Part shown: piece after piece, positions 1 to 64,000 of the stretch
Layout: every line of letters starts with the position of its first letter
Position numbering within the stretch: position 1 is the first letter of the stretch
NCBI GenBank assembly: GCA_964639585.1
Contig: CAZXDK010000005.1
Location: 5,398-69,397, forward strand
Direction: 5' to 3'
DNA: 64,000 nt
Origin: an uncultured Gallionellaceae bacterium
GTDB lineage: Bacteria; Pseudomonadota; Gammaproteobacteria; Burkholderiales; Gallionellaceae
The notes under the pieces: generated by a model
What the model saw: the letters and a program-made list of their open reading frames with translations, nothing else
Told to the model about the DNA's origin: nothing
Databases searched by the model: none
Made by a program: the position numbers and the translations under genes

Positions 1-187
1 AACCGTACATGCGAGCAAATTATGATGACCCCCGGATTTTTGATGATGCGGCTATTGGCGCTGAGCGCCGCCCCGGCCATTGCAAGGGAAACCAGTCTTG
101 ATGTCAGCGCTTGCATTGCGCGCAAAGCGTCGCATATCGCTTTGCTGCGCGCGGGTTTGTCGGCGAAATTTCAGGTGGGCGAATAGC

Positions 188-1414
188 GTGAAATTTTTGT
201 TCCTGTTGTTTTTGTCGGGTCTCGGCGTGTCAGCCCATGCGGAGCAACCGCGCGGCTCCTGGGATGGTGCGCTGTATGGCTATTTCAACACGATGGCGGT
301 GCGCGAGGACAGCGTGCTGAATCCGGCCAATGTCCTCGCGCAATTGCCGGATCGAACCGGGGTGGTCGAGGCGCGTTTTAACCTGAAAGCTGAAAACGAG
401 GCGCTACGGTTTTCCGCGCGCCCTATATTGCTGGCGCAGCAAGCGCGCACGCCGCTGGAAATCAGGCAGCAACAGGAAAGTTATTTGAGCCAGTGGCAGC
501 TACGCTGGAAGGCGAATGACACGCTGACGTTGAGCGGTGGACGCGAATTGTTGAATTGGGGGGCGGCGCAATTCCGCTCGCCGTCCAGTCCGTTCTATTT
601 CAACAATGGGCGCAGCAATCCGATGGCGGAACTATCGGGCATGGATGCGTTGCGCTTATCCTGGTCGCCCTTGGTCAGCACTTCCGTGTATATGGCGCGC
701 ATCGCCGGTTCTGGTCATGGTCACGCCCATCCCGACCCGTGGGCGGACGGCTGGTTGATAAAAGCTGACTGGCGCGGCGATGAAACCGCAGTGGGGCTGG
801 TTGTGGCAAAGTCGGTGCAGCAAGCCGTTTTTCTTGGCGGGCATGCACAGCGGATGGTGGGGGATGAATGGTTGTTGTACGGCGAGTTCGGGTCATCTGC
901 GTTGCGCGACGTGTTGATCTCTCCTGCCGATGTGAACCGGCCGTTTGCAATTGCCGCCGAAACGCCACGGAAAACCGATGGGCTGGCGGGGGTGGCTTAC
1001 ACTTTCGCGGGCGGACAAAATCTTGCCGCGGAATATCTGCGCTATAACCACGGCTACGATGCGGCCGAAAATCGCGCTTATTTCGCCCGCGCCAACATTG
1101 CCGGCGGCAATTTTCCTGCGGGTATTCCGACATTGGCGATGGCCTTGAATTCGGCGCCGCCGCTGTTGGGGCGCGATTACCTGCATCTGGTGTGGCAAAG
1201 CAGCCCGATGGATAGCGCCGGCTTTGCACGCTTGATGGTCACGCATAATCTGACCGACGGCAGCAACGAATTGGCGGCTTACGGCGAATATACGGTAAAC
1301 ACGCAGCTGAATATATTTGCGCTGACCATGGTGACGACCGGCGGTGCGCAACGCGAATTTGCGCGGCTGTTTAATCGGGTGTTCACGGCTGGCGTGAAAG
1401 TGGTATTGCCGTGA
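188..1414 (+). CDS. Exported protein of unknown function, possibly an outer-membrane beta-barrel
   Basis: ORF 80..1414. An in-frame GTG at 188 gives the signal peptide VKFLFLLFLSGLGVSAHA. Composition is aromatic/Gly-rich and strand-like. No family recognised and the start is uncertain. Confidence 0.55.
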   Translation: MKFLFLLFLSGLGVSAHAEQPRGSWDGALYGYFNTMAVREDSVLNPANVLAQLPDRTGVVEARFNLKAENEALRFSARPILLAQQARTPLEIRQQQESYLSQWQLRWKANDTLTLSGGRELLNWGAAQFRSPSSPFYFNNGRSNPMAELSGMDALRLSWSPLVSTSVYMARIAGSGHGHAHPDPWADGWLIKADWRGDETAVGLVVAKSVQQAVFLGGHAQRMVGDEWLLYGEFGSSALRDVLISPADVNRPFAIAAETPRKTDGLAGVAYTFAGGQNLAAEYLRYNHGYDAAENRAYFARANIAGGNFPAGIPTLAMALNSAPPLLGRDYLHLVWQSSPMDSAGFARLMVTHNLTDGSNELAAYGEYTVNTQLNIFALTMVTTGGAQREFARLFNRVFTAGVKVVLP

Positions 1415-1516
1415 CAGGTATTTTCCCGCCGATTAAGTTCATTTTCATTCACAATCCGGAACAACTTAAGGATAAAAATTTGCGCTAATCTGTGTGCCGT
1501 CTTGGGGGAATTAAAT

Positions 1517-2521
1517 ATGCGCAACAACCTCATCATCTCGACTCTATCCTCTATCCTGTTCAATGCGGCGATAGCCGGGTTGTTGACGGTCATCGGCTTC
1601 GAAGAAAATTTCTGGATCAACTTCGTGTTCTCGCAATGCATAGGGTTGTCCATTTACGCCATCAATGCCACGGTGATGTGCCATATCGCAGACAAACGGC
1701 GGCGCATGATGATCCTGACGCTTACCTTTCCCGGCAGTATTTTCCTGGGGGTGACGCTGGGCGCGTGGATCACCGGGGTAGGCGACTGGAGCGAGCCGCA
1801 GGCATGGGTTGCCGTGGTGATAGGTCTGTTCTTCGGCGGCATCGGCGGCATCACGTATTTTTTGAGCGAGCGTATCGGGAGGCTCGATGCCGAGGTGAAA
1901 CAGCGGCGCATGAACGAAGTGGAAAGCGAGAAGCGCCAGTTCGAAGCGCATCTTAAATTGCTGCAAGCGCAGATCGAACCCCATTTTTTGTTTAACACGC
2001 TGGCCAACGTGAGCAGCCTGATCGAACCTGATCCAGCCATGGCGCGCCGCCTGTTGGAGCGCTTGATCGACTGGCTGCGTATCGCGTTGGCCAGGGCGCG
2101 CAGCGACAGTGCGACGCTGGGCGATGAACTGGATATGCTGGAAAATTATTTGCAGATACTGAAGATACGTTTCGGCGAACGGCTGCGCTGGGATGTTCAG
2201 GCCGCGGATGAAACGCGTCGCATCATCTTCCCGCCTATGCTGCTGCAACCGCTGGTGGAAAATGCGCTGCGGCATGGCATCGAGCCCAAACTGGGCGGTG
2301 GCAGCTTGCGCATCAACGCGCAAGCCGATGCGGAAAAATTAACGGTGGCGGTGCACGACGATGGCGTTGGTTTTGATGCGGACGCGCAATATGGCGCGGG
2401 ATTGGAGAATGTATGGGCGCGGCTGGCCGCACTCTATGGCGCGGCAGGCAAGATGACCCTGGAAAATAATTCCGATGGCGGGCTAACGGTGATGCTGGAG
2501 ATTCCGCGATGCGCGCCCTGA
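1517..2521 (+). CDS. LytS/YehU-type sensor histidine kinase (AlgZ/FimS-like)
   Basis: ORF 1502..2521; the ATG at 1517 follows GGGGGA. Multi-TM N-terminus, His_kinase motif QIEPHFLFNTLANV, ATPase motifs LVENALRHG, DDGVGF and GAGLENV. Overlaps the downstream LytTR regulator. Confidence 0.9.
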   Translation: MRNNLIISTLSSILFNAAIAGLLTVIGFEENFWINFVFSQCIGLSIYAINATVMCHIADKRRRMMILTLTFPGSIFLGVTLGAWITGVGDWSEPQAWVAVVIGLFFGGIGGITYFLSERIGRLDAEVKQRRMNEVESEKRQFEAHLKLLQAQIEPHFLFNTLANVSSLIEPDPAMARRLLERLIDWLRIALARARSDSATLGDELDMLENYLQILKIRFGERLRWDVQAADETRRIIFPPMLLQPLVENALRHGIEPKLGGGSLRINAQADAEKLTVAVHDDGVGFDADAQYGAGLENVWARLAALYGAAGKMTLENNSDGGLTVMLEIPRCAP

Positions 2522-3255
2522 TCGCCGATGACGAGCGCAATCTGACGGCGGATTTGCAGCGGCGCCTGACGCGCTTGTGGCCGGAGCTGGAAATCGCCGG
2601 CGTGGTGCACGATGGCGTCGCGGCGCAGCACGCGCTCACCTCATTGATGCCGGATATTGCCTTCCTCGATATTCGTATGCCGGGGATGAGCGGGCTGGAT
2701 GCGGCGCGTGCCGCACCCGCAAACTGCCGCCTGGTATTCGTCACCGCTTACGACGATCACGCGGTCGAGGCTTTCGAGCGGGCGGCGGTGGACTACCTGC
2801 TCAAGCCCGTAAGCGACGAACGGCTGGCGCGTTGCGTGGCTAGGCTGCAAGCGGCGCAAGTCGCGGCAGCGCAGGATTTGATGGCGCAACTGCAACAGTT
2901 TTTGCAGAAAACCGAGGGCGATAAACCCGTCCCCTTGCGATGGATACGCGCCCAGGTCGGGCAAGCCGTGCGCATGGTTGCCGTGGAGGAGGTCTGTTAC
3001 TTTCAATCTGCCGACAAATACACGGCGGTCTATACGCGCGATGCCGAGCTGCTGTTGCGCACCCCTGTCAAAGACTTGATAGAACAACTCGATGCCGAAC
3101 ACTTCTGGCAAGTGCATCGCGGCACGCTGGTGAATGCGCGGCAAATCGTTGCTGCGCATCATGACTTGTTGGGCAAGGTCACGCTGACGTTGCGCGACAG
3201 GCCGGAAAAGCTGGCGGTGAGCCGCAGCTATGCGCACTTGTTCCGGCAGATGTGA
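2509..3255 (+). CDS. LytR/AlgR-family response regulator (REC + LytTR DNA-binding domain)
   Basis: Receiver motifs LIADDE and DIAFLDIRMPGMSGLD. The C-terminal LytTR-like region contains FWQVHRGTLVN. Overlaps the kinase gene by 13 nt. Confidence 0.92.
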   Translation: MRALIADDERNLTADLQRRLTRLWPELEIAGVVHDGVAAQHALTSLMPDIAFLDIRMPGMSGLDAARAAPANCRLVFVTAYDDHAVEAFERAAVDYLLKPVSDERLARCVARLQAAQVAAAQDLMAQLQQFLQKTEGDKPVPLRWIRAQVGQAVRMVAVEEVCYFQSADKYTAVYTRDAELLLRTPVKDLIEQLDAEHFWQVHRGTLVNARQIVAAHHDLLGKVTLTLRDRPEKLAVSRSYAHLFRQM

Positions 3256-3426
3256 ATTTATTTCCGCGACACCGTATTTCCTTGCGCCTATCGACTTTGC
3301 CGGTGCGGATGCGAGGATAAGCGCGCATGCGCCGATGACCCGGGTGTTTTGGCAAAGGAGGGCGTAGTAAAGATTTAACACAAGACGGTTAGGCTTTGGA
3401 CTTTCGCGAAAAACAAGGAGAAAAAC

Positions 3427-3609
3427 ATGACGTTGTTATCGGCATCCGAGTTTGACGAGTGCAATATCAAAAACCGCAGGCCAACCCGGCTTAGCCTGGA
3501 AATGCTGTTGCGTGCGAAGAAAAAAGAAACTGATGCGGTCGAAGCGGCAGCGCGGGAGGCTGCGGATGCCACCCGCCTTCCCGTGCTTAACCCGGCTTGG
3601 GGCGTCTAA
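3427..3609 (+). CDS. Small hypothetical protein (60 aa)
   Basis: A strong AAGGAG lies 8 nt upstream of the ATG and a terminator follows at 3721..3747. No family recognised. Confidence 0.4.
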   Translation: MTLLSASEFDECNIKNRRPTRLSLEMLLRAKKKETDAVEAAAREAADATRLPVLNPAWGV

Positions 3610-3720
3610 GCGAAAGTAGTTGCCCGGCAGTCGTGGCGGCTTGCGCCGGTGGTGAATTTGCACCCGCCGTCCTGTCGGCGTTTGCCGGACTCATTTGGTG
3701 AGCGCCGGGAAAATAAAAAA

Positions 3721-3747
3721 GCGCATCATCTCTGATGCGCTTTTTTT
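3721..3747. terminator. Bidirectional rho-independent terminator
   Basis: Stem GCGCATCA, loop TCTC, stem TGATGCGC, flanked by an A-run upstream and a T-run downstream. Sits between convergent genes. Confidence 0.8.
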
Positions 3748-3762
3748 ATTGCCGCGAGGTGG

Positions 3763-4341
3763 TCAGGCTTTGTGTGCTTGAGCAGCCTGACGGCGCGCGA
3801 AGTCAGTCAAACGCAGTACTTTGGCCGAAGAAAACAGGCCGCGCAGGTGATGTTCTTTACCCTCTTTGTTATCCAGCACGGGCAGGTGAGTGCGCCCGGT
3901 TCTTTGGAACGCGTCCAATACGGCTTGAACGTTGACAGTCTCGACATTTTTCATTTCCACGCTAACCCAGTCGGAAATCTTTTCCATGATGTCTTGCACT
4001 TTAATATCTTTATGGGTGACGCCGCGATCCGCAAAACCAACGCTCTGCAAGTAACGCATGGGTTTCTCGCCCATAATGTCGTAGGAGGTGATCATGCCCT
4101 GGATATTTTCCGATGAGTCGTCGATCACGAACCCGATACGCAGGCCGGCGACCTTCATTTTTTGCAGGGCTTCGTCTATGGTGTCTTCGGGGTTGACTTT
4201 GAACAATGCGCGCATCCTGAAGTCTGTCATCACAGAAACCGCCGGATCATTTAATTCGACTTGCCAAGGATCGTTACTGGGAACCAGTATGTTTGAAACC
4301 TGCGAAAAAGTATGCAACGTATTTGGTTTTTGATGTCCCAT
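3763..4341 (-). CDS. CBS domain-pair protein
   Basis: Two CBS-like repeats (VMTDF...TIDEALQKMKVAGLRIGFVID and VQDIMEK...VLDAFQRTGRTHLPVLD). GGAGGA Shine-Dalgarno sequence 5 nt before the ATG. Confidence 0.85.
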   Translation of the reverse strand: MGHQKPNTLHTFSQVSNILVPSNDPWQVELNDPAVSVMTDFRMRALFKVNPEDTIDEALQKMKVAGLRIGFVIDDSSENIQGMITSYDIMGEKPMRYLQSVGFADRGVTHKDIKVQDIMEKISDWVSVEMKNVETVNVQAVLDAFQRTGRTHLPVLDNKEGKEHHLRGLFSSAKVLRLTDFARRQAAQAHKA

Positions 4342-4548
4342 TGTATCCTCCGTCCCGTTGGGTGGTTTAGTTATTTAGCGGGCGAATTATAACGCCTTAA
4401 CCATTTTCCGTCAGTACGACTTTCCATTTGATCGGATAACAATTGTTTTTTATCTTCGTCCGTTGGGGAAGCGGCCATATTCAAAATATTTCTAAATAAT
4501 TCGTCGCACCGGCGCAGGCCGGTGCCCCGCAAATATTAGAGATGCCCT

Positions 4549-5265
4549 TCAGTCTTCTTCGTCGATATATTTTTCCCGTGGCGGATTGCCGTCGTACACC
4601 AGGCTTTGCCGGCGTGCAAGGTAGAAGTCGCGGATGAAAGCGTAACGGTCGGCGACATCGTCCAGTGTTTTCTCATGCTCGATCAGCCCCGCGCGGGTCT
4701 TGATTTTGTCGGTGACATACAAGCTGTTGCGCACCGGCACGTTTTGGATGCGGGGGATGACCGAGCTGAAACTATCCGCGCCGAGTCCGACGCCATCGCG
4801 CACTGAGCTGGGGCCGAAGAAGGGCAGCACCAGGTAAGGGCCGCTTGCGACGCCCCAATAGCCGAGCGTTTGGCCGAAATCTTCGTTGTGTTTTTCCAGG
4901 CGACCGGTCACGTTGAGGAAGCCGAATATTCCGAACGTGCTGTTAAACAGCACCCGGCTGCCATCGGAAGCGGCCTGTTTGAATTTGAGTTGCAGCAAGT
5001 CGTTCAGGGTGATATTCACGTCGTCCAGATTGGAGAAAAAATTTTTCAGCAGGACTCTGACGACATCCGGCAAGACGGCGTTGTAGCCCTGGGCTACCGG
5101 TTTGAGCACATTCCGGTCAAGCGCATCGTTAAATTTGAAGGCCCTGCGGTTGTACGATTCGTAGGGGTCTTTCGGGTTGCCGTTGGGGGTGGAAGCGCAA
5201 CCGGTTAACAATAAAGCAGAAATGAACAGGAAGATGAATTTCATGCTGCGTAACCCGGTCATCAT
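4549..5265 (-). CDS. mlaA: MlaA/VacJ family outer-membrane lipoprotein
   Basis: Lipobox [36 protein letters not shown] matches the MlaA core. The start may instead be the internal MKFIF. Confidence 0.9.
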
Positions 5266-5822
5266 ACGTGCATGTCATGCTGGCGCAGCGGGGGCGCCAA
5301 ATCGGCGGTGAAAAAATGGAAGCTGCCATTTTTTCGCTCGGCAAAATAGCGTTGCAAGGTGAATTTCACCGGGCGGAAAGCGAGCGTGTCCCAGGGGATT
5401 TGCTCTTCTGTGAAAAGCTCGACTTCCAGGCTTTCTATTCCCGGCGAAAAATCCAGATCGAGCAGACGCGCGCGAAACAACAAATGCACCTGGTTGATAT
5501 AGGGCAGGTTGTGCAAGGAATACAGCTCGCCGATGGCGATTCTGGCGTTGGCTTCTTCCAGCGTTTCGCGGATGGCGGCTTCGGCGCTGGTCTCGCCGTT
5601 TTCCATGAACCCGGCCGGTAAAGTCCACAAGCCGTGGCGCGGTTCGATGGCGCGGCGGCAGAGCAAGATACGCCCGTCTTCCCATTCCGGGATGGCGCCC
5701 ACGATGAGTTTCGGATTTTGGTAATGGATGGTGGTGCAGACCGTGCAGACATGGCGCTCACGATGGTCATCCTGCGGCATGCGCAGTTCGACCGGAGCGC
5801 CGCAGTCAGGGCAAAACTTCAA
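5262..5822 (-). CDS. NUDIX hydrolase with N-terminal zinc ribbon
   Basis: CPDCG...CTVC zinc ribbon and NUDIX box [23 protein letters not shown]. 4-nt overlaps with both neighbouring genes. Confidence 0.88.
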
Positions 5823-6625
5823 GGGCGGTCTCCGCTTGGCGGAACCGCACTTGCGGCCGGAGCAGGCTTGAGCAACTGTTTTTCCGCTGCGGGCGTCTGG
5901 CCGCTTGGGAGAGAGTTCCGGTTTAGCACGCGCTGCGCGTCGTCGCGCAGATCGTTCATGCCCATCGCGCCGTAGGCTTGCACCATGATCTGCAATGCCT
6001 CACGCGTTTGCGGCGTTTGCGGGTAATCGACCAATACATTCTTGGCCCTGTTGGCCGCCGCGACATAAGCGCCGCGCCGCAGATAATAACTGGCGATATG
6101 GATATCCGATCCGGCCAGCGTGTTGAGCAGATACTGCATGCGCAGCCTGGCATCCGGCGTGTATGGGCTGTCCGGGTAGCGCGTCACTAATTCCTTGAAC
6201 GTATCGAATGAATCGCGCAGCGATTTCGGGTCGCGTTCAGCCGGGTCCTGGTTGGTGAGCGAGTTGATGACACCGCCCAAATTCTCATCGAAATTGATCA
6301 GCCCTTTCAGGTAATACATATAGTCGATATGGCTGTTGTTGGGGTATTGTTTGATGAAGCGCTCAATCGCGCTGAGCGCCGGAGCGGGCTCGCCCTGTTT
6401 GTAATAGGCGTAGGCGATCTCCATTTGCGCTTGCTGCGCGTAGCGGCCATAAGGGTAGCGCGATTGCAGCTTCTCGAATTTTTTCACCGCCTGCTCGAAG
6501 TTGTGATCTTCCAACGACGCCATCGCCTGGGAATAAAGTTCTTCGGCGGAATATTTCTTGTCTTCCGGCGTGGAACTGCATGCAACTAACGTGAGCAAGA
6601 GAAAAACGTATAAACTATGGCGCAT
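5819..6625 (-). CDS. bamD: Outer membrane protein assembly factor BamD
   Basis: Lipobox LTLVACSS and TPR-like repeats ([37 protein letters not shown]). Classic divergent position next to rluD. ATG at 6625 preferred over the TTG at 6637. Confidence 0.9.
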
Positions 6626-7691
6626 GACCGAACCCAAAAAAAATTTCCCGGATTATAGCAAAGATACCCCCGCCGACTCGCTTGGTGTTCTCCTGTGTGA
6701 TGACGATGCTGAAGCCGATCTCGATGCCGTTGCGCTGCCCGATGTTCCCTCGCCGCTGAGTTTCAAGGTGCCGCTCGAATACGGCGGCCTGCGCCTGGAT
6801 CAGGCGTTGGCCAAGCTGCTGCCGGAGTATTCGCGCAGCCGTTTGCAGGACTGGGTGGCGCAGGGACAAGCCACCGTGAACGGCGCGGCGGCGACCTCCA
6901 AACAAAAAGTGTGGGGAGGTGAGATGCTTGATGTGACCCCGCAAAGCAATCCCGCCGACCAGCCGTATCAAGCCGAGGACATCGCGCTCGACATCGTTTA
7001 TGAGGACGACAGCATCATCGTCATCAACAAACCGGTCGGGCTGGTGGTGCATCCCGGCAGCGGCAATTGGCAGGGCACCTTGCTGAATGCCTTGCTGCAC
7101 CACGATCCGGCGTTGAATGAGGTGCCGCGCGCGGGCATCGTGCACCGCTTGGATAAAGACACCAGCGGCTTGCTGGTGGTCGCCAGAACACTCACCGCGC
7201 AAACCGCGCTGGTGCGCCAGTTGCAGGAACGCAGTGTGCGCCGCGAGTACCTGGCCTTGGCGCACGGCGAAATCGGGCGCGGGGGCAGGGTGGATCAGCC
7301 TATCGACCGACATCCCTCGCAACGCACCAAGATGGCCGTGGTGGAAGGCGGCAAGCCCGCCGTCACGCATTACGCCATCGTCGAATCGTTCCCCGGCTGC
7401 ACCCTGTTGCGCTGCAAACTGGAAACCGGACGCACGCACCAGATCCGCGTGCACATGGCCTACCTGCATCATCCCCTGGTGGGCGACCACATCTACATCA
7501 AAGGCGCGCAGAAATGTCCGCCGGCCATGCGCGCCACCTTGCTGGGATTTCCGCGCCAAGCCTTGCATGCCGAGCGTTTGGGGCTGGAGCATCCTGCAAC
7601 GGGCGAGTGGGTGGAGTGGCAGCGCGATATGCCGGACGATATGCGGCAGTTGTTGGCAACGATCCGGGAGATCGCGCGTGAACTTGCTTGA
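6624..7691 (+). CDS. rluD: 23S rRNA pseudouridine synthase RluD
   Basis: S4 domain LRLDQALAKLLPEYSRSRLQDW and catalytic HRLDKDTSGLLVVA. ATG at 6624 inside ORF 6558..7691. Confidence 0.92.
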   Translation: MTEPKKNFPDYSKDTPADSLGVLLCDDDAEADLDAVALPDVPSPLSFKVPLEYGGLRLDQALAKLLPEYSRSRLQDWVAQGQATVNGAAATSKQKVWGGEMLDVTPQSNPADQPYQAEDIALDIVYEDDSIIVINKPVGLVVHPGSGNWQGTLLNALLHHDPALNEVPRAGIVHRLDKDTSGLLVVARTLTAQTALVRQLQERSVRREYLALAHGEIGRGGRVDQPIDRHPSQRTKMAVVEGGKPAVTHYAIVESFPGCTLLRCKLETGRTHQIRVHMAYLHHPLVGDHIYIKGAQKCPPAMRATLLGFPRQALHAERLGLEHPATGEWVEWQRDMPDDMRQLLATIREIARELA

Positions 7692-8412
7692 CCATTGCAT
7701 CGTTCCCGACTGGCCCGCGCCCGGAAATGTGCGCGCCGTGCAGACCACGCGCGTCGGCGGCGTGAGCGTTGCGCCTTATGCCAGCTTTAATCTGGGCGAC
7801 CACGTAAGCGATGCGCCGCAAGCCGTGGCGCGCAACCGGCAGTTGCTCTCGGCGTTGATGCCGAGCGAGCCGGTGTGGTTGCAGCAAGTGCACGGCACGG
7901 TGGTCGCCGATGCGGACAGCGCGGGCTGTGTGGTTAGTGCGGATGCCAGCGTGGCGCGCCAGCGCGGTTCGGTCTGTGTGGTGATGACGGCGGATTGTTT
8001 GCCCGTGTTGCTGTGCGACGAAGCGGGGGCTGTGGTCGGTGCGGCGCATGCGGGATGGAAAGGGCTGGCGGCTGGAGTGATCGAGGCCACCGTGCGGGCG
8101 ATGGATGCCGATACGCGCAAGTTGATGGCATGGTTAGGCCCCGCCATCAGCCAGCGCGCATTCGAGGTGGGCGCGGAAGTGCGCAGCGCTTTCACCTCGC
8201 AGCATGCGCAAGCGAGCGCAGCTTTTGTGCCCGGCGCGAACGGCAAATGGATGGCCGACATGTATCTGCTGGCGCGGCTACGTTTGCGCGCGCTCGGCAT
8301 CACCCGCGTGTATGGCGGCGAGTATTGCACTTACAGCGACCCGGCACGGTTTTTTTCTTACCGGCGCGATGGCGTAACCGGACGCATGGGCACTTTTATC
8401 TGGTTGGAATAG
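7678..8412 (+). CDS. pgeF: PgeF/YfiH family (laccase-domain) peptidoglycan editing factor
   Basis: This is the C-terminal 244 codons of ORF 7117..8412, starting at the GTG at 7678. Motifs VQTTRVGG, NLGDHVSD, TADCLPV, HAGWKG and CTYS. Follows rluD as in E. coli. Confidence 0.88.
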   Translation: MNLLDHCIVPDWPAPGNVRAVQTTRVGGVSVAPYASFNLGDHVSDAPQAVARNRQLLSALMPSEPVWLQQVHGTVVADADSAGCVVSADASVARQRGSVCVVMTADCLPVLLCDEAGAVVGAAHAGWKGLAAGVIEATVRAMDADTRKLMAWLGPAISQRAFEVGAEVRSAFTSQHAQASAAFVPGANGKWMADMYLLARLRLRALGITRVYGGEYCTYSDPARFFSYRRDGVTGRMGTFIWLE

Positions 8413-8449
8413 TGCTGCTCCAAGTGCGCGTTCCTGCGGCGAGCCCCTC

Positions 8450-10108
8450 TCAGACTTTGAACGCGTCCATGGTGTTTCTGACCTGAGCCGCCTTGCTGGC
8501 GAGATTGCTTGCCAGTTGCAGCAGGTCTTGCGATGCGCCCGCATTCTCTTCGGACATTTTGGCGATGCTTTCGGTGTTGTTTGTCAATTCGTTGGCCGCC
8601 GAATTTTGCCGCGCGAGCGAATCGGAAATTTCGTCTATCACCTGCGAGACTGCGCTGAAGCTGTGCTGGATGTTGGCGATGGAAGACTGCGCGGTTTCCG
8701 CATCCACTACCCCCTGGCGCGTGGTCTGCACGACTTTGTCCATGCCGCTCAGCGCATGCCGGGCGACATCGCCGATCTTGGCCGACATTTGATTGATCTC
8801 GGTGGTGGCATTCGAGGTGCGCTCTGCCAGCTTGCGCACTTCGTCCGCCACCACGGCAAATCCGCGTCCCTGTTCTCCGGCGCGCGCGGCCTCGATGGCC
8901 GCGTTCAGCGCCAGCAAATTGGTTTGATCGGCGATATCCCGGATGACTTTGACCACATCGCTGATGCGCGAAGCATCGTCACCCAGATGCGAAACCTCTC
9001 TGGACGCGTCTTCGATTTCCTGTGCGGTCGCCAGCAGGCCGGATACCGTCTTGTTGATAATGGCGGCGCCATCTTCCGCATTTTTGCGCGATTGGGTGGC
9101 CGTTTCCTTGGCGCCGTTACCCTGTTCGGAGATGTGCAAAGTGGACGCGCTCATTTCTTCTATGGAGGCTGCCATGTTGCTCACGGCGCTGGATTCGAGT
9201 TCCACACTTTGCGAAATCTGTTTGGCGGAAGACGCCAGGCTGTGCGCCATGTCGGTCAATGACAATGTATGGTCTTTGGTGGACTCGATCATTTGGCGCA
9301 GCTTGCTCTGCATTTCATAGGCGCTAGCCAGCAGGCTGCCCGCGACAGGTGTTGCATGGGGTCGGGCCGAAAAATTTCCCGATGCCATCACATGCATAAC
9401 CCGACTGACTTCCTGGGGGTCGCCACCCAATTGCTGCAACACGCTGCGAATGACGATAAGCCCCAGGAATGCGGATAGCGCAAGCGCGGCCAAGGCCCCG
9501 ATGATGATGGTGTTGCGGTGTTCCTGATAACTTTGATGCGCCAATTCGATTTTTTCCAGGTTCTTGTTTTCCACAAACTTGGCAAAGTCGTTGCGCAGTT
9601 CGGTGACTTGTTTGGTCAAAGCCCGGTCTATACCCGCCACGTTGGCATCGGAATCCGCCGTGTTGACGTGCGCATCAATTTGCGCGAGATATTTGCCGCT
9701 GACGCTCTGGTGTTCGGCGCCCAGGGCGTTGAGCCGGGCGAGGAAATCATCGAAGCCCGTGTGGCCGACAGCGAGTTCCTTGAGTTTGTCTATCGCCGCG
9801 AGCCGTTTTTTCTCGAACTGATCGCCTTGCTCGACATATTCGCCGCGATATTTTTTGAGCTTCTCGGGGTCGGCGCCGCGTATCCAGACATCCTTGGCCA
9901 GCTTGACCTCCTTCAGAAAGGCAATATTCATACTCTCGATATGCCCCATGGCGTCGATGTCGGCATGCAGGCGTCCGAGATTCTCTTTGCTGTCGGTTAA
10001 TGAATTGTGCAACTGTAGAATCCCGAAGCCGGCCATCAACAGGAACATGGTGAAAGACACAGCTTCCAGCACCAGAAGCTTGTGTTTAAGTGTGAATGTA
10101 TCAAACAT
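8450..10108 (-). CDS. Methyl-accepting chemotaxis protein
   Basis: Two TM segments, a HAMP region and the signalling domain [34 protein letters not shown]. Confidence 0.93.
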
Positions 10109-10528
10109 CTATCTCTCTCCTAAAATACCGGGGCCATCTTGGATGTGGCGCCTTCTGTGCATTGCTAATTAACTTGGGCCGATTGGATTATCGGAACATT
10201 CACCTGAATTACGGTACGCGAATTTTATCCTTAAATCACCGCCGCTATGCATTAAATAGCGGAATGAAACGGCCTTATTAAGCTAGTCTGGCTCGGATGA
10301 CTTTAGGGCATCTCTAAAAATTCGCCTCACCGGCAGAGGCGTATAGCCATTGAAACAGATGAACGTTACAAAAGAACGTGCTCGTAATCACCGCGCAATA
10401 CGCGATCGCAAACTGCAGTCTGTTAATGAACGTTTGTGCAGTCTTAAGGTGGCGATCTGGCGGGAACAGCACGGCCCCAACACATTATTAAGTATAATCC
10501 GCGCCTCATTTGTCACCCGAATTCATAC

Positions 10529-11302
10529 ATGAGTGTTTTTGCCTGGATCATCGTCGCGAGTTTGTTCGGCGGCATGTTGAGTGTGATATGCGCCGCATTG
10601 TTCGCATTGAATACCCGCGCGCACTGGGTCGGCGGATTGGTGAGTTATGCCATCGGCGCTTTGCTGGGGGCGGTGTTCCTCGACATGTTGCCCGAGGCGC
10701 TCAAGCTCAGTTCCAGCGTCACCGCGGTCAGCACTACGGTGCTGTTCGGCATTTTATTGTTCTTTACGCTGGAGAAAGTGCTGATCTGGCGTCATTGCCA
10801 CCATGACCATTGCGAAGCGCACGAACCGCACGAACACACCGCGCATGACCACGGGCGTAGCGGCGCTATGGTGATCGTGGGCGACACCTTCCACAATTTT
10901 ATCGACGGCATCATTATCGCGGCAGCCTTTTTGACTGACATCCATCTGGGCGTTGTCACTGCGCTGGCCATCATCGCGCACGAGATACCGCAGGAAGTCG
11001 GCGATTTCGCCGTTCTGCTGCACTCCGGCTACAGCAAAATGCGCGCATTCCAGATGAATTTGATTTCCAGTTTTGCCACGGTGGTGGGCGCTATGCTGGG
11101 ATATTTCACTTTGCAGACCATGCAGGCCTGGACGCCGTCGTTATTGGCGTTGGCGGCTGCCAGCATGATCTATGTGGCGGTCGCCGACCTGATTCCGGGC
11201 TTGCATAAGCGCACGCAACTGCGCGACACCATTCAGCAAGTGGTGCTGATAGCTCTGGGGGTGGGGACGGTGGCGCTGATGAACGCCCTGGTTGCCGGGT
11301 AG
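10529..11302 (+). CDS. ZIP family divalent metal transporter
   Basis: Multi-TM protein with a His-rich loop HCHHDHCEAHEPHEHTAHDH and the ZIP signature HEIPQEVGDFAVLL. Confidence 0.9.
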   Translation: MSVFAWIIVASLFGGMLSVICAALFALNTRAHWVGGLVSYAIGALLGAVFLDMLPEALKLSSSVTAVSTTVLFGILLFFTLEKVLIWRHCHHDHCEAHEPHEHTAHDHGRSGAMVIVGDTFHNFIDGIIIAAAFLTDIHLGVVTALAIIAHEIPQEVGDFAVLLHSGYSKMRAFQMNLISSFATVVGAMLGYFTLQTMQAWTPSLLALAAASMIYVAVADLIPGLHKRTQLRDTIQQVVLIALGVGTVALMNALVAG

Positions 11303-11340
11303 CCGGTGTGTTGCGCAAGACTGAACTGGATAAGGAGCGC

Positions 11341-12777
11341 ATGATGAAATGCAAGATTCGTATTTTGCTGTTGCCGCTGATGGTTGTCTGGAATTTAAGC
11401 CTGGCCGATGAACACCAATACACCAGCTCGCTGCAAGACCAGCAGCAGGTGACGGTGACGATCTACAACGACGATCTCGCGCTGATCAAGGACAGCCGCC
11501 GCGTTGTTTTGAACGCGGGCGACAATGCTTTGTCGTGGCGCGATGTGTCGGCGCGGATGCGTCCCGAGACGGCGCTGTTGCGCAATCTTGCCGAGCCGGA
11601 AAAACTGCGTTTGCTCGAACAGAATTTTGATTTCGACCTGCTCACGCCGCAGAAGTTGATCGAAAAATATGTCGGGCGCAAAGTCCAGATCATCAAGACC
11701 AATCCGGCCACCGGAGCGGAGACGGCCGAAGAGGCGACGGTGCTTGCGGCCAACGAGGGCGTGGTGGTGCAGTTCGCCGACCGCATCGAATCCCATCCGC
11801 CGGGCAGGCTGGCGTTCAAGGCGGTGCCCGACAATCTGCGCGACCGTCCTACCCTGGTCATGAAATTGCAGACGCCGAAATCCGGTGCACAAAATCTGGA
11901 ACTTTCCTATCTGAGCGGCGGCCTTGCGTGGAAGGCTGACTATGTCGCCGAATTATCCGCCAAGGATGACCGTCTCGACCTGAACGGCTGGGTGACGCTG
12001 ACCAACCAGAGTGGCGCGAGCTATCGCGATGCCCGCCTGCAACTGGTGGCGGGCGACGTCAACCGGGTGCGCGACGAGATGCGCGGCAGGGTGCAAATGG
12101 CGATGATGGCCCCCGCACCCGCGCCCGTGGCGCAGATGAAGGAAGAGGGCTTGTTCGAATACCATCTCTACACCCTGGAGCGCTCCACAACCATCGCGGA
12201 GAATCAGACCAAACAGGTCGCCTTGCTGGCCGCGGCTGAAGTGCCGGTGCGCAAGGAGTTCGTTCTGCGCGGCAACGATTATTACTACCGGGTCAATGCC
12301 GGAGACATCGGGCAAAAACTTAAAGTCGGCGTTTTTGTCGAGTTCGACAACAAGCCGCAGAAGCTGGGCATCCCCTTGCCCAAGGGCGTGGTGCGCGTCT
12401 ACAAAAAAGATGCGGCGGGCCATGCGCAGTTCGTTGGCGAGGACAGGATAGACCATACCGCGAGGAACGAGACGGTGCGCATCAAACTGGGGGATGCGTT
12501 CGATGTGACTGCCGACAGGAAGCAGTCGGCCTTCAAAAAGATAGCCGGAGACAGCCGCTACAACTACATTTTTGAGGAAGCGTTCGAGATTGTGCTGAAG
12601 AACGCCAAGAGCGAGGCCGTGACAGTCAAGGTGATGGAGCCGATACCCGGCGATTGGGAAATCCTCGGCGAAAACCTCAAACACACCCAGGCGGCAGCAA
12701 ATACCGCAGTGTGGAATGTGGCAGTGCCGGCCGAGGGCAGTACGACGCTGAGCTACCGGGTGCGGGTGCGCTACTGA
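11341..12777 (+). CDS. DUF4139-family exported protein
   Basis: Signal peptide MMKCKIRILLLPLMVVWNLSLA. TIYNDDLALIKDSRRV and the overall pattern resemble DUF4139/DUF4140 proteins. ATG at 11341 or 11344 after AAGGAG. Confidence 0.75.
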   Translation: MMKCKIRILLLPLMVVWNLSLADEHQYTSSLQDQQQVTVTIYNDDLALIKDSRRVVLNAGDNALSWRDVSARMRPETALLRNLAEPEKLRLLEQNFDFDLLTPQKLIEKYVGRKVQIIKTNPATGAETAEEATVLAANEGVVVQFADRIESHPPGRLAFKAVPDNLRDRPTLVMKLQTPKSGAQNLELSYLSGGLAWKADYVAELSAKDDRLDLNGWVTLTNQSGASYRDARLQLVAGDVNRVRDEMRGRVQMAMMAPAPAPVAQMKEEGLFEYHLYTLERSTTIAENQTKQVALLAAAEVPVRKEFVLRGNDYYYRVNAGDIGQKLKVGVFVEFDNKPQKLGIPLPKGVVRVYKKDAAGHAQFVGEDRIDHTARNETVRIKLGDAFDVTADRKQSAFKKIAGDSRYNYIFEEAFEIVLKNAKSEAVTVKVMEPIPGDWEILGENLKHTQAAANTAVWNVAVPAEGSTTLSYRVRVRY

Positions 12778-12858
12778 GCGGCCACCGGGTGAAATCGACT
12801 TGCGTGCAGGGGCGTTTCCGTTTGAATCTGGATAAATTTTTGTGAATTTGAAAACGAT

Positions 12859-14178
12859 ATGAAAAAAAATCTTACACCGCGCATCGGCTTCGTCTCTCTG
12901 GGTTGCCCCAAGGCCACGAGCGACTCCGAGCACATCCTCACGCGTATGCGCGCCGAGGGCTATGTTATCACCGGCAGCTACCAGGAGGCCGATCTGGTCG
13001 TCGTTAACACCTGCGGCTTTATCGACAGCGCCGTGGCGGAATCGCTCGAAGCCATAGGTGAAGCTTTGCAGGAAAACGGCAAGGTCATCGTGACGGGCTG
13101 CCTCGGCGCGAAGGGCGACATCGTGCGCAACGCGCATCCCAAAGTGCTGGCCGTGACCGGCCCGCACGCGACCGACGAAGTGATGGAGGCGGTGCATCAG
13201 CACCTGCCGCGACTGCACGATCCCTATAGCGACCTCGTGCCGTCGCAGGGTGTCCGCCTCACGCCCAGCCATTTCGCCTACGTGAAAATTTCCGAGGGCT
13301 GCAACCACCGCTGCACCTTCTGCATCATCCCCAGTTTGCGCGGCGATCTGGTGAGTCGTCCGGTGGGCGACGTGATGCAGGAAGCGCAAAACCTCGTGGA
13401 TGCGGGCGTGAAGGAATTGCTGGTGATTTCGCAGGACACCTCGGCCTACGGCGTGGACGTCAAATACCGCACGGGCTTCTGGGGCGGCCGACCGATGAAA
13501 ACGCGCATGACCGAACTCGCCGCCGCGATGGGCGACCTCGGTGCGTGGGTGCGTCTGCATTACGTCTACCCGTACCCCAGCGTGGACGAAGTGATCCCGC
13601 TGATGGCGGCAGGCAAAATCCTGCCTTACCTCGACATCCCGTTCCAGCATGCCAACGAGCGCATCCTCAAACTGATGAAGCGCCCGGCGAGCAGCGAAAA
13701 CGTGCTTAAACGCATCCAGCAATGGCGCAGCGTTTGCCCCGACATCACCCTGCGCAGCACCTTCATCGTCGGCTTCCCCGGCGAGACGGAAGAGGAGTTT
13801 GAAGAGCTGCTCGACTTCATCGAAGAAGCGCAGCTCGACCGTGTCGGCGCATTCAAATATTCCCCCGTGGAAGGCGCGCTGGCGAACGAACTGCCCGACC
13901 ACATCGACCCCGACGAACAGGAAGACCGCCTCGCGCGTCTGATGTATTTGCAGGAAGAAATCAGCGCCGAAAAACTCGCCAAAAAAGTCGGCAAGACCAT
14001 GACCGTGCTGGTGGACGATGTGGACGAAGAAGGCTCCATCGCGCGCAGCGCCGCCGACGCGCCGGAGATCGACGGGCTGGTTTATATCAACGGCGCAGAG
14101 CTGGAAGTAGGCGAGTTCGTGACCGTGAAGATCACCGACTCCGACGAGCATGATTTGTGGGGCGAAGTGGTGCAATAA
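12859..14178 (+). CDS. rimO: Ribosomal protein S12 methylthiotransferase RimO
   Basis: [16 protein letters not shown], radical-SAM motif [11 protein letters not shown] and a C-terminal TRAM domain. Confidence 0.95.
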
Positions 14179-14326
14179 ACAGTGAGCCGCGCCTGACTGT
14201 GTATTCCGCCGATGGGGCGGTCTGCGCTTGCATTAAGGTACAATCGGCCAGCCGTTTTCAGGGCCGTCTGCGGCCTTGGGTAAACATCGGATTCAGCATC
14301 GGGCGGATTAATGACTAGGACGCAGA

Positions 14327-15136
14327 ATGGTTAAGCAAATATCGGATTCGGCAACCGCGCTGATCGTGGATGACTCCGCGACCATCCGCAGCACCCTTAA
14401 AGCTTTTTTGTCATTGGCCGGGGTTGAGGTCGTCGGGCAGGAGTCCAGTGGTCTCAAGTTGTTGCAAACCATAGCCCAGTTGTCTCCCGATATTATTTGT
14501 CTCGATTACAATTTGCCCGGTATCAACGGTCTTGAGCTGCTGAAATCCATAGTTTCAGAATATCCCAAAATAGCCGTCGTGATGGTTACCGGAGAGCTGG
14601 AGCCCGGTCTGCGCGGTGTTGCCGCGGAAGCCGGGGCAGCCGGTTTTATCCAAAAACCGTTCACCCATGATCAGGTGGCCAAGGAAATCAACAGCGTTAT
14701 TCATGCCAAACAGCTACATGAGCGCACCCAAAAGCAAGCGACAAAAACCGAAGCAATCGGGACGTCCCGCGCTAAAAAAACCGCGCTCATTGCGGATGAT
14801 AGCCGGACGATGCGGGAGCTGTTGAAGGTCATTTTGTCCAACCTGAATATTGACGTTGTTGCGGAAGCCACCAGTGGAATACTCGCGGTAGAGCTGGCTA
14901 TCAAGCTGCGGCCCGATCTTGTTTGTCTGGATATAGACATGCCGGGCATGCATGGACTGGACGCGCTGCTGGAAATTCGCCAGAAAGTTTCTTCCGCCCG
15001 GGTGTTGATGATCAGCGGCAACTCCAAACGCGAGTCCGTCCTGTTTGCGATCAAACAAGGTGCGGCGGGTTTTATTTTGAAGCCGTTCGAGCCCGATAAA
15101 GTAACTGAAGCGGTCACCAGGATATTGGGTGCTTAG
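14327..15136 (+). CDS. Response regulator with two tandem receiver (REC) domains and no output domain
   Basis: First REC: LIVDDSATIR...DIICLDYNLPGINGLELL...GFIQKPF. Second REC: LIADDSRTMR...DLVCLDIDMPGMHGLDALL...GFILKPF. Confidence 0.88.
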   Translation: MVKQISDSATALIVDDSATIRSTLKAFLSLAGVEVVGQESSGLKLLQTIAQLSPDIICLDYNLPGINGLELLKSIVSEYPKIAVVMVTGELEPGLRGVAAEAGAAGFIQKPFTHDQVAKEINSVIHAKQLHERTQKQATKTEAIGTSRAKKTALIADDSRTMRELLKVILSNLNIDVVAEATSGILAVELAIKLRPDLVCLDIDMPGMHGLDALLEIRQKVSSARVLMISGNSKRESVLFAIKQGAAGFILKPFEPDKVTEAVTRILGA

Positions 15137-15235
15137 ACTGCGGCGGCCTTTTTCAAGGGATGCGGCGCCCATGACGGCGAATATTCGGAACCGGATGATA
15201 GCTGTGGTGTTTACATTTTTGTTTGAGCGACGAGT

Positions 15236-15565
15236 ATGCCCCCCAATCCTTGCCTGAGCTGCGGCGCGTGCTGCGCCCATTACCGCATCTCGTTCTATTG
15301 GGACGAGTGCAGTGCTGCACCGGGCGGATTTGTCCCGGTCGAGCTTACCGAGAGTATCCACCCGCAACTGTTGTGCATGAAAGGCACAAACAATTATCCG
15401 CCGCGCTGTGCGGCATTGCGCGGCGAGGTCGGCAAGCAGGTGTCCTGCGCCATTTACCAACAACGCCCCACACCTTGCCGCGAGTTCAATGAATATGAGT
15501 TGGATGGCACGCCGAACATGCGTTGTTTCAAACTGCGCGGACGGGTTCCCCCTGCTACAATTTGA
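15236..15565 (+). CDS. YkgJ-family cysteine-cluster (zinc/iron-chelating) protein
   Basis: [15 protein letters not shown] together with the C-terminal C...C pattern typical of the YkgJ/UPF0153 family. Confidence 0.8.
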
Positions 15566-15567
15566 GC

Positions 15568-15954
15568 ATGATGATCTATGCCTTCCTCGCTATCGGTTTG
15601 GGAGCCGCCATCGGCGCATGGTTGCGCTGGGGTTTGGGCTTGTGGCTTAACCCCGTATTGACGGAGTTGCCGCTGGGCACGCTCTCGGCCAATCTCGTCG
15701 GCGCTTATCTGGTGGGTTTTGCGCTTGCGTTTTTCATGCAGCATCCGGGGCTGTCGCCGGAATGGCGTTTGTTCGTCATCACGGGATTCCTCGGCGGGCT
15801 GACGACTTTCTCCACGTTCTCCGCCGAAACTGTCACACTATTGATTCGCGGGCAATATATTTGGGGGGCGGCCATTATTAGCGCGCATCTGGGCGGATCT
15901 TTGTTGATGACGGTGTTCGGTATTCAAACCGTCAAGTGGATACAGCAAATGTAG
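15568..15954 (+). CDS. crcB: Fluoride ion channel CrcB
   Basis: [21 protein letters not shown]...[16 protein letters not shown]...[15 protein letters not shown]. The start lies 3 nt after the ykgJ stop. Confidence 0.92.
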
Positions 15955-15969
15955 CAATCGGGAGGAATT

Positions 15970-16281
15970 ATGCACGCCATCTACCTCAAGTTTTATCTCA
16001 CCGAAAAACAGAAACACGACAGCAAGCCGCTATACGAATGGCTGCTGGAACACGCCCAACGCGTCGGGGTGACCGGCGGTTCGGTGTTCCGGGCCATCGC
16101 CGGATACGGACGCCACGGCAGCATGCATGCGGAGACGTTTATCGAACTGGGCGGCGAGTTGCCGCTGCAGGTGGAGTTCGTTCTGGAAGAGCGGCAGGCG
16201 GAAGAGTTTTTGGAGACCCTGCGCGCGTATGAATTAAATATCCGTTATGTGAGTTACCCTGTCAAAGCTGGCGTAATATGA
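15970..16281 (+). CDS. DUF190 (PII-like) protein commonly paired with crcB
   Basis: LKFYLTEKQKHDSKPLYEWLLEHAQRVGVTGGSVFRAIAGYGRHG is typical of DUF190. Lies adjacent to crcB. Confidence 0.85.
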   Translation: MHAIYLKFYLTEKQKHDSKPLYEWLLEHAQRVGVTGGSVFRAIAGYGRHGSMHAETFIELGGELPLQVEFVLEERQAEEFLETLRAYELNIRYVSYPVKAGVI

Positions 16282-16328
16282 CTTGCCACAGCCGCAAGTG
16301 AGTCTTCATTCAGCGGGAGAGCAACTCC

Positions 16329-17759
16329 ATGAACCTTAATTCAATGGGCAACACACTGGGGGAAATAAGTTTCCGCATCAATGCGGAAAATTTGCGCACA
16401 CGCGCCGAGCAATTGCGCATCCGGCTCAACACCTATCCGCTGCTGGCCATGGCGCAAGCCATGCTGCAACTGGTGTTTGTGGTGCTGCTGTGGAATGTCG
16501 GCGCAAATCGCCATCATCTGGTGTTATGGATAGCCTGCACCTATCTGTTGTACGCGTGGGAGATTATCAAGTGGCGGCGTGACCGCGAGAAGCTGGGGAG
16601 CATAAGCGAGTGCCAGCAATGGAGCCGTCATTTTACTTTGCTGGCATTGACCATCGGCCTGTTATGGGGGTCGGCTTTCATACATTTTTTTCCGGCCAAT
16701 CTGGAAAAACAAATCCTGCTGATCTGCCTGATGCTGGCATTGGCCGCGGGGGCGGCGATGGTTAATGCGGTGCACGCCCCGTCGATGTATGCGTATTTGA
16801 CCGGCGTCATGTTTCCGCTGACTTTCCGCGTCATGGCGGAGAGCAACGATGCGCATTGGGCTATCGCCTACATGTTGCTGCTATTTTTGGCCGTGATCGT
16901 GATTGCCGGACGCGAGTTGCAAAAGATGATTTTTCTTTCGCTCAATCAGCGCTTCGAAAATCTTGCGTTGGTGGAACAGCTCACACAGAAGAAAACGCTG
17001 CTGGAAAAGGCCAAACAGGAAGTCGATGCCAGCAATGAGTTATTGCGCAACGAGGGCAAGTTGCTGGAAAAACTGGTGCAGGAACGCACCGCCGAATTGA
17101 TCACCAAATCGGACGAAGTGGTCGCGATTCAGGATGTGATGATATTGGCGATGTGCTCGCTGTCCGAAACGCGCGACAATGAAACCGGCAACCACATCAA
17201 GCGCACGCAGAATTATGTGCGCATCCTCGCGCGCCATCTGCAACAGCATCCGCGCTTTGCCGATTTCCTGAGCGATGAAAACATCGAGGCGCTGTACAAG
17301 GTGGCGCCCTTGCACGACATCGGCAAAGTCGGCATTCCCGACGCCATCCTGCTCAAGCCCGGCAAACTCACGCCGGAAGAGTTTGAGGTCATGAAAACCC
17401 ACACCACGCTGGGCGGCAATGCCATCGCCTACTCCGAAGAGAACTTCCAGTTGCACAACAATAACTTTCTCATGCTGGCGCGGCAGATTGCCACCGGGCA
17501 CCATGAAAAATGGGACGGCAGCGGTTATCCCAAAGGGCTTAAGGGCGATGCGATTCCCATCGCCGCGCGCCTTATGGCGTTGGCGGATGTGTACGACGCG
17601 CTGGTCAGCCGCCGCATTTACAAGGAAGGTTTTTCACAAGAATTGGTGACCGAGCTGATCGTCGCCGGGCGGGGGCTGCACTTCGACCCCGACATCGTCG
17701 ATGCCTATATCGAGATACACCCCGAGTTTCTGGAGGTCGCGCAGCGCTTCCACGATTGA
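16329..17759 (+). CDS. Membrane-anchored HD-GYP domain c-di-GMP phosphodiesterase
   Basis: Multi-TM N-terminal half and a coiled coil. Intact HD-GYP motifs HDIGKVGIPD and HHEKWDGSGYPKGL. Confidence 0.9.
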   Translation: MNLNSMGNTLGEISFRINAENLRTRAEQLRIRLNTYPLLAMAQAMLQLVFVVLLWNVGANRHHLVLWIACTYLLYAWEIIKWRRDREKLGSISECQQWSRHFTLLALTIGLLWGSAFIHFFPANLEKQILLICLMLALAAGAAMVNAVHAPSMYAYLTGVMFPLTFRVMAESNDAHWAIAYMLLLFLAVIVIAGRELQKMIFLSLNQRFENLALVEQLTQKKTLLEKAKQEVDASNELLRNEGKLLEKLVQERTAELITKSDEVVAIQDVMILAMCSLSETRDNETGNHIKRTQNYVRILARHLQQHPRFADFLSDENIEALYKVAPLHDIGKVGIPDAILLKPGKLTPEEFEVMKTHTTLGGNAIAYSEENFQLHNNNFLMLARQIATGHHEKWDGSGYPKGLKGDAIPIAARLMALADVYDALVSRRIYKEGFSQELVTELIVAGRGLHFDPDIVDAYIEIHPEFLEVAQRFHD

Positions 17760-17761
17760 CG

Positions 17762-18517
17762 CTAAAGCACCAGCATCCCGCCCGGGCAAGTCTGCGCCTG
17801 TTCCAGCCGCGTCAGCGTGGGCAGCAGATTCAGCCCGGTCTTTTCTTTGAATTCGGTCGCCTGATCCTTGAGGTCATCCAGTGCGACATTGATGGCGTCG
17901 CCTGCCGCCGCGAGGCAAATCGTGTTGCCGCTGTCGCAGGAGGGGAAAGCGATAGCGCGCTTGTCGAACGCCAGGCTGATGCGCTCCACGCTCGCCTCGA
18001 ACCCTTTGCTGCGCCCCAGCAGGTTCACGGCCATGATGCCGTTGTCGTTGAGGTGCGCGCGCACCGCCTGATAAAACGGCGCAGTATCCAGCGCCCCGGC
18101 GCGCGCATCGGCATCGAAACCGTCCACCAGAACCAGATCGTAAGTCTGCGTGCTGTTCAAAATGAATTCCGCGCCGTCGGCAATGACGATTTTCATGCGC
18201 AACGGGTCTTCCGGCAGCTTGAAAAATTGCCGCGCCGCCGCCACAACGCCGGGCTCGATTTCCACCACCGTGAGCTTCGCCAGCGGGCAATTGCGGTATA
18301 AAAATTTGGTGAGCGACGCCGCGCCCAGCCCGATCAGCAGCACCTTGCGCGGGAAGTGGGCATCCTCGCGCAGCAGCAGGCTGGCCATCATTTCCTTGGT
18401 GTATTCGAGTTCCAGATTCCACGGGCGCGCGATGCGCATCGCGCCCTGTATCCAGTCCGAGCCGAAGTGCAGATAACGCACACCGGCTTCTTCGCGTATG
18501 TCGATTGAGAGAGTCAT
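17762..18517 (-). CDS. Spermidine-synthase-like class I methyltransferase-fold protein
   Basis: VLLIGLGAASLTKFL, VVEIEPGVVAAARQFF and YDLVLVDGFD. Confidence 0.8.
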   Translation of the reverse strand: MTLSIDIREEAGVRYLHFGSDWIQGAMRIARPWNLELEYTKEMMASLLLREDAHFPRKVLLIGLGAASLTKFLYRNCPLAKLTVVEIEPGVVAAARQFFKLPEDPLRMKIVIADGAEFILNSTQTYDLVLVDGFDADARAGALDTAPFYQAVRAHLNDNGIMAVNLLGRSKGFEASVERISLAFDKRAIAFPSCDSGNTICLAAAGDAINVALDDLKDQATEFKEKTGLNLLPTLTRLEQAQTCPGGMLVL

Positions 18518-18545
18518 AGTTAATGTATTTTTGTGGGTTTACGAA

Positions 18546-18639
18546 GGGTAGGGTAGGCACGTTGTTTGTGCCCACGCGGTGGGGTTGCGATTGGTCAAAC
18601 ACCGCTCCGCGTGGGCACAAACAACGTGCCCACCCTACG
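18546..18639. repeat. REP-type inverted pair (GTAGGGTRGGCAC..GTGCCCACGCGG family)
   Basis: The arm at 18546..18579 is the reverse complement of the arm at 18608..18639. Each arm is itself a small hairpin. Located between the nnrD stop and the neighbouring gene start. Confidence 0.9.
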
Positions 18640-18640
18640 G

Positions 18641-19600
18641 TTATTTTTTTATCCACTGGTTTAACAACCACCTCGCCCACTCGGTCACTTCCGTTGCGCT
18701 CATGCCTATGGTCGCCTGTTGTTGTGCCAGCGCATCGCCCGCCGCGCCGTGCAGGTGCACGCCGAGCAGCAGCGTTTCGTCGGCGCTCAGCCCCTGCGCC
18801 ATGAAGGCGGCGATCATGCCAGCGAGTACGTCGCCCATGCCCGCGCTGCTCATGCCGGGGTTGCCGGTCTGGTTGAGGTGCAGTTTGCCGTCGCGGGTGG
18901 CGCAAATGCTGCCCGCGCCTTTCAGCACCACGCTGCCGCCCAGTTTTTTGGCCAGAGCCAGCGCGGCCGCGGGACGGTCGGATTGAATCTCTTCGCTGCT
19001 GCAACCCAGCAGGCGCGCTGCTTCGCCGGGATGCGGGGTGAATACGGCGGGCGCTTTGCGGCTGTGCAGCAGGCTGCGCAGGTCGGGGCGCAACGCGATG
19101 ATGTTGAGCGCATCGGCGTCCAGCACGGTGGGTGTGTCGAGCAACAGCGCGTCATACACCAGCTTTTGCGCTGTGAGGCTGTGTCCCAGACCGCAACCGA
19201 GCACCAGCACAGATAAACAAGATTGCATTTCTCGTTCGCCTCCTCGCCCGCTTGCGGGAGAGGATTGAGGAGAGGGCATTTGAGGGGGAGGGAGACTTTT
19301 CAGCGTAGCACCGGCACTATTCAGCATCAGCTCCGGCATCTGCCCGTCCACCGCCGGGGCGTTGTCCGCCAATAGCCCCACATGCACGCAACCCGCGCCC
19401 AGCTTGAGTGCGGCGCGCCCGGCCAGCAATGCCGCGCCGACCATGCCGCGGTCGCCGCCGATAACGGCAACCGTACCGAACATGCCTTTATGGCTGTCTT
19501 GGGGACGGGGCTTGAGGAATGAGGCAACTTGTTTTTGGGTGATGGGCGGGATGCGAATTGCGGGCATGTTGTTTTTATGAGAGTGGATGACGTGCTGCAT
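18641..19600 (-). CDS. nnrD: ADP-dependent NAD(P)H-hydrate dehydratase (YjeF C-terminal domain)
   Basis: HKGMFGTVAVIGGDRGMVGAALLAGRAALKLGAG, VLGCGLG, VVLKGAGS and GMSSAGMGDVLAGMIAAF. The start may be the internal MPAIR. Contains an in-frame repeat element (see findings). Confidence 0.88.
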   Translation of the reverse strand: MQHVIHSHKNNMPAIRIPPITQKQVASFLKPRPQDSHKGMFGTVAVIGGDRGMVGAALLAGRAALKLGAGCVHVGLLADNAPAVDGQMPELMLNSAGATLKSLPPPQMPSPQSSPASGRGGEREMQSCLSVLVLGCGLGHSLTAQKLVYDALLLDTPTVLDADALNIIALRPDLRSLLHSRKAPAVFTPHPGEAARLLGCSSEEIQSDRPAAALALAKKLGGSVVLKGAGSICATRDGKLHLNQTGNPGMSSAGMGDVLAGMIAAFMAQGLSADETLLLGVHLHGAAGDALAQQQATIGMSATEVTEWARWLLNQWIKK

Positions 19601-19642
19601 TATAATTGCAACCCGTTTTTAACGCTCCCATGAGATCAGGTT

Positions 19643-22600
19643 ATGTCCAGCGCTATTCGCAGCAAAATTTCCATCGGCAATCACGCTCTTTCCGCTTTTC
19701 GTCTCGAAAAACTCCGCACCGCGCTTAAAGCCGTCGCGCCGAACGTGAGTGTCGAAGATACGCGCCACTGGTATTTCAGCGAACTCAACTCGCCGCTGAC
19801 GGAGACCGAAGAAAAGCTGCTGGAGCGTTTGCTGAATCTGGATGCGAGAGCCCCCCGGCCCGCAGACAATTTGCAAAAGCTGTTGGTCGTGCCGCGTCTG
19901 GGCACGATCTCGCCGTGGTCGTCCAAAGCCACCGACATTGCGCAGCACTGCGCTTTGCCCAATGTTTCGCGCATCGAGCGCGGCGTGGTGTATTACTTGA
20001 GCAGCAAGAGCGGCAAGCCGCTGGGCGACGCCGAGATGAAGGCCGTGCTGCCGCTGCTGCACGATCGCATGACCGAATCGGTGGTGACGGACATCGCGGG
20101 CATCGAGAACAAAATATTCCAGCACGGCACACCGCAGCCGCTTTCCAGCGTGGACATCCTCAAGGGCGGCAAGGCCGCACTCGAAGCCGCGAACCGCGAA
20201 CTCGGGCTGGCGCTCTCCGCCGACGAGATCGACTACCTCATCGAGAACTTCAGCAAGCTCAAACGCAATCCCACCGATGTCGAGCTGATGATGTTCGCGC
20301 AGGCCAACTCCGAGCACTGCCGCCACAAAATTTTCAACGCGGACTGGATCATCGACGATGAGCAGCAAGCCATCTCGCTGTTCGGCATGATCCGCAACAC
20401 GCACAAGCTGCACCCCGCAGGCACGGTGATCGCGTACTCCGATAACTCCTCTGTCATCGAAGGCGCCCATGTCGAGCGCTTTTATCCGCGCGCCGGCGGC
20501 GCGTACGAGTTCAGCAAAGAACTCACCCACACCCTGATGAAAGTGGAAACGCACAACCACCCGACCGCCATCGCGCCGTTTGCGGGTGCGGCCACCGGCT
20601 CGGGCGGCGAGATCCGCGACGAAGGCGCGACCGGCTCCGGCTCCAAACCCAAGGCGGGTCTCACCGGCTTCTCCGTTTCCAACCTGAATATCCCCGGTTT
20701 CGAACAGCCGTGGGAAGCCGACCCCATCGGCAAACCGGGACGCATCGCCACCCCGTTGCAGATCATGATCGACGGCCCCTTGGGCGGTGCCGCGTTCAAC
20801 AACGAGTTCGGCCGCCCCAATTTGACCGGCTACTTCCGCACCTTCGAAGAGAGCGTCAACGGTGAAGTGCGCGGCTACCACAAGCCCATCATGCTCGCGG
20901 GCGGCGTGGGCAACATCCGCGCCGACCACACGCACAAACACCAGTTGCCCGCAGGCGCCTTGCTCATCCAGCTCGGCGGCCCCGGCATGCTTATCGGTTT
21001 GGGCGGCGGTGCGGCATCCAGCATGGATACGGGCGCCAACGCCGAGAACCTCGACTTCGATTCCGTGCAGCGCGGCAACCCCGAGATGCAGCGCCGCGCG
21101 CAGGAAGTCATCGACCGCTGCTGGCAGATGGGCAAGCACAATCCTATTCTCTCCATCCACGACGTCGGCGCGGGCGGTATTTCCAACGCGCTGCCCGAGC
21201 TGGTGCACGGCGGCGGCAAGGGCGCGAAGTTCGAACTGCGCGCCGTGCCTAGCGAAGAGCGCGGCATGTCGCCGATGCAGATATGGAGCAACGAAGCGCA
21301 AGAGCGTTACGTGCTCGCCATCCCGCCCGAGCGTCTGGAAGAATTCACCGCCATGTGCGAACGCGAGCGCTGCCCGTTCGCCGTGCTGGGCAAGGCCGTT
21401 GTGGGCGACCAGCTCACCGTGCACGACGCCGAATTCAACAACCATCCGGTGAACATGCCGCTCTCCGTGCTGCTGGGCAAGCCGCCCAAGATGACGCGCA
21501 AAGTGAAGCGCGAAAAAGCGCGCATGCCCAAGTTCGACACTGCCGGTATCGAATTGAAAGACGCCATCGCCCGTGTGTTGCGCCTGCCCAGCGTGGCCGA
21601 CAAAACCTTCCTCATCTCCATCGGCGACCGCACCGTGGGCGGCATGACCGCGCGCGACCAGATGGTCGGCCCGTGGCAAGTGCCGGTGGCGGATGTGGCG
21701 GTCACTCTGATGGGCTTCAACACTTATCTGGCCGAAGCCTTCGCGCTCGGCGAACGCACCCCCATCGCCGTGCTCAACGCGCCCGCATCCGGCCGCATGG
21801 CGATAGGCGAGGCCATCACCAACATCGCCGCCGCACGCATCGAAAAGATCGGCGACATCAAACTCTCCGCCAACTGGATGGCGGCCGCCGGACACCACGG
21901 CGAAGACGCCGCACTGTTCGACACCGTTGAAGCGGTGGGTATGGAGCTGTGCCCGCAACTCGGCATCAGCATCCCCGTGGGCAAAGATTCGATGAGCATG
22001 AAGACCTCTTGGCTAGAAGAGGGCGTTCCCTCCCCCGCCGGGGGAGGGCTAGGGAGAGGGGACACTTCAGGCAACGGAGCGGTAAAAAAAGAAGTCATTG
22101 CCCCCCTGTCGCTCATCGTTACCGCCTTCGCGCCGTGCAGCGATGCGCGCAAGACCCTCACGCCGCAACTTGAGGCGGACACCGATACCGTAGTGTTGCT
22201 GTTCGATCTGGGCTGCGGACGGAACCGCTTGGGCGGCTCGGCGCTGGCGCAGGTCTACAAACAGGTCGGCGACATCGCGCCGGATGTAAACGACGCGCAC
22301 AAGCTCAAGACTTTCTTCGACATCATCCAGCGTTTCAATCGCGAAGACCGCTTGCTGGCCTACCACGACCGTTCCGACGGCGGCATGCTGGCAGCGCTGT
22401 GCGAAATGTCTTTCGCTTCGCACATCGGTCTGGACATCTGTCTGGATGAACTCAAGGGCGACGACCTCGCCGCGCTGTTCAACGAAGAACTCGGCGCGCT
22501 GGTGCAAGTGCGCCGCGCCGATCTGGCCGACATCTTTGTGCAGTGCGACGAAGCGGGGCTGGGCAGCGTGCATGAAGTGGCGCGCCTCAACACTAATGGC

Positions 22601-23614
22601 ACGATACAAATTTTGCGCGGCGGCAAAACGCTGTACAGCGAGAACGCCATCACGCTGCGCCGCATCTGGTCCGAAACGACTTACCAGATGCAGAAGCTGC
22701 GCGACAATCCCGCGTGCGCACAGCAAGAGTTCGACCGCACGCTGGATGCGCATGACGCAGGTCTACATGTGAAGCTGACTTACGATCCGAACGAGAATCC
22801 GGCAGCGGTCCTCAATCCTCAATCCTCAATCCTCATTCCTAAAGCCCGTCCCAAGATGGCCATCCTGCGCGAGCAGGGCGTCAACGGCCAGGTGGAGATG
22901 GCCGCCGCGTTCGACCGCGCCGGATTCGCCGCCGTGGATGTACACATGAGCGACATCATCAGCGGTCGCGTGAAGCTGGCCGACTTCAAGGGCGTGGCCG
23001 CCTGCGGCGGATTCTCCTACGGCGACGTGCTGGGTGCGGGCGAGGGCTGGGCAAAATCAATCCTGTTCAACCCCAGAGCGCGCGACGAATTCGAAGCCTT
23101 CTTCAAACGCAACGACACCTTTGCCTTGGGCGTGTGCAACGGCTGCCAGATGATGAGCAACCTGCACGAGATCATCCCCGGCGCCGAGCATTGGGCGCAC
23201 TTCGCGCGCAACCAGTCAGAGCAATTCGAAGCGCGTTTCGTCATGGTCGAAGTGCAGCAGTCGCCGTCCATCCTGTTCGAGGGCATGGCCGGTAGCCGCA
23301 TGCCCATCGTCGTGGCGCATGGCGAAGGCTATGCCGACTTTGGCAACGCCGCGAAACTGAAAGCCGCGCAGCCGCTGGTGTCGCTGCGCTATGTCGATCA
23401 TGCGGGCAAGCCCACCGAGACCTATCCGCTCAACCCCAACGGTTCACCGCAGGGCATCACCGGACTCACCACGCCGGATGGCCGCTTCAGCATCATGATG
23501 CCGCACCCCGAGCGCGTGTTCCGCGCCGTGCAAAACTCGTGGTATCCGCGTGTGTGGCGCGAGAACGGCGCATGGCTGCGCATGTTCCAGAATGCTAGGA
23601 AGTGGGTGGGGTAG
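19643..23614 (+). CDS. purL: Phosphoribosylformylglycinamidine synthase, single-chain large form
   Basis: 1323 aa. Contains [35 protein letters not shown] and the C-terminal amidotransferase motif GVCNGCQMM...HPER. Confidence 0.97.
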
Positions 23615-23619
23615 TTGCA

Positions 23620-24276
23620 ATGAAAAAAGAATTTTGGCTGGAGCGTTGGGAGCGCGCGGAGATCGGTTTTCACCAGGACGAGATTCATCCTTATCTGCGC
23701 CGCTTCTGGCCTGAGGTACAGGCTGCGCGCGGCGGCGAGGTGTTTGTGCCGCTGTGCGGCAAGAGTTCGGATATGGTGTGGCTGCGCCAGCAGGGGAGCT
23801 TCGTGCTGGGGGTGGAGCTGAGTTCTATCGCGGTGCGGGATTTTTTCAAGGAAAACGGTTTCGCGCCCACGCATGCGAGCAGCGGAAAATTCGATTGCTC
23901 CGAGGCGGATGGCATCCGTATTTTGTGCGGTGATTTTTTTGACTTAGGCAAAGAAGATTTGGCGCGGGTAAGCGCGGTGTACGAACGCGCATCGCTGGTG
24001 GCATTGCCTCCCGACATGCGCGGGCGTTACGCGCGCCACTTGGTCGAGATGCTGCCACCCGCGACGCAAATCCTGCTGCTCACTTTCGATTATCCGCAGG
24101 CGGAAATGCAGGGGCCGCCGTTTGCCGTGACGGTGAACGAGGTCGAGGCGCTATATGGCAAATACGCCGAGATACGCCTGCTGGCGCAGGAAGATGTGCT
24201 GGCACAAAACCCGCGCTTTCAGCAGCGCGGCATGAGCCGCATGCAGGAAAATGTGTTTTTGCTGACGTTGCGCTAG
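23620..24276 (+). CDS. tpm: Thiopurine S-methyltransferase
   Basis: FWLERWERAEIGFHQDEIHPYL and VFVPLCGKSSDMVWL. ATG at 23620 within ORF 23602..24276. Confidence 0.88.
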   Translation: MKKEFWLERWERAEIGFHQDEIHPYLRRFWPEVQAARGGEVFVPLCGKSSDMVWLRQQGSFVLGVELSSIAVRDFFKENGFAPTHASSGKFDCSEADGIRILCGDFFDLGKEDLARVSAVYERASLVALPPDMRGRYARHLVEMLPPATQILLLTFDYPQAEMQGPPFAVTVNEVEALYGKYAEIRLLAQEDVLAQNPRFQQRGMSRMQENVFLLTLR

Positions 24277-24309
24277 TGTAGTGCAGCGTTCTTAACGGCA
24301 CTTATGCTC

Positions 24310-24422
24310 CCTTCCCCCGCAGGCGGGGGAAGGGCAGGGGATGAGGGGTGCTGAGTACGTCACAAATTTGTTTCAACTTGCCATCCCTCACCCCAACCCC
24401 TCTCCCGCCTGCGGGAGAGGGG
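24310..24422. repeat. Inverted pair of the GC-rich palindromic element (intergenic copies)
   Basis: First copy: CCTTCCCCCGCAGGCGGGGGAAGG followed by GCAGGGGATGAGGGG. Second copy: CCCTCACCCCAACCCC followed by TCTCCCGCCTGCGGGAGA. The two are in opposite orientation. Confidence 0.85.
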
Positions 24423-24479
24423 CTTATGCCGAAATTGATTCGCATCAAGTCTCCCGGCAAGACAACACTGCACTGGCTG

Positions 24480-25055
24480 TCAGATCACCGTAAGCCCCAG
24501 CGAGCACCAGTCCTGCATGCCGCCGCGATACCACTTAATGCGGGTCGCGGGATAACTCAGACCGAGCAGCGTGTGGATGTAATTCGGCGTCTGCCCGCAC
24601 CACGGGCCGTTGCAAAAAATGGCGAGCGTGTAAGCGGCGCTGAAGTCGTAAGTTCCGGCAACCTCCTTCACGCCGAAGTGTTCGAGCAAGGTCTTTTTAA
24701 CGCCGGGCAAGTCGCTGGCGCGTCCCGTCATATCCTGCGCATACGGAATGTTGTTCGCACCGGGGATGGTGCCTTTCGCATACCAGTCCGGCGTGCGCGA
24801 ATCAATCACCATGAGATTGCCATCCCCCTGATGGATGCGCAGCAAGCAGTCCAGCACCTCCAGCTCGCCCAGTGTTTCCACCCCCGGCGCCAGTTGCATC
24901 GGCTGGATGCAATAGGGCGGACACTTGCGCGCGGTAACGGCATATTCCGCGCGGATCGTGGCAGAAGGATCGTTCTCGCGACGTATCGTCACGGGGCTAC
25001 CCAAGTGGAGCACTTCAACTGTCGGTATGCCTGCGCGTATCTTGTAGTCAGTCAT
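24480..25055 (-). CDS. Rhodanese-domain protein
   Basis: ATG (MTDYK) at 25055 inside ORF 24480..25253. Active-site loop FCNGPWCGQTP followed by WYRGGMQDW. Confidence 0.8.
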   Translation of the reverse strand: MTDYKIRAGIPTVEVLHLGSPVTIRRENDPSATIRAEYAVTARKCPPYCIQPMQLAPGVETLGELEVLDCLLRIHQGDGNLMVIDSRTPDWYAKGTIPGANNIPYAQDMTGRASDLPGVKKTLLEHFGVKEVAGTYDFSAAYTLAIFCNGPWCGQTPNYIHTLLGLSYPATRIKWYRGGMQDWCSLGLTVI

Positions 25056-25219
25056 GGCATTTATCGGAAGAAAATATTTGAACGGTGATTGTACCGGAGT
25101 GATGTTGCATCCGAAGTGCGGCTTGCAGAATATGCGGCTTGCAGAATAATGCGCGGAGGCGGGTGGGGTAGTAGAATGTCCGGCAATCGAAGAGTCGCAT
25201 AGCGTAATCAGGACACAAA

Positions 25220-25540
25220 ATGATCTCCGAGCAAACCATACAACAAGCAGCACAGCTTTTAGGCGAGGCTGCCAAGCCTGCCAAGGTCATATTGTTTGGC
25301 TCGTATGCACGCGGCGATGCGCAGGAAGATTCTGATTTGGATTTTCTGGTGATCAAGTCGGAGCCGCACGATAAATTTAATGAGATGGTGCGTTTGCGCC
25401 AAGTGCTGCGTCCGTTGAAAGTGGCGGCAGATGTATTGGTCTATTCGCAAGCGGAGATCGATCAACAACAGGATGCTTGTTCAACTGCGGTCTATTGGGC
25501 ATTGCGCGAAGGTCGCGTGTTGTATGACACAGCGCACTGA
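25220..25540 (+). CDS. Nucleotidyltransferase (MNT-type) antitoxin of a HEPN/MNT pair
   Basis: Contains VILFGSYARGDAQEDSDLDFLVI. Overlaps the downstream HEPN gene. Confidence 0.88.
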   Translation: MISEQTIQQAAQLLGEAAKPAKVILFGSYARGDAQEDSDLDFLVIKSEPHDKFNEMVRLRQVLRPLKVAADVLVYSQAEIDQQQDACSTAVYWALREGRVLYDTAH

Positions 25541-25906
25541 GCTGGCACAACGACTATTGGCGCTCGCCGAGCGCGACATCACCTCGTTTCGCGCGTTGGC
25601 CACACATCCCGAAGTAGATATTTCCGCGACAGGATTCTTTGCCCAGCAAGTGGTAGAAAAATGTCTCAAGGCCGTCGCCGAGTATCGCGGCATCGTGTTT
25701 CGTAGAACACATGACGTGGACGAACTCGTCGATCTGCTCTTGCAACACAAGGTAGTAATGCCATTCCCATCAGACCAATTCAGTATCCTCAATCCGTTCG
25801 CGGTGATCTTGCGCTATGAGCGCCGTATGTCAGCATGTCGTTGGAGGATATGCGGCAATTGGTTGATCTAGCCCATCAATGGGCGCGAGGTGTGATTGCC
25901 GCTTGA
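25524..25906 (+). pseudogene. HEPN-domain toxin gene with an apparent 1-nt frameshift near 25820
   Basis: Frame A (25524..25871) reads ...FFAQQVVEKCLKAV...RTHDVDELV...LNPFAVILRYE and then becomes implausible. The shifted frame (+2 relative to frame A, as after a 1-nt deletion) is open from 25820 and reads APYVSMSLEDMRQLVDLAHQWARGVIAA up to the TGA at 25904. Confidence 0.6.
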
Positions 25907-25952
25907 GGTACAAGGCTGCATCAGTGTGAAAGCTCATCACTATGGGAGGCAA

Positions 25953-26153
25953 ATGAATGTTAAACCGATTCGCAACGACGACGATTTGCGTGCCGTATTC
26001 AAACGGATGGAGCGCGTATACCAAGCGCAAGAGGGAACACTTGCAGCGGACGAGATGGAAATTCTCGTCACGCTGATTGAGGCATACGAACACAAACACT
26101 TTCCGATAGGTTTGGTTGATCCGGTCGAAGCCATCAAATTCAGAATGGAGTAG
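25953..26153 (+). pseudogene. Truncated higA-type antitoxin (N-terminal 66 codons only)
   Basis: About 90% identical by eye to 26904..27101. TAG replaces the CAG found in the full copy, and similarity ends just after it. GGGAGG Shine-Dalgarno sequence is present. Confidence 0.7.
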
Positions 26154-26248
26154 CAATTGTTCTTGCACCGTATGTGGGCAGGAAAATAATCCGAACTTCC
26201 CCTTTTTTGCTCTCTTGACGCTATGCGCCATTGGCGTATATTCTGCGC

Positions 26249-26560
26249 ATGATTTTTGTTGAGACACCGACATTCACGCGCCTGATCGTAGCGTTGTTGG
26301 ACGATGACGAATACTCAAAGCTGCAAGAGGAATTGGTCAAGCGTCCCGATGCGGGCGACCCCATCAAAGACGGTGGCGGTATCCGCAAACTTCGCTGGAA
26401 GCGGGCGGGGACAGGCAAGAGCGGCGGCATACGGGTTATCTACTATTGGCTTACCAAAGACGATCAGCTATTGATGCTCGTGGCCTACCCCAAGAACGTG
26501 AAGGACAACCTGACCGACAAAGAAACTGCGCTGCTGCGTAAACTGGTGAAGGAATTATAG
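26249..26560 (+). CDS. higB: HigB-2/RelE-like toxin
   Basis: MIFVETPTFTRL...GGGIRKLRW...GKSGGIRVIYYW resembles Vibrio HigB-2 (recalled from memory). 2-nt gap to the downstream antitoxin. Confidence 0.8.
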   Translation: MIFVETPTFTRLIVALLDDDEYSKLQEELVKRPDAGDPIKDGGGIRKLRWKRAGTGKSGGIRVIYYWLTKDDQLLMLVAYPKNVKDNLTDKETALLRKLVKEL

Positions 26561-26562
26561 AA

Positions 26563-26853
26563 ATGGACAAGACACTTTTTGAAGACCTCAAACAAAGTTT
26601 GAAAGAAGCCGGAGCCATCCGCCGAGGAGAGCTTGCGCCCGGCAGAGTGACAGAGGTCAATGCGCCCGATGCCAAATCCATTCGAGCCAAGGTCGGGTTG
26701 AGTCAAAGCGAATTTGCCCAACTGATCGGCGTTAAAGTCGCGACACTCAGAAACTGGGAACAGCATCGCCGCCAACCCACAGGTGCCGCAGCGGCATTGC
26801 TCACGATTGTAGAGAAAGAGCCCGATGCCGCACTGCGCGCATTGCATTCGTAA
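26563..26853 (+). CDS. higA: HigA-2/NadS-like HTH antitoxin
   Basis: LFEDLKQSLKEAGAI followed by the XRE-type HTH GLSQSEFAQLIGVKVATLRNWEQHRRQP. Confidence 0.82.
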   Translation: MDKTLFEDLKQSLKEAGAIRRGELAPGRVTEVNAPDAKSIRAKVGLSQSEFAQLIGVKVATLRNWEQHRRQPTGAAAALLTIVEKEPDAALRALHS

Positions 26854-26903
26854 AATAAATAGCCCGAAAAAATATTGTGAATCCACTCGCTAATATCCCC
26901 GTC

Positions 26904-27260
26904 ATGAATATTAAACCGATCCGCAACGACGACGACTTGCGCGCCGCATTCAAACGGCTGGAGCGCGTGTACCAAGCGCAAGAGGGAACGCCAGCAGCGG
27001 ACGAGATGGAAATTCTCGTCACGCTGATCGAAGCATACGAACACAAACATTTTCCGATTGGATTGGTTGATCCGGTCGAAGCCATCAAATTCAGAATGGA
27101 GCAGCAAGGCCTGACTCAAAAAGACCTTGAGCCCTACATCGGCTCAAGCGGACGCGTTTCCGAAGTATTGAACCACAAGCGTCGGCTCAGTTTGCAAATG
27201 GTGCAGCGTCTGCATAACGGGCTGCACATCCCTTATGAAAGCTTGTGGTCTGCTCCATAG
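26904..27260 (+). CDS. HigA-family XRE HTH antitoxin (full length) with no adjacent cognate toxin
   Basis: MNIKPIRNDDDLRAAFKRLERV...EQQGLTQKDLEPYIGSSGRVSEVLNHKRRLSLQMVQRL. The alternative GTG start is at 26877. Confidence 0.78.
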   Translation: MNIKPIRNDDDLRAAFKRLERVYQAQEGTPAADEMEILVTLIEAYEHKHFPIGLVDPVEAIKFRMEQQGLTQKDLEPYIGSSGRVSEVLNHKRRLSLQMVQRLHNGLHIPYESLWSAP

Positions 27261-27293
27261 CATTGTGATGCAGCCCTTTTCTGTTTAAACACC

Positions 27294-27569
27294 ATGGATG
27301 AACGCACCCTAAAACGCCTGTTGATCATCGTTGCAGCTAGCATCCTGATCATCTGGGTATTCAAGTCGATGATGTTGAAAGCGGCTGTCAGCCTGAACAA
27401 AGTCGCCGCAGAAAAAAAGCAAGCCGCTGCCGCAACGCCCACCCCGCAGCAGGACGCAACGCCCGAAGCCGATGTGGCGCATGTGATTGAAACGCCCGCA
27501 GCATCGGCTCCCAGAGAGGTGGTTACATTGGAATCGCCTGCAGCATCCGGCGTGGGGGAAGGGCGTTAG
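27294..27569 (+). CDS. Small hypothetical membrane-anchored Ala/Pro-rich protein
   Basis: One TM segment (LLIIVAASILIIWVF) and a terminator downstream. No clear Shine-Dalgarno sequence. Confidence 0.3.
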   Translation: MDERTLKRLLIIVAASILIIWVFKSMMLKAAVSLNKVAAEKKQAAAATPTPQQDATPEADVAHVIETPAASAPREVVTLESPAASGVGEGR

Positions 27570-27606
27570 GTTTGCGGGATTGGATGGGCGGGATGGGCGA
27601 AAAAAT

Positions 27607-27632
27607 GGCGACCGAGGCCGCCGTTTTTTTTT
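27607..27632. terminator. Terminator-like short GC hairpin with a 9-T run
   Basis: GGCGACCGAGGCCGCC followed by G and TTTTTTTTT, with an A-run on the other side. Confidence 0.55.
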
Positions 27633-27732
27633 AATAGTGACCAGCTCTTAGTTATCCTCGCGAGCTCTGGTTATAAGATTCGTAAGTGTGTGAACAAATT
27701 AAGATGAGCTGTCGAATTTAATTTCATGCCAA

Positions 27733-27996
27733 TCATTTCTGCCCAAACAGCTCATCCAGCGGATTCTTCCCCGCAGGCGCACTCCCCGAAGCTCTCTTCA
27801 CCGCAAACTCTTCTTCAATGTTATCCCGATAAAAACTCCAAGCCGCGCCGGAGGTACTGAGTCTGCGCCACAGGTCTCCGCTGACGCCGCTGTGTTGGAG
27901 TGTGCTGCCGCTGTCGAGTTGGACTTGCAGGATGCGCGTTCGCGCGTCGTAGCCGATGGCGCGCAGTTTGCCGGAATTGATCTTTTTCATTTCCAT
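27733..27996 (-). CDS. KTSC domain protein
   Basis: MEMKKINSGKLRAIGYDARTRILQVQLDSGSTLQHSGVSGDLWRRL matches the KTSC domain pattern. Confidence 0.8.
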   Translation of the reverse strand: MEMKKINSGKLRAIGYDARTRILQVQLDSGSTLQHSGVSGDLWRRLSTSGAAWSFYRDNIEEEFAVKRASGSAPAGKNPLDELFGQK

Positions 27997-28037
27997 CGTG
28001 CTTTGCTGCTCAAGATGCTTGATGCTGAATGTTCATC

Positions 28038-30791
28038 TTATTTGCCACCATTAAAAGACAGGTATCCGGTGGGTATTGGTGATTGGAATGGTTTTTCGCC
28101 GAAGTTTACTTCCCACGTGGTATCTGAGCGCGGTATGCCTTGCTTTACTTCACTGGTGACGGTCCCGGCTGCCAGAACGCAGGCACGGTATTGTTTACCT
28201 TGTTCCAATGGGAATCCATTTCCACTTTCGGGGGGCCCGCTGAGCCATTTTTCGTTCACCCTGAAATAGAGTTTGTGTTGGTCAAGGTCCGCCGCGATGC
28301 CAAATATGTCTCCTTCCTTGTATAGCTTCTGTTCGCCATGGCGAATGACGGTTAATCCTCCGGGCATTGTCGGTGCGTCGATTCCATTGCCGCGCTCGAG
28401 GCAAAGTCCGATGTTTGCATGGGGGTGTGCGGATAGTGAGCCTGTGACCTTTATCTTTCCTTCGTAGTAGAGCTTTCCTGCCGAGAAGGCGCGGTTAGAC
28501 CATGCATCGGTATATGCACCCGCCGGGCCGCGCAGGAGAGTGTTGCCATTTACGGCTTCTGTGAATGCGCTTTGCAAAGTGATGGCAGAGCCATTAAGAC
28601 GAGGTTTCTGTAGTGGTGGCAGGACAAAGGAGGGGGTTTGTGCGCCGATGCTGAATCCGGCGGCGGGTGCTTCATTGCTTGCCTGAAAGGTTTTCGGTGT
28701 CGCATCGGTGAGCGCACGGGTCGCAGTGGCGATGTCGATTAGGTCGTTTACTTCGTTACGAGTCGGGAAACCATTGAACAGGTTGATTCCCATCCTTTGC
28801 ATGATTTCTGTTCTTCGGGTGACGTTGACTTGCGGTTTGCCTCCGCCGGAGAAAGTGACTCGAGGTTCGTAATATCCGATGGCGATCACCCGTTTTAGGT
28901 TAACGCCGCGGTCTGCTTCTATATGCCATTCGATAGGTTCGTAGGCAAGCAGAAGCAGGACTGCGTTGTCTTCCGTCACTTTGAGCTTAACTATACCTTC
29001 AGAATGTTCTTGGCTATTACGTGGTGCGCCTTTGGGTTGAAATGCTTGATAGATCGAAACCACGTGTACTGGCGCACCTTCTGCCGGATAGAGGGCGGCT
29101 CGTTTGGGTGTTGACGCAGGAATGGCTGGTGGCGCGATGGTTTGCGTTGCATACGGTGTGGCAGGAGCCGCTGCGGGCACGGCTGCGTTGATGGCAGCTT
29201 GCACCAGATTTTGTTGCACAAGGGCGGGGGACTTGATCTGTATGCTTGGGGCGGACGCTACGGTGAGCGGTAGCATCGGCGCGAGATGGGCCGGCAGGGT
29301 GGTGTAATTGATTTCCGGGTAGCCAGGTGATAAACCGTTCAAGTGCCATTTTCCTTCTCCATCAGTGGGAACGAAATTAAGCTGACCGGTCATTTGTATG
29401 CCGTTATCGATCAACGACTTTAATGCCGGCAGAGATTCGCTGATTTTGATTGCCCAGTCTGGAGTCTGGGTCACCAGACCACGAGCTTTGATTTGAAATA
29501 CACCCCGGTTACCTTGCACACTCAGCACGTCGATGTTGATGCGTCCGGCCGGAATACATCCGCTGCCATAATTTACGAGCCCAAGTGCCTCAGCTGCTTC
29601 GCGCGTTACTGTGTAACGCACTCCGCCGTTCTTTGCTTCCGGGGAGGGTAGGACGCTGTCTTTCGAGAACTTACTGTTCGGGCGCGAGGGGGGGATGTGT
29701 TCCATTGTCGCTAAACTGGCGTGCTCTAATGCGGACATAATGTGGAGTGACTTGTACATCATGCGAAGTTCGTATTCTTTGCGGTCTGCCTTGTCGTAGT
29801 AGGTGACTGAGAACGGGGGGGCAGTTTCTGAGGCACGGGTATTGCCGACTACAGGTTTATCGTCTCCACCACGCTGGAGCTGGAGCGGTAAGCAGGCGAT
29901 CCCGTTGCTGGAAAGCCAGTTGGTGTCTGTCGATTGCCCTGTCATCAGTTGCTTTGCATCTTCAATGCTGGGAGGTTGGCGCAGGAGATTCTTTATCATC
30001 TCCTGCAAATAATTGTTGGCAGTCGCCTGGCCTTTGGCGGCTTGCGCAACTTCGATCTCGATCTCGTAGGCCGAACGCCAACCTTCTTTGGTTCTAATTA
30101 CTTTTGCATGCCCCTTGCTGTCTTCGGTTAGTTGTTGAAGTTTGGGGAACCAGCGTTTCGCATCCGGATTTTTTGTCCAAGCGGGGGCGTCGGATTGTTT
30201 GGTCGTATAAGTCACTTCATAGACATCGAGATCCATGACTTTTTCGAGCAATTTCTCAATCTTCTCGATTCCGGCAAATTCCCTTCGTCCGTAGTTGAAG
30301 CAAAGCATGTTTCCATAATTGAGCTGATTGTTGGCGAACCCTTCCCAAGTCATTTGGTAGATGCGCGCGGGGAGTGTTCCGTTATCGCTTTCGATGGTAC
30401 TGTCCGTCGCGGTAAATAAACCTTGCGAGGCTAGATAATCCAGTTGACCAAGCTGTATGTCTCGTACAGCTTGGTCGCGAACATTGGTTTGTCGTAACAG
30501 CGTTATCGAAAAGCGCCCGGGAGCTGCAGCGGGGGCGATTCCGGGGAATCCGGAAATTTCGGGAGCGGGACGGTTAATGTCCACATTGATGCAAGGTTCT
30601 GCGACTTCACGGGTGTTGATGTTGATGAGTACCTGTTTGCGTACAGATTCTTCCATCGCCGAGGCGATAGGTGCACGAGGGTTATTCCCGATCAGTCCGG
30701 TATCCCATGCAAACCATGCTCCGTAACCACTGCCAGCAAGAGCCGATAATGTGATGGCGGAAATGATCGTTACCTTGATATATTTTTTCAT
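28038..30791 (-). CDS. Large N-terminally anchored protein with a C-terminal SPRY domain; remainder unknown
   Basis: ATG at 30791 (MKKYIKVTIISAITLSALAG) within ORF 28038..30806. Ala/Pro linker near the middle. The C-terminus (GKLYYEGKIKV...ANIGLC...EGDIFGIAADLDQHKLYFRVNEKWL...WEVNFGEKPFQSPIPTGYLSF) fits the SPRY consensus. Confidence 0.85.
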   Translation of the reverse strand: MKKYIKVTIISAITLSALAGSGYGAWFAWDTGLIGNNPRAPIASAMEESVRKQVLININTREVAEPCINVDINRPAPEISGFPGIAPAAAPGRFSITLLRQTNVRDQAVRDIQLGQLDYLASQGLFTATDSTIESDNGTLPARIYQMTWEGFANNQLNYGNMLCFNYGRREFAGIEKIEKLLEKVMDLDVYEVTYTTKQSDAPAWTKNPDAKRWFPKLQQLTEDSKGHAKVIRTKEGWRSAYEIEIEVAQAAKGQATANNYLQEMIKNLLRQPPSIEDAKQLMTGQSTDTNWLSSNGIACLPLQLQRGGDDKPVVGNTRASETAPPFSVTYYDKADRKEYELRMMYKSLHIMSALEHASLATMEHIPPSRPNSKFSKDSVLPSPEAKNGGVRYTVTREAAEALGLVNYGSGCIPAGRINIDVLSVQGNRGVFQIKARGLVTQTPDWAIKISESLPALKSLIDNGIQMTGQLNFVPTDGEGKWHLNGLSPGYPEINYTTLPAHLAPMLPLTVASAPSIQIKSPALVQQNLVQAAINAAVPAAAPATPYATQTIAPPAIPASTPKRAALYPAEGAPVHVVSIYQAFQPKGAPRNSQEHSEGIVKLKVTEDNAVLLLLAYEPIEWHIEADRGVNLKRVIAIGYYEPRVTFSGGGKPQVNVTRRTEIMQRMGINLFNGFPTRNEVNDLIDIATATRALTDATPKTFQASNEAPAAGFSIGAQTPSFVLPPLQKPRLNGSAITLQSAFTEAVNGNTLLRGPAGAYTDAWSNRAFSAGKLYYEGKIKVTGSLSAHPHANIGLCLERGNGIDAPTMPGGLTVIRHGEQKLYKEGDIFGIAADLDQHKLYFRVNEKWLSGPPESGNGFPLEQGKQYRACVLAAGTVTSEVKQGIPRSDTTWEVNFGEKPFQSPIPTGYLSFNGGK

Positions 30792-30808
30792 AATTGACCT
30801 GGCCAAAA

Positions 30809-31129
30809 TTAAATGAGGGCGGTATTACGTTTGCTTTCATCGCCATGCATCTTCGGGATTATTAACTGGCGATAATTTGCAATCGGCAGCGAAGAGTTAT
30901 TGACGGGAGATGAGGACGGTTTCAGTCGGTTACATTTTGTAACCGACTCACTACCTTTCTTGCCCAGACGATTTTTTAGCACTTTCCAGTAGTTGCGGGC
31001 AGCTTGGTAATCCGGCTGCTGGGCGAGTATTTGAATGATGTCCACCACGGAGAGCCACCATGTTTCGGTGGCTTCGTTGTAGATGCGGCGTATCTGGTGG
31101 TCTTCAAAGAGGACGGGCTGGGTTTTCAT
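30809..31129 (-). pseudogene. Bro-N-domain protein remnant (N-terminal ~70 codons conserved, tail unrelated)
   Basis: FEDHQIRRIYNEATETWWLSVVDIIQILAQQPDYQAARNYWKVLKNRLGKKGSESVTKCNRLK matches the Bro-N family. The expected continuation is missing. Confidence 0.6.
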
Positions 31130-31224
31130 CGTGATCGGGTATGCGTTATTTCAACTGGTAACTATTTGTTACTAGTTGAGGCTGGAAGGAAAGTTCAGTC
31201 GGTGACGATTGCTCACCGACTAGT

Positions 31225-31277
31225 GCGTCGTAGCCGATGGCGCGCAGTTTGCCGGAGTTGATCTTTTTCATTTCCAT
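31225..31277 (-). repeat. 53-bp duplicate of the KTSC gene 5' end (start codon plus 17 codons)
   Basis: Identical to 27944..27996 apart from one A/G difference. Confidence 0.9.
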
Positions 31278-31305
31278 TTCATTCTGCCCCCGGCGTCCAG
31301 CGGTT

Positions 31306-33171
31306 CTATTTGTACAGCACCTGTTCCTTCAGGTTGTCTATCGCCTTTTCCGCAACCTTTTTGTATTCAACGAATAGCTGCGGCTTGCAGACATTGCCCT
31401 GGCTGCGGTCGTCGAGCGTGCGTTTTACGGTGAGGATGTTGCCTTTGAGTTTGTAGGTCGCCGTGTATGCGACGAAGTCGTTGGCGATTTTGAGGTTATC
31501 CGGGAACGACAGCACTTTGACCGTCTTGGGCAGTTCGATGACAAATTCTTCCACATGATTGATGTCGGAACAGGTGACATCGACTGCCTCCGGGTTCATC
31601 CCGGTCTGCAGGAATGCGTAGATAGGTGCGGTCATGTTGAGCGGCAGGTGGATGTAGAAAGCGCCAGCACCGGGCAGCTTGATGAACTTCTCGGCATTGA
31701 AGCTCACTTTGTAGTGGTAGCTGTCGGTCAGTTCTTTCGGGTCGTCTTTTTCCAGCTTGCCGCTGCCGAGCATGCCTTGCTGGCGGTACATATTTTTGAC
31801 CAGGTCATCTTCGGCTTCCTTGCTGAGGTTGCGCGCCCATGCGCGTGTTTGTACTGCGCCTATCCCGCGCAGGGAGATTTCCATGTTGCCGCTGACCGAA
31901 CCGTCCGCCGCGATCTTGAGCACGCTCTTCACGTGTTGCCGGTTGCTGCCGATCGGCGGTGCCGGAGTTTTGCTGCCGTCTTTGTAGCCTTCTACCGGCA
32001 GCACGGGTTTGTCCTGGTCGCCGAAGGGCAGCAGGCCGAACGGCGTGGAGTCCGATGTGGAATCGGCATACAGGTTGAAATCGGGGAGGTAGTTGATCAC
32101 ATGGTTGACGGTGGAGACGACCGGGACTTTGGGGAGTTGATAGGCGGAGCCCGCATTCACCAGCGCCTGGGTGCTTTTGATGCCGCGAGCGGCAAGCAGC
32201 GCCTGTAGCAATGTCGCGTGATCCTTGCAATCGCCCATTTTGTTGTCGAGGATGAACGCGGTGTCGCGCGGCACCACTGCGCCGATGCCGATGCAGTTGC
32301 CGGCGTAGGTGATGTTCTTGGCGACCCATTCGTACAGCGCGCGCGCCTGTTCTTTGGGGGCGGTTTTGCCCTTGACGATCTCGCCGGCCAGTTTGCTGAT
32401 CCTGTCCGTGACGGCAGCCTTGGGGAGTGCGCGTTCGCCATAAGCGGCGGCGATGTCGGCGTAGGTCTTGAAGGTGGAGAAGGACAAGCCTGCCACTTGG
32501 TCGGCGTTGAAAACAGAGTAGTCGCGGCGTTCTGTCTTGAGCGGTTGCGGATGGGTATAAGTCCATTCCATGATCTTGCGCTCGCCTTTGGTGGCGTTTG
32601 CCGTTTCTTGCATGCCGCGGGCTTCGTATTGCGCCCACATCGAGGCGGGATAGTCGAACCTTACGCGCACCTCGTCGTAGGCGACATGATCGTAAAAATA
32701 ATGTGCGACCGAATATTGTTTGGGGAACATGGGCTCGGTTTGCACGAGCTTGTAGGAGAGCACGACCTTGTCGCCGACGGCGACATCGGGGAAGACGACG
32801 GTCAATGTCGTCCAGTCGGAATAGACGGGTGCATCCTTGCCCTTGCCGCTATTCGACTCGATTTGATAATTGTCTTTCGGCGCGTCCAGCCGGCGTCCAT
32901 CCGCTTTCAGGGTATAGGCCGCGACGACTTCCGCCTTCTGCGCGCTGGTGCTGTAACTGACGGAAGCGCTCTTGGATTTTTCCAGCGCAGTTTCTTTCAG
33001 CACGGTCTTCGACCATTCGTGCGACTCGACCGCCGTGCCGTCTGCGTTGATGACGTAGGCGGCGTGGTAGTAGCCGAAGCGGGTTTGCAATTCCAGCGGG
33101 TCGCCCGTGGCAGCGCGGGCGGTGGTGCAAAACATGAATGCTGCAAGGAGTGTGGCGAATGCGGTTTTCAA
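31306..33171 (-). CDS. Exported DUF3857-like / transglutaminase-like cysteine protease family protein
   Basis: TTG at 33171 after AGGGGA gives the signal peptide LKTAFATLLAAFMFCTTARA. Transglutaminase core GDCKDHATLLQALLAARGI. ORF track 31306..33330. Confidence 0.82.
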   Translation of the reverse strand: MKTAFATLLAAFMFCTTARAATGDPLELQTRFGYYHAAYVINADGTAVESHEWSKTVLKETALEKSKSASVSYSTSAQKAEVVAAYTLKADGRRLDAPKDNYQIESNSGKGKDAPVYSDWTTLTVVFPDVAVGDKVVLSYKLVQTEPMFPKQYSVAHYFYDHVAYDEVRVRFDYPASMWAQYEARGMQETANATKGERKIMEWTYTHPQPLKTERRDYSVFNADQVAGLSFSTFKTYADIAAAYGERALPKAAVTDRISKLAGEIVKGKTAPKEQARALYEWVAKNITYAGNCIGIGAVVPRDTAFILDNKMGDCKDHATLLQALLAARGIKSTQALVNAGSAYQLPKVPVVSTVNHVINYLPDFNLYADSTSDSTPFGLLPFGDQDKPVLPVEGYKDGSKTPAPPIGSNRQHVKSVLKIAADGSVSGNMEISLRGIGAVQTRAWARNLSKEAEDDLVKNMYRQQGMLGSGKLEKDDPKELTDSYHYKVSFNAEKFIKLPGAGAFYIHLPLNMTAPIYAFLQTGMNPEAVDVTCSDINHVEEFVIELPKTVKVLSFPDNLKIANDFVAYTATYKLKGNILTVKRTLDDRSQGNVCKPQLFVEYKKVAEKAIDNLKEQVLYK

Positions 33172-33413
33172 GTATTTCCCCTTTGTCGGACAGGTTATGT
33201 TGCTGGCATTGTTTCCCCTGGGCTGCGGGAATTTTGTCTTGCGCCAGGCTCCTGTTCCGGGGGTTCGCCGTTTGCCTCGCGCCGTGCGTGCGGTGCGATG
33301 TGCGTGCGGCGGACTTGCAAGCGGGCGCAACTTTAGGCGAGTTATTCGGGGGCTGTCAATGGCGACGTGGGCTGTATAATCCCACGCTCATTGAGTAATG
33401 AGAGAAACCGCTT

Positions 33414-34079
33414 ATGTCCGCTACGCTACCCGTCCTTTCCCTGCTTGAAACCCGCGTGCTGGGCGTACTCGCCGAAAAACAGCGCACTGTGCCGGATAGT
33501 TATCCGCTCACGCTGAACTCGCTGCTCTCCGGCTGCAACCAGAAGAGCAGCCGCGATCCGGTGATGGAAGCCAGCGAGGCGGAGGTGGCTTCGGCGCTCG
33601 ATAGCTTGCGCGGGCTGTCGCTGATCATAGAAAGCAGCGGGGGCAGGGCGTCGCGTTACGCGCACAACATCGAGCGCGTGCTGCATATCCCCACCCAGTC
33701 CACCGCCTTGCTCACCATGCTGATGCTGCGCGGCCCGCAGACGGCGGGCGAGTTGCGCATCAACTGCGAACGGTTGCACAAATTTGCCGACATCGCCTCG
33801 GTGGAAAGTTTTCTGGAGGAGCTCGCCGCGCGAGAAGCGGGCGGCCTCGTGCTGGAGCTGCCGCGCCAACCCGGTTCGCGCGAAAACCGCTGGATGCACC
33901 TGCTTTCAGGTGCGCCCGTGATGGAGGAGCGAGTCGCCGCTCTGCCAACCCCGTCCGGTGATATAACCGTGGGCGAAATCGCCGCGCTTAAGGCCAATGT
34001 CGCCAAGCTGGAAACCGAGGTTGGCGAGTTGCGGGCGCTGGTGGGTAAGTTGTATAAGGAGTTGGGTATTTCAGCATAA
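33414..34079 (+). CDS. yceH: YceH/DUF480 family protein
   Basis: LETRVLGVLAEKQRTVPDSYPLTLNSLLSGCNQKSSRDPVM closely parallels E. coli YceH. Confidence 0.88.
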   Translation: MSATLPVLSLLETRVLGVLAEKQRTVPDSYPLTLNSLLSGCNQKSSRDPVMEASEAEVASALDSLRGLSLIIESSGGRASRYAHNIERVLHIPTQSTALLTMLMLRGPQTAGELRINCERLHKFADIASVESFLEELAAREAGGLVLELPRQPGSRENRWMHLLSGAPVMEERVAALPTPSGDITVGEIAALKANVAKLETEVGELRALVGKLYKELGISA

Positions 34080-34195
34080 TGCCGTATCCCGTTCGGGCGG
34101 CTACAGTGCGGAAGTGCGCGGGCGGCCTGAAAGTGTAAATGGTTTCAGGATAAATATTAATCCCAAACGGTTGGGTATTTGGATACATAGACACC

Positions 34196-35014
34196 ATGCA
34201 TACGCTACGCAATAAAACGATATTCATCACCGGTTCCTCGCGCGGCATCGGGCGCGAAATTGCCTTGCGCTGCGCGCGCGACGGGGCAAATGTGGTGATT
34301 ACCGGTAAAACATCGGAGGCTCATCCCAAATTGTCCGGCACCATACACTCCGTTGCGGAAGAGGTGCGGCTGGCGGGAGGGCAGGCGCTGGCGATCCGGC
34401 TTGACGTGCGCGACGAGCAAGCTGTCGCCGCGGCCGCCGAGCAGGCCGCCGCGCATTTTGGCGGCATCGATGTGCTGGTCAACAATGCCAGCGCCATCAG
34501 CCTGACGCCCACTTTGCAAACGCCCGCCAAGCGCCTCGATCTGATGTGGGATGTGAATATGCGCGCGACCTTTCTCGCCTCGCAAGCCTGCATCCCTTAT
34601 CTCCAGCAGGCTGCCAATCCGCACATTCTGACCCTGTCGCCGCCGCTGAATGTGGACGCAAAATGGTTTGCGCCGCATGTTGCTTACAGTATTTCCAAAT
34701 ACGGTATGAGTCTGTGCATGCTGGGCATGGCGCGTGAATTCACCGCCGCTGGCATCGCCTGCAATTGCCTGTGGCCGCGTACTACAATTGCGACGGCGGC
34801 CATCGAGAATAATTTTCCTGACGCCATTTTGCGCGCTTCACGCAAACCCGCTATCGTGGCCGATGCGGCGCATGTTATTTTGTTGCGCGACAGCAGAACG
34901 TGCAGCGGCAATTTTTTTATCGATGAACAGGTGTTGCGCGCCGAGGGAGTGATAGACTTTGAACCCTATGCTGTGGCGCCGGGAAATGATTTGTATGGCG
35001 ATCTGTTTTTGTAG
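34196..35014 (+). CDS. SDR family oxidoreductase (HSDL2-like)
   Basis: IFITGSSRGIGREIALRCARDGANVVITGKTSEAHPKLSGTIHS and the catalytic YSISK. Confidence 0.88.
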   Translation: MHTLRNKTIFITGSSRGIGREIALRCARDGANVVITGKTSEAHPKLSGTIHSVAEEVRLAGGQALAIRLDVRDEQAVAAAAEQAAAHFGGIDVLVNNASAISLTPTLQTPAKRLDLMWDVNMRATFLASQACIPYLQQAANPHILTLSPPLNVDAKWFAPHVAYSISKYGMSLCMLGMAREFTAAGIACNCLWPRTTIATAAIENNFPDAILRASRKPAIVADAAHVILLRDSRTCSGNFFIDEQVLRAEGVIDFEPYAVAPGNDLYGDLFL

Positions 35015-35046
35015 GAGCAAGATGGCTTCCGCAGAAGAGAATTAAA

Positions 35047-35187
35047 GGGCGCTTCTAAAAATTCAGATTCCGCCCAAATGCAAGGCGTGGAAAAAATTTC
35101 GCAGCGCGGCATATGGATGATATGTAAGCAAGAAATTTTTTCCGCAACGCAGCAGTTGGGATGAAATATGGATTTTTAGAAGTGCCC
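35047..35187. mobile_element. 141-bp MITE, copy 1, flanked by the 4-bp duplication TAAA
   Basis: Terminal inverted repeats GGGCGCTTCTAAAAAT ... ATTTTTAGAAGTGCCC. TAAA at 35043..35046 and again at 35188..35191. About 97% identical (4 mismatches by eye) to the reverse complement of 51576..51716. Confidence 0.9.
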
Positions 35188-35221
35188 TAAAGGTGCGCAA
35201 TATCGGGGGAGGATAAAGAAT

Positions 35222-37024
35222 ATGACTGACACCAGGCAGGCCGCAATCACACCCGAGCAGGCGGTTACCCTGCACGGTTTGCTGGTTGAGCGGGTGAGGC
35301 GCACGCCGGAAACCATTGCTTACCGTTACTTTGATATTTCGCGCAACGCCTGGTTGTCATTGACCTGGGCTGAAGTCAGCGCGCAAGTCGCGCGTTGGCA
35401 AGCCGCCCTGCTGCGCGAAAATCTTGCGGCAGGGGACCGTGTGGCGGTGATGCTGCGCAACTGCCCGCAGTGGATATTTTTCGATCAGGCGGCATTGTCG
35501 CTGGGGCTGGTGATCGTGCCGCTGTATACCGTGGACAGAGCGGATAACGTTGCCTACATCATCAACGATGCGAGCGTGAAAGTGCTGCTGTTCGAGACAC
35601 AGGAGCAATGGCAGGAGTTGAGCAGCGTGCGCGGCCAAATGGCCTCGGTGCAACGCTTCATCAGCCTGAATGAAATCACCAACGCTGAGCCAGGTTTGCA
35701 AAGCGCCGGCGTCTGGCTGCCGGCTTCCGCGCAACTGCAAGCTGCGGCGGTGAGTGATCCGCAGCAGCTTGCCACCATCATCTATACCTCGGGCACAACG
35801 GGCAAACCCAAGGGCGTGATGCTGAGCCATCACAACATCCTTTCCAATGCGCACGCCTGTCTGGACACCTTCGCGGTGAGCCACGACGATCTGTTTCTTT
35901 CCTTCCTGCCGTTATCGCACGCGTTCGAGCGCACTCTGGGGTATTACCTGACGGTGATGACCGGCGCGACAGTGGCGTTTGCGCGCTCCATTCCGCAGTT
36001 GAGCGAAGACTTGCAAACCATTAAACCGACCTTGCTGATTTCCGTGCCGCGCATCTATGAACGCATCTATGCCGCGATACGAGCGAAGCTGGACGAGGGC
36101 TCGCCGCTGCGCAAAAAACTGTTCTATCTGGCGGTCGAGGTGGGCTGGGCGCGTTTTTTACATCAGCAGGGACGCGGTGTATGGAAACCGGTTTTCCTGT
36201 TATGGCCGTTATTGGATAAGCTGGTGGCAAGCAAACTGTTGGCGCGCTTGGGCGGGCGCTTGCGCACTGCCGTGAGCGGCGGCGCGGCTTTGTCGCCCGA
36301 TATTTCGCGCGTGTTTGTCGGCTTGGGCTTGCCGGTGGTGCAGGGCTATGGTCTGACCGAGACCAGCCCCGTCATCAGCGGCAACCATCCCGACAACAAC
36401 TACCCGGAATCGGTCGGACAGCCGATACGCGGTGTGCAGGTGAAACTGGGCGAGCATAACGCGCTGCTGGTAAAAGGCCCGAACGTGATGCTGGGATACT
36501 GGAATAACGCCGAGGCGACCCGCGCCATGATTAGCCCCGACGGCTGGCTGAATACCGGCGACATTGCGCGCATCAGCGAGTCCGGCCACATCACCATCAC
36601 CGGGCGGGTGAAAGAAATCATCGTCATGTCCAACGGCGAGAAGCTGCCTCCGGCTGACATCGAGTTGGCGATTACGCGCGATACCCTGTTCGATCAGGTG
36701 CTGGTGTTGGGTGAGGCGCGCTCTTACATGGTGGCGGTGGCGGTAGTGAATCCGTCGGTTTGGCAGACGTTTGCGCAAGAGATAGGCGTGCGCCACGATA
36801 TGCCCGAATCGTTGCGGGATACCCGCGTCGAGCAGCAGGCTTTGCGCCGCATCGCGGCGCAACTGCGCGCATTTCCCGGTTATGCGCACATACACAGGGT
36901 GTTGCTGTTAAGCGAACCTTGGACGATAGAAAACGGCATCATGACGCCCACGCTGAAAATGAAACGCAACCGGGTGGTGACGCAATATGCCGCAGAGATC
37001 GAGCAACTGTATGAGGGACATTGA
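35222..37024 (+). CDS. fadD: Long-chain fatty acid-CoA ligase (AMP-forming)
   Basis: AMP-binding motifs IIYTSGTTGKPKGVMLSH and GYGLTETSP, and the C-terminal TPTLKMKR. Confidence 0.9.
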   Translation: MTDTRQAAITPEQAVTLHGLLVERVRRTPETIAYRYFDISRNAWLSLTWAEVSAQVARWQAALLRENLAAGDRVAVMLRNCPQWIFFDQAALSLGLVIVPLYTVDRADNVAYIINDASVKVLLFETQEQWQELSSVRGQMASVQRFISLNEITNAEPGLQSAGVWLPASAQLQAAAVSDPQQLATIIYTSGTTGKPKGVMLSHHNILSNAHACLDTFAVSHDDLFLSFLPLSHAFERTLGYYLTVMTGATVAFARSIPQLSEDLQTIKPTLLISVPRIYERIYAAIRAKLDEGSPLRKKLFYLAVEVGWARFLHQQGRGVWKPVFLLWPLLDKLVASKLLARLGGRLRTAVSGGAALSPDISRVFVGLGLPVVQGYGLTETSPVISGNHPDNNYPESVGQPIRGVQVKLGEHNALLVKGPNVMLGYWNNAEATRAMISPDGWLNTGDIARISESGHITITGRVKEIIVMSNGEKLPPADIELAITRDTLFDQVLVLGEARSYMVAVAVVNPSVWQTFAQEIGVRHDMPESLRDTRVEQQALRRIAAQLRAFPGYAHIHRVLLLSEPWTIENGIMTPTLKMKRNRVVTQYAAEIEQLYEGH

Positions 37025-37027
37025 ACG

Positions 37028-37426
37028 ATGAGCGGACAAGAGACAACTTTACCCAGCCGGCATGCCACCTTGCGCGTGGTGGCGATGCCTTCAGACTGCA
37101 ATATCACCGGCGATGTGTTCGGCGGCTGGGTGATGGCGCAAGTGGATATCGCCGGAAGCATCCCCGCTATCCACCGGGCGCGCGGCAGGGTGGCGACCGT
37201 GGCGGTGAATTCTTTCGTATTCAAGCAACCGCTTTTTTTGGGCGATGTGGTGAGTTTTTATGCCGACATCGTGAAAGTGGGGCGCACCTCGATGACGATT
37301 AATGTCGAGGTGTATGCGCAGCGCGATCCGATCAAGCCGACCTGCGTTAAAGTAACCGAGGCCACGCTGACTTATGTGGCCGTGGGAGATGACCGCAAAC
37401 CGCGAGTAGTGCCGGCTGCGGATTGA
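37028..37426 (+). CDS. YciA-like acyl-CoA thioesterase (hotdog fold)
   Basis: LRVVAMPSDCNITGDVFGGWVMAQVDIAGSI parallels E. coli YciA. Confidence 0.88.
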   Translation: MSGQETTLPSRHATLRVVAMPSDCNITGDVFGGWVMAQVDIAGSIPAIHRARGRVATVAVNSFVFKQPLFLGDVVSFYADIVKVGRTSMTINVEVYAQRDPIKPTCVKVTEATLTYVAVGDDRKPRVVPAAD

Positions 37427-37531
37427 GGGGCTACAGCGCCCGGGGAAATTTTTGCCGGGAATGGCAGGAGTTTGAGTGGTAGGGGTAATTGGTAATTGGG
37501 GGTTTTGCTTACATAAATGGGGAGAGTTCAA

Positions 37532-38611
37532 ATGCGTTCATGCAAGTTGTTTTCGACGATTCTGGTATCCATTGTTTTGGTCGGTTGTGGCGGCGGGAGC
37601 GGTGATTTGCCTGCAAAGCCAAAGTTCACCTCGCAAGTCTCATTCGGGGATAGCTTGAGCGATGTAGGTTCATACAAGGTCGGTTTGGTCGCCGCCTTGG
37701 GCGGCGGGCAGTTCACCATCAACGTGGCGGGCGCTACTACAAACTGGACGGAAATGACGGCGGCGCAGCTTGGGCTTCCCGCTCCCTGCGCCGCCCAGAC
37801 CGGCCTGGATAATAATTCAGGAGCCACACCAGGCGTGCCCTCCGGTACGGTGATTGCCGTGGTCAACAATGTCGTCTGTACGGGCTATGCGCAAGGCGGT
37901 GCGCGGGTGACTAATCCGGTCGGTGTGGGCAATAAATTTGTTCCGGTTGCGGCGGGCGCTTCTACCGGGTTTGCGCTGACGGTGCCTGTCGTGACGCAAA
38001 TCAGCAATCATCTGGCCGGGCACAGTGGCAGTTTCAGCGGCAGCGAAGTAGTCTTCGTCATGGCGGGCGCCAACGATGTGTTCATGCAAGCGGGCATGGT
38101 GAGCGCGGGACTGCCTGCTGCCAGTGCGGTTGCCGCCGTGCAAACCGCCGCCAGCGAATTGGCCACGGCCGTGCAAACGCAAATTGTAGGCAAGGGCGCG
38201 AAATACGTGGTGGTGATGAATGTGCCGGATATCGGTAGCACGCCGCAAGCCACTCCCGCCAGCAAGCCTTTGTATGACTCGCTGGTGTATGCCTTCAACA
38301 CGCAGTTGAAAGCCAGTCTGCCGGATAGCGCCTATGTGCTGAACGTGGACGCGTTTAGCGCGAGTCGCGATGAAGTGGCCAACCCCGCCAAGTATAACTT
38401 GACGAATGTGACGTCCACCGCATGCAATTTGACCTCGCCTGCACCCAATCCCTTGGCTTCTTCTCTGGCTTGTAACGCGGCTAATCTGAACGCCGGCGTG
38501 CAGCCCGGCGACCATTATTTGTTTGCGGATAAGGTACACCCCACGCCATATGGACATTCGCTGTTCGCGCTGTATGTGCTGCAAGCGATGACCAATAAAG
38601 GCTGGTATTAA
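37532..38611 (+). CDS. SGNH/GDSL family lipase/acylhydrolase lipoprotein
   Basis: Lipobox IVLVGCGG, GDSL block SFGDSLSDVGSY and C-terminal DKVHPTPYGH. Confidence 0.85.
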   Translation: MRSCKLFSTILVSIVLVGCGGGSGDLPAKPKFTSQVSFGDSLSDVGSYKVGLVAALGGGQFTINVAGATTNWTEMTAAQLGLPAPCAAQTGLDNNSGATPGVPSGTVIAVVNNVVCTGYAQGGARVTNPVGVGNKFVPVAAGASTGFALTVPVVTQISNHLAGHSGSFSGSEVVFVMAGANDVFMQAGMVSAGLPAASAVAAVQTAASELATAVQTQIVGKGAKYVVVMNVPDIGSTPQATPASKPLYDSLVYAFNTQLKASLPDSAYVLNVDAFSASRDEVANPAKYNLTNVTSTACNLTSPAPNPLASSLACNAANLNAGVQPGDHYLFADKVHPTPYGHSLFALYVLQAMTNKGWY

Positions 38612-38655
38612 TTCGATCGACGTCCTAATTAATTCGTAAACGAGGAGAAATCATA

Positions 38656-39861
38656 ATGTTCAAGCACACGATGTTAGGCTGGTCCGTTGCAAGTGCGTTG
38701 TTGCTCATGTCGGGAGGCGCGTCAGCCTCGGGATTTGCATTGATTGAGCAAAGCGCGAGCGGTTTGGGGAATGCTTTTGCGGGGGGCGCTGCCAGCGCAG
38801 AAGATGCCAGTACGGTATTTTTTAATCCGGCGGGGATGTCGCGTTTAAGCGGCAAGCAGTTAGTGCTGGCCGCACATGTGATCACCCCTTCCACAAAATT
38901 TTCCGGCACGGGTATTCCCGGTTCCAATATGGGGGGCGATGCGGGCGGTTCGGCAGTGGTGCCCAATGCTTATTTCACCGCCGAATTGTCGCCGAAACTG
39001 AATGCCGGATTGGGCGTGAGCGTGCCATTCGGTTTGCAGACCCAATATGACGCGGGTTGGGTGGGCAGGCATAACGCTATCAAGTCCAGGCTTGACACCA
39101 TCAATGTCAACCCTTCCATCGCGTACCGGGTGAGCGATGCTTTGAGCGTAGGCGCCGGAGTCGATTACCAGCGTATCAGCGGTGAATTAAGCAACTATGG
39201 AGGGGCGGTGCTAGGCACCTCGGTAGTGCAGGGCACCGATAATGCCTGGGGCTACAATCTGGGCGTGCTGTACCATCTGGACGCGAAAACCCGTGTGGGT
39301 GCGTCCTACCGTTCCGCCATCAGCTATACCCTGCGCGGCACCGTTGCAACCGATTTGCCTTTTGCCAACGGGCCGGTGTCGCTGGCAATCAAACTCCCGG
39401 ATTCCTCGTCTATCAGTATTTTTCACCAGATGAGCGACAGCTATGCGGTCATGGCCGATATTTCATGGATGGGGTGGAGTACGTTCAAGCAAGTCAATGT
39501 GTTGTCGGATTCCGGCGCTTCTATTTCCAACACGATAGAAAACTGGAAAAACACCATGCGCGTTTCGCTGGGGGCGACGCATCAGTACAGCTCGAACTGG
39601 AAGGCGCGCGCCGGGCTTGCCTATGACCAATCACCGGTCCCGGATGCGTTCCGAACCGCCCGAATTCCCGACAATGATCGCACCTGGCTGGCATTGGGCG
39701 GGCAATATAAATTAAATGCGGGCAGCTCGATTGATTTTGCTTATGCCCACCTTTTTGTGAGGGATTCCTCGGTTAGTTTGGCATTGCCTGCGCCAGCCTT
39801 GACCGGAACCTACGCCAACAAGGTTGACATTTTGAGCGCGCAATACACCCACGATTTTTAA
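38656..39861 (+). CDS. fadL: FadL/OMPP1 family long-chain fatty acid outer-membrane transporter
   Basis: Signal peptide followed by GFALIEQSASGLGNAFAGGAASAEDASTVFFNPAGM. C-terminal aromatic residue. Confidence 0.9.
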   Translation: MFKHTMLGWSVASALLLMSGGASASGFALIEQSASGLGNAFAGGAASAEDASTVFFNPAGMSRLSGKQLVLAAHVITPSTKFSGTGIPGSNMGGDAGGSAVVPNAYFTAELSPKLNAGLGVSVPFGLQTQYDAGWVGRHNAIKSRLDTINVNPSIAYRVSDALSVGAGVDYQRISGELSNYGGAVLGTSVVQGTDNAWGYNLGVLYHLDAKTRVGASYRSAISYTLRGTVATDLPFANGPVSLAIKLPDSSSISIFHQMSDSYAVMADISWMGWSTFKQVNVLSDSGASISNTIENWKNTMRVSLGATHQYSSNWKARAGLAYDQSPVPDAFRTARIPDNDRTWLALGGQYKLNAGSSIDFAYAHLFVRDSSVSLALPAPALTGTYANKVDILSAQYTHDF

Positions 39862-39877
39862 TCAAGGCGAGTGCCAG

Positions 39878-39902
39878 GGGAGGCTGAGCCTCCCTTTTTT
39901 TT
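39878..39902 (+). terminator. Rho-independent terminator after fadL
   Basis: Stem GGGAGGC, loop TGA, stem GCCTCCC, then TTTTTTTT. Confidence 0.8.
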
Positions 39903-39915
39903 ATGGGAGAAGTTC

Positions 39916-42537
39916 GTGCATAAAAATTTTGTGATCCGCAAAGTCGCCGTGCTGGGCGCGGGTGTGATGGGGGCGCAAATCGCCGCGCATCTGGTGAATG
40001 CCAATGTCGAGACGATGCTGTTTGAATTGCCCGCGCAAGAAGGCAGCCCTCACCCAGCCCCTCTCCCAGGGGGAGAGGGATCGATCGCCCTTTCCCCCTC
40101 TGGGGGAAAGTTGGATAGAGGGCAGAGCGTTGTGTCCTATGTTTCGTTAAACGGCAACGTGAACAAAGCGCTGGACGGCCTGAAAAAGCTGGAGCCGTCG
40201 CCCGTCTCCAGTCCGGCCAAAGTCACTTTCATCCAGCCCGCCAACTACGAACAGCATCTGGAAAAATTGCGCGAGTGCGACCTGGTGATTGAAGCCATCG
40301 CCGAGCGCATGGACTGGAAGTCCGACCTGTACCGCAAAGTCGCGCCGTTCCTCAATGAGCGCGCCATCTTTGCGACCAACACCTCCGGCCTTTCGATCAA
40401 CGAACTGGCGCAAGCCTTCCCCGACAATCTGCGCCACCGCTTCTGCGGCATCCACTTCTTCAACCCGCCGCGCTACATGCACCTGGTCGAATTGATCGCC
40501 TGCACCGGCACCGATGCCGCGCTGCTCGACCAACTGGAAACTTTCCTCGTCTCCACGCTGGGCAAAGGCGTGGTGCGCGCGAAGGACACGCCTAACTTCA
40601 TCGCCAACCGCATCGGCGTGTTTTCCATGCTCGCCACCAAGCACCATGCAGCCGCGTTCAACCTCGGCTTCGACACTGTGGATGCGCTCACCGGGCGTTA
40701 CCTCGGCCGCCCCAAGAGCGCCACCTTCCGCACGCTGGATGTGGTGGGATTGGATGTCTTCGCGCACGTGGTCAACACCATGCGCGAAAATCTCACCGAA
40801 GATCCGTGGCACCGGCATTTCGAACTGCCGAGCTGGTTCGGCTATCTGGTGGATCAGGGCGCGCTGGGGCAAAAAACCAAGCGCGGCATCTACCAGAAAA
40901 TCGGCAAAGAAATTCACGTACTCGATTTGCACACCAAGGAATATCGCCTGTCAGACGCCAAAGTGGACGACGAGGTCAAGGAAATTCTGCGCGAGCGCGA
41001 TTGGGGTATGAAGCTCTCCGGCCTGCGCCGCAACCCGCACCCGCAAGCGCAATTTCTGTGGGCGACTTTCCGCGACGTGTTCCACTACTGCGCGCTGCAA
41101 CTGGAACACATCGCCGACAACGCCCGCGATGTCGATCTCGCCGTGCGCTGGGGCTTCGGCTGGGACAATGGCCCGTTTGAAATCTGGCAAGCCGCAGGCT
41201 GGCAGCAAGTGGCTGGCTGGATCACCGCCGACATCGCCGCAGGCAAGTCCATGGCCAGCACGCCGCTGCCCGCATGGGCGACCGAAGAGGGTCGCACCGG
41301 AGTTCACACTGCGCACGGCAGTTATTCTCCTCTCCCGCAAGCGGGAGAGGGGGCGGGGGTGAGGGGTTATCAACAACGCTCCCAGCTCCCCGTCTACCGC
41401 CGCCAACTCTACCCCGACGCCCTCATCGGCGAAGACCGCCACTATGGCGAAACCGTGTTCGAGACCGCCGAAGTGCGTCTGTGGCACACGGGCGACAACA
41501 TCGCCATTTTGAGTTTTAAAACTAAAATGCACACCGTGAACAACGAGGTGCTGGACGGCGTTCTGCGCGCGGTGGACGAAGCCGAAGCGCATTTCAGCGC
41601 GCTTATCCTGTGGCAGACCGAGCCGCCGTTCTCCTACGGCGCCAACCTGCTGCAACTGATGCAGGGCGTGCACGAACCCGCGCAGGACACCGGTATGTTC
41701 GGCAAACTCAAACAGGCTGCGAACCGCGTCAAATATACCGTTGCGGGCGGCGGCGGCATAGTCTCCGTGTTCAACGCCGCCACCGGCAACGTGCCGCATG
41801 TCGAAGCCGTGGTTGCCAAATTCCAGCAAGCGTCGCAACGCCTCAAATACGCGCAAGTGCCCACCATCGCCGCAGTGGACGGCATGGCGCTCGGCGGCGG
41901 CTGCGAGTTTTCCATCCACTGCACGCGCATTGTCGCCACACTGGAAAGCTACATCGGTCTCGTCGAAGTCGGTGTCGGCGTATTGCCCGCCGGCGGCGGC
42001 TGCAAAGAAATGGCGCAACGCGCGGCACAAGAAGCGCAACGTTTTGCCAACGACAACCGCGTCGATGTGTTCCCCTTCCTGCGCCGCTACTTCCAGAACA
42101 TCGCCATGGGCGAAGTGGCCAAGAGCGCCGAAATGGCAAGAGAAATGGGCTACCTCAAACAGTCCGACCGCATCGTGCTGAATCGTTTTGAACTGCTGCA
42201 CATCGCCAAAGAAGAAGCCAAAGCCCTCAATGCCACTGCCTACCGCCCGCCTATGCACCAAAGCCAGATCGCCGTCGCCGGCCGCACCGGCATCGCCACC
42301 CTCAAAGCCGCGATGATCAACATGCGCGAAGGCGGCTTCATCTCCGAGCACGACTACAACATCGGCTGCCGTGTGGCCGAGACCTTATGCGGCGGCGATG
42401 TGGAAGCGGGTAGCTTGGTGGATGAAGATTGGCTGCTTGATCTGGAACGCAAGAACTTTATGGAACTGCTGGCGACGGAGAAGACGCAGGCGCGGATCGA
42501 ACACATGCTGAAGAACGGAAAGCCGTTGCGGAACTAG
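39916..42537 (+). CDS. Bifunctional 3-hydroxyacyl-CoA dehydrogenase / enoyl-CoA hydratase (FadB/FadN type)
   Basis: GTG at 39916 after GGGAGAAG and downstream of the terminator. Rossmann motif VAVLGAGVMGAQIAAHL, HFFNPPRYM, and a C-terminal crotonase-like region AAVDGMALGGGCEF. Contains two in-frame repeat insertions. Confidence 0.9.
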   Translation: MHKNFVIRKVAVLGAGVMGAQIAAHLVNANVETMLFELPAQEGSPHPAPLPGGEGSIALSPSGGKLDRGQSVVSYVSLNGNVNKALDGLKKLEPSPVSSPAKVTFIQPANYEQHLEKLRECDLVIEAIAERMDWKSDLYRKVAPFLNERAIFATNTSGLSINELAQAFPDNLRHRFCGIHFFNPPRYMHLVELIACTGTDAALLDQLETFLVSTLGKGVVRAKDTPNFIANRIGVFSMLATKHHAAAFNLGFDTVDALTGRYLGRPKSATFRTLDVVGLDVFAHVVNTMRENLTEDPWHRHFELPSWFGYLVDQGALGQKTKRGIYQKIGKEIHVLDLHTKEYRLSDAKVDDEVKEILRERDWGMKLSGLRRNPHPQAQFLWATFRDVFHYCALQLEHIADNARDVDLAVRWGFGWDNGPFEIWQAAGWQQVAGWITADIAAGKSMASTPLPAWATEEGRTGVHTAHGSYSPLPQAGEGAGVRGYQQRSQLPVYRRQLYPDALIGEDRHYGETVFETAEVRLWHTGDNIAILSFKTKMHTVNNEVLDGVLRAVDEAEAHFSALILWQTEPPFSYGANLLQLMQGVHEPAQDTGMFGKLKQAANRVKYTVAGGGGIVSVFNAATGNVPHVEAVVAKFQQASQRLKYAQVPTIAAVDGMALGGGCEFSIHCTRIVATLESYIGLVEVGVGVLPAGGGCKEMAQRAAQEAQRFANDNRVDVFPFLRRYFQNIAMGEVAKSAEMAREMGYLKQSDRIVLNRFELLHIAKEEAKALNATAYRPPMHQSQIAVAGRTGIATLKAAMINMREGGFISEHDYNIGCRVAETLCGGDVEAGSLVDEDWLLDLERKNFMELLATEKTQARIEHMLKNGKPLRN

Positions 42538-42551
42538 GGGCAAGGATTTTT

Positions 42552-42583
42552 GTAGGGTGGGCAGGTTTAATCTGCCCACGCGG
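42552..42583. repeat. Single REP unit of the GTAGGGTGGGCA family
   Basis: GTAGGGTGGGCAGGTTTAATCTGCCCACGCGG, located 15 nt after the fadB-type stop. Confidence 0.85.
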
Positions 42584-42692
42584 TTTCTCTGGAGTGATGG
42601 GAAATTTCAAAATTTCTGCGGATAGGTTATTTGCCGCTGCCACATGAAAAAAACTATCATTTTGCTACCGTTTTAATAGTAATGAGGATGCC

Positions 42693-42944
42693 ATGTCTGC
42701 ACTGTTGATTAAAGATTTCCCTCCCGAATTGCACAGCAAGCTCAAGGATGAAGCTGCGCGCAATCACCGTTCCATGACGCGGCAAGCCTTGGCTTTGCTG
42801 GAGCAGGCGCTGTCTTCCCCGACAAAGAATGCTGCCGAACTGCTACCAAAACCACTCAAGCTGGCCAAGCCGGTGACTGCAAGAAACGTCGTCGCCACCA
42901 TCCGTGAAGGACGCGATTCAGGCAAAAACAACATTCCAAAATGA
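42693..42944 (+). CDS. vapB: Ribbon-helix-helix (Arc/FitA-like) antitoxin
   Basis: MSALLIKDFPPELHSKLKDEAARNHRSMTRQALALLEQAL. 4-nt overlap with the PIN gene. Confidence 0.85.
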   Translation: MSALLIKDFPPELHSKLKDEAARNHRSMTRQALALLEQALSSPTKNAAELLPKPLKLAKPVTARNVVATIREGRDSGKNNIPK

Positions 42945-43345
42945 TCGTCGTTGACGCCAACATTCTGATTTACTCCCTGATCGAAGGCGACTACACGCCG
43001 CTTGTCCACAAGCTGCGGGAGAAAGATACGGATTGGCGCACCACCGGGTTATGCCTGCACGAAACAGTGAACGTGCTGGCGACCTACCAGCGGCGCGGCA
43101 TATTGACGCTCGCGCAATGCAGAAAATTACTGGCGCATGCCGAACTTTTCATGAAAGTGGCGCAATGCGAAGTGAAGTTGGACGCGGTGCTCGCTATGGC
43201 GGCGAAATACGCCATCACCGGCTACGACGCTCAGTACGTTGCACTGGCGCGCAGCCTGAACGCCCCACTGATTACCGAAGATCGCAAGCTCAGGGAAGCG
43301 GTGCCGGGAATTGCGTTTTCGATGCGGGAATTTTTGGCGCAGTGA
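42941..43345 (+). CDS. vapC: PIN-domain toxin VapC
   Basis: MIVVDANILIY...ITGYDAQYVALARSLNAPLITEDRKL. Confidence 0.88.
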   Translation: MIVVDANILIYSLIEGDYTPLVHKLREKDTDWRTTGLCLHETVNVLATYQRRGILTLAQCRKLLAHAELFMKVAQCEVKLDAVLAMAAKYAITGYDAQYVALARSLNAPLITEDRKLREAVPGIAFSMREFLAQ

Positions 43346-43444
43346 TGCTTGGCGCGGCGGCGTTACGAAACTGAGAGCGCGCTTGATTATTATCGGACTG
43401 GTCTATATGCTGGTCTATATGTGAATCTACATTGCGGGGGAATT

Positions 43445-43687
43445 ATGAAGATCGAGATCGGTTCTTATGAGGCAAAAACCAAACTGCCCGAGTTGCTGCG
43501 TCAGGTAAAAAGCGGCAAGAGTTTTACCATCACCAATCGGGGGGAATCTGTTGCCGATCTGGTGCCCAGCCAGAGCGCGAAAGCGAAGGATAAGGTTGCG
43601 GCGGCGGAAAAGCTCAAGGCATTCATGCGGGCTGCCCCGGTACGCGGCGTGAATATCAAGGAGTTGATTGACGAAGGACGCGCGTGA
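43445..43687 (+). CDS. Phd/YefM-type antitoxin
   Basis: ATG at 43445 inside ORF 43349..43687. Contains YEAKTKLPELLRQVKSGKSFTITNRGESVADLVP. Overlaps the next PIN gene by 4 nt. Confidence 0.82.
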   Translation: MKIEIGSYEAKTKLPELLRQVKSGKSFTITNRGESVADLVPSQSAKAKDKVAAAEKLKAFMRAAPVRGVNIKELIDEGRA

Positions 43688-44103
43688 ATTTTGTCCTCGA
43701 TAACTCGGTGACCATGCGCTGGTTCTTCGGCGACGGGAAGCCGCAGGAACTCAGCTATGCAGGGAAAGTGCTGGACGCGATGAAAACCGACAGTGCCATC
43801 GTGCCCGCAACCTGGGGGCTGGAAGTGGCCAACGTTATCGCCAAGGCGGAAGCGAAAGGCTGGGTGACCGAAGCGCGCAGTGAAGCATTTCTGGAGATGC
43901 TGGACGGTGTGGACATCGAAGTGGATGCGGCCACCTTCTCGCATGCCCTGTCCAATACCCTGCAACTTGCGCGGCGCTACAAACTGTCTGCTTACGATGC
44001 TTCCTATCTGGAGTTGTCGTTGAGACTGGGTCTGCCGCTGGCCACGCTCGACGAGGATTTGCAGAAAGCGGCGAAAAAGGCGGGTGTGAAAAAGTTTGCG
44101 TGA
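43684..44103 (+). CDS. vapC: PIN-domain toxin VapC (second pair)
   Basis: GTG start. VNFVLDNSV...LSAYDASYLELSLRLGLPLATLDEDL. Confidence 0.85.
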   Translation: MNFVLDNSVTMRWFFGDGKPQELSYAGKVLDAMKTDSAIVPATWGLEVANVIAKAEAKGWVTEARSEAFLEMLDGVDIEVDAATFSHALSNTLQLARRYKLSAYDASYLELSLRLGLPLATLDEDLQKAAKKAGVKKFA

Positions 44104-44164
44104 GCGGGGGGCTGAGCGCGGCGATGCTGCCCCCCTATCGTTGAAATTATGCGGAAGATATTTT

Positions 44165-45196
44165 ATGGCGGATAAGGATAGTTGGGAAAAACGGCTTTCA
44201 GATAATTCACTAACAATACTGGTGGTAATTATATTATTAGCCGTGGTTTCAGCTGCTTTTGTTATTGGTTTTTATGTGGTTTCTTTCAAGGGAATAGCTT
44301 CTGCCGCAACTTGGGGGCAGGTAGGCGATTTCTTTGGAGGAACATTAAATCCAATTTTTGGTTTTCTTTCTGTGATGGCCTTGCTGTTAGCTCTCGTAAT
44401 TCAAAGTAGATAACTGAAGGTTTCTTCCGAGGAGTTAGAGAAATCAGCGTTGGCACTTAATGAGCAGAATAAATTGATGGCACAACAGAGCTTTGAGCAA
44501 ACATTTTTTTCTTGGCTGGGAAACTATAGAGACATGCTTAATTCGATAAGTTGTGAGGTTGATGATCGAGAACTAAAAGGTCGACCTGCACTGACTCAGC
44601 TCTGGAAGAAATACTTGGAGAAAACTGTTGTGTCTCGGGATGCGGAGACTCGTTTAACGGAGTTTTCTAATGAAGAGCGGGAGGGGGATTCGTCGCCATT
44701 TGATGATAGGGATGAAAATGAAGCGTTGTTTGCTAATGATCCAAATATAAATACCGAAGTGAGCGATGCAAGGGTTTGTAAGCTTCTCGAAAAAGATAAA
44801 AATGCGACAGTTAAATTGAACTGGAGTGATTTATACAGGCGCAATGAATATCAGCTTGATAGTTTATTCAGAAATATTTATCAGTTAATTTTATGGATAG
44901 ATTCGCAAAACGATAATCGTATGATTCCAGCACAAAAATGGCTCTACATTAACATTGTAAAGGCACAACTTTCATGGATTGAGATGGTGTATTTGTTTTA
45001 TAACGGGTATACGGAAAGAGGAGAGAGCTTTAAGAAATTAGTAGAGAAATATGCATTATTCGACAACCTAAATTTTGATTCTGATCCTGTGATTAAACAT
45101 TTGAAGACCAATGCACCGAATGAGAATCGATATTCGGAAGCAGCCTATGATTCTCGTTTGGCTCGGAGGGCATTAGGTTTGCCGGAGTCGACGTAA
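44165..45196 (+). pseudogene. Putative phage abortive-infection protein (two-TM N-terminus, putAbiC-like) interrupted by an in-frame TAA at 44411..44413
   Basis: ORFs 44096..44413 and 44450..45196 are in the same frame. The read-through gives ...GDFFGGTLNPIFGFLSVMALLLALVIQSR*LKVSSEELEKSALALNEQNKLMAQQSFEQTFFSWL, which is contiguous with the family pattern as I recall it. The segment is AT-rich. Confidence 0.65.
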
Positions 45197-45257
45197 AACG
45201 CTCTGGCGATGGCTGTTGTTTAACAATGGGCGTACCACGTTTCTTTGAGGATATGAG

Positions 45258-45548
45258 ATGAATCGTTCAGCGACATTGCAGTTGCTTACGGAGCACAAGA
45301 AGGAGTTGGCGCAACGCTTCGGCGTAGCAAGCTTGGCCTTGTTCGGCTCTGTCGTGCGCGATGCAGCCAAAGAGGGCAGCGATGTGGATGTGCTGGTGGC
45401 CTTCGATGGCCCGGCGACTTCTGCGCGCTATTTCGGTGTGCAGTTTTATCTGGAAGATTTGCTGGGCATGCCTGTCGATCTGGTGACTGAGAAAGCCTTG
45501 CGACCAGAGTTGCGTCCTTTCATTGAAAAGGAGGCGGTGCATGTCTGA
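45258..45548 (+). CDS. mntA: MntA-type nucleotidyltransferase antitoxin
   Basis: LALFGSVVRDAAKEGSDVDVLVAF. Overlaps the downstream DUF86 gene. Confidence 0.88.
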   Translation: MNRSATLQLLTEHKKELAQRFGVASLALFGSVVRDAAKEGSDVDVLVAFDGPATSARYFGVQFYLEDLLGMPVDLVTEKALRPELRPFIEKEAVHV

Positions 45549-45882
45549 TGCTTCAACGCGCGAGTGGCGCTTCTATCTGGATGACATGATAGGTTTTGCC
45601 GAGAAGGTGGAGGTTTATACCGATGGCTTGAGCCAAGAGGTTTTTGTGGCGAGCGGCCTGAATTACGATGCTACGGTGCGCAATCTGGAATTGATAGGCG
45701 AAGCTGCGAGTAATGTGCCTGAAGATGTTCGTCAGCAATATCCGCAGATTCCTTGGCGGTTGGTGGTTGCTACTCGCAACAGGTTGATTCACGGCTATCT
45801 GGGGATAGACAACGATACCCTGTGGAGCATCATCCAGACCGATGTTCCGGCCTTGCTGGAGGAGTTGTACAAAATCAAGTGA
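45541..45882 (+). CDS. hepT: HepT (DUF86, HEPN-fold) toxin
   Basis: ATG at 45541. The RNRLIHGY motif matches the Rx4-6H HEPN signature. Contains ATVRNLELIGEAASNV. Confidence 0.88.
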   Translation: MSDASTREWRFYLDDMIGFAEKVEVYTDGLSQEVFVASGLNYDATVRNLELIGEAASNVPEDVRQQYPQIPWRLVVATRNRLIHGYLGIDNDTLWSIIQTDVPALLEELYKIK

Positions 45883-46214
45883 TGACGACACCACTTAACC
45901 CACAATCCGATTTCAACGAGATCACGCAACTGATCCACGCCGCGCGGCAGCGTGCGGTGCTAGCGGTGAATACGGCATTGATCGAGTTGTATTGGCAGGT
46001 GGGGCAGTTCATCAGCCGCAAGATTGCGCAGGAGGAATGGGGCGACGGGGTGGTGGCGCAATTGGCCGAACATCTGGCGCAGACTCAGCCTGGGTTGCGC
46101 GGTTTTACCCGAAGCAATCTATTTCGGATGCGGCAGTTTTACGAGGCTTATCAAGGAGATGAAAAAGTCTCACCGCTGGTGTCGCAAATGCAGTACGGCA
46201 TTTCGAGCGTTTGA
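45882..46214 (+). pseudogene. YhcG/DUF1016 N-terminal fragment (nuclease domain missing)
   Basis: LIHAARQRAVLAVNTALIELYWQVGQFISRKI...FTRSNLFRMRQFYEAY matches the DUF1016 N-terminal domain. It stops at ~110 aa, whereas full proteins are about three times longer (from memory). Confidence 0.65.
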
Positions 46215-46220
46215 TTTTCT

Positions 46221-46242
46221 TTCGCTATTCGCGAATAGCGAA
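46221..46242. promoter_or_regulatory. Perfect 22-bp palindrome upstream of the wHTH gene (candidate operator)
   Basis: TTCGCTATTCGCGAATAGCGAA equals its own reverse complement. It lies 79 bp upstream of the ATG at 46321. Confidence 0.45.
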
Positions 46243-46320
46243 TCTGATTGATTATAAAGTGATTGATCTGCATTGAATGGCTGTTGTATGCTATATGCAA
46301 ACAGCATATAAGGCGGCGAT

Positions 46321-46899
46321 ATGAAAGCAAATGTTTCTCGTGCGGGGCAATCCGTAGCGATGCGGCGCGCAGGTAATCGGCAATGGAGTTTAAAGGCGCA
46401 GGATTTGGCGGTGCTGTTTAAGCTGGTCACTTTACGCGGGTCGGACAGAGTGCCTTATGCGATTTTGGCTAAGCAGTTGCGGCTGTCGCCATTTGAGGCG
46501 CATGCGGCGGTGCAGCGTTTGAGTGCGGCGCGCTTGGTGGTGGATATGGGCGGTGAGTTGCGGCCAGTGATGGCGGCGGTGAGGAATTTTGTTCTTCATG
46601 GCGCGCCCTATTGCTTCCCCCCGGTGCGTGGTGAAATCACGATCGGGTTTCCAACTGCGTATGCCGTGCCGCCGTTGAAAGATATGGTGTTGTTTGCCGA
46701 GGAGATGCCGCCAGTCTGGCCGCATCCTGATGGCACAACGCGGGGGGCGGCATTGTTGCCTCTGTATGAGAAGCTGCCGTTGGTGGCGCAAGAAGACCCG
46801 ACGTTATACGAGCTGCTGGCGTTGTTTGATGCGTTGCGCGTGGGGCAGGCGCGTGAGCGTGAGTTGGCGTCTAAGCTATTGGAGGAGCGCTTGCAGTGA
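46321..46899 (+). CDS. Winged-helix (MarR/AbiEi-like) protein, candidate antitoxin/regulator
   Basis: wHTH-like segment DLAVLFKLVTLRGSDRVPYAILAKQLRLSPFEAHAAVQRLSAARLV. GTGA overlap with the downstream nucleotidyltransferase gene. Confidence 0.7.
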   Translation: MKANVSRAGQSVAMRRAGNRQWSLKAQDLAVLFKLVTLRGSDRVPYAILAKQLRLSPFEAHAAVQRLSAARLVVDMGGELRPVMAAVRNFVLHGAPYCFPPVRGEITIGFPTAYAVPPLKDMVLFAEEMPPVWPHPDGTTRGAALLPLYEKLPLVAQEDPTLYELLALFDALRVGQARERELASKLLEERLQ

Positions 46900-47600
46900 T
46901 ACGAGTGGACGACCCGAACCGTTTGATTTTGTCGCGGGTTGCGCGGGCGTTAGGCGACTTGCGCGAATCTATTGTGTTTGTGGGCGGTTGTTCGACAGGG
47001 CTGCTGGTGACCGCGATTCGCGCGCAAGCAATACGCCCGACAGATGATGTCGATATGGTGGTGCAGGCGGCGACGGCACGTGAATACCACGAGGTTGAGG
47101 CGCTGCTGGAATCGCGCGGATTTGAACATGATGCAACGGTAGATGCGCCAATCTGCCACTGGCGTTATCAAGGTATCGCGGTTGATTTAATGCCTTCGGA
47201 AGAGGGCGTGTTGGGGTTTCATAATATGTGGTATCCGCTGGCAGTGGATACTGCGCAACAGGTCGCGCTGGATGATGATCTGGTCATTCGTCTGATTGCT
47301 GCTCCGGTATTTATTGCAACCAAGTTTGAGGCTTTTCAGGGACGCGGGAATGGCGATTTCTTGATGAGCCACGATCTGGAAGACATCATCACGGTGGTTG
47401 ACGGGCGATTGTCGTTGTTAGATGAGGCGCGACAAGCGCCGACAAATTTGCGCGAGTATCTTGTTAAAAATTTTCGGGACTTGTTGGCGTCGGATGCTTT
47501 TCTGGATGCGCTCGCCGGACATCTTCCGGGTGATACGGCTAGTCAGGCGCGATTGCCGGGCCTCGTTGCAAAATTGCGCAGTCTCGCTGCATTGAAATAG
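46896..47600 (+). CDS. Nucleotidyltransferase-fold protein (AbiEii-like candidate toxin)
   Basis: Minimal NTase motif VFVGGCSTGLLV...PTDDVDMVV. No precise family assigned. Confidence 0.7.
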   Translation: MIRVDDPNRLILSRVARALGDLRESIVFVGGCSTGLLVTAIRAQAIRPTDDVDMVVQAATAREYHEVEALLESRGFEHDATVDAPICHWRYQGIAVDLMPSEEGVLGFHNMWYPLAVDTAQQVALDDDLVIRLIAAPVFIATKFEAFQGRGNGDFLMSHDLEDIITVVDGRLSLLDEARQAPTNLREYLVKNFRDLLASDAFLDALAGHLPGDTASQARLPGLVAKLRSLAALK

Positions 47601-47724
47601 TTGCTTGCGTCGGATTACGCGATGACGCTGCTAACCCGACGTATTTGAGTAAGTTGATTGGTGTGGTGAGCATTCTCAATTCTTGAAATGAGAATATCGA
47701 ACAATTGTTGATCAGGAGGGAATC

Positions 47725-48924
47725 ATGAGCAAACAAGTCCAGGAAGCCTATATCGTTGCCGCCACGCGCACGCCTGTGGGCAAAGCGCCGCGCGGGATGT
47801 TCCGCAACACGCGGCCAGATGATCTGCTGGCGCATGTGTTGAAAAGCGTGCTGGCGCAGGCGCCGTCGCTTGATCCGGCGAGTGTCGGCGATGTGATTGT
47901 CGGTTGCGCGATGCCGGAGGCGGAGCAGGGGATGAATGTGGCGCGCATTGCGCTGCTGTTGGCGGGGCTGCCGGATACGGTGCCGGGGCTGACGGTGAAC
48001 CGTTTTTGTTCGTCGGGTTTGCAGGCGGTGGCGCTGGCGGCGGATCGCATCCGTCTCGGCGAGGCGGAGGTGATGATCGCGGCGGGCACGGAGAGCATGA
48101 GCATGGTGCCGATGATGGGCAACAAGATCGCGTTTAATCCCGCCATCTTCGAGCGCAACGAGCACTACGGCATCGCCTACGGGATGGGGCTTACGGCGGA
48201 GAAGGTGGCGGAGCGCTGGAAGGTGTCGCGCGAGGCGCAGGATACGTTTGCGTTGCAGAGCCATCAGCGCGCGATGGCGGCGATCAATAGCGGTGAGTTC
48301 AACGATGAGATTTCGCCGTTTCACATCAGCGAGCATGTGGCGGACATGCACACGCGCGAGGTGATGGTGAAAGCTCGCGAAGTGGCGCAGGACGAGGGGC
48401 CGCGCGCGGATACTTCCATCGAGGCACTGTCCAAACTCAAAACGGTGTTCGCGCAACGCGGCTCGGTGACGGCGGGCAACAGTTCGCAGATGTCGGACGG
48501 CGCGGGGGCGGTGTTGCTGTGTTCAGAGTCCGCATTGAAACGCTACAACCTCACGCCCATCGGCAAATTTCTCGGCTTCAGTGTGGCGGGCGTGCCGCCG
48601 GAAATCATGGGTATCGGCCCGAAAGAAGCGATTCCGCGCGTGTTGAAACAAACGGGTTTGAGCTTGCAGGACATGGGCTGGATCGAGCTCAACGAGGCTT
48701 TTGCCGCGCAGTCGCTGGCGGTGATTAACGACATCGGTCTCGATCCGGCTATCGTCAATCCGCTCGGCGGCGCGATTGCTTTGGGGCATCCGCTCGGCGC
48801 GACCGGGGCGATCCGCACGGCGACTGTGCTGCACGGCCTGCGCCGGCGCAAGCAGAAGTACGGCATGGTGACCATGTGCATCGGCACGGGCATGGGGGCG
48901 GCGGGCATATTCGAAGCGCTGTAA
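47725..48924 (+). CDS. fadA: Acetyl-CoA C-acyltransferase (3-ketoacyl-CoA thiolase)
   Basis: VNRFCSSGLQAV (active-site Cys), NEAFAAQ and GHPLGATG...TMCIGTGMG. Confidence 0.95.
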   Translation: MSKQVQEAYIVAATRTPVGKAPRGMFRNTRPDDLLAHVLKSVLAQAPSLDPASVGDVIVGCAMPEAEQGMNVARIALLLAGLPDTVPGLTVNRFCSSGLQAVALAADRIRLGEAEVMIAAGTESMSMVPMMGNKIAFNPAIFERNEHYGIAYGMGLTAEKVAERWKVSREAQDTFALQSHQRAMAAINSGEFNDEISPFHISEHVADMHTREVMVKAREVAQDEGPRADTSIEALSKLKTVFAQRGSVTAGNSSQMSDGAGAVLLCSESALKRYNLTPIGKFLGFSVAGVPPEIMGIGPKEAIPRVLKQTGLSLQDMGWIELNEAFAAQSLAVINDIGLDPAIVNPLGGAIALGHPLGATGAIRTATVLHGLRRRKQKYGMVTMCIGTGMGAAGIFEAL

Positions 48925-48939
48925 GTTAAGAGGCGGAAA

Positions 48940-49503
48940 ATGAAAAAGTTAATGTTGTTGGTTTGCGCCGCGTTGCTGAGCTGGAATGCGAATGCGCTGG
49001 AACTGGCGGGCGTGAAGCTGGCCGACAAAGCGCTGTTGGGGAATGCAAGTTTGCAGTTGAACGGTGCGGGTCTGCGCACCAAGCTGATCTTCAAGGTGTA
49101 TGTGGCGGCGCTGTATCTGCCGCAGAAACAAACCTCGGCGCAGGCGATCATCGCGGACGAGCGCGAGCACCGCGTGGCGTTGCATATCTTGCGCGATTTG
49201 AGTAGCGCGAAATTGCTGGCTGCGTTCAACGAAGCGATTGAGGCGAATCACACGCCGACGGAGTTAACGGCGCTGGATGCGCAACTCAAACAGATGACGC
49301 AGATATTTGATGCGGTAAAAGAGGTGAAGTCAGGCGATGTCATCACGCTAGACTATTTGCCCGCCAGCGGTACGCAGATCAGTGTAAATGGCAGTGTGCG
49401 TGGTACGATTGCGGGAGCGGCATTTAGCCGTGCTTTGCTCAGAATCTGGTTGGGTGATAAGCCTGCGCAAGAGGGGGTGAAGACGGGGTTGTTGGGCGGT
49501 TGA
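48940..49503 (+). CDS. Secreted chalcone-isomerase-like family protein
   Basis: Signal peptide MKKLMLLVCAALLSWNANA. LQLNGAGLRTKLIFKVYVAALYL and RIWLGDKPAQEGVKTGLLG. Confidence 0.8.
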   Translation: MKKLMLLVCAALLSWNANALELAGVKLADKALLGNASLQLNGAGLRTKLIFKVYVAALYLPQKQTSAQAIIADEREHRVALHILRDLSSAKLLAAFNEAIEANHTPTELTALDAQLKQMTQIFDAVKEVKSGDVITLDYLPASGTQISVNGSVRGTIAGAAFSRALLRIWLGDKPAQEGVKTGLLGG

Positions 49504-49519
49504 ACTTGAAAGGGAATAA

Positions 49520-50089
49520 ATGAAACGAATTTTTCTGATGGTCTTGCTGGCCGCGTTGAGTTGGAACGCGAACGCGCTGGTAGTGGCAGGAGTTCAAGTG
49601 CCCGACAAAATTCTATCGGGTGAGCAGACCCTGGTGTTGAATGGGGCGGGCGCGCGCGAAATGGTCTCTATCTTCAATGTCTATGTCATCGCATTGTACT
49701 TGCCGGAAAAGAAGCACACGGTTGACGAGGTGTTGGTGAATGATGCGAGCAAACGCGTCGCCTTGAATTTTTTGTATGACGTGACAAGTGTGCAATTGCT
49801 CGATGCCACATACAAACTGATAACGGAAAATCACACCGCCGCAGAAGTGAAAGCAGTCGAGGCGGGCTGGAAGGCGTTTGCCGCACCTTTCGATATTATC
49901 AAAGACATAAAAAAAGGCGATCAGCTTGTTTTGGATTACAACCCGGCAACGGGGACGCGCGTGAGCTTGAACGGCAAGGAGATCGGGCGCGTTGCCGATG
50001 CCGCATTTATGCGCGCATTTTTGAAGGTTTGGCTGGGCGACAGGCCCGCGCAAGCGAACTTGAAGACTCGTTTGCTGGGATTGCCGTAG
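49520..50089 (+). CDS. Secreted chalcone-isomerase-like family protein (tandem paralog)
   Basis: Signal peptide MKRIFLMVLLAALSWNANA. LVLNGAGAREMVSIFNVYVIALYL and KVWLGDRPAQANLKTRLLG. Confidence 0.8.
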   Translation: MKRIFLMVLLAALSWNANALVVAGVQVPDKILSGEQTLVLNGAGAREMVSIFNVYVIALYLPEKKHTVDEVLVNDASKRVALNFLYDVTSVQLLDATYKLITENHTAAEVKAVEAGWKAFAAPFDIIKDIKKGDQLVLDYNPATGTRVSLNGKEIGRVADAAFMRAFLKVWLGDRPAQANLKTRLLGLP

Positions 50090-50107
50090 CGGGCGTCGGA
50101 AGGCGAT

Positions 50108-51532
50108 ATGATGCGGAGTGACGCCTTGGTCGCAGCCATCGACCGTGTTGCGCTAGCAACGGCTCTGCTGCAACACGGCGCAGATTTTCATCACAGTATC
50201 ACCGATCACCACGCGCATTTGTTTGCGGAGGCGGCGATACTGGTCTCGCCGGGACAATTGGCGCAAATGCAGGCTGTCATCTCCGCGGTGGAGGCGGTGG
50301 TGAGGCTGCCGGGATGGATGAGCGGTATCCCTAACCCTAACGGGCATGACAAGTGTGCCGCCCATGATAATGAAACTTGCCATACCCGTTTCCCTCACCT
50401 CAATCCTCTCCCAGAGGGAGAGGAGACAATCGAATCGCTACGCGAGTTTCACGTTAACCCTGATGGAGCTACTAGCCATACGACTAAGCCCGCAAGCGAG
50501 CAAGTCGCTGCTTATCTCCCGCAAGCAGGCGAGGGGACAAGCGCTGCACCTTCGGTGTATGGTAATAATCTCGGTGTTTTCTACGGTTACGACTTTCATT
50601 TGAACGCGGCGGGCGCGCATCTCATCGAGATCAACACCAATGCAGGCGGCGCGTTCCTGAATGCGCTGCTGTTGCAGAGCCAGCAGGATAGCGGTCTTCC
50701 GGGAACTTCTTCCGCACCGGAGTTGCTCGAACACCACATCGTCGAAATGTTCCGCAACGAATGGCGTTTGGAACGTGATGACGCCCCTCTGCAGACTATC
50801 GCCATCGTGGATGAGCAGCCCGCCGGGCAATATCTTTATCCCGAATTTATCCTGGCGCAGCAGATGTTCGGCCGTGCGGGCATGCAAGCCTTCATCGTCG
50901 ATCCGGTGGATTTATCGGCCAGGGCGAACGGGGTGTATCTGGGAGAGCAAAAGATCGACCTTATTTACAATCGCCTCACCGATTTTTCTCTGGAAAAATT
51001 TCCGGCTTTGCTGGCCGCTTATCAAGCCAAACATGTCGTGCTCACGCCCAATCCTGAAGGCTACCAACGCTATGCGGACAAACGCAATTTGGTGAAATTG
51101 ACCGACACCGGGTTTTTGCGCGGCATGGGGGCGGGCGAGGAGGTGATCAGCGTGCTGCAACAAGGCATTCCGCAAACACGTGTGGTCGGCGCGAACGATG
51201 CCGAGCAATGGTGGGCCGAGCGCAAGCAATGGTTTTTCAAACCGGTTTCAGGCTACGGCGCCAAGGGGGCTTATCGCGGCGACAAGATTACCCGCCGCGT
51301 GTTCGAGGAAATCCTCGCGGGCGATTACGTGGCGCAACAATTGGCGCAGCCGGGCGAGCGCCGGGTGATCGTGAACGGGGAAGCGACCGCGCTTAAATTT
51401 GACGTGCGCTGTTATGTCTACGACGGCAAAGTGCAACTGCTTGCCGCGCGCATGTATCAGGGACAGACCACCAATTTCAGAACGCCGGGTGGAGGGTTTG
51501 CGTTGGTGCGCGCAGGGGACGGTGAGGTTTGA
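50108..51532 (+). CDS. ATP-grasp-like (glutathionylspermidine-synthase-like) protein of unknown function
   Basis: GVFYGYDFHLNAAGAHLIEINTNAGG and WFFKPVSGYGAKGAYRGDK...KFDVRCYVYDGKV. The family call is tentative. Carries a repeat-derived low-complexity insert. Confidence 0.6.
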   Translation: MMRSDALVAAIDRVALATALLQHGADFHHSITDHHAHLFAEAAILVSPGQLAQMQAVISAVEAVVRLPGWMSGIPNPNGHDKCAAHDNETCHTRFPHLNPLPEGEETIESLREFHVNPDGATSHTTKPASEQVAAYLPQAGEGTSAAPSVYGNNLGVFYGYDFHLNAAGAHLIEINTNAGGAFLNALLLQSQQDSGLPGTSSAPELLEHHIVEMFRNEWRLERDDAPLQTIAIVDEQPAGQYLYPEFILAQQMFGRAGMQAFIVDPVDLSARANGVYLGEQKIDLIYNRLTDFSLEKFPALLAAYQAKHVVLTPNPEGYQRYADKRNLVKLTDTGFLRGMGAGEEVISVLQQGIPQTRVVGANDAEQWWAERKQWFFKPVSGYGAKGAYRGDKITRRVFEEILAGDYVAQQLAQPGERRVIVNGEATALKFDVRCYVYDGKVQLLAARMYQGQTTNFRTPGGGFALVRAGDGEV

Positions 51533-51575
51533 TGGAGCCCGGCCATTTCTGAGCCGCGCCCGGTAACTTGTTCAA

Positions 51576-51716
51576 GGGCACTTCTAAAAATCCATATTTC
51601 ATCCCAACTGCTGCGTTGCGGAAAAAATTTCTTGCTTACATATCATCCATATGCGGCGCTGCGAAATTTTTTCCACGCCTTGCATTTGTGCGAAATCTGA
51701 ATTTTTAGAAGTGCCC
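51576..51716. mobile_element. 141-bp MITE, copy 2 (inverted relative to copy 1), flanked by the 4-bp duplication TCAA
   Basis: GGGCACTTCTAAAAAT ... ATTTTTAGAAGTGCCC. TCAA at 51572..51575 and again at 51717..51720. Confidence 0.9.
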
Positions 51717-51721
51717 TCAAG

Positions 51722-54229
51722 CTACTGTCCGGCCACTTTCATGCCGGAGTGATAAAGCGACGCTCTATTTTTCCCGTTCTGCTTGGAATAATACATGGCG
51801 ACATCGGCGTGCTTGGTTAAATTAAATTCGTTTTCACCATGTTCCGGGTAGAGAGCAACGCCGATGCTGGATGAAATTCTGAGCACATAACCATCGATTT
51901 CAAAAGACCGATCCAGCGCTTGACGAATTTTTTCTGCTACGTTTAAGGCATCCTGTTCCGTTTCGATGTAAGGCAGCAATACTATGAATTCATCGCCGCC
52001 GATACGTGCAACCGTATCGGATTCCCGCACACAACTTTGGATGACTGTTGCCACCTTTTTCAATAAAACATCCCCGATTGCATGTCCCAGCGTATCGTTG
52101 ATCGGTTTGAATTTGTCCAAATCCAGAAACATGATGGCCAGGCAGCTCTTTTCGCGCTTTGCCTTTGCCAAGGCCAGCAGCAAACGGTCTGTGAGCAGCG
52201 CGCGGTTGGGCAGGTCGGTCAACGCATCGTACTGCGCCATATGGCGGATTTGTTCTTCCGCAATTTTGCGCTCGGTGATGTCGGTGATGAAGCCATGCCA
52301 GAGTGTGCTGCCGTCTTCCAATCTTTCTGGGCGGGCATTACCCAAACGCCAACGCATGCCCATGATAGGCAGGATGATGCGATATTCCACACTCCAATGG
52401 CTAAGGTTGCGCGCGGATTCCCGGATAGACTCGTGAAATAGAGCCGCATCTTCCGGGTGGGTGTGTTGCAGGACTGGGTGGGCGTCTTCGCGCAAGTCTT
52501 CGGGCGTGACGCCATGCATTTTGCGTACGGTTTCGCTCATGAAGGGGAAGCAGCTATGACCATCCGGGTACAACCTGTATTGAAAAATCATCCCGGGAAC
52601 TTCGCCCGATATTTTGGTGAGCATGTCATGGCTGCGCTGCAAGGCCTGTGCGTCCGTAATTTTTTCAATCACGATGCCCGCCAAGTTTGCGGCTTGTTCG
52701 ATCAGCTTGATGTCCTCTTCCCCGGGGCTGCGTGTTTCGCGATGATAAATGGCAAAGGTGCCTAGCACTTTTCCGTACGACGAGATGATGGGTTCAGACC
52801 AGCACGATGCCAAACCTGCCTGGTTGGCCAATTCCAGGCAGGGGTCTTTGTTGGCGTGAGCCCGGATATTCTCGGCGATCATGCGTTTGCCGGAATAGGC
52901 GGTTGCTCGGCAGGGACCTGCGGCAGGCGTGATTTTCATGCCGTTGAGGGCGCTGTTATAAAACTCGGGCAGGCTTGGCGCCGCGCCGGTAATCAGGTGC
53001 TGGCCGCATTTGTCCACCAGCAATATCGAACATATCATGCCGGGATTTTGTGCTTCCACGCTATTCACCAGCGCTTCCAGTATGTCCGGAAGTGCGGCGC
53101 CGGTAGCGAGTAGTTCCAGAATATGCGTGCGCGCCTGTTCGTGTGTGGTAATTTTTGCAGTCTCTTGAATGCTGAGTTTAAGTTTGCGGCTCAGCCGATA
53201 AAAGAAGGCGGCAATCAGACTGACCAGGCCGATTGCCAGCAATGAGCTGCCCAATACGCGGTATAGCGAAGAGTTGTCGCCGGGATGGTCATCGTAAATA
53301 AATCCCTGCATGGAGAAGTTCGGCGGCAACATGCCCGCATCCGCGTAGGCGGAGGCAATGAGCTTCCAGCGTTGGGGGTTGGAATAACCGATATCGATCA
53401 GGTCGGCATGTATCAGGCTATTGATTTGCTCGGCTTCATACAATAAATGGTCGCGGGATTGCTGTTTGGCATATTTGCGCAAGATGAGAGCGATCATCTC
53501 ATCGCGATGATTCGTTGCATAAAGCCAGCCGCGCAGGCTGGCCTCGCGAAAAGCACGCACACGCTCGGGATGCTCGCGTATTTCCTGTTCCGATGTGAAC
53601 AGAATATCGCCGTAAAAATCGATACCCGCATCGCGCGGAGAAAACATCAGGTAAGGATAACCGGCGCGCTCCAAATAGTACGGCTCGTCGGTTATGTAGC
53701 CGGAGAGCGCGTCAACCCGACCGTTAACCAAATCTTCCGCATGGAGATTGTCGGGCATGATTTTTACGCTATCCAGCGACAGCCCTTGTTTTTTTAGATA
53801 GACGCGCAGTTCTTCCGATTGTGTGTCCAGACGGATACGTTTGTTCGCTAGGTCGCGCGGACTGGAGATCCCTTTGTTTTTTGCGGCGAACAGGGCATAG
53901 GGGGAGTGCTGAAAAATGGGCGCCAATACCACCACAGGCTGCCCTTGGCTGCGCGCCAGCAACAGATTGCTCAAGCCTGTGCCGAATTGGGCGCTGCCAT
54001 CCACAACGTTTTTGATTACATCCGTATTTCCCGAGCCTTCTTCCAGTTGAACATTCATTCCCGCTTCGCGGTAATAACCTTGTTCGATGGCGGCGTAGTA
54101 GCCGGCAAACTGGAATTGATGCGTCCATTTGAACTGCAAGGTGACATTATCGAGCGCGAAAGCCAGATTGCCGGTACAGAGTCCGGCGCTTAGCAAGAGC
54201 CACTGCGGGAATCGTGATACGAAGTCCAT
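51722..54229 (-). CDS. Sensor diguanylate cyclase: periplasmic NMT1/SsuA-like binding domain, TM, GAF, PAS, GGDEF
   Basis: Intact RIGGDEF with an RESD I-site 5 residues upstream. N-terminal FKWTHQFQFAGYYAA is typical of the ABC-type substrate-binding fold. Confidence 0.9.
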   Translation of the reverse strand: MDFVSRFPQWLLLSAGLCTGNLAFALDNVTLQFKWTHQFQFAGYYAAIEQGYYREAGMNVQLEEGSGNTDVIKNVVDGSAQFGTGLSNLLLARSQGQPVVVLAPIFQHSPYALFAAKNKGISSPRDLANKRIRLDTQSEELRVYLKKQGLSLDSVKIMPDNLHAEDLVNGRVDALSGYITDEPYYLERAGYPYLMFSPRDAGIDFYGDILFTSEQEIREHPERVRAFREASLRGWLYATNHRDEMIALILRKYAKQQSRDHLLYEAEQINSLIHADLIDIGYSNPQRWKLIASAYADAGMLPPNFSMQGFIYDDHPGDNSSLYRVLGSSLLAIGLVSLIAAFFYRLSRKLKLSIQETAKITTHEQARTHILELLATGAALPDILEALVNSVEAQNPGMICSILLVDKCGQHLITGAAPSLPEFYNSALNGMKITPAAGPCRATAYSGKRMIAENIRAHANKDPCLELANQAGLASCWSEPIISSYGKVLGTFAIYHRETRSPGEEDIKLIEQAANLAGIVIEKITDAQALQRSHDMLTKISGEVPGMIFQYRLYPDGHSCFPFMSETVRKMHGVTPEDLREDAHPVLQHTHPEDAALFHESIRESARNLSHWSVEYRIILPIMGMRWRLGNARPERLEDGSTLWHGFITDITERKIAEEQIRHMAQYDALTDLPNRALLTDRLLLALAKAKREKSCLAIMFLDLDKFKPINDTLGHAIGDVLLKKVATVIQSCVRESDTVARIGGDEFIVLLPYIETEQDALNVAEKIRQALDRSFEIDGYVLRISSSIGVALYPEHGENEFNLTKHADVAMYYSKQNGKNRASLYHSGMKVAGQ

Positions 54230-54298
54230 CGTTAAGGTCGCTGTTGATTACTTATAAGCATGATACTGCACGTTTGCCTCTAGGTTGGGCAACAGCCG

Positions 54299-54337
54299 TG
54301 ACGGTCTGGATATTTTTCAATAATATCCAGGCCGTCA
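54299..54337 (-). terminator. 15-bp-stem hairpin downstream of mdh
   Basis: TGACGGTCTGGATAT and ATATCCAGGCCGTCA pair with one wobble position. There is no clean T-run, so function as a terminator is inferred. Confidence 0.5.
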
Positions 54338-54345
54338 ACCTTGTT

Positions 54346-55329
54346 TTATCCCAGTAAATGCTGCACATGCTCGCGTTCATCGAGCAGTTCCTTGTAGCTA
54401 TCCAGCATGTGTTTGCGCCCAAGGTCGCTGATGGGCAGGTCTTTTACGATAGTGTAATGCCCGTTGCGGCAGGTGACGGGGAAGCCGTATAACACGCCTT
54501 CCGGGATGCCGTAACTGCCGTCCGACGGCACGCTCATGGTGACCCAGTCGTTATGGTGCGAATGCAGTAACCAATCGTGCATGTGGGCGATGGCGGCGTT
54601 GGCCGCGCTGGCGGCGCTGCTTAAACCGCGCGCTTCGATCACCGCCGCCCCGCGCTTCTGCACGGTGGGGATGAAGGTGCTTTCGATCCAGTCCCGGTCT
54701 TGCAGTATGTCCAGCACTTTGCGCCCGCGTATCTCGGCGTGCGACAGGTCGGGATACTGCGTGCCGGAATGGTTGCCCCAGATGACCATCTTGTTGATAT
54801 CGCGTATCGGCTGAAACAGTTTGAGCGCGACCTGCGCGATGGCGCGGTTATGGTCGAGGCGCATCATGGCGCTGAAGTTGCGCGGGTCGAGATCGGGGGC
54901 GTTTTTCATGGCGATGAGCGCGTTGGTGTTGGCCGGATTGCCGACCACCAGCACTTTGACGTGACGCGATGCGACTTCATTCAGGATGCGGCCTTGCTCG
55001 GAGAAAATCGCGCCGTTGGCTTCCAGCAGATCCTTGCGTTCCATGCCTTTGCTGCGCGGGCGCGCGCCCACCATGAGCACGACTTCGGCATCGCGGAAGG
55101 CGATACGCGGATCGTCGGTGGTGATGACCTGTTGCAGCATGGGAAACACGCAGTCTTCCAGTTCCATCGCCACGCCGCGCAAGGCTTGCTGGGCGGGAGC
55201 GATGTCCAGCAGTTGCAGGATGATGGGCTGCTCGCGCCCGAGCATGTCGCCGTTGGCGATACGGAACAGCAGGCTGTAACCGATCTGTCCGGCTGCGCCG
55301 GTGATGGCAACGCGGATGGGTGCTTTCAT
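54346..55329 (-). CDS. mdh: Malate dehydrogenase (LDH-like type 2, ~327 aa)
   Basis: ATG at 55329. [40 protein letters not shown] and IWGNHS. Confidence 0.95.
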
Positions 55330-55371
55330 ACTGTTCTCCTTGGAGTGGGTGTGGGGGGCATTTTGCCACAC

Positions 55372-56280
55372 TCAATCTTTCTTCTCCATGCAGTGCTCGA
55401 TATGTTCCAGAAAAATGCGAGTTTTGGCCGGCAGATAGCGGCGCATGGGCATCACCGCCCAGGCGGGAATGACTGGCAGGCGCCAGGCTGGCAGCACGCG
55501 CACCAGTCGATTGAGCTGCACGTCACGCGTCACGAAGCTGTCCGGCAATGCGCCGATACCCGCGCCGTCCAGCAGCAATTGCTGGATCACGTTGGGGGAA
55601 TTCATTGCTAGCCTGCCGGGCGGGACGTTTTCCCAATTTTCTTTGCCGCGCGTCAGTTTCCATGGGATCGCCGTTCCGCGCGCGGAGAGCATGCGCACCG
55701 CGGCATGCTGCATCAGATCGTCCGGATGGCGGGGCGCCGGATGCAGCGCGAGATAGATGGGGCTGGCGTAAAGCCCGAAACTTTGTTCGTCTATCTTGCG
55801 CGCCACCAGTGTGGCGTCATCGTCCAGTGCGCCCATGCGTATCGCCAGATCGAAGCGTTCGCCGATCAGATCAACGCGCCGCGAAGACAGGTCTATATCC
55901 AGTTGAACGTCGGGATAGGAGGCTATGAAGGTGGCGATTGCGCGCGACAAGCGTTGTCTGGCGTAATCGTCCGGCATGGAGATGCGCAAGCGCCCGCGCG
56001 GCTGCGCGTCCTGGCTGTGTACAAAATCCCGGGTGGCGCTGACTTCTTCGGCGACGCGGCGGCAATGGTCGAGGAACTCCCGACCGAAGTCGGTGAGCGC
56101 GAGGCGGCGCGTGGTGCGCAGTAAAAGCTTTTGGCCTAACGCGGCTTCAAGGTTGCTTAAACGTCGCGACACGGTCGCTTTTGGCATGGCTAAATGCTCG
56201 GCGGCGCGCACCAGACTTCCCTGCTCGACTATGGCAGCGAACAGGATGTAATCATCGGCGGAAATATTTTTTTGTTCCAT
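55372..56280 (-). CDS. LysR-family transcriptional regulator
   Basis: N-terminal HTH FAAIVEQGSLVRAAEHLAMPKATVSRRLSNLE. Divergent from the pirin gene. Confidence 0.92.
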   Translation of the reverse strand: MEQKNISADDYILFAAIVEQGSLVRAAEHLAMPKATVSRRLSNLEAALGQKLLLRTTRRLALTDFGREFLDHCRRVAEEVSATRDFVHSQDAQPRGRLRISMPDDYARQRLSRAIATFIASYPDVQLDIDLSSRRVDLIGERFDLAIRMGALDDDATLVARKIDEQSFGLYASPIYLALHPAPRHPDDLMQHAAVRMLSARGTAIPWKLTRGKENWENVPPGRLAMNSPNVIQQLLLDGAGIGALPDSFVTRDVQLNRLVRVLPAWRLPVIPAWAVMPMRRYLPAKTRIFLEHIEHCMEKKD

Positions 56281-56283
56281 TTG

Positions 56284-56300
56284 CGGGATAGTCTATCCCG
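56284..56300. promoter_or_regulatory. 17-bp palindrome in the LysR/pirin divergent region (candidate LTTR site)
   Basis: CGGGATAG-T-CTATCCCG, beginning 4 nt from the LysR start codon. Confidence 0.4.
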
Positions 56301-56367
56301 AATTCATGGCTTTATCTATTTTATTGGGACGCCTAAGATGCAGCCACTTTCCGCCAAGGAGCAAGCC

Positions 56368-57234
56368 ATGAATGCCGTCACTCAAGCAACTCTGCACCAA
56401 TCGCGCAGCATCGACCGCCTCATCGAAGGCATGGCCACCTCGGACGGCGCGGGTGTGCGCCTGACGCGCGTGCTCACCGGCAAGCTGCAACGCCGCCTCG
56501 ATCCTTTCCTGATGCTCGATGCGTTCGGCAGCGACGATCCCGACGACTACATCGCGGGATTCCCCGATCATCCGCATCGCGGTTTTGAAACGGTGACTTA
56601 TATGCTCGCCGGACGCATGCGCCACCGCGACAGCGCCGGCCATGAAGGCTTGCTGGGCGACGGCGGCGTACAGTGGATGATCGCCGGGCGCGGCGTGATT
56701 CACTCGGAAATTCCCGAGCAAGAAGACGGCGTGATGGAAGGTTTCCAGTTGTGGCTCAACCTGCCCGCGCAGAACAAGATGGCCGAACCTTGGTATCAGG
56801 ATTTTGCCAGCGCGGCGATTCCCGAATACGTCACCGCGGATGGTGTCACCGTGCGCGTGATTGCGGGCAGCAGCAACGGTGTGGCCGGCGTGGTCAGTCG
56901 CGAGATCACCGAGCCGCTGTATCTCGACATTCACGTGCCGGCGGGCGTGTCGTTTTCCACCGGGGTGCCGGTGACGCATAACGCGTTTATCTACGTTTAT
57001 CGCGGCGCGGTGGAGGTGGGCGGCGTGCGGGTGGACTCGAAGCGCATGGGAGTGTTGAGCAATACGCCGGGAGCCGATGGCGTGATGCTCGCCGCGCAAG
57101 AAGATGCGCGCCTGATTTTGATTGCAGGCAAACCGCTCAACGAGCCCATCGTGCAGTACGGGCCGTTTGTGATGAACACACAGGAAGAAATTCATCAGGC
57201 GCTGGATGATTTTCGCAACGGGCATTTTGCTTGA
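56368..57234 (+). CDS. Pirin family protein
   Basis: ATG at 56368 after AAGGAG (alternative ATG at 56338). Motif GFPDHPHRGFETVTYML. Confidence 0.92.
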   Translation: MNAVTQATLHQSRSIDRLIEGMATSDGAGVRLTRVLTGKLQRRLDPFLMLDAFGSDDPDDYIAGFPDHPHRGFETVTYMLAGRMRHRDSAGHEGLLGDGGVQWMIAGRGVIHSEIPEQEDGVMEGFQLWLNLPAQNKMAEPWYQDFASAAIPEYVTADGVTVRVIAGSSNGVAGVVSREITEPLYLDIHVPAGVSFSTGVPVTHNAFIYVYRGAVEVGGVRVDSKRMGVLSNTPGADGVMLAAQEDARLILIAGKPLNEPIVQYGPFVMNTQEEIHQALDDFRNGHFA

Positions 57235-57241
57235 AATCTAA

Positions 57242-57312
57242 CCCCCTCCAACTCCCCCTTGTCCGGGGGGGAGAATCGGCTCCTCCCCTGATAAGGGGAG
57301 GCTGGGAGGGGT
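57242..57312. repeat. Inverted pair of the GC-rich palindromic element (intergenic)
   Basis: CTCCCCCTTGTCCGGGGGGGAG and CTCCTCCCCTGATAAGGGGAGG, each with a G/C-rich tail (CCCCCTCCAA and CTGGGAGGGG). Confidence 0.75.
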
Positions 57313-57336
57313 TTCTTGGGGATAAAAGGAGGGGCA

Positions 57337-57885
57337 ATGAATACAACTATCGAACGCTATAGCAACACCGCCATCGCGCTGCACTGGTTGGCGGCGCTGC
57401 TGATCTTTGCGGCGTTTCCGTTGGGGGTGTATATGCACGATCTGCCGCTGTCGCCGACCAAGTTGCAACTGTACAGCTACCATAAATGGATAGGCGTGAC
57501 CGTGTTCGTGTTGGCGGTGTTGCGGGTTTTATGGCGTGCCGGACACAGGCCGCCGCCTTTGCCGGGCAGCCTGCCGCGTTGGCAGCAAATAGCGAGTCAC
57601 ATCACACACTATGGCATGTATGTGCTGATCGTTATTGTGCCGCTTTCCGGCTGGTTGATGAGTTCGGCAAAAGGGTTCCAGACGGTGTGGTTCGGCGTAT
57701 TGCCATTGCCTGACCTGCTGGGCAAAGACAAGGCGCTGGGACATTTTTGGGAAACAGTGCATCAGGGGCTGAATTTCAGCCTGCTTGTCTTGGTGGGCTT
57801 GCACCTTGCCGCCGTACTCAAGCACCGTTTTATTGATCGGGACGATATTTTGGCGCGCATGTTGCCGTCAGGGAGACGCAAATGA
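57337..57885 (+). CDS. Cytochrome b561 family protein
   Basis: ATG at 57337. ERYSNTAIALHWLAALLIF and four TM segments with conserved His residues. Confidence 0.9.
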   Translation: MNTTIERYSNTAIALHWLAALLIFAAFPLGVYMHDLPLSPTKLQLYSYHKWIGVTVFVLAVLRVLWRAGHRPPPLPGSLPRWQQIASHITHYGMYVLIVIVPLSGWLMSSAKGFQTVWFGVLPLPDLLGKDKALGHFWETVHQGLNFSLLVLVGLHLAAVLKHRFIDRDDILARMLPSGRRK

Positions 57886-58454
57886 TTTTATTGTTTCGTG
57901 CTGTATTGTCGGGTTTGTTGCTGGCCGCAAACTATGCTGCCGCAGTCGAGTTTAGGCAGGTGCTCACGAATGAAAGTTCGGTGACTTTCGGCTACAGGCA
58001 AATGGGCGTGCCGCTGGAGGGGAAATTTAACCAGTTCGTCGCACAAATGTCATTCGACCCTGCCAGAATTGCGTATGCGCAAGCGCGTATCGAAATCAAT
58101 GTGGCCAGTATCGATGCGGGCTCGACAGACGCTAACGATGAGGTGGTGGGCAAGCTGTGGTTCAACGCCAAGACTTATCCTGGCGCCAGTTTCGTTTCTA
58201 CCGGCCTCAAAGCGTTGGGCGGCAACCGTTACGAGGCAAGCGGCAAGCTCACGATCAAGGGCAAGACGCTGGATGTGACGGCCCCGGTCACCTTTCAATC
58301 GGCGGGAACTCGCGGCATATTTGACGGCAGTTTTTCCATCAAGCGCCTTGACTACAATATCGGCGAAGGCGAGTGGACGGATGTCGGTACGGTCGCCAAC
58401 GAAATTCAAATCAAGTTTCATCTTGTAGTCATCGCAGTACCCGGCAAGAAGTAG
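57882..58454 (+). CDS. YceI family periplasmic protein
   Basis: Signal peptide. Contains LTIKGKTLDVTAPVTF and FSIKRLDYNIG. 4-nt overlap with the cytochrome b561 gene, as in E. coli yceJ-yceI. Confidence 0.88.
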   Translation: MILLFRAVLSGLLLAANYAAAVEFRQVLTNESSVTFGYRQMGVPLEGKFNQFVAQMSFDPARIAYAQARIEINVASIDAGSTDANDEVVGKLWFNAKTYPGASFVSTGLKALGGNRYEASGKLTIKGKTLDVTAPVTFQSAGTRGIFDGSFSIKRLDYNIGEGEWTDVGTVANEIQIKFHLVVIAVPGKK

Positions 58455-58483
58455 ATTCACTTTCAACCACCAAGGAGAACACC

Positions 58484-59050
58484 ATGAAAAAATTCGTAGC
58501 ACTGACACTCGCATCCCTGTTGTCTTCCGTTGCTTATGCTGCACCGGAAACTTATGTGATCGAACCCTCGCACTCCATGCCGCGCTTCGAGTACAGTCAC
58601 TTCGGCTATTCTTTGCAGTTCAGCCGTTTCGATACGATTGCCGGAAAAATTACCATTGATCGTGCCGCCAAATCCGGCTCGGTGGATGTGACGATTGATG
58701 CAAAGTCGGTGAATACCGGTTCCACTTTGTTCAACGGCCATATTCAGGGCGAAGATTTTTTCGACACCGCCAAATATCCCGCCATTACTTTCAAATCGAA
58801 CAAGGTGAAGTTTGACGGCGATAAAGTGGCATCAGTGGATGGCGAGCTGACCGTTAAAGGCATCACCAAGCCGGTGGTTCTGACCGTCAACTCCTTCCTG
58901 TGCATGCCGCATCCGATGTTAAAGAAAGATGCCTGCGGTGCAACCGCCACCGCCAAGGTTAAACGCTCCGATTTCAACATGGGCAAGTACGCGCCTCATG
59001 TGGGCGACGAAGTGACGCTGACGATTCCGGTCGAGTCGATCAAGCAGTAA
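58484..59050 (+). CDS. YceI family periplasmic protein (second copy)
   Basis: ATG at 58484 after AAGGAG. Signal peptide MKKFVALTLASLLSSVAYA. Contains LTVKGITKPVVLTV and KVKRSDFNMG. Confidence 0.9.
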   Translation: MKKFVALTLASLLSSVAYAAPETYVIEPSHSMPRFEYSHFGYSLQFSRFDTIAGKITIDRAAKSGSVDVTIDAKSVNTGSTLFNGHIQGEDFFDTAKYPAITFKSNKVKFDGDKVASVDGELTVKGITKPVVLTVNSFLCMPHPMLKKDACGATATAKVKRSDFNMGKYAPHVGDEVTLTIPVESIKQ

Positions 59051-59055
59051 TTTAT

Positions 59056-59135
59056 GCGTAGGGTGGGCACGTTTTTTGTGCCCACGCTGTATGTATATGG
59101 AAAAACGCGTGGGCACAAAATACGTGCCCACCCTA
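59056..59135. repeat. REP-type inverted pair (same family as 18546..18639)
   Basis: GCGTAGGGTGGGCACGTTTTTTGTGCCCACGC paired with GCGTGGGCACAAAATACGTGCCCACCCTAC. Confidence 0.9.
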
Positions 59136-59169
59136 CCTATCGGATTGTTTTGATTTCAAGGAGCTTTAC

Positions 59170-60237
59170 ATGACCCAAACCCTGTTTACACCCGCCACCC
59201 TCGGCAAGCTGCAATTGAAAAACCGCGTCGTCATGGCGCCGATGACGCGCTGCCGCGCAATCAACAATGTGCCGAACGAACTCATGGAAAAATATTACGC
59301 GCAACGCGCCAGTGCGGGATTCATCATCAGCGAAGGCGTCGCTCCCTCCGCGAACGGCATGGGCTATGCACGCCAACCCGGCCTATTTACCGATGTGCAA
59401 ATACAAGGCTGGAAGCGCGTGAACGACGGCGTGCATGCCGCAGGCGGAAAAATCTTTGTGCAACTGATGCACGACGGACGCGTCAGCCATCCGGCCAATA
59501 TGCTGCCCGGCGCCAAGGTCTTCGCGCCTTCCGCCGTCGCCGCACCGGGTGACATGTGGACGGACAGCAGCGGTATGCAGCCGTACCCGCTTCCCGAGGC
59601 CATGACGGAAGGCGACATCAAGCAAGCCATCGCCGAATTCGCGCAGGGTGCGAAGAACGCTATCGCCGCCGGATTCGACGGTATCGAGTTGCACGGCGCG
59701 AACGGCTATCTGATCGACCAGTTCCTCAACACCGCGACGAATCAGCGCGCCGATCAATGGGGTGGCAGTGTCGAGAACCGTATCCGCTTCGCGGTAGAAG
59801 TGGCGAAAGCATGTGCCGCCGCAATCGGCGCGGAGCGTATCGGTATGCGCATCTCGCCTTACGGTGCGTTCAACGGCACTGTGGCCGACGCCAAGATGGA
59901 TGCGCTGTATCTGCGCCTGATCGAAGAGTTGAACGACATCGGTCTGGTGTACATCCATGTGGTGGATCACAGTGCTATGGGCGCACCCGAAGTGAGCCCG
60001 GAATTGAAGACCAAGATACGCGCCAACTTCAAAGGCAAATACATCCTCTCCGGCGGCTACGATGCGGCGCGCGCCAATGCCGACCTCGACGCGCAACGCG
60101 GCGACTTCGTGGCCTTCGGTCGCCCGTTTATTTCCAACCCGGACTTGGTGCGGAAACTGCAAGACGGAACCGCATTGACCCCGCCGGACTTTGACTCCTT
60201 TTATACGCCGGGCGAAAAAGGCTATACCGATTATTGA
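59170..60237 (+). CDS. Old Yellow Enzyme family NADH:flavin oxidoreductase / alkene reductase
   Basis: LKNRVVMAPMTRCRA, HGANGYLIDQFL and FGRPFISNPDL. Confidence 0.92.
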   Translation: MTQTLFTPATLGKLQLKNRVVMAPMTRCRAINNVPNELMEKYYAQRASAGFIISEGVAPSANGMGYARQPGLFTDVQIQGWKRVNDGVHAAGGKIFVQLMHDGRVSHPANMLPGAKVFAPSAVAAPGDMWTDSSGMQPYPLPEAMTEGDIKQAIAEFAQGAKNAIAAGFDGIELHGANGYLIDQFLNTATNQRADQWGGSVENRIRFAVEVAKACAAAIGAERIGMRISPYGAFNGTVADAKMDALYLRLIEELNDIGLVYIHVVDHSAMGAPEVSPELKTKIRANFKGKYILSGGYDAARANADLDAQRGDFVAFGRPFISNPDLVRKLQDGTALTPPDFDSFYTPGEKGYTDY

Positions 60238-60262
60238 GTTTCGATAACTGCAAGGATAGATC

Positions 60263-60886
60263 ATGCAAATCGAAATCTGGTCGGACATAATCTGCCCTTG
60301 GTGCTACATCGGCAAGCGCCGCTTCGAAACCGCGCTTGCCGATTTCGCGCACAAGGACAGCGTCAACGTGATCTGGCGCAGCTTTGAACTCGACCCCAAA
60401 TCTCCGCAGCAGTATCCCGATACGCTGGAAATAACATTGGCTCGCAAATACGGCGTCAGTCCCGCTGAAGCCGCCGCAATGAACGCGCGTGTCACCGCAC
60501 TCGCCAAAGAACTAGGGCTGGACTATCAATTGAGCAACGCACGCCCCGGCAACACCTTCGATGCGCACCGCCTGCTGCACTACGCCGCCTCGCGCCAACT
60601 GGCCGGGCAAGCCGCCGAACGTATCATGCACGCCTATTTTTCCGAAGCGCTGCCTGTGGGGGAGCGTGCCGCACTGGCGCGGCTTGCGCCCGAATTCGGC
60701 ATTGCCGCAAGCGAGGCGCTAGCGATGCTGGATGGCGACGCCTATGCGGATGAGGTGCGTGCAGACGAAGCGCGCGCCGCAAAATTCGGCATCACGGGCG
60801 TGCCGTTCTTTGTGATCGACGAGAAGCTTGGTATTTCGGGGGCGCAGGCGGTAGAGGTGTTTGCCGACGCGCTGCAACGGGCGTGA
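60263..60886 (+). CDS. DsbA-family (FrnE-like) thiol oxidoreductase
   Basis: Contains IEIWSDIICPWCYIGKRRFE and GITGVPFFVID. Confidence 0.9.
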   Translation: MQIEIWSDIICPWCYIGKRRFETALADFAHKDSVNVIWRSFELDPKSPQQYPDTLEITLARKYGVSPAEAAAMNARVTALAKELGLDYQLSNARPGNTFDAHRLLHYAASRQLAGQAAERIMHAYFSEALPVGERAALARLAPEFGIAASEALAMLDGDAYADEVRADEARAAKFGITGVPFFVIDEKLGISGAQAVEVFADALQRA

Positions 60887-60977
60887 AAATTAAAGCTTGA
60901 TGACACAAAGCTGTCACTAAATAGCAATTAAACCGAATTATCATGGAAGACTACGGGCCTCTCATGGCGGAGAAAAC

Positions 60978-62759
60978 ATGTCACGTGATCATTCGGAACC
61001 CATACAGAAATTAATAGACGTTATTGAAGACCGGCGTTTATGGGTCGTCTTTCAACCGGTAATGGATTTGGCGACCGGTAATATTATCGGCTACGAAGGG
61101 CAGGTTCGCGGCCCATCCGATGATTTGCTGCACTCCCCTGTGCGGCTTTACCGTATTGCAAAACAGGCGGGCAGGCTGCTTGATCTGGAAAACCTCAGTT
61201 GTCAGTTGACGATAGATAACTTTATCGAACAGGAACTGCAAGGCATCCTGTTTCTGAGGCTCAATGCGGATGTTTTTCTGGAGCACAAATTCAAGGAAGT
61301 GCAACTTGTCCAGACTGTCGAAAAAGCCGGGATAGATCCGCAACGTGTAGTCATTACCTTATGCGTACATGAGGCCTTCGATGTGAGCAACCCGAATCTC
61401 CTGCTGAAAATCATTGCGCGCTATACCGAACTTGGCTACAAGGTTGCGGTGGAAGACCAGGGGGAAACATTCTCCTTGCTTAATACGCAGCCGGAGGTTT
61501 ATCCCGCTTGCGTGAGAATCAACGAATACTTAATTCAGGATATCGACAAAGACCCGGTTAAAGTCCAGCTGGTTAAATCGCTGCTGGAGAGCGCCGCCAA
61601 TTCTGGGTTTATAACTATCGCCGACGGCATAGAGACTCGCGGCGAGCTGCTTCTGGCCAAAGAGCTGGGCATTTCACTGGGGCAGGGCAACTTCATCGCA
61701 AGAGCGAGCAAAAAGCCCGCCAGAGCCACCCCGAGAGAGGTCGGCAATATTTGGGCGTCCACGGAGGAGCAGGCCGGCAATCATGAGAACAATGGCATCA
61801 ATGCCATTCTGGAAAAAGCGCCGGTGTTTACGCTGGAAAATAATAATGAAGAAGTGTTCCACGTGTTCGAGCATAACCCGCAACTCTCTGTGGTTGCGGT
61901 GACCAATAACAAAATTCCGGTCGGGCTGATAAACCGCAGCGTGTTTATTAACCGGATTGCCCGGCCATATCAGCGCGAGCTGTACGGGAAAAAATCCTGC
62001 TCTATCTTCATGGACCCGGAGCCGCTGATCGTGGACAAGAATATTTCCATTCAGGCTTTAAGCCGTTTGTTGGCGGAAGATCAGCGCCATGTGTCGCTGG
62101 GCTTTATTTTTACCGAGAACGGGCTTTATCTCGGTGTTGGCACCAGCCAGAAACTGATACACGAAATAACCGAAATGCAAATTCAGTCAGCCCGTTATGC
62201 CAATCCGCTGACCGGCTTGCCCGGCAATGCGCCGATAGACGAGCACATCGACACGCTGCTGGCAGGCGACGAGCCGTTTTGCGTGTGTTATTTCGATCTG
62301 GATAATTTCAAGCCGTTCAACGACGTGTACGGCTTCAGCATGGGGGATGCGATGATCCAGATGACGGCCAAAGTTATCAGTGCGCAATGCGATCCCGAAT
62401 TGGATTTTGTCGGGCACATCGGCGGGGACGATTTCATCGCCTTGTTCCGCAGCCCGGATTGGGAGGCGCGTTGCCGCACCCTGCTGGATAAATTCGGCGT
62501 GGACGCCATGTCGTTCTTCGAACCGCACGATGTTGAACGCGGCGGTTACGTTACCGAAAATCGGCGCGGGGAAAGAGAGTTCCACAAGCTGACTTCGCTT
62601 TCGGTCGGGGCTGTGCCGGTTGCGCCCAGGGTGTTTAAGTCTCACCGCGATATTGCGGTGGTTGCTGCCGAGTCCAAGAAGATGGCCAAAAAAATACACG
62701 GCAACAGCCTGTTTATCAACCAGAGAAGCTACGCGGGGCACTCCGGCCTGCCCGCGTAA
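60978..62759 (+). CDS. EAL-like / CBS-pair / GGDEF-like signalling protein with degenerate catalytic motifs
   Basis: The EAL region reads GYEGQVRG, VEDQGET and VRINEY in place of the usual EAL, DDFGTG and K-I-D motifs. The middle resembles a CBS pair. The C-terminus reads NPLTGLPGN...GHIGGDDF, i.e. GGDDF instead of GGDEF. Confidence 0.8.
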   Translation: MSRDHSEPIQKLIDVIEDRRLWVVFQPVMDLATGNIIGYEGQVRGPSDDLLHSPVRLYRIAKQAGRLLDLENLSCQLTIDNFIEQELQGILFLRLNADVFLEHKFKEVQLVQTVEKAGIDPQRVVITLCVHEAFDVSNPNLLLKIIARYTELGYKVAVEDQGETFSLLNTQPEVYPACVRINEYLIQDIDKDPVKVQLVKSLLESAANSGFITIADGIETRGELLLAKELGISLGQGNFIARASKKPARATPREVGNIWASTEEQAGNHENNGINAILEKAPVFTLENNNEEVFHVFEHNPQLSVVAVTNNKIPVGLINRSVFINRIARPYQRELYGKKSCSIFMDPEPLIVDKNISIQALSRLLAEDQRHVSLGFIFTENGLYLGVGTSQKLIHEITEMQIQSARYANPLTGLPGNAPIDEHIDTLLAGDEPFCVCYFDLDNFKPFNDVYGFSMGDAMIQMTAKVISAQCDPELDFVGHIGGDDFIALFRSPDWEARCRTLLDKFGVDAMSFFEPHDVERGGYVTENRRGEREFHKLTSLSVGAVPVAPRVFKSHRDIAVVAAESKKMAKKIHGNSLFINQRSYAGHSGLPA

Positions 62760-62795
62760 TTTCGCCAACCCGTGACGGCCAGTGCGCCGGAGTTG

Positions 62796-63398
62796 TCAGT
62801 CCGTATTGCCGGCGGCTTTTAGCAATACCCATACCGCGCCGCCGCCGCCCGCATTCTGCGGCGCTTCGCAAAATGCCAGCACTTGCGGATGTTGCATGAG
62901 CCAGTGGCGGGTGTGGATTTTCAGTATTCCTTCGCGGCCCTCGCTGCGCCAGCCTTTGCCGTGTATCACGTTGACGCAGCGCAGTCCGTGTTGTGTCGCG
63001 TGATGCAGAAATTCCACCAGTAGTTTTCTTGCCGTATCGCTGTTGAGACCGTGCAGGTCGAGGCTGTCCTGCGGCGGCCATGCGCCGCGCCGAAGTTTGC
63101 GCAGGGTCATGCGGTTCAGGCCGTTGCCCAGATATTCGGCGGCGGGGTCTTCGTTTGCGCCGTGATCGGACAAGGTGTCGGCGATAAGGGGTGCGGAGGG
63201 AGTGGAGCGGGGGATCAGGTTGCGCAGTGCGCGCGTGGGGGCGATGCGGCCGGTAGGTTTGAGCGGCGTCACGCCTTCCAGCGACTGCCGCAACAAATCG
63301 GCGTCCTGCTCCGGCTGTTCTTTCACAACAAAACCTTCACCACAGAGACACAGATGCACAGAGAAAAACGGATATGGGTGGTTACAGGCAAGCGGCAA
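62796..63398 (-). CDS. Smr-domain protein (SmrA-like)
   Basis: LDLHGLNSDTARKLLVEFLHHATQHGLRCVNVIHGKG. The true start is probably the GTG at 63326 (VKEQPEQDADLL...GVTPLKP). Confidence 0.85.
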   Translation of the reverse strand: MPLACNHPYPFFSVHLCLCGEGFVVKEQPEQDADLLRQSLEGVTPLKPTGRIAPTRALRNLIPRSTPSAPLIADTLSDHGANEDPAAEYLGNGLNRMTLRKLRRGAWPPQDSLDLHGLNSDTARKLLVEFLHHATQHGLRCVNVIHGKGWRSEGREGILKIHTRHWLMQHPQVLAFCEAPQNAGGGGAVWVLLKAAGNTD

Positions 63399-63471
63399 TC
63401 ATCTGCATATCGAAGCGCCACAGTTGCTTTCCCCAGTGTTCTCTGTGTCTCTGCGGTGAAATCGTTTTTGC

Positions 63472-64000
<529 letters not shown>

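Follow-up and report, generated by a model that had tools for sequence, protein, structure and literature searches.

We describe a 917-residue protein of an uncultured Gallionellaceae bacterium which we take, at a probability of roughly 0.55, to be a binding or adaptor protein tethered in the periplasm; the figure applies to the whole reading, with its single-pass topology, base, tether and head. The C-terminal part of the protein is a SPRY domain preceded by an undescribed middle domain, and this pair forms a cassette shared by hundreds of exported bacterial proteins. The gene lies in a stretch of 64,000 nucleotides, referred to here as the window, and all positions given below are those of the window.

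The gene and its coding sequence

The complete gene is located on the minus strand at 28038..30791 (917 codons plus stop), with its ATG at 30791. This ATG is the start shared by all homologues (MKK/MNK...) in the alignment, and an AGG is found 7 nt upstream of it. The ORF list gave a frame of 28038..30806 on the same strand, with 922 aa counted from a TTG; translation probably does not start at this in-frame TTG (30806), and the length of 917 aa given in an earlier note on this DNA is exactly that obtained from the ATG. The motifs quoted in the earlier note (GKLYYEGKIKV, ANIGLC, GDIFGIAADLDQHKLYFRVNEKWL, YRACVLAAG, WEVNFGEKPFQSPIPTGYLSF and VLLLLAYEPIEWHI...VIAIGYYEP) were all found in the translation. 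Since a word-indexed search recovered 46 homologue clusters with 41-75% identity and an exhaustive search recovered 1,031 relatives, this is a real gene and not a chance ORF. Single-sequence searches of Pfam, NCBIfam and PDB with the 917-aa protein gave no match. A sigma-70 promoter scan of 27200-31400 found none and was uninformative.

The G+C content of the gene is 52.4% and its GC3 is 0.54, compared with a window mean G+C of 56.7% and a GC3 of 0.67-0.81 in the flanking chromosomal genes. The lower G+C content noticed earlier was thus found again, while the description "AT-rich" overstates it.

Domain architecture of the N-terminal half

The AlphaFold model of the protein has a mean pLDDT of 81.8 and clear domain boundaries, and was reproduced for residues 31-735. 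Five parts can be distinguished: an N-terminal membrane helix, two alpha/beta modules each with a Cys pair, an Ala/Pro tether, the middle domain and the SPRY domain. The anchor, two large regions, Ala/Pro linker and "VLLLLAYEPIEW" segment recognised from the sequence in the earlier note fit these boundaries, and its statement that the parts outside SPRY resemble no known family agrees with our Pfam, NCBIfam, PDB and viral searches, in which no described family was matched.

The only hydrophobic segment of the protein (residues ~4-29) coincides with the modelled helix at residues 3-30 (30702..30785, minus strand, as for all domains below). It is preceded by MKKYIK, with a charge of +3, and directly followed by the motif GGYGAWxAWDxGLIGxNPRAP, which is conserved in the homologue alignment. 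In N-module 1 (residues 43-270; 29982..30665) a helix packs against long, curved beta-hairpins; the module has a pLDDT mostly of 80-96, and no relatives of it were found in Pfam, NCBIfam, PDB or viral searches. N-module 2 (residues 271-515; 29247..29981) has its secondary-structure elements in the same order in the model. Cys67 and Cys164 in the first module and Cys300 and Cys412 in the second are invariant alignment columns, and these pairs probably form disulfides. Comparison of the modules by hhalign gave a collinear alignment over 168 columns in which both Cys pairs were aligned, but with E=0.18, and we keep the ancient duplication of one module from the other as a suggestion.

The N-module profile A9 matched designer PPR proteins in PDB with E=4e-12. 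This was rejected as a PPR relationship because the score adds up nine ~4-bit matches between one 30-residue stretch and a consensus repeat, none of which passes alone, and because the AlphaFold model is beta-strand there, with no helical hairpin. Foldseek of residues 31-735 gave matches of the N-modules to NTF2/cystatin-like folds (probability 0.2-0.6 over ~75 columns) that were too faint for assignment to a fold family. The N-terminal 500 residues make up over half of the protein, hold all of its invariant columns and have no functional analogue; they may carry its main activity. They are followed by the Ala/Pro-rich disordered tether (residues 516-572; 29076..29246), with a pLDDT of 27-40 and 16 Ala and 9 Pro in its 57 residues, the length and sequence of which vary among homologues.

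The C-terminal SPRY domain

The SPRY domain comprises residues 740-917 (28041..28574). In the Foldseek search against PDB, SPRY/B30.2 domains took all of the first 50 places, with E-values from 2.3e-7 to 5e-5 and a TM on target of 0.4-0.62; the list was led by DDX1 (4xw3; E=2.3e-7), and no lectin or glucanase was among these 50. Profile A3 matched only SPRY domains in PDB: that of DDX1 over the whole domain (E=1.8e-7; profile 242-406, chain 35-189), SPRY2 of the ryanodine receptor (E=4e-5 to 1e-3) and, more weakly, those of SPRYSEC, Ash2L and RanBP10. On this agreement of model and profile, the C-terminal ~178 residues are to be taken as a genuine SPRY domain, as proposed in the earlier note, and not as the generic ConA-like sandwich that was considered as the other outcome. 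The window protein had no match to Pfam SPRY PF00622 (gathering score 26.3 bits) at E<=0.1; matches in 11 of 43 and 7 of 20 relatives were below or near the threshold, and four more distant relatives were matched with a best E of 2e-12.

Characterised SPRY domains (PF00622/B30.2), which are eukaryotic, recognise proteins or peptides, and SPRY is a main protein-recognition domain of animal innate immunity and signalling. To our knowledge, almost nothing is known about its role in bacteria. The C-terminus of the window protein has its beta-sandwich fold in common with the SPRY/B30.2 domains of DDX1, Ash2L, RanBP9/Gid1, SPSB2, TRIM proteins and the ryanodine receptor (SPRY2), as well as the core motifs GK.YFE, GD.(I/V)G.A.DLD...LY....NG.W and W.VNFG..PF. 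It differs from them in that the protein is bacterial, too divergent to match the Pfam model and, by its predicted topology, exported and tethered to the inner membrane. The domain preceding SPRY also differs, being the undescribed middle domain in place of PRY, RING, SOCS or helicase modules.

The middle domain and its possible relationship to betaglycan

The middle domain (residues 573-735; 28587..29075; HVVSIY...LLLLAYEPIEWHI...GYYEPRV...ALT..P.TFQ) is beta-rich with two helices and was modelled with a pLDDT of ~90. Its only relatives in PDB, found by weak matches in both profile and Foldseek searches, were the orphan domains of vertebrate betaglycan. With growing diversity of the profile the E-value improved from 0.57 to 0.004 and then 0.0004, the last being the match of profile A6 to zebrafish betaglycan over 61 columns (E=4e-4); subdomain 2 gave another weak match. 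Foldseek of residues 31-735 placed four betaglycan entries at the top of its PDB matches (E=0.01, probability 0.94, 109-121 columns), none reaching E<=1e-3. An hhalign comparison with P0208, the sole vertebrate-type sequence and a weak test as a 98-aa fragment, aligned 24 columns (P=3.6e-4, probability 37%). The betaglycan/endoglin orphan domain family PF26060 was never seen in Pfam scans of family members.

As far as we know, the fold of this "orphan" domain, a beta-helix-like sandwich with a single alpha-helix, was described as new and without homologues. The middle domain has the strand motif "kP.v..L.S..Pv.W.i" in common with the orphan domain of betaglycan (TGFBR3) and endoglin (PF26060; PDB 6mzn, 9b9f). 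The orphan domain is extracellular, beta-rich with an alpha-helix, and binds protein ligands (PMC5464963), and the middle domain may be likened to it in these respects, with its binding predicted. In endoglin two copies of the orphan domain are intertwined and circularly permuted (PMC5464963), unlike the single contiguous copy of the window protein (573-735) and the simple tandem copies, 1-7 per protein, of its relatives. Homology of the two domains is plausible rather than established.

A superfamily of shuffled modules

The exhaustive search yielded at least 1,031 representatives at 50% identity, among which the modules are shuffled, and when the middle+SPRY profile was used in another word-indexed search, it recovered mostly the same family. 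Domains and export signals were mapped in 146 listed relatives (50%-identity representatives P0047-P0192). Local mapping found the middle-SPRY arrangement in 39, the N-modules only in 16 and the full-length architecture in 11, besides repeats of the middle domain; the commonest arrangement is the exported middle+SPRY pair. The window-type SPRY domain was present in 81 of the 146, which does not fit the earlier impression that SPRY is rare in bacteria. The full-length protein is confined to uncultured Beta- and Gammaproteobacteria, including iron-oxidising Gallionellaceae, and one Desulfobulbus MAG.

An N-terminal hydrophobic segment was found in 106 of 130 testable relatives. P0072 has a lipobox (LAAC) and other relatives have classic signal peptides. 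Fusions to TonB_2/TonB_C, TolA_C and LprI were also found, and the C-terminal tails of P0108 and P0117 revealed TonB_2/TolA-like domains after middle+SPRY. In full-length P0054, whose cluster has 8 members from several sources including Ca. Proximibacter danicus, a J-domain scoring 33 bits, which exceeds the Pfam cut-off, lies ahead of the membrane helix; the same was seen more weakly in P0063. Among the partner domains, interaction repeats prevail (ankyrin, Sel1, WG_beta_rep, WD40, RCC1 and MORN), and two relatives have ECF-sigma regions.

These data invite a broader reading, which we put forward tentatively and hold at odds clearly below even: the middle domain would be a prokaryotic relative of the betaglycan/endoglin orphan domain and, together with SPRY, would make up a two-domain recognition cassette, so far undescribed, that is widespread among exported bacterial proteins. 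The cassette would be plugged onto varied anchors, such as the two-module base, lipoprotein signals, TonB/TolA-like ends, ankyrin/Sel1 arrays and J-domain-coupled helices.

Location and proposed mode of action

A periplasmic location is indicated by the signal peptides, lipoboxes, TonB_C/TolA_C/LprI fusions and J-domain ahead of the membrane helix in relatives, and in the protein itself by MKKYIK before the helix and by the four invariant Cys in two aligned pairs. Of the options offered in the earlier note, the periplasmic binding protein is the one favoured by the evidence. A binding role is suggested because eukaryotic SPRY recognises proteins or peptides, the partner domains are mostly interaction repeats, and Pfam and NCBIfam detected no catalytic family in the window protein or among its full-length homologues.

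We infer a single-pass inner-membrane protein of the signal-anchor type, with a cytoplasmic N-terminus and nearly all of its mass in the periplasm. The membrane-proximal N-modules would form the base, from which the disordered tether of ~55 residues would let the middle+SPRY head sweep the periplasm and possibly reach the peptidoglycan or outer membrane. There SPRY, aided by the middle domain, would bind an envelope ligand, either a protein or a peptide. The A-L-A-G motif at residues 17-20 could serve as a signal-peptidase site between A and G, in which case the protein would be released into the periplasm with no anchor.

In architecture alone, the helix at 3-30, the tether at 516-572 and the head are analogous to the N-terminal membrane anchor, proline-rich or disordered spacer and C-terminal binding head of TonB and TolA. 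The window protein has in addition a globular base of 470 residues which is missing in TonB and TolA; Pfam detected neither TonB_C nor TolA_C in it, and no ExbBD/TolQR genes were found nearby.

Genomic context

A KTSC-domain gene encoding 87 aa (27733..27996, minus strand; Pfam KTSC E=9e-14) is located downstream of the target gene, with a spacer of exactly the 41 nt given in the earlier note. The two genes are probably co-transcribed; no terminator-like site was found in the spacer, and the next one follows the KTSC gene at 27607-27622. A KTSC gene follows the target in the window and at loci L001, L009 and L010 only, the target homologues there being 69-75% identical, and is missing next to it at L003, L005, L007, L008, L011 and L013. 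A functional link with KTSC was rejected on phyletic grounds, the pairing being confined to the four closest genomes. More generally, no partner gene or conserved operon was found, and neighbourhoods differ at almost every locus compared.

The target gene is bracketed by a direct repeat. Copy A (27944..27996) consists of nucleotides 1-53 of the coding sequence of the intact KTSC gene, and copy B (31225..31277) is an orphan KTSC 5' fragment just past the stop of a transglutaminase-like gene; the copies are identical at 52 of 53 positions and spaced 3,281 nt apart. The same arrangement was found in L001 (7901-7951 versus 10812-10862; 88%), and L009 has a decayed copy at the equivalent place. The bracketing repeats are old. 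At the conserved KTSC 5' end, tRNA and Rfam scans revealed neither a site of integration nor an RNA motif, and gave only sub-threshold matches to an unrelated GC-rich palindrome. A terminator-like hairpin with a 10-bp stem (31196..31222, minus strand) comes directly after the orphan fragment.

A window-specific insertion of ~385 nt separates the orphan repeat from the target gene and contains a truncated Bro-N-like ORF of 106 aa (30809..31129, minus strand). It matches PADLOC PDC-S13 (E=8e-21; profile positions 5-88 of 286) and PDC-S04 (E=4e-19), covering the N-terminal third of these profiles, as well as phrog_15286 (E=1e-11), and the insertion is absent from L001 and L009. The Bro-N remnant reported upstream in the earlier note is thus a truncated remnant of mobile or defence type.

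Alternative explanations

One alternative makes the protein a sensor of the envelope state, the periplasmic body of which would detect a signal such as misfolded or mislocalised protein and relay it to cytoplasmic chaperones or regulators, in J-domain relatives by recruiting DnaK. The J-domain fusions of P0054 and P0063 are consistent with this, and resemble DjlA-type membrane-anchored co-chaperones in having a J-domain in the cytoplasm linked to one membrane helix, though in reversed order, with the J-domain N-terminal and a large periplasmic body. The ECF-sigma regions point the same way, as does L012, where the genes after a short middle+SPRY gene encode a J-domain protein, a YbjN/CesT-like protein, PspA and DUF4178. 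However, the PspA neighbourhood was found once, and the J-domain and sigma fusions are a small minority of the ~150 relatives scanned. The window protein itself has no obvious cytoplasmic output, since it has just the six residues MKKYIK in the cytoplasm and no J-domain, and we regard a sensor as unlikely. A lectin-like envelope protein, in which SPRY and the middle domain would bind peptidoglycan, LPS or exopolysaccharide and not protein, also seems improbable. SPRY is classified in the ConA-like lectin/glucanase clan, the inferred compartment is rich in glycans, one relative has a weak match to BiPBP_C, the C-terminal domain of penicillin-binding proteins (E=0.0017), and envelope or outer-membrane genes adjoin some loci (PLA1 in L001, an OmpA-like barrel in L003). 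Against these stand the structural and profile matches described above, all to protein-binding SPRY domains, and Pfam and NCBIfam searches detected no carbohydrate-active or peptidoglycan-binding family.

The earlier note had also offered a phage-related or defence protein, on a mobile insert of lower G+C. The low GC3, the direct repeat around the gene and the adjacent PDC-S13/S04-like remnant are in line with this origin, as are toxin-antitoxin and defence-fragment genes 0.7-2.8 kb away and a variable island after KTSC in L009 and L010. However, PADLOC matched the target protein with 0 families and PHROG with one marginal match (E=0.0067) located inside SPRY, no credible fold match for residues 31-735 came from the viral structure library, and no integrase, tRNA or Rfam element was found at the locus. 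The Bro-N-like remnant is a separate, window-specific insertion, the G+C content of the gene in other genomes tracks that of the host (48 to 68%), and distant homologues lie among housekeeping genes in heterogeneous contexts with no conserved defence neighbourhood. The position is also syntenic in relatives: the target, KTSC, rhodanese and PurL genes are syntenic with the locus of a 74%-identical homologue, and the order transglutaminase-target-KTSC is common to the window and a Sideroxydans MAG. The picture of a mobile insert of lower G+C holds in part, with the low GC3 and the old repeats, but a recent insertion is not supported, given the synteny in related Gallionellaceae; and that the target is a phage or defence gene is very improbable.

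Significance

The preferred reading remains that of a tethered periplasmic binding or adaptor protein, and its value for now is descriptive. A concrete family has been defined, comprising 1,031 or more representatives at 50% identity and three new domain types fit for curation. Its divergent type of SPRY, which Pfam misses in many members, occurs commonly in exported bacterial proteins and almost always adjoins a second undescribed domain. If the middle domain is related to the betaglycan/endoglin orphan domain, an evolutionary origin would be available for that "orphan"; and if the cassette reading as a whole is true, bacteria would have a periplasmic protein-recognition toolkit built from domains viewed as animal signalling modules. 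The function of the full-length protein would bear on the poorly known envelope biology of its uncultured hosts, among them the iron-oxidising Gallionellaceae.

Identification and composition of the gene

The gene lies on the minus strand within an ORF at 28038..30806, for which a TTG start gives 922 aa. The ATG at 30791, a start position common to every homologue, gives the 917-aa product described in the earlier note, and all the sequence blocks cited there were found in the translation. Homologues formed 46 clusters with 41-75% identity, all annotated as 'hypothetical' and none with precomputed Pfam domains; it is thus a genuine gene and not a chance ORF. Its G + C content is 52.4% and its GC3 0.54, compared with a GC3 of 0.67-0.81 in flanking chromosomal genes and a window mean GC of 56.7%. 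The G + C content is thus lower than that of the surroundings, as had been noted, but the term AT-rich was too strong.

Genomic context and probable insertion history

As reported earlier, a KTSC-domain gene (27733..27996; Pfam KTSC, E=9e-14) is located 41 nt 3' of the stop codon. Comparison of the window ORFs with fetched loci from other genomes by tblastn found that locus L001 shares the order SPRY-protein gene, KTSC, rhodanese and PurL with the window (74%, 83%, 68% and 82% identity, respectively). In L009, from a Sideroxydans MAG, the order DUF3857/transglutaminase, SPRY-protein gene, KTSC is that of the window, and in L010 the SPRY-protein gene is followed by KTSC. More distant homologues (42-55% identity) were found in unrelated, mostly housekeeping contexts without KTSC. 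The KTSC adjacency, kept in these three loci but missing at the distant homologues, is lineage-specific and not functional. The GC content of the gene tracks that of its host, from 48 to 68%, with a GC3 often near the bottom of the local range. It had no match in PADLOC and one marginal match in PHROG, and no tRNA, integrase or Rfam element was found near it. From the shared gene order in L001, L009 and L010, the host-tracking GC, the lack of a PADLOC match and the lack of these elements, we conclude that in Gallionellaceae the gene is chromosomal and inherited vertically; the proposed phage or mobile origin as a recent insert was therefore abandoned.

A gene with DUF3857 and transglutaminase-core domains is located directly upstream in the same orientation in the window (31306-33330, minus strand) and in L009 (5942-7807). 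As it is missing from this position in L001 and L010, the pairing is probably positional and not functional.

The gene is bracketed by a 53-nt direct repeat (27944-27996 and 31225-31277; 52/53 identical), in which the 5'-terminal 53 nt of the KTSC coding sequence recur just past the transglutaminase stop, where the orphan copy still starts a 43-codon ORF. L001 carries a 51-nt bracket (7901-7951 and 10812-10862; 88% identical) with a different upstream gene (PLA1), and L009 a seemingly decayed copy of the KTSC 5' repeat. We read the bracket as the probable scar left when the gene was inserted, in an ancestor, at the 5' end of KTSC, possibly by single-crossover integration; gene conversion or selection could explain why the two window copies are nearly identical. 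At the start of the KTSC gene, ~55 nt were near-invariant in nucleotides in the window (27944-27996), L001 (from 10815), L009 (from 10904) and L010 (from 10881), while neighbouring genes of the same four genomes had 68-83% protein identity; this segment had no match in Rfam.

Neighbouring remnants and islands

A Bro-N-like ORF of 106 aa (30809..31129, minus strand) matched PADLOC PDC-S13 (E=8e-21) and PDC-S04 (E=4e-19) and phrog_15286, aligning with the first ~88 of their ~290 positions; in Pfam only a weak AbiJ_NTD4 match was obtained. By these alignments, it is a truncated remnant (the N-terminal third) of a PADLOC candidate defence protein. It lies within a ~385-nt insertion, with a hairpin (31196-31222) at its start, that is absent from L001 and L009. 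The remnant put forward earlier as a sign of mobile origin is thus a truncated defence-candidate ORF, but its window-specific insertion is an event separate from that of the SPRY-protein gene.

An island of toxin-antitoxin and defence fragments at 25220-27260, absent from the syntenic L001, comprises a nucleotidyltransferase and HEPN pair (25220-25871), RelE with an HTH gene (26231-26853), and a 127-aa HTH ORF (26877-27260) whose match to PADLOC PD-Lambda-2_B (E=1e-41) spans positions 1-118 of 402. The N-terminus of this ORF is duplicated by a direct repeat of 204 nt (25953-26156 and 26904-27107), with 92% identity between the copies. The region after KTSC is also a variable island in L009 and L010. 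A GC-rich imperfect palindrome (24304-24426; 32-nt arms, 81% complementary) separates the TPMT-like gene from the rhodanese gene; it gave only sub-threshold matches to miRNA families in Rfam and is probably a REP-like element or bidirectional terminator.

Domain organization and the SPRY domain

An AlphaFold2 model built from the 43-sequence family alignment (A1; mean pLDDT 81.8) comprised an N-terminal helix (residues 3-30), an alpha/beta region built from two units that share their order of secondary-structure elements (43-515), a disordered tether (516-572; pLDDT ~30) in which 16 of the 57 residues are Ala and nine are Pro, a beta-rich middle domain (573-735) that also contains two helices, and the SPRY domain (740-917).

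The window protein alone had no match in Pfam, NCBIfam or PDB sequences. Pfam SPRY was matched individually by 11 members of A1, below threshold, and the A1 profile matched the ryanodine-receptor SPRY2 domain weakly (E=0.034). All 50 best Foldseek matches of the model in the PDB were SPRY/B30.2 domains (E 2.3e-7 to 5e-5, TM 0.4-0.62 on the target), among them DDX1, Ash2L, Gid1/RanBP9/10, TRIM9/11/67, MID2, SPSB2, HERC1, RyR and nematode SPRYSEC, and not another beta-sandwich such as a ConA-like lectin fold. A more diverse alignment of the module (A3; 20 sequences, down to 21% identity) contained the canonical SPRY motifs, and its profile matched the DDX1 SPRY domain over its full length (E=1.8e-7) and dozens of RyR SPRY2 entries at about 1e-4. 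Based on the Pfam matches of A1 members, the structural matches and the profile match to DDX1, the C-terminal domain is a true but divergent SPRY, as first proposed, and a new member of the bacterial SPRY domains already present in databases.

N-terminal modules

All 40 invariant alignment columns lie within residues 1-510 and include Cys67, Cys164, Cys300 and Cys412. The two N-units (43-270 and 271-515) were collinear by hhalign over 168 columns with an E-value of only 0.18; the alignment places Cys67 opposite Cys300 and Cys164 opposite Cys412, and also matches the motifs C-x3-G-R, P-x-W and (F/L)P-x-L. They are likely an old duplication. A separate model of residues 31-735 had no PDB match at E<=1e-3 and nothing credible in a viral structure library, and the N-units gave only faint NTF2/cystatin-like matches to PDB structures. 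Designer PPR proteins, the sole match of a diverse N-unit profile, were rejected as an artefact, the sum of ~4-bit repeat matches.

Middle domain and its possible relation to betaglycan

Among PDB structures, residues 31-735 best matched the orphan domains of betaglycan (TGFBR3; E=0.01, probability 0.94, ~120 columns). Sequence profiles independently gave these proteins as the sole PDB relatives of the middle domain, with E-values improving with profile diversity from 0.57 (A1) to 0.004 (A3) and 0.0004 (A6, 40 sequences of the middle domain alone); the A6 search also gave a second weak match at the equivalent motif of the second orphan subdomain. By hhalign against one vertebrate-type sequence only a 24-column motif, 'kPlvfvLnSpqPilWk', was aligned (probability 37%), and PF26060, the Pfam family of that sequence, was absent from Pfam scans of family members. 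The orphan region of endoglin is described as a new beta-helix-like fold with one helix, duplicated and circularly permuted, that lacks homologues of known structure (PMC5464963); the bacterial middle domain, in contrast, is a single contiguous copy. We put true homology with the betaglycan orphan domain at roughly even odds.

Relatives P0084 (1,495 aa), P0099, P0146, P0158 and P0160 consist only of tandem middle-domain copies without any Pfam match; P0084 has six copies by sub-profile mapping and seven matched stretches in the exhaustive search. Hence the middle domain acts as a repeatable unit in its own right and merits a separate family definition.

Module shuffling and distribution

An exhaustive HMMER search with A1 retrieved 1,031 representatives at E<=1e-3, of which 266 were at <=1e-10. 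Mapping of four sub-profiles onto 146 listed relatives revealed middle-SPRY in 39, two N-units only in 16, middle-domain copies only in 16, the full-length form in 11, N-units plus middle in 11 and N-units plus SPRY in seven, alongside middle-SPRY-middle, SPRY-middle-SPRY and others. These architectures establish middle+SPRY as a recurrent cassette, for which NCBIfam has no model, and all four modules as mobile in evolution. Pfam partners in relatives were ankyrin, Sel1, WG_beta_rep, WD40, RCC1, MORN, HEAT, LprI, TonB_2/TonB_C, TolA_C, ECF-sigma regions and DnaJ. In L007 (8001-12038), from a Rhodocyclaceae MAG, a 669-aa variant with two N-modules and a different C-terminal tail is followed after 4 nt by a 674-aa WD40 beta-propeller gene; with GC3 ~0.58 for both against 0.85-0.95 in their neighbours, they look like a two-gene unit acquired jointly.

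When 185,579 species, each represented by a single genome, were scanned with a pattern, a full-length-type relative was confirmed at a minimum of five loci, a lower bound set by the pattern. All were MAGs (Rhodocyclales, Sideroxydans, Steroidobacteraceae, Rhodocyclaceae and an unclassified Gammaproteobacterium); from the source names of homologue clusters, Gallionellaceae and one Desulfobulbus MAG can be added. Clearly, the full-length architecture is a rare, environmental one, and the cassette is widespread.

Predicted cellular location and possible function

A hydrophobic segment was present at the start of 106 of the 130 testable relatives. Among the short middle+SPRY proteins, P0072 has a lipobox (...LAAC), and P0068, P0140 and P0156 have classic signal peptides; P0108 and P0117 have TonB_2/TolA-like domains at the end, after middle+SPRY, and P0116 and P0200 the lipoprotein domain LprI. 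In the full-length relative P0054 a J-domain (33 bits) precedes the membrane helix; the P0054 cluster has eight members of independent origin, Ca. Proximibacter danicus among them. Since J-domains function in the cytoplasm, the body of P0054 after the helix must be periplasmic, and the fusion makes sense only with an uncleaved helix. Together, these features place the family, by prediction, outside the cytoplasm. The helix of the window protein has three Lys before it and four invariant Cys after it, from which we infer an N-in/C-out signal-anchor; signal-peptidase cleavage at an A-L-A|G motif (residues 17-20) is possible.

The helix would anchor the protein in the inner membrane and present two modules, putatively disulfide-stabilised, near it; beyond them a flexible tether of about 55 residues, which could span the periplasm, would hold the middle+SPRY head. 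Since SPRY domains recognise peptides and proteins, and the partners in relatives are mostly interaction repeats, we suggest, with a probability of about 0.55, that this is a tethered periplasmic binding or adaptor protein. A less likely role is that of an envelope sensor signalling to cytoplasmic chaperones, a link suggested by the J-domain variants. In L012 (4027-7523), a gene for a short middle+SPRY protein bearing a signal peptide comes before genes encoding J-domain (121 aa), YbjN/CesT-like, PspA/IM30 and DUF4178 proteins; this order, seen once, and the J-domain fusions P0054 and P0063 hint that the cassette is tied to chaperone or membrane-stress functions. Glycan binding seems similarly improbable; the 50 top-ranking Foldseek matches included neither lectins nor glucanases. 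That it is a phage or defence protein is very improbable.

The most novel aspect of this protein would be the possible link of its middle domain to betaglycan. Neither Pfam, NCBIfam, the PDB nor the literature searched describes this architecture, the two N-modules, the middle domain or the exported middle+SPRY cassette, in keeping with the earlier view that the non-SPRY parts match no recognised family.

What the first reader, a model, noticed from the sequence alone, without database searches (positions are those of the whole stretch)
41326..41367. GC-rich palindromic element family that inserts in frame into coding genes (RPE-like); type copy in the fadB-type gene
The type copy reads TCTCCTCTCCCGCAAGCGGGAGAGGGGGCGGGGGTGAGGGGT. 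It has a stem-loop CCTCTCCC-GCAAGC-GGGAGAGG followed by a tail GGGGCGGGGGTGAGGGG, and it encodes SPLPQAGEGAGVRG. Related copies occur in both orientations. The sites are 19233..19296 (nnrD), 22025..22075 (purL), 40045..40146 (fadB-type gene, two units), 50391..50424 and 50513..50537 (ATP-grasp gene), 24310..24422 and 57242..57312 (intergenic inverted pairs). Every genic copy keeps the reading frame open and adds a Pro/Gly/Ser/Glu-rich loop. That makes at least 11 units in 64 kb, several of them inside essential genes. The behaviour parallels Rickettsia palindromic elements. I am not aware of it being characterised for this element.
Basis: partly seen in the sequence, partly recalled or inferred. 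Interest (0 to 1): 0.7.

Follow-up and report, generated by a model that had tools for sequence, protein, structure and literature searches.

The report
BoxC triplex repeats inserted inside genes
The repeat is real and sits in frame inside four intact genes, but it is the long-known, functionally unexplained bacterial "BoxC"/triplex-motif repeat, and across metagenomes the same repeat forms the matched inverted ends of a tiny cassette encoding a DUF559 (YcjD-like) endonuclease, which may be what spreads it.

Summary
The 64-kb window, from a Gallionellaceae betaproteobacterium, holds 10 clear units and one degenerate unit of a C-arm / loop / G-arm / spacer / second-G-arm element; chance expects none. 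All six genic sites (seven units; nnrD, purL, two in the fadB-type gene, two in an ATP-grasp-fold gene) are in-frame insertions that close relatives lack.

The element is already named. It fits the published BoxC = PIT = TM_ECO pattern (CCCTCNCCC N3-6 GGGNGAGGG N3 GGGNGAGGG; Holder 2015, PMC4666352). That work reports it as strictly intergenic in E. coli, with no known mobilising gene.

Three results were not found in the searchable literature:
- A 24-base signature occurs in many bacterial phyla.
- In Gallionellaceae, PurL and the FadB-type protein carry hotspots where this and other repeat families have inserted in frame. Solo units also sit in frame in real genes of other phyla.
- BoxC units are the matched inverted ends of 0.39-0.48 kb cassettes encoding a DUF559 (YcjD, Vsr-like) endonuclease: 47 of 80 DUF559 loci, 47-fold local enrichment. 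Whole cassettes sit in frame in MetRS and an HrpA-like helicase.

REP/RAYT membership fails because there is no GTAG/CGTC tag. That DUF559 mobilises BoxC is inferred, not shown.

The parts
41326..41367 (+). Type copy. C-arm (T)CCTCTCCC, loop GCAAGC, G-arm GGGAGAGGG, spacer GGC, third arm GGGGGTGAGGG. It lies in frame in the interdomain linker of the fadB-type gene and encodes SPLPQAGEGAGVRG.
   Evidence: The linker site GSYSP..YQPRS is empty in 66 of 120 homologs. The window has a net 24 nt more than L001.
40051..40149 (.). 99-bp in-frame insert in the Rossmann (3HCDH_N) domain of the fadB-type gene. It holds two units with tails pointing outward: 40047-40079 (-) and 40090-40122 (+).
   Evidence: Absent from L001 at 91% nucleotide identity. 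Present in only 12 of 120 homologs. It splits the Pfam 3HCDH_N match. In the AF2 model, residues 42-76 are coil with pLDDT 26-38, between beta2 and a helix (the model is poor overall).
19225..19299 (.). 75-bp in-frame insert in nnrD (the gene is on the - strand). The unit is at 19241-19276 (+): TCCTCGCCC GCTTGC GGGAGAGGA TTG AGGAGAGGG. An extra G-rich stretch follows.
   Evidence: Absent from the nnrD orthologs in L203 and L204, which are 294 aa against 319 aa. Poorly aligned to the TM0922 and B. subtilis structures at this point.
22017..22073 (+). 57-bp in-frame insert in purL. The unit is at 22028-22061: CCCTCCCCC GCC GGGGGAGGG CTA GGGAGAGGGG. It encodes ..[13 protein letters not shown]..
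   Evidence: Absent from L203 and L204 and from Salmonella PurL 1T3T, where it would fall after W-Q-E near residue 795. The baseline sequence KEGEQN is present at this site in most of the 120 homologs.
24309..24421 (.). Intergenic inverted pair downstream of the TPMT gene, with tails pointing inward: 24309-24352 (+) and 24385-24421 (-). This is the same layout as the pair that flanks DUF559 genes, with only a 32-nt spacer between.
   Evidence: The 37-mer at 24385-24421 is identical to a unit next to a DUF559 gene in metagenome locus L145.
50330..50537 (.). Composite in-frame insert of about 59 aa in an ATP-grasp-fold gene. It holds unit 50393-50424 (-), an unrelated nested repeat at 50462-50512 (PDGATSHTTKPASEQVAAY), and a degenerate hairpin at 50513-50537.
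   Evidence: Absent from 40 of 40 representative homologs; the closest homolog keeps only PLPQKREGTS. In the AF2 model, residues 80-148 are coil with pLDDT below 50, inside an otherwise confident model. The fold is ATP-grasp.
57242..57312 (.). Intergenic inverted pair between the pirin and cytochrome b561 genes, with tails pointing outward: 57242-57275 (-) and 57277-57312 (+). The stems are variants and the third arms mirror them.
39916..42537 (+). Host gene: a 3-hydroxyacyl-CoA dehydrogenase / enoyl-CoA hydratase family protein of 873 aa, carrying three units at two sites.
19643..23614 (+). Host gene purL, 1323 aa against a baseline of 1291-1296 aa.
18641..19600 (-). Host gene nnrD (Carb_kinase family).
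50108..51532 (+). Host gene: an uncharacterised ligase with a glutathione-synthetase-like ATP-grasp fold.

Best explanation
The element is a member of the BoxC / PIT / TM_ECO family. This is a 30-38 bp unit made of three arms: a pyrimidine arm, a complementary purine arm, and a second purine arm that mirrors the first. A single strand can therefore fold as a hairpin, a purine-motif triplex or a G-quadruplex.

It behaves as a small selfish repeat that is copied to new sites with sharp borders and no target-site duplication. Most likely it is the non-autonomous remnant of a roughly 0.4-kb cassette in which two such units, as matched inverted repeats, flank a gene for a DUF559 (YcjD-type, Vsr-like PD-(D/E)XK) endonuclease.

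Insertions that land in coding DNA survive only under three conditions: the net length is a multiple of three, the reading frame used has no stop, and the extra Pro/Gly/Ser/Glu-rich peptide falls in a tolerant loop or interdomain linker. This produces hotspots.

Shown here: family identity; insertion status and presence/absence polymorphism; three-arm covariation; spread across phyla; and the physical association with DUF559, including matched ends.

Inferred: that the DUF559 protein is the enzyme that moves the units; the mechanism of copying; and that the inserted peptides are neutral.
For: Identity:
- The window units fit the published pattern, and three fit it with at most one mismatch.
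- E. coli K-12 carries the same unit next to ycjD.
- The E. coli G-arm strings quoted by Kaplan 2016 recur across phyla.

Third-arm mirror rule: among asymmetric arms, the mirror reading beats the direct-copy reading 90:12 at DUF559 loci and 5:1 in the window.

Insertion:
- DNA-level empty sites exist in relatives at about 90% identity.
- FadB-type homologs have a baseline length of 825-832 aa, with inserts in 12 of 120 at the N-terminal site and 54 of 120 at the linker site.
- PurL has three hotspots.
- The ATP-grasp-fold gene carries an insert that representative homologs lack.
- 40 kb of related loci hold no such hairpin, against 9 in the 64-kb window.

In-frame solo units in other phyla are confirmed by Pfam in an IcmF-like mutase, LigA, a transketolase and others.

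DUF559 link:
- 5 of 120 BoxC loci have a DUF559 gene or fragment directly adjacent.
- Starting from the protein, 47 of 80 metagenome loci have a unit within 250 bp of the gene ends, and 23 have one on both sides.
- Unit density is 2.18 per kb near the gene ends against 0.046 per kb elsewhere in the same loci. The dominant layout is unit(+) - gene - unit(-).
- Cassettes measure 392-479 bp.
- Left and right ends of one cassette are more alike (0.914) than ends of different cassettes (0.813); 0 of 2000 permutations reached this value.
- Whole cassettes sit in frame in MetRS, an HrpA-like helicase and a type I S subunit.
Against: - No DUF559 ORF occurs in the window or in 40 kb of related Gallionellaceae DNA. 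No Gallionellaceae member appeared among the top DUF559 hits.
- 33 of 80 DUF559 loci have no unit nearby. Some of these loci are cut by contig ends.
- The DUF559 query set was built from unit-associated genes plus YcjD, which biases the test towards one subfamily.
- 2049 of 5426 complete E. coli genomes lack a full ycjD locus, yet most still match the unit. Units therefore persist without the gene.
- Holder et al. found no mobility genes near E. coli units and no triplex in vivo.
- There is no target-site duplication and no biochemical evidence.
- Vsr-type enzymes are known as mismatch nickases or homing endonucleases, not transposases.
- Both pair layouts (tails inward and tails outward) occur in the window.
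Confidence: 0.6

Rival explanations
1. Units spread through host replication or repair, without a dedicated enzyme. Hairpin or triplex formation stalls forks, and units are copied by template switching or gene conversion between copies. DUF559 genes are then passengers that exploit the units, or preferred landing sites, rather than the mobilising enzyme.
For: - There is no target-site duplication at solo units or cassettes.
- Holder et al. link the motif to local instability and polymerase arrest in vitro.
- Units persist in E. coli genomes that lack ycjD.
- Other repeat families nest inside units and pile up at the same hotspots.
Against: - A 33-37 nt sequence that is nearly identical, with sharp borders, across many phyla is hard to explain without copy-and-transfer of a defined element.
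- The matched left and right ends and the constant unit-gene-unit layout look like the ends of a discrete element.
Confidence: 0.22
2. It is a REP/REPIN family mobilised by a RAYT (IS200/IS605-like Y1 transposase), as the first reader suggested checking.
For: The elements are short GC-rich palindromes that occur as singletons and inverted pairs. Intragenic REPs are known.
Against: - There is no GTAG or CGTC tag at either border in 156 copies.
- The neighbouring gene is DUF559, not a Y1 transposase.
- The window has a different, genuinely GTAG-tagged REP family that stays intergenic.
Confidence: 0.04
3. The units are selected cis-regulatory or structural signals (a G-quadruplex/hairpin switch, a terminator or an mRNA stabiliser) kept at each site for function.
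For: - Kaplan 2016 proposes a regulatory switch.
- The Enterobacter 638 genome paper proposes a role in termination.
- The intergenic pairs in the window lie just downstream of genes.
- The three-arm covariation shows that the fold-forming potential is maintained.
Against: - Seven of 11 units lie inside coding sequence.
- Presence or absence varies between close relatives.
- Earlier work found no promoter or terminator activity.
- Rfam has no match in the window.
Confidence: 0.1
4. The genic copies are native low-complexity linkers that evolved in place, or artefacts of metagenome assembly.
For: The peptides are Pro/Gly/Ser/Glu-rich, like many natural linkers, and the window appears to come from a metagenome-assembled genome.
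Against: - Empty sites exist in close and distant orthologs.
- The same DNA unit occurs in intergenic DNA and in other phyla.
- Inserts are present in cultured isolates: Sideroxydans lithotrophicus FadB-type P0059 has a related hairpin-encoding insert (PLPPAGEGGAQRRERE, the ..GEGGAQRRERE tail variant); Sideroxydans sp. CL21 PurL P0214 has inserts of other repeat families; E. coli K-12 carries the unit itself, in intergenic DNA.
Confidence: 0.02

Closest known systems
BoxC repeat of E. coli = PIT element (Hoyne/Maher 2000) = TM_ECO intrastrand triplex motif (Holder et al. 2015, PMC4666352) = HPGQ G-quadruplex/hairpin motif (Kaplan et al. 2016, PMC5100583)
   Same: The three-block architecture and near-identical sequence are shared (CCCTCTCCC, loop, GGGAGAGGG, NNN, GGGTGAGGG). 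Units are dispersed in many copies, occur as singletons and inverted pairs, and are found across taxa.
   Different: The published description is of a strictly intergenic element in E. coli with no associated mobility gene, reported mainly in Proteobacteria and Cyanobacteria. Here 7 of 11 units are in frame inside genes, the signature is found in many more phyla, and the units form the ends of DUF559 cassettes.
Rickettsia palindromic elements (RPE; Ogata 2000) and intragenic GTAG/CGTC REPs (Di Nocera 2013, PMC3733652)
   Same: Palindromic repeats that insert in frame into functional genes, add short peptide loops, and occur as singles and dimers.
   Different: There is no sequence relation. 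The units are much shorter than RPE-1, they have no GTAG/CGTC tag, they carry a third mirror arm, and they are associated with DUF559 rather than a RAYT.
REPtrons / REPINs (RAYT gene flanked by REPs; Bertels and Rainey; Nunvar) - named from my own knowledge
   Same: The logic is the same: a single-copy enzyme gene flanked by inverted copies of a short palindrome that is also dispersed in many solo or paired copies.
   Different: The enzyme is a PD-(D/E)XK Vsr-like nuclease, not a Y1 transposase. The whole cassette is only about 0.4 kb and can itself sit in frame inside host genes.
Free-standing and intron- or intein-borne homing endonucleases of the Vsr-like EDxHD type (I-Bth0305I, PDB 3r3p; clade listed with DUF559 in Steczkiewicz 2012, PMC3424549)
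   Same: The nuclease superfamily clade is the same. Both are small selfish ORFs lodged inside conserved genes.
   Different: There is no intron or intein context. The cassette is read through in frame and is flanked by triplex-type inverted repeats. Activity is unknown.

Membership tests
BoxC / PIT / TM_ECO triplex motif | A 9-nt C-rich arm CCCTCNCCC, a loop of 3-6 nt, and a complementary G-rich arm GGGNGAGGG | tested here: met
   Canonical at 24385-24421, 40047-40079 and 41328-41365. The other units have variant arms that stay complementary.
BoxC / PIT / TM_ECO triplex motif | A second G-rich arm after a spacer of about 3 nt, compatible with a purine-motif triplex (the mirror of the first G arm, with A read as A or T) | tested here: met
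   Among the 7 perfect hairpins with asymmetric arms, the mirror reading fits better in 5, the direct-copy reading in 1 (a register artefact at the type copy), and 1 is tied. The ratio is 90:12 at DUF559 loci. The degenerate hairpin at 50513-50537 has no third arm.
BoxC / PIT / TM_ECO triplex motif | Many dispersed copies, both orientations, some close inverted pairs | tested here: met
   11 units in 64 kb, including three inverted pairs.
BoxC / PIT / TM_ECO triplex motif | Intergenic location (as reported for E. coli; a description, not part of the sequence definition) | tested here: not met
   7 of 11 units lie inside intact ORFs.
BoxC / PIT / TM_ECO triplex motif | Actual triplex or G-quadruplex formation | not testable with these tools
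   Shown in vitro for E. coli oligonucleotides, but not in vivo.
REP / REPIN mobilised by RAYT | A conserved GTAG or CGTC tetranucleotide at one end of the palindrome | tested here: not met
   The flank profile of 156 copies shows no such tag. The window's separate GTAGG-GTGGGCAC-N7-GTGCCCAC family does carry it.
REP / REPIN mobilised by RAYT | A cognate Y1 (RAYT) transposase gene flanked by the repeats | tested here: inconclusive
   The gene found flanked by the units is DUF559. The window was not scanned for Y1 transposases, and the whole source genome was not available.
Rickettsia palindromic elements | In-frame insertion into functional genes at tolerant sites | tested here: met
Rickettsia palindromic elements | Sequence homology to the RPE families and a Rickettsia host | tested here: not met
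   The host is a Gallionellaceae bacterium. The unit matches BoxC instead. The resemblance is in behaviour only.
MITE (miniature inverted-repeat transposable element) | Terminal inverted repeats plus a target-site duplication | tested here: not met
   There is no direct repeat above control at solo units or cassettes. The inverted ends are present and extend 1-5 nt beyond the unit.
DUF559-BoxC cassette (proposed here) | A DUF559 ORF immediately flanked by inverted units with third arms pointing inward | tested here: not met
   The window has no DUF559 ORF. The pair at 24309-24421 has the same layout with a 32-nt spacer and may be a deletion derivative; that is inference.

The most novel reading that the evidence does not exclude
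BoxC/TM_ECO units are the terminal inverted repeats of a pan-bacterial selfish cassette of about 0.4 kb. Its only gene is a DUF559 (YcjD-type, Vsr-like) endonuclease that recognises the hairpin or triplex ends. Solo units and unit pairs are its non-autonomous derivatives. Both the derivatives and the full cassette can settle in frame inside conserved genes, adding loops or a whole nuclease domain without splicing.
Probability: 0.4. Interest if true: 0.85.

Novelty: new variant of a known kind. Interest (0 to 1): 0.65.

Why it matters
BoxC has been catalogued in E. coli since the 1990s. It has since been re-described as a triplex motif and as a G-quadruplex motif, with no accepted function, origin or means of spread.

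DUF559/YcjD is a very large family without a function; at least 7979 proteins were found here.

If the cassette reading holds, it gives both an explanation and a directly testable one: YcjD acting on BoxC DNA.

It would also add a second, phylum-spanning case, after the Rickettsia elements, of tiny repeats remodelling conserved enzymes such as PurL, LigA, MetRS and HrpA. That has practical consequences for gene calling, for spurious 'PLPxGEG / PSPxGRG' hypothetical proteins, and for ortholog alignment.

Tried and rejected
- **Source contig.** Exact-product look-ups for the window's FadB-type protein found nothing, so the source contig could not be extended.
- **Rfam.** A gathering-threshold scan of the whole window gave no match.
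- **Target-site duplications.** None were found at 156 solo units or 19 cassettes.
- **REP/RAYT reading.** Rejected because there is no tag.
- **AF2 of the FadB-type protein.** The model was poor (mean pLDDT 52.9). Only the Rossmann-domain site can be read, and the linker site cannot.
- **ATP-grasp-fold protein.** Sequence and profile searches against PDB found nothing. Only the fold search identified it.
- **Intergenic pair after TPMT.** No empty site could be shown, because the downstream gene differs in L203.
- **DUF559 in Gallionellaceae.** The DUF559 profile search returned mostly Acinetobacter and E. coli. It did not show whether Gallionellaceae carry the gene.
- **Covariance model.** I did not build one. 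A pattern finder based on the published motif, plus an arm-agnostic hairpin scan and the mirror-rule test, served instead.
- **Literature.** Searches cover open-access papers only. Bergler 1992, Bachellier 1996 and Hoyne 2000 were seen only through Holder's text.
Full report
**1. What is in the window**

It translates in the frame of the host ORF to SPLPQAGEGAGVRG.

The 22-nt stem-loop, allowing 3 mismatches, has three sites in the window and none in 100 dinucleotide-preserving shuffles. The hairpin-plus-tail pattern has three exact matches against an expectation of 0.

An arm-agnostic scan looked for perfect hairpins whose 5' arm is all pyrimidine. It finds nine, at 22028, 24309, 24397, 40059, 40090, 41329, 50404, 57252 and 57282. 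Shuffled sequence gives 0-1. An imperfect one lies at 19241, and a degenerate hairpin at 50513.

One of the eleven (50513-50537) is only a worn hairpin.

The window comes from a member of the Gallionellaceae. The closest named homologs are from Gallionella, Sideroxydans and Sideroxyarcus.

**2. Anatomy**

Each unit has three arms:
- a pyrimidine arm;
- a loop of 3-6 nt (8 in one copy);
- the complementary purine arm;
- a spacer of about 3 nt;
- a second purine arm.

The stems differ between copies (CCCTCTCCC, CCCTCCCCC, CCCTTCCCCC, CTTTCCCCC, CCTCCCCT) but stay complementary.

The second purine arm follows the first in mirror order, with A answered by A or T. Where the arm is asymmetric, the mirror reading can be told apart from a direct copy:
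- In the window the mirror reading fits better in 5 units, the direct copy in 1, with 1 tie. The one exception is a register artefact at the type copy.
- In hairpins next to DUF559 genes in metagenomes the ratio is 90:12, with 26 ties.

This is the signature of a purine-motif intrastrand triplex. The same G-runs also satisfy a G-quadruplex pattern.

**3. The genic copies are insertions**

*FadB-type gene (39916-42537).* Among 120 homologs of at least 78% identity, the baseline length is 825-832 aa.
- The N-terminal insert is present in only 12.
- The linker site (GSYSP..YQPRS) carries an insert in 54 and is empty in the rest.
- At the DNA level a relative with 91% identity (L001) lacks the 99-bp N-terminal insert and 24 nt at the linker.

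*nnrD.* The window has 75 bp more than two orthologs.

*purL.*
- The window has 57 bp more than the same two relatives.
- Salmonella PurL (1T3T) has no counterpart for these residues.
- Most of the 120 homologs read KEGEQN at this site.

*ATP-grasp-fold gene.* About 59 residues are missing from all 40 representative homologs aligned. The closest homolog keeps only PLPQKREGTS.

*Structural context.*
- The AF2 model of the ATP-grasp-fold protein is confident (pLDDT 84.2) except for residues 80-148. These are coil below pLDDT 50 and include the insert.
- The fold is of the glutathione-synthetase / glutathionylspermidine-synthase ATP-grasp type. This supports a gene label that sequence methods could not.
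- The FadB-type model is poor overall. Its Rossmann part is usable and places the N-terminal insert as a low-confidence coil between beta2 and the next helix.

The informative facts are that net insert lengths are multiples of three and that the host ORFs stay intact.

**4. Hotspots and turnover**

At the FadB linker, at least five unrelated repeat families have inserted in frame in different Gallionellaceae lineages. They encode:
- PLPQAGEGxGVRG (the focal family);
- a ..GEGGAQRRERE variant;
- IPPNPPLxKGG..PPLQKGGRGDL;
- VGRDSSRQEAVGLKPDLQ;
- VGWIS..GGCATLIHPT.

PurL has three such hotspots. They carry many different singles and dimers of the focal family, read in different frames and orientations (PLPxGEG.., PSPxGRGxGEG). 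Other elements are nested inside them.

Isolate genomes also carry in-frame repeat inserts at these hotspots, so the phenomenon is not a binning artefact:
- S. lithotrophicus FadB-type protein P0059 has the ..GEGGAQRRERE variant.
- Sideroxydans sp. CL21 PurL P0214 has inserts of other repeat families.

Forty kilobases of DNA from three close relatives contain none of these hairpins, against nine in the window. The load therefore differs sharply between close lineages.

**5. What the element is**

A scan of one genome per species used 24 fixed bases (CTCTCCC N3-6 GGGAGAGG N1-8 GGGTGAGGG). My estimate of the chance expectation is about 0.1. The hits include:
- Rhodopseudomonas, Pseudomonas, Xanthomonas and Acinetobacter;
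- an enterobacterium;
- Nostoc and Leptolyngbya;
- Chloroflexota, Planctomycetota, Acidobacteriota and Verrucomicrobiota;
- a Bifidobacterium MAG, Omnitrophica, Bipolaricaulota and others.

The 156 copies have sharp borders, unrelated flanks, lengths of 30-38 bp and no target-site duplication.

Searching the literature for the arm sequences led to Holder et al. 2015 (PMC4666352). The points taken from that paper:
- The motif CCCTCNCCC N3-6 GGGNGAGGG N3 GGGNGAGGG is called TM_ECO there.
- It was earlier named BoxC and then PIT element.
- It forms a stable purine-motif triplex as an isolated strand in vitro, but this was not detectable in vivo.
- 3610 copies were found in 262 proteobacterial genomes.
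- In E. coli K-12 it is 'always located intergenically'.
- It was never found with transposases or integrases.

Kaplan et al. 2016 (PMC5100583) describe the same G-arm strings as a G-quadruplex/hairpin switch. The Enterobacter 638 genome paper counts 100 CCCTCTCCCxx(x)GGGAGAGGG palindromes.

The window's units therefore belong to a named family.

In-frame intragenic palindromic repeats are also already known beyond Rickettsia, for GTAG- and CGTC-tagged REPs (Di Nocera 2013). The BoxC units carry neither tag.

The window has a separate GTAG-tagged REP family, GTAGG-GTGGGCAC-N7-GTGCCCAC. It stays in intergenic 3' regions.

**6. What I could not find in the literature**

Searches of the open-access library found no paper describing the following.

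*(a) Solo units in frame in genes of other phyla.* Pfam confirms solo units in frame inside real genes:
- the linker of an IcmF-like mutase (Acidobacteriota);
- the adenylation domain of LigA (Planctomycetota);
- a molybdo-hydroxylase/cytochrome c protein;
- a transketolase;
- a GlcF-like protein;
- a YgiQ radical-SAM protein.

*(b) Association with a DUF559 gene.*

From the BoxC side, five of the 120 BoxC loci carry a DUF559 ORF or fragment directly against a unit.

In E. coli K-12, a canonical unit lies about 170 bp beyond the 3' end of ycjD (DUF559), in the ycjD-fabI spacer. A hairpin overlaps the ycjD 3' end, and a duplicated ycjD 3' fragment lies beside them.

From the protein side, I scanned metagenomes with a DUF559 profile:
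- 47 of 80 loci have a unit within 250 bp of the gene ends.
- 23 loci have a unit on both sides.
- Unit density is 2.18 per kb near the gene ends, against 0.046 per kb in the rest of the same loci.
- The dominant layout is unit(+) - gene - unit(-), with the third arms pointing inward.

Other properties of the cassettes:
- They are 392-479 bp long.
- They have no target-site duplication, and the inverted symmetry extends 1-5 nt past the unit.
- The two ends of one cassette, including the variable loops, are more alike than ends of different cassettes: 0.914 against 0.813, with 0 of 2000 permutations reaching this value.

Whole cassettes sit in frame inside three kinds of host gene:
- MetRS, between the anticodon-binding and tRNA-binding domains;
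- an HrpA-like helicase, between the DEAD and Helicase_C domains;
- a type I specificity subunit.

The window's intergenic pair at 24309-24421 has the cassette layout with only 32 nt between the units. Its 37-mer is identical to a unit beside a DUF559 gene in locus L145.

DUF559 belongs to the Vsr / homing-endonuclease clade of PD-(D/E)XK nucleases.

**7. Interpretation and limits**

The best-supported reading has three parts:
- The units are a selfish repeat of the BoxC family.
- Gallionellaceae, and this lineage in particular, have a high load.
- Coding insertions survive by selection at tolerant loops and linkers.

That the DUF559 protein moves the units is an inference from physical association, matched ends and analogy with REP/RAYT. 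Evidence against it:
- No DUF559 gene was seen in the window or in 40 kb of related DNA.
- 33 of 80 DUF559 loci had no nearby unit.
- The query set was biased towards unit-associated genes.
- 38% of complete E. coli genomes lack a full ycjD locus yet mostly keep units.
- No biochemistry exists for this family.

A host-repair or template-switch route with DUF559 as a passenger remains a serious rival. The regulatory-switch idea does not explain units inside coding sequence or their presence/absence among close relatives.

**8. Verdict**

The finding is a new variant of a known kind. A known repeat family shows a behaviour (in-frame residence in genes, hotspots) and a genetic partner (DUF559 cassettes) that were not described in the literature I could search.

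Noticed in passing
window 18553-18575, 18611-18633, 42557-42579, 59063-59085, 59109-59131: A second, unrelated palindromic repeat family carries a GTAG tag: GTAGG-GTGGGCAC-N7-GTGCCCAC. It occurs as inverted pairs or singles just downstream of genes (nnrD, the fadB-type gene, and the ORF ending at 59050). It looks like a classical GTAG-REP/REPIN family and, unlike BoxC, stays intergenic here.
   Followed up: partly
window 50462-50512: A third repeat encodes PDGATSHTTKPASEQVAAY and contains CTAC (GTAG on the other strand). It lies between a BoxC unit and a BoxC-type hairpin. The same peptide recurs nested inside BoxC inserts of PurL homologs (P0132, P0149, P0158, P0183), so it seems to target or accompany BoxC units.
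   Followed up: partly
window 22800-22850 region (PurL aa 1052-1068): The window's PurL reads [16 protein letters not shown] where most homologs read VAPALLKS. This is the third PurL insertion hotspot, where relatives carry BoxC dimers and VRPEPVEG.. and VGRDLSRQ..VGLKSDLQ type repeats. The window's extra 8 residues may be a relic of a former insert.
   Followed up: no
FadB-type homologs P0041, P0058; PurL homologs P0143, P0165, P0176: Another repeat family (VRPEPVEG...HGSTSSGRT..) is inserted in frame at the same hotspots in other Gallionellaceae. The hotspots therefore collect several unrelated elements.
   Followed up: no
L018:1777-4515 (-), L155:2029-5691 (+): Complete BoxC-DUF559-BoxC cassettes are read through in frame inside methionyl-tRNA synthetase (a betaproteobacterial MAG) and inside an HrpA-like DEAH helicase (metagenome). 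An entire nuclease domain is inserted without any intein or intron.
   Followed up: yes
L122:5200-5480 (E. coli K-12, fabI-ycjD spacer): Beside ycjD lies a BoxC unit and a roughly 50-nt duplicate of the ycjD 3' end. The full ycjD locus is present in only 3377 of 5426 complete E. coli genomes, whereas the BoxC part matches in 5145. One strain has an IS1 inside the locus.
   Followed up: partly
window 25953-26156 and 26904-27107: A 204-nt direct repeat (92% identical, 951 bp apart) lies within two adjacent small ORFs on the - strand. This is probably a tandem gene duplication.
   Followed up: no
window 50108-51532: This gene belongs to a family of about 1900 relatives with no Pfam, NCBIfam or PDB sequence match. 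Its confident AF2 model has a glutathione-synthetase / glutathionylspermidine-synthase-like ATP-grasp fold. It is an uncharacterised ligase family next to thiolase genes.
   Followed up: partly
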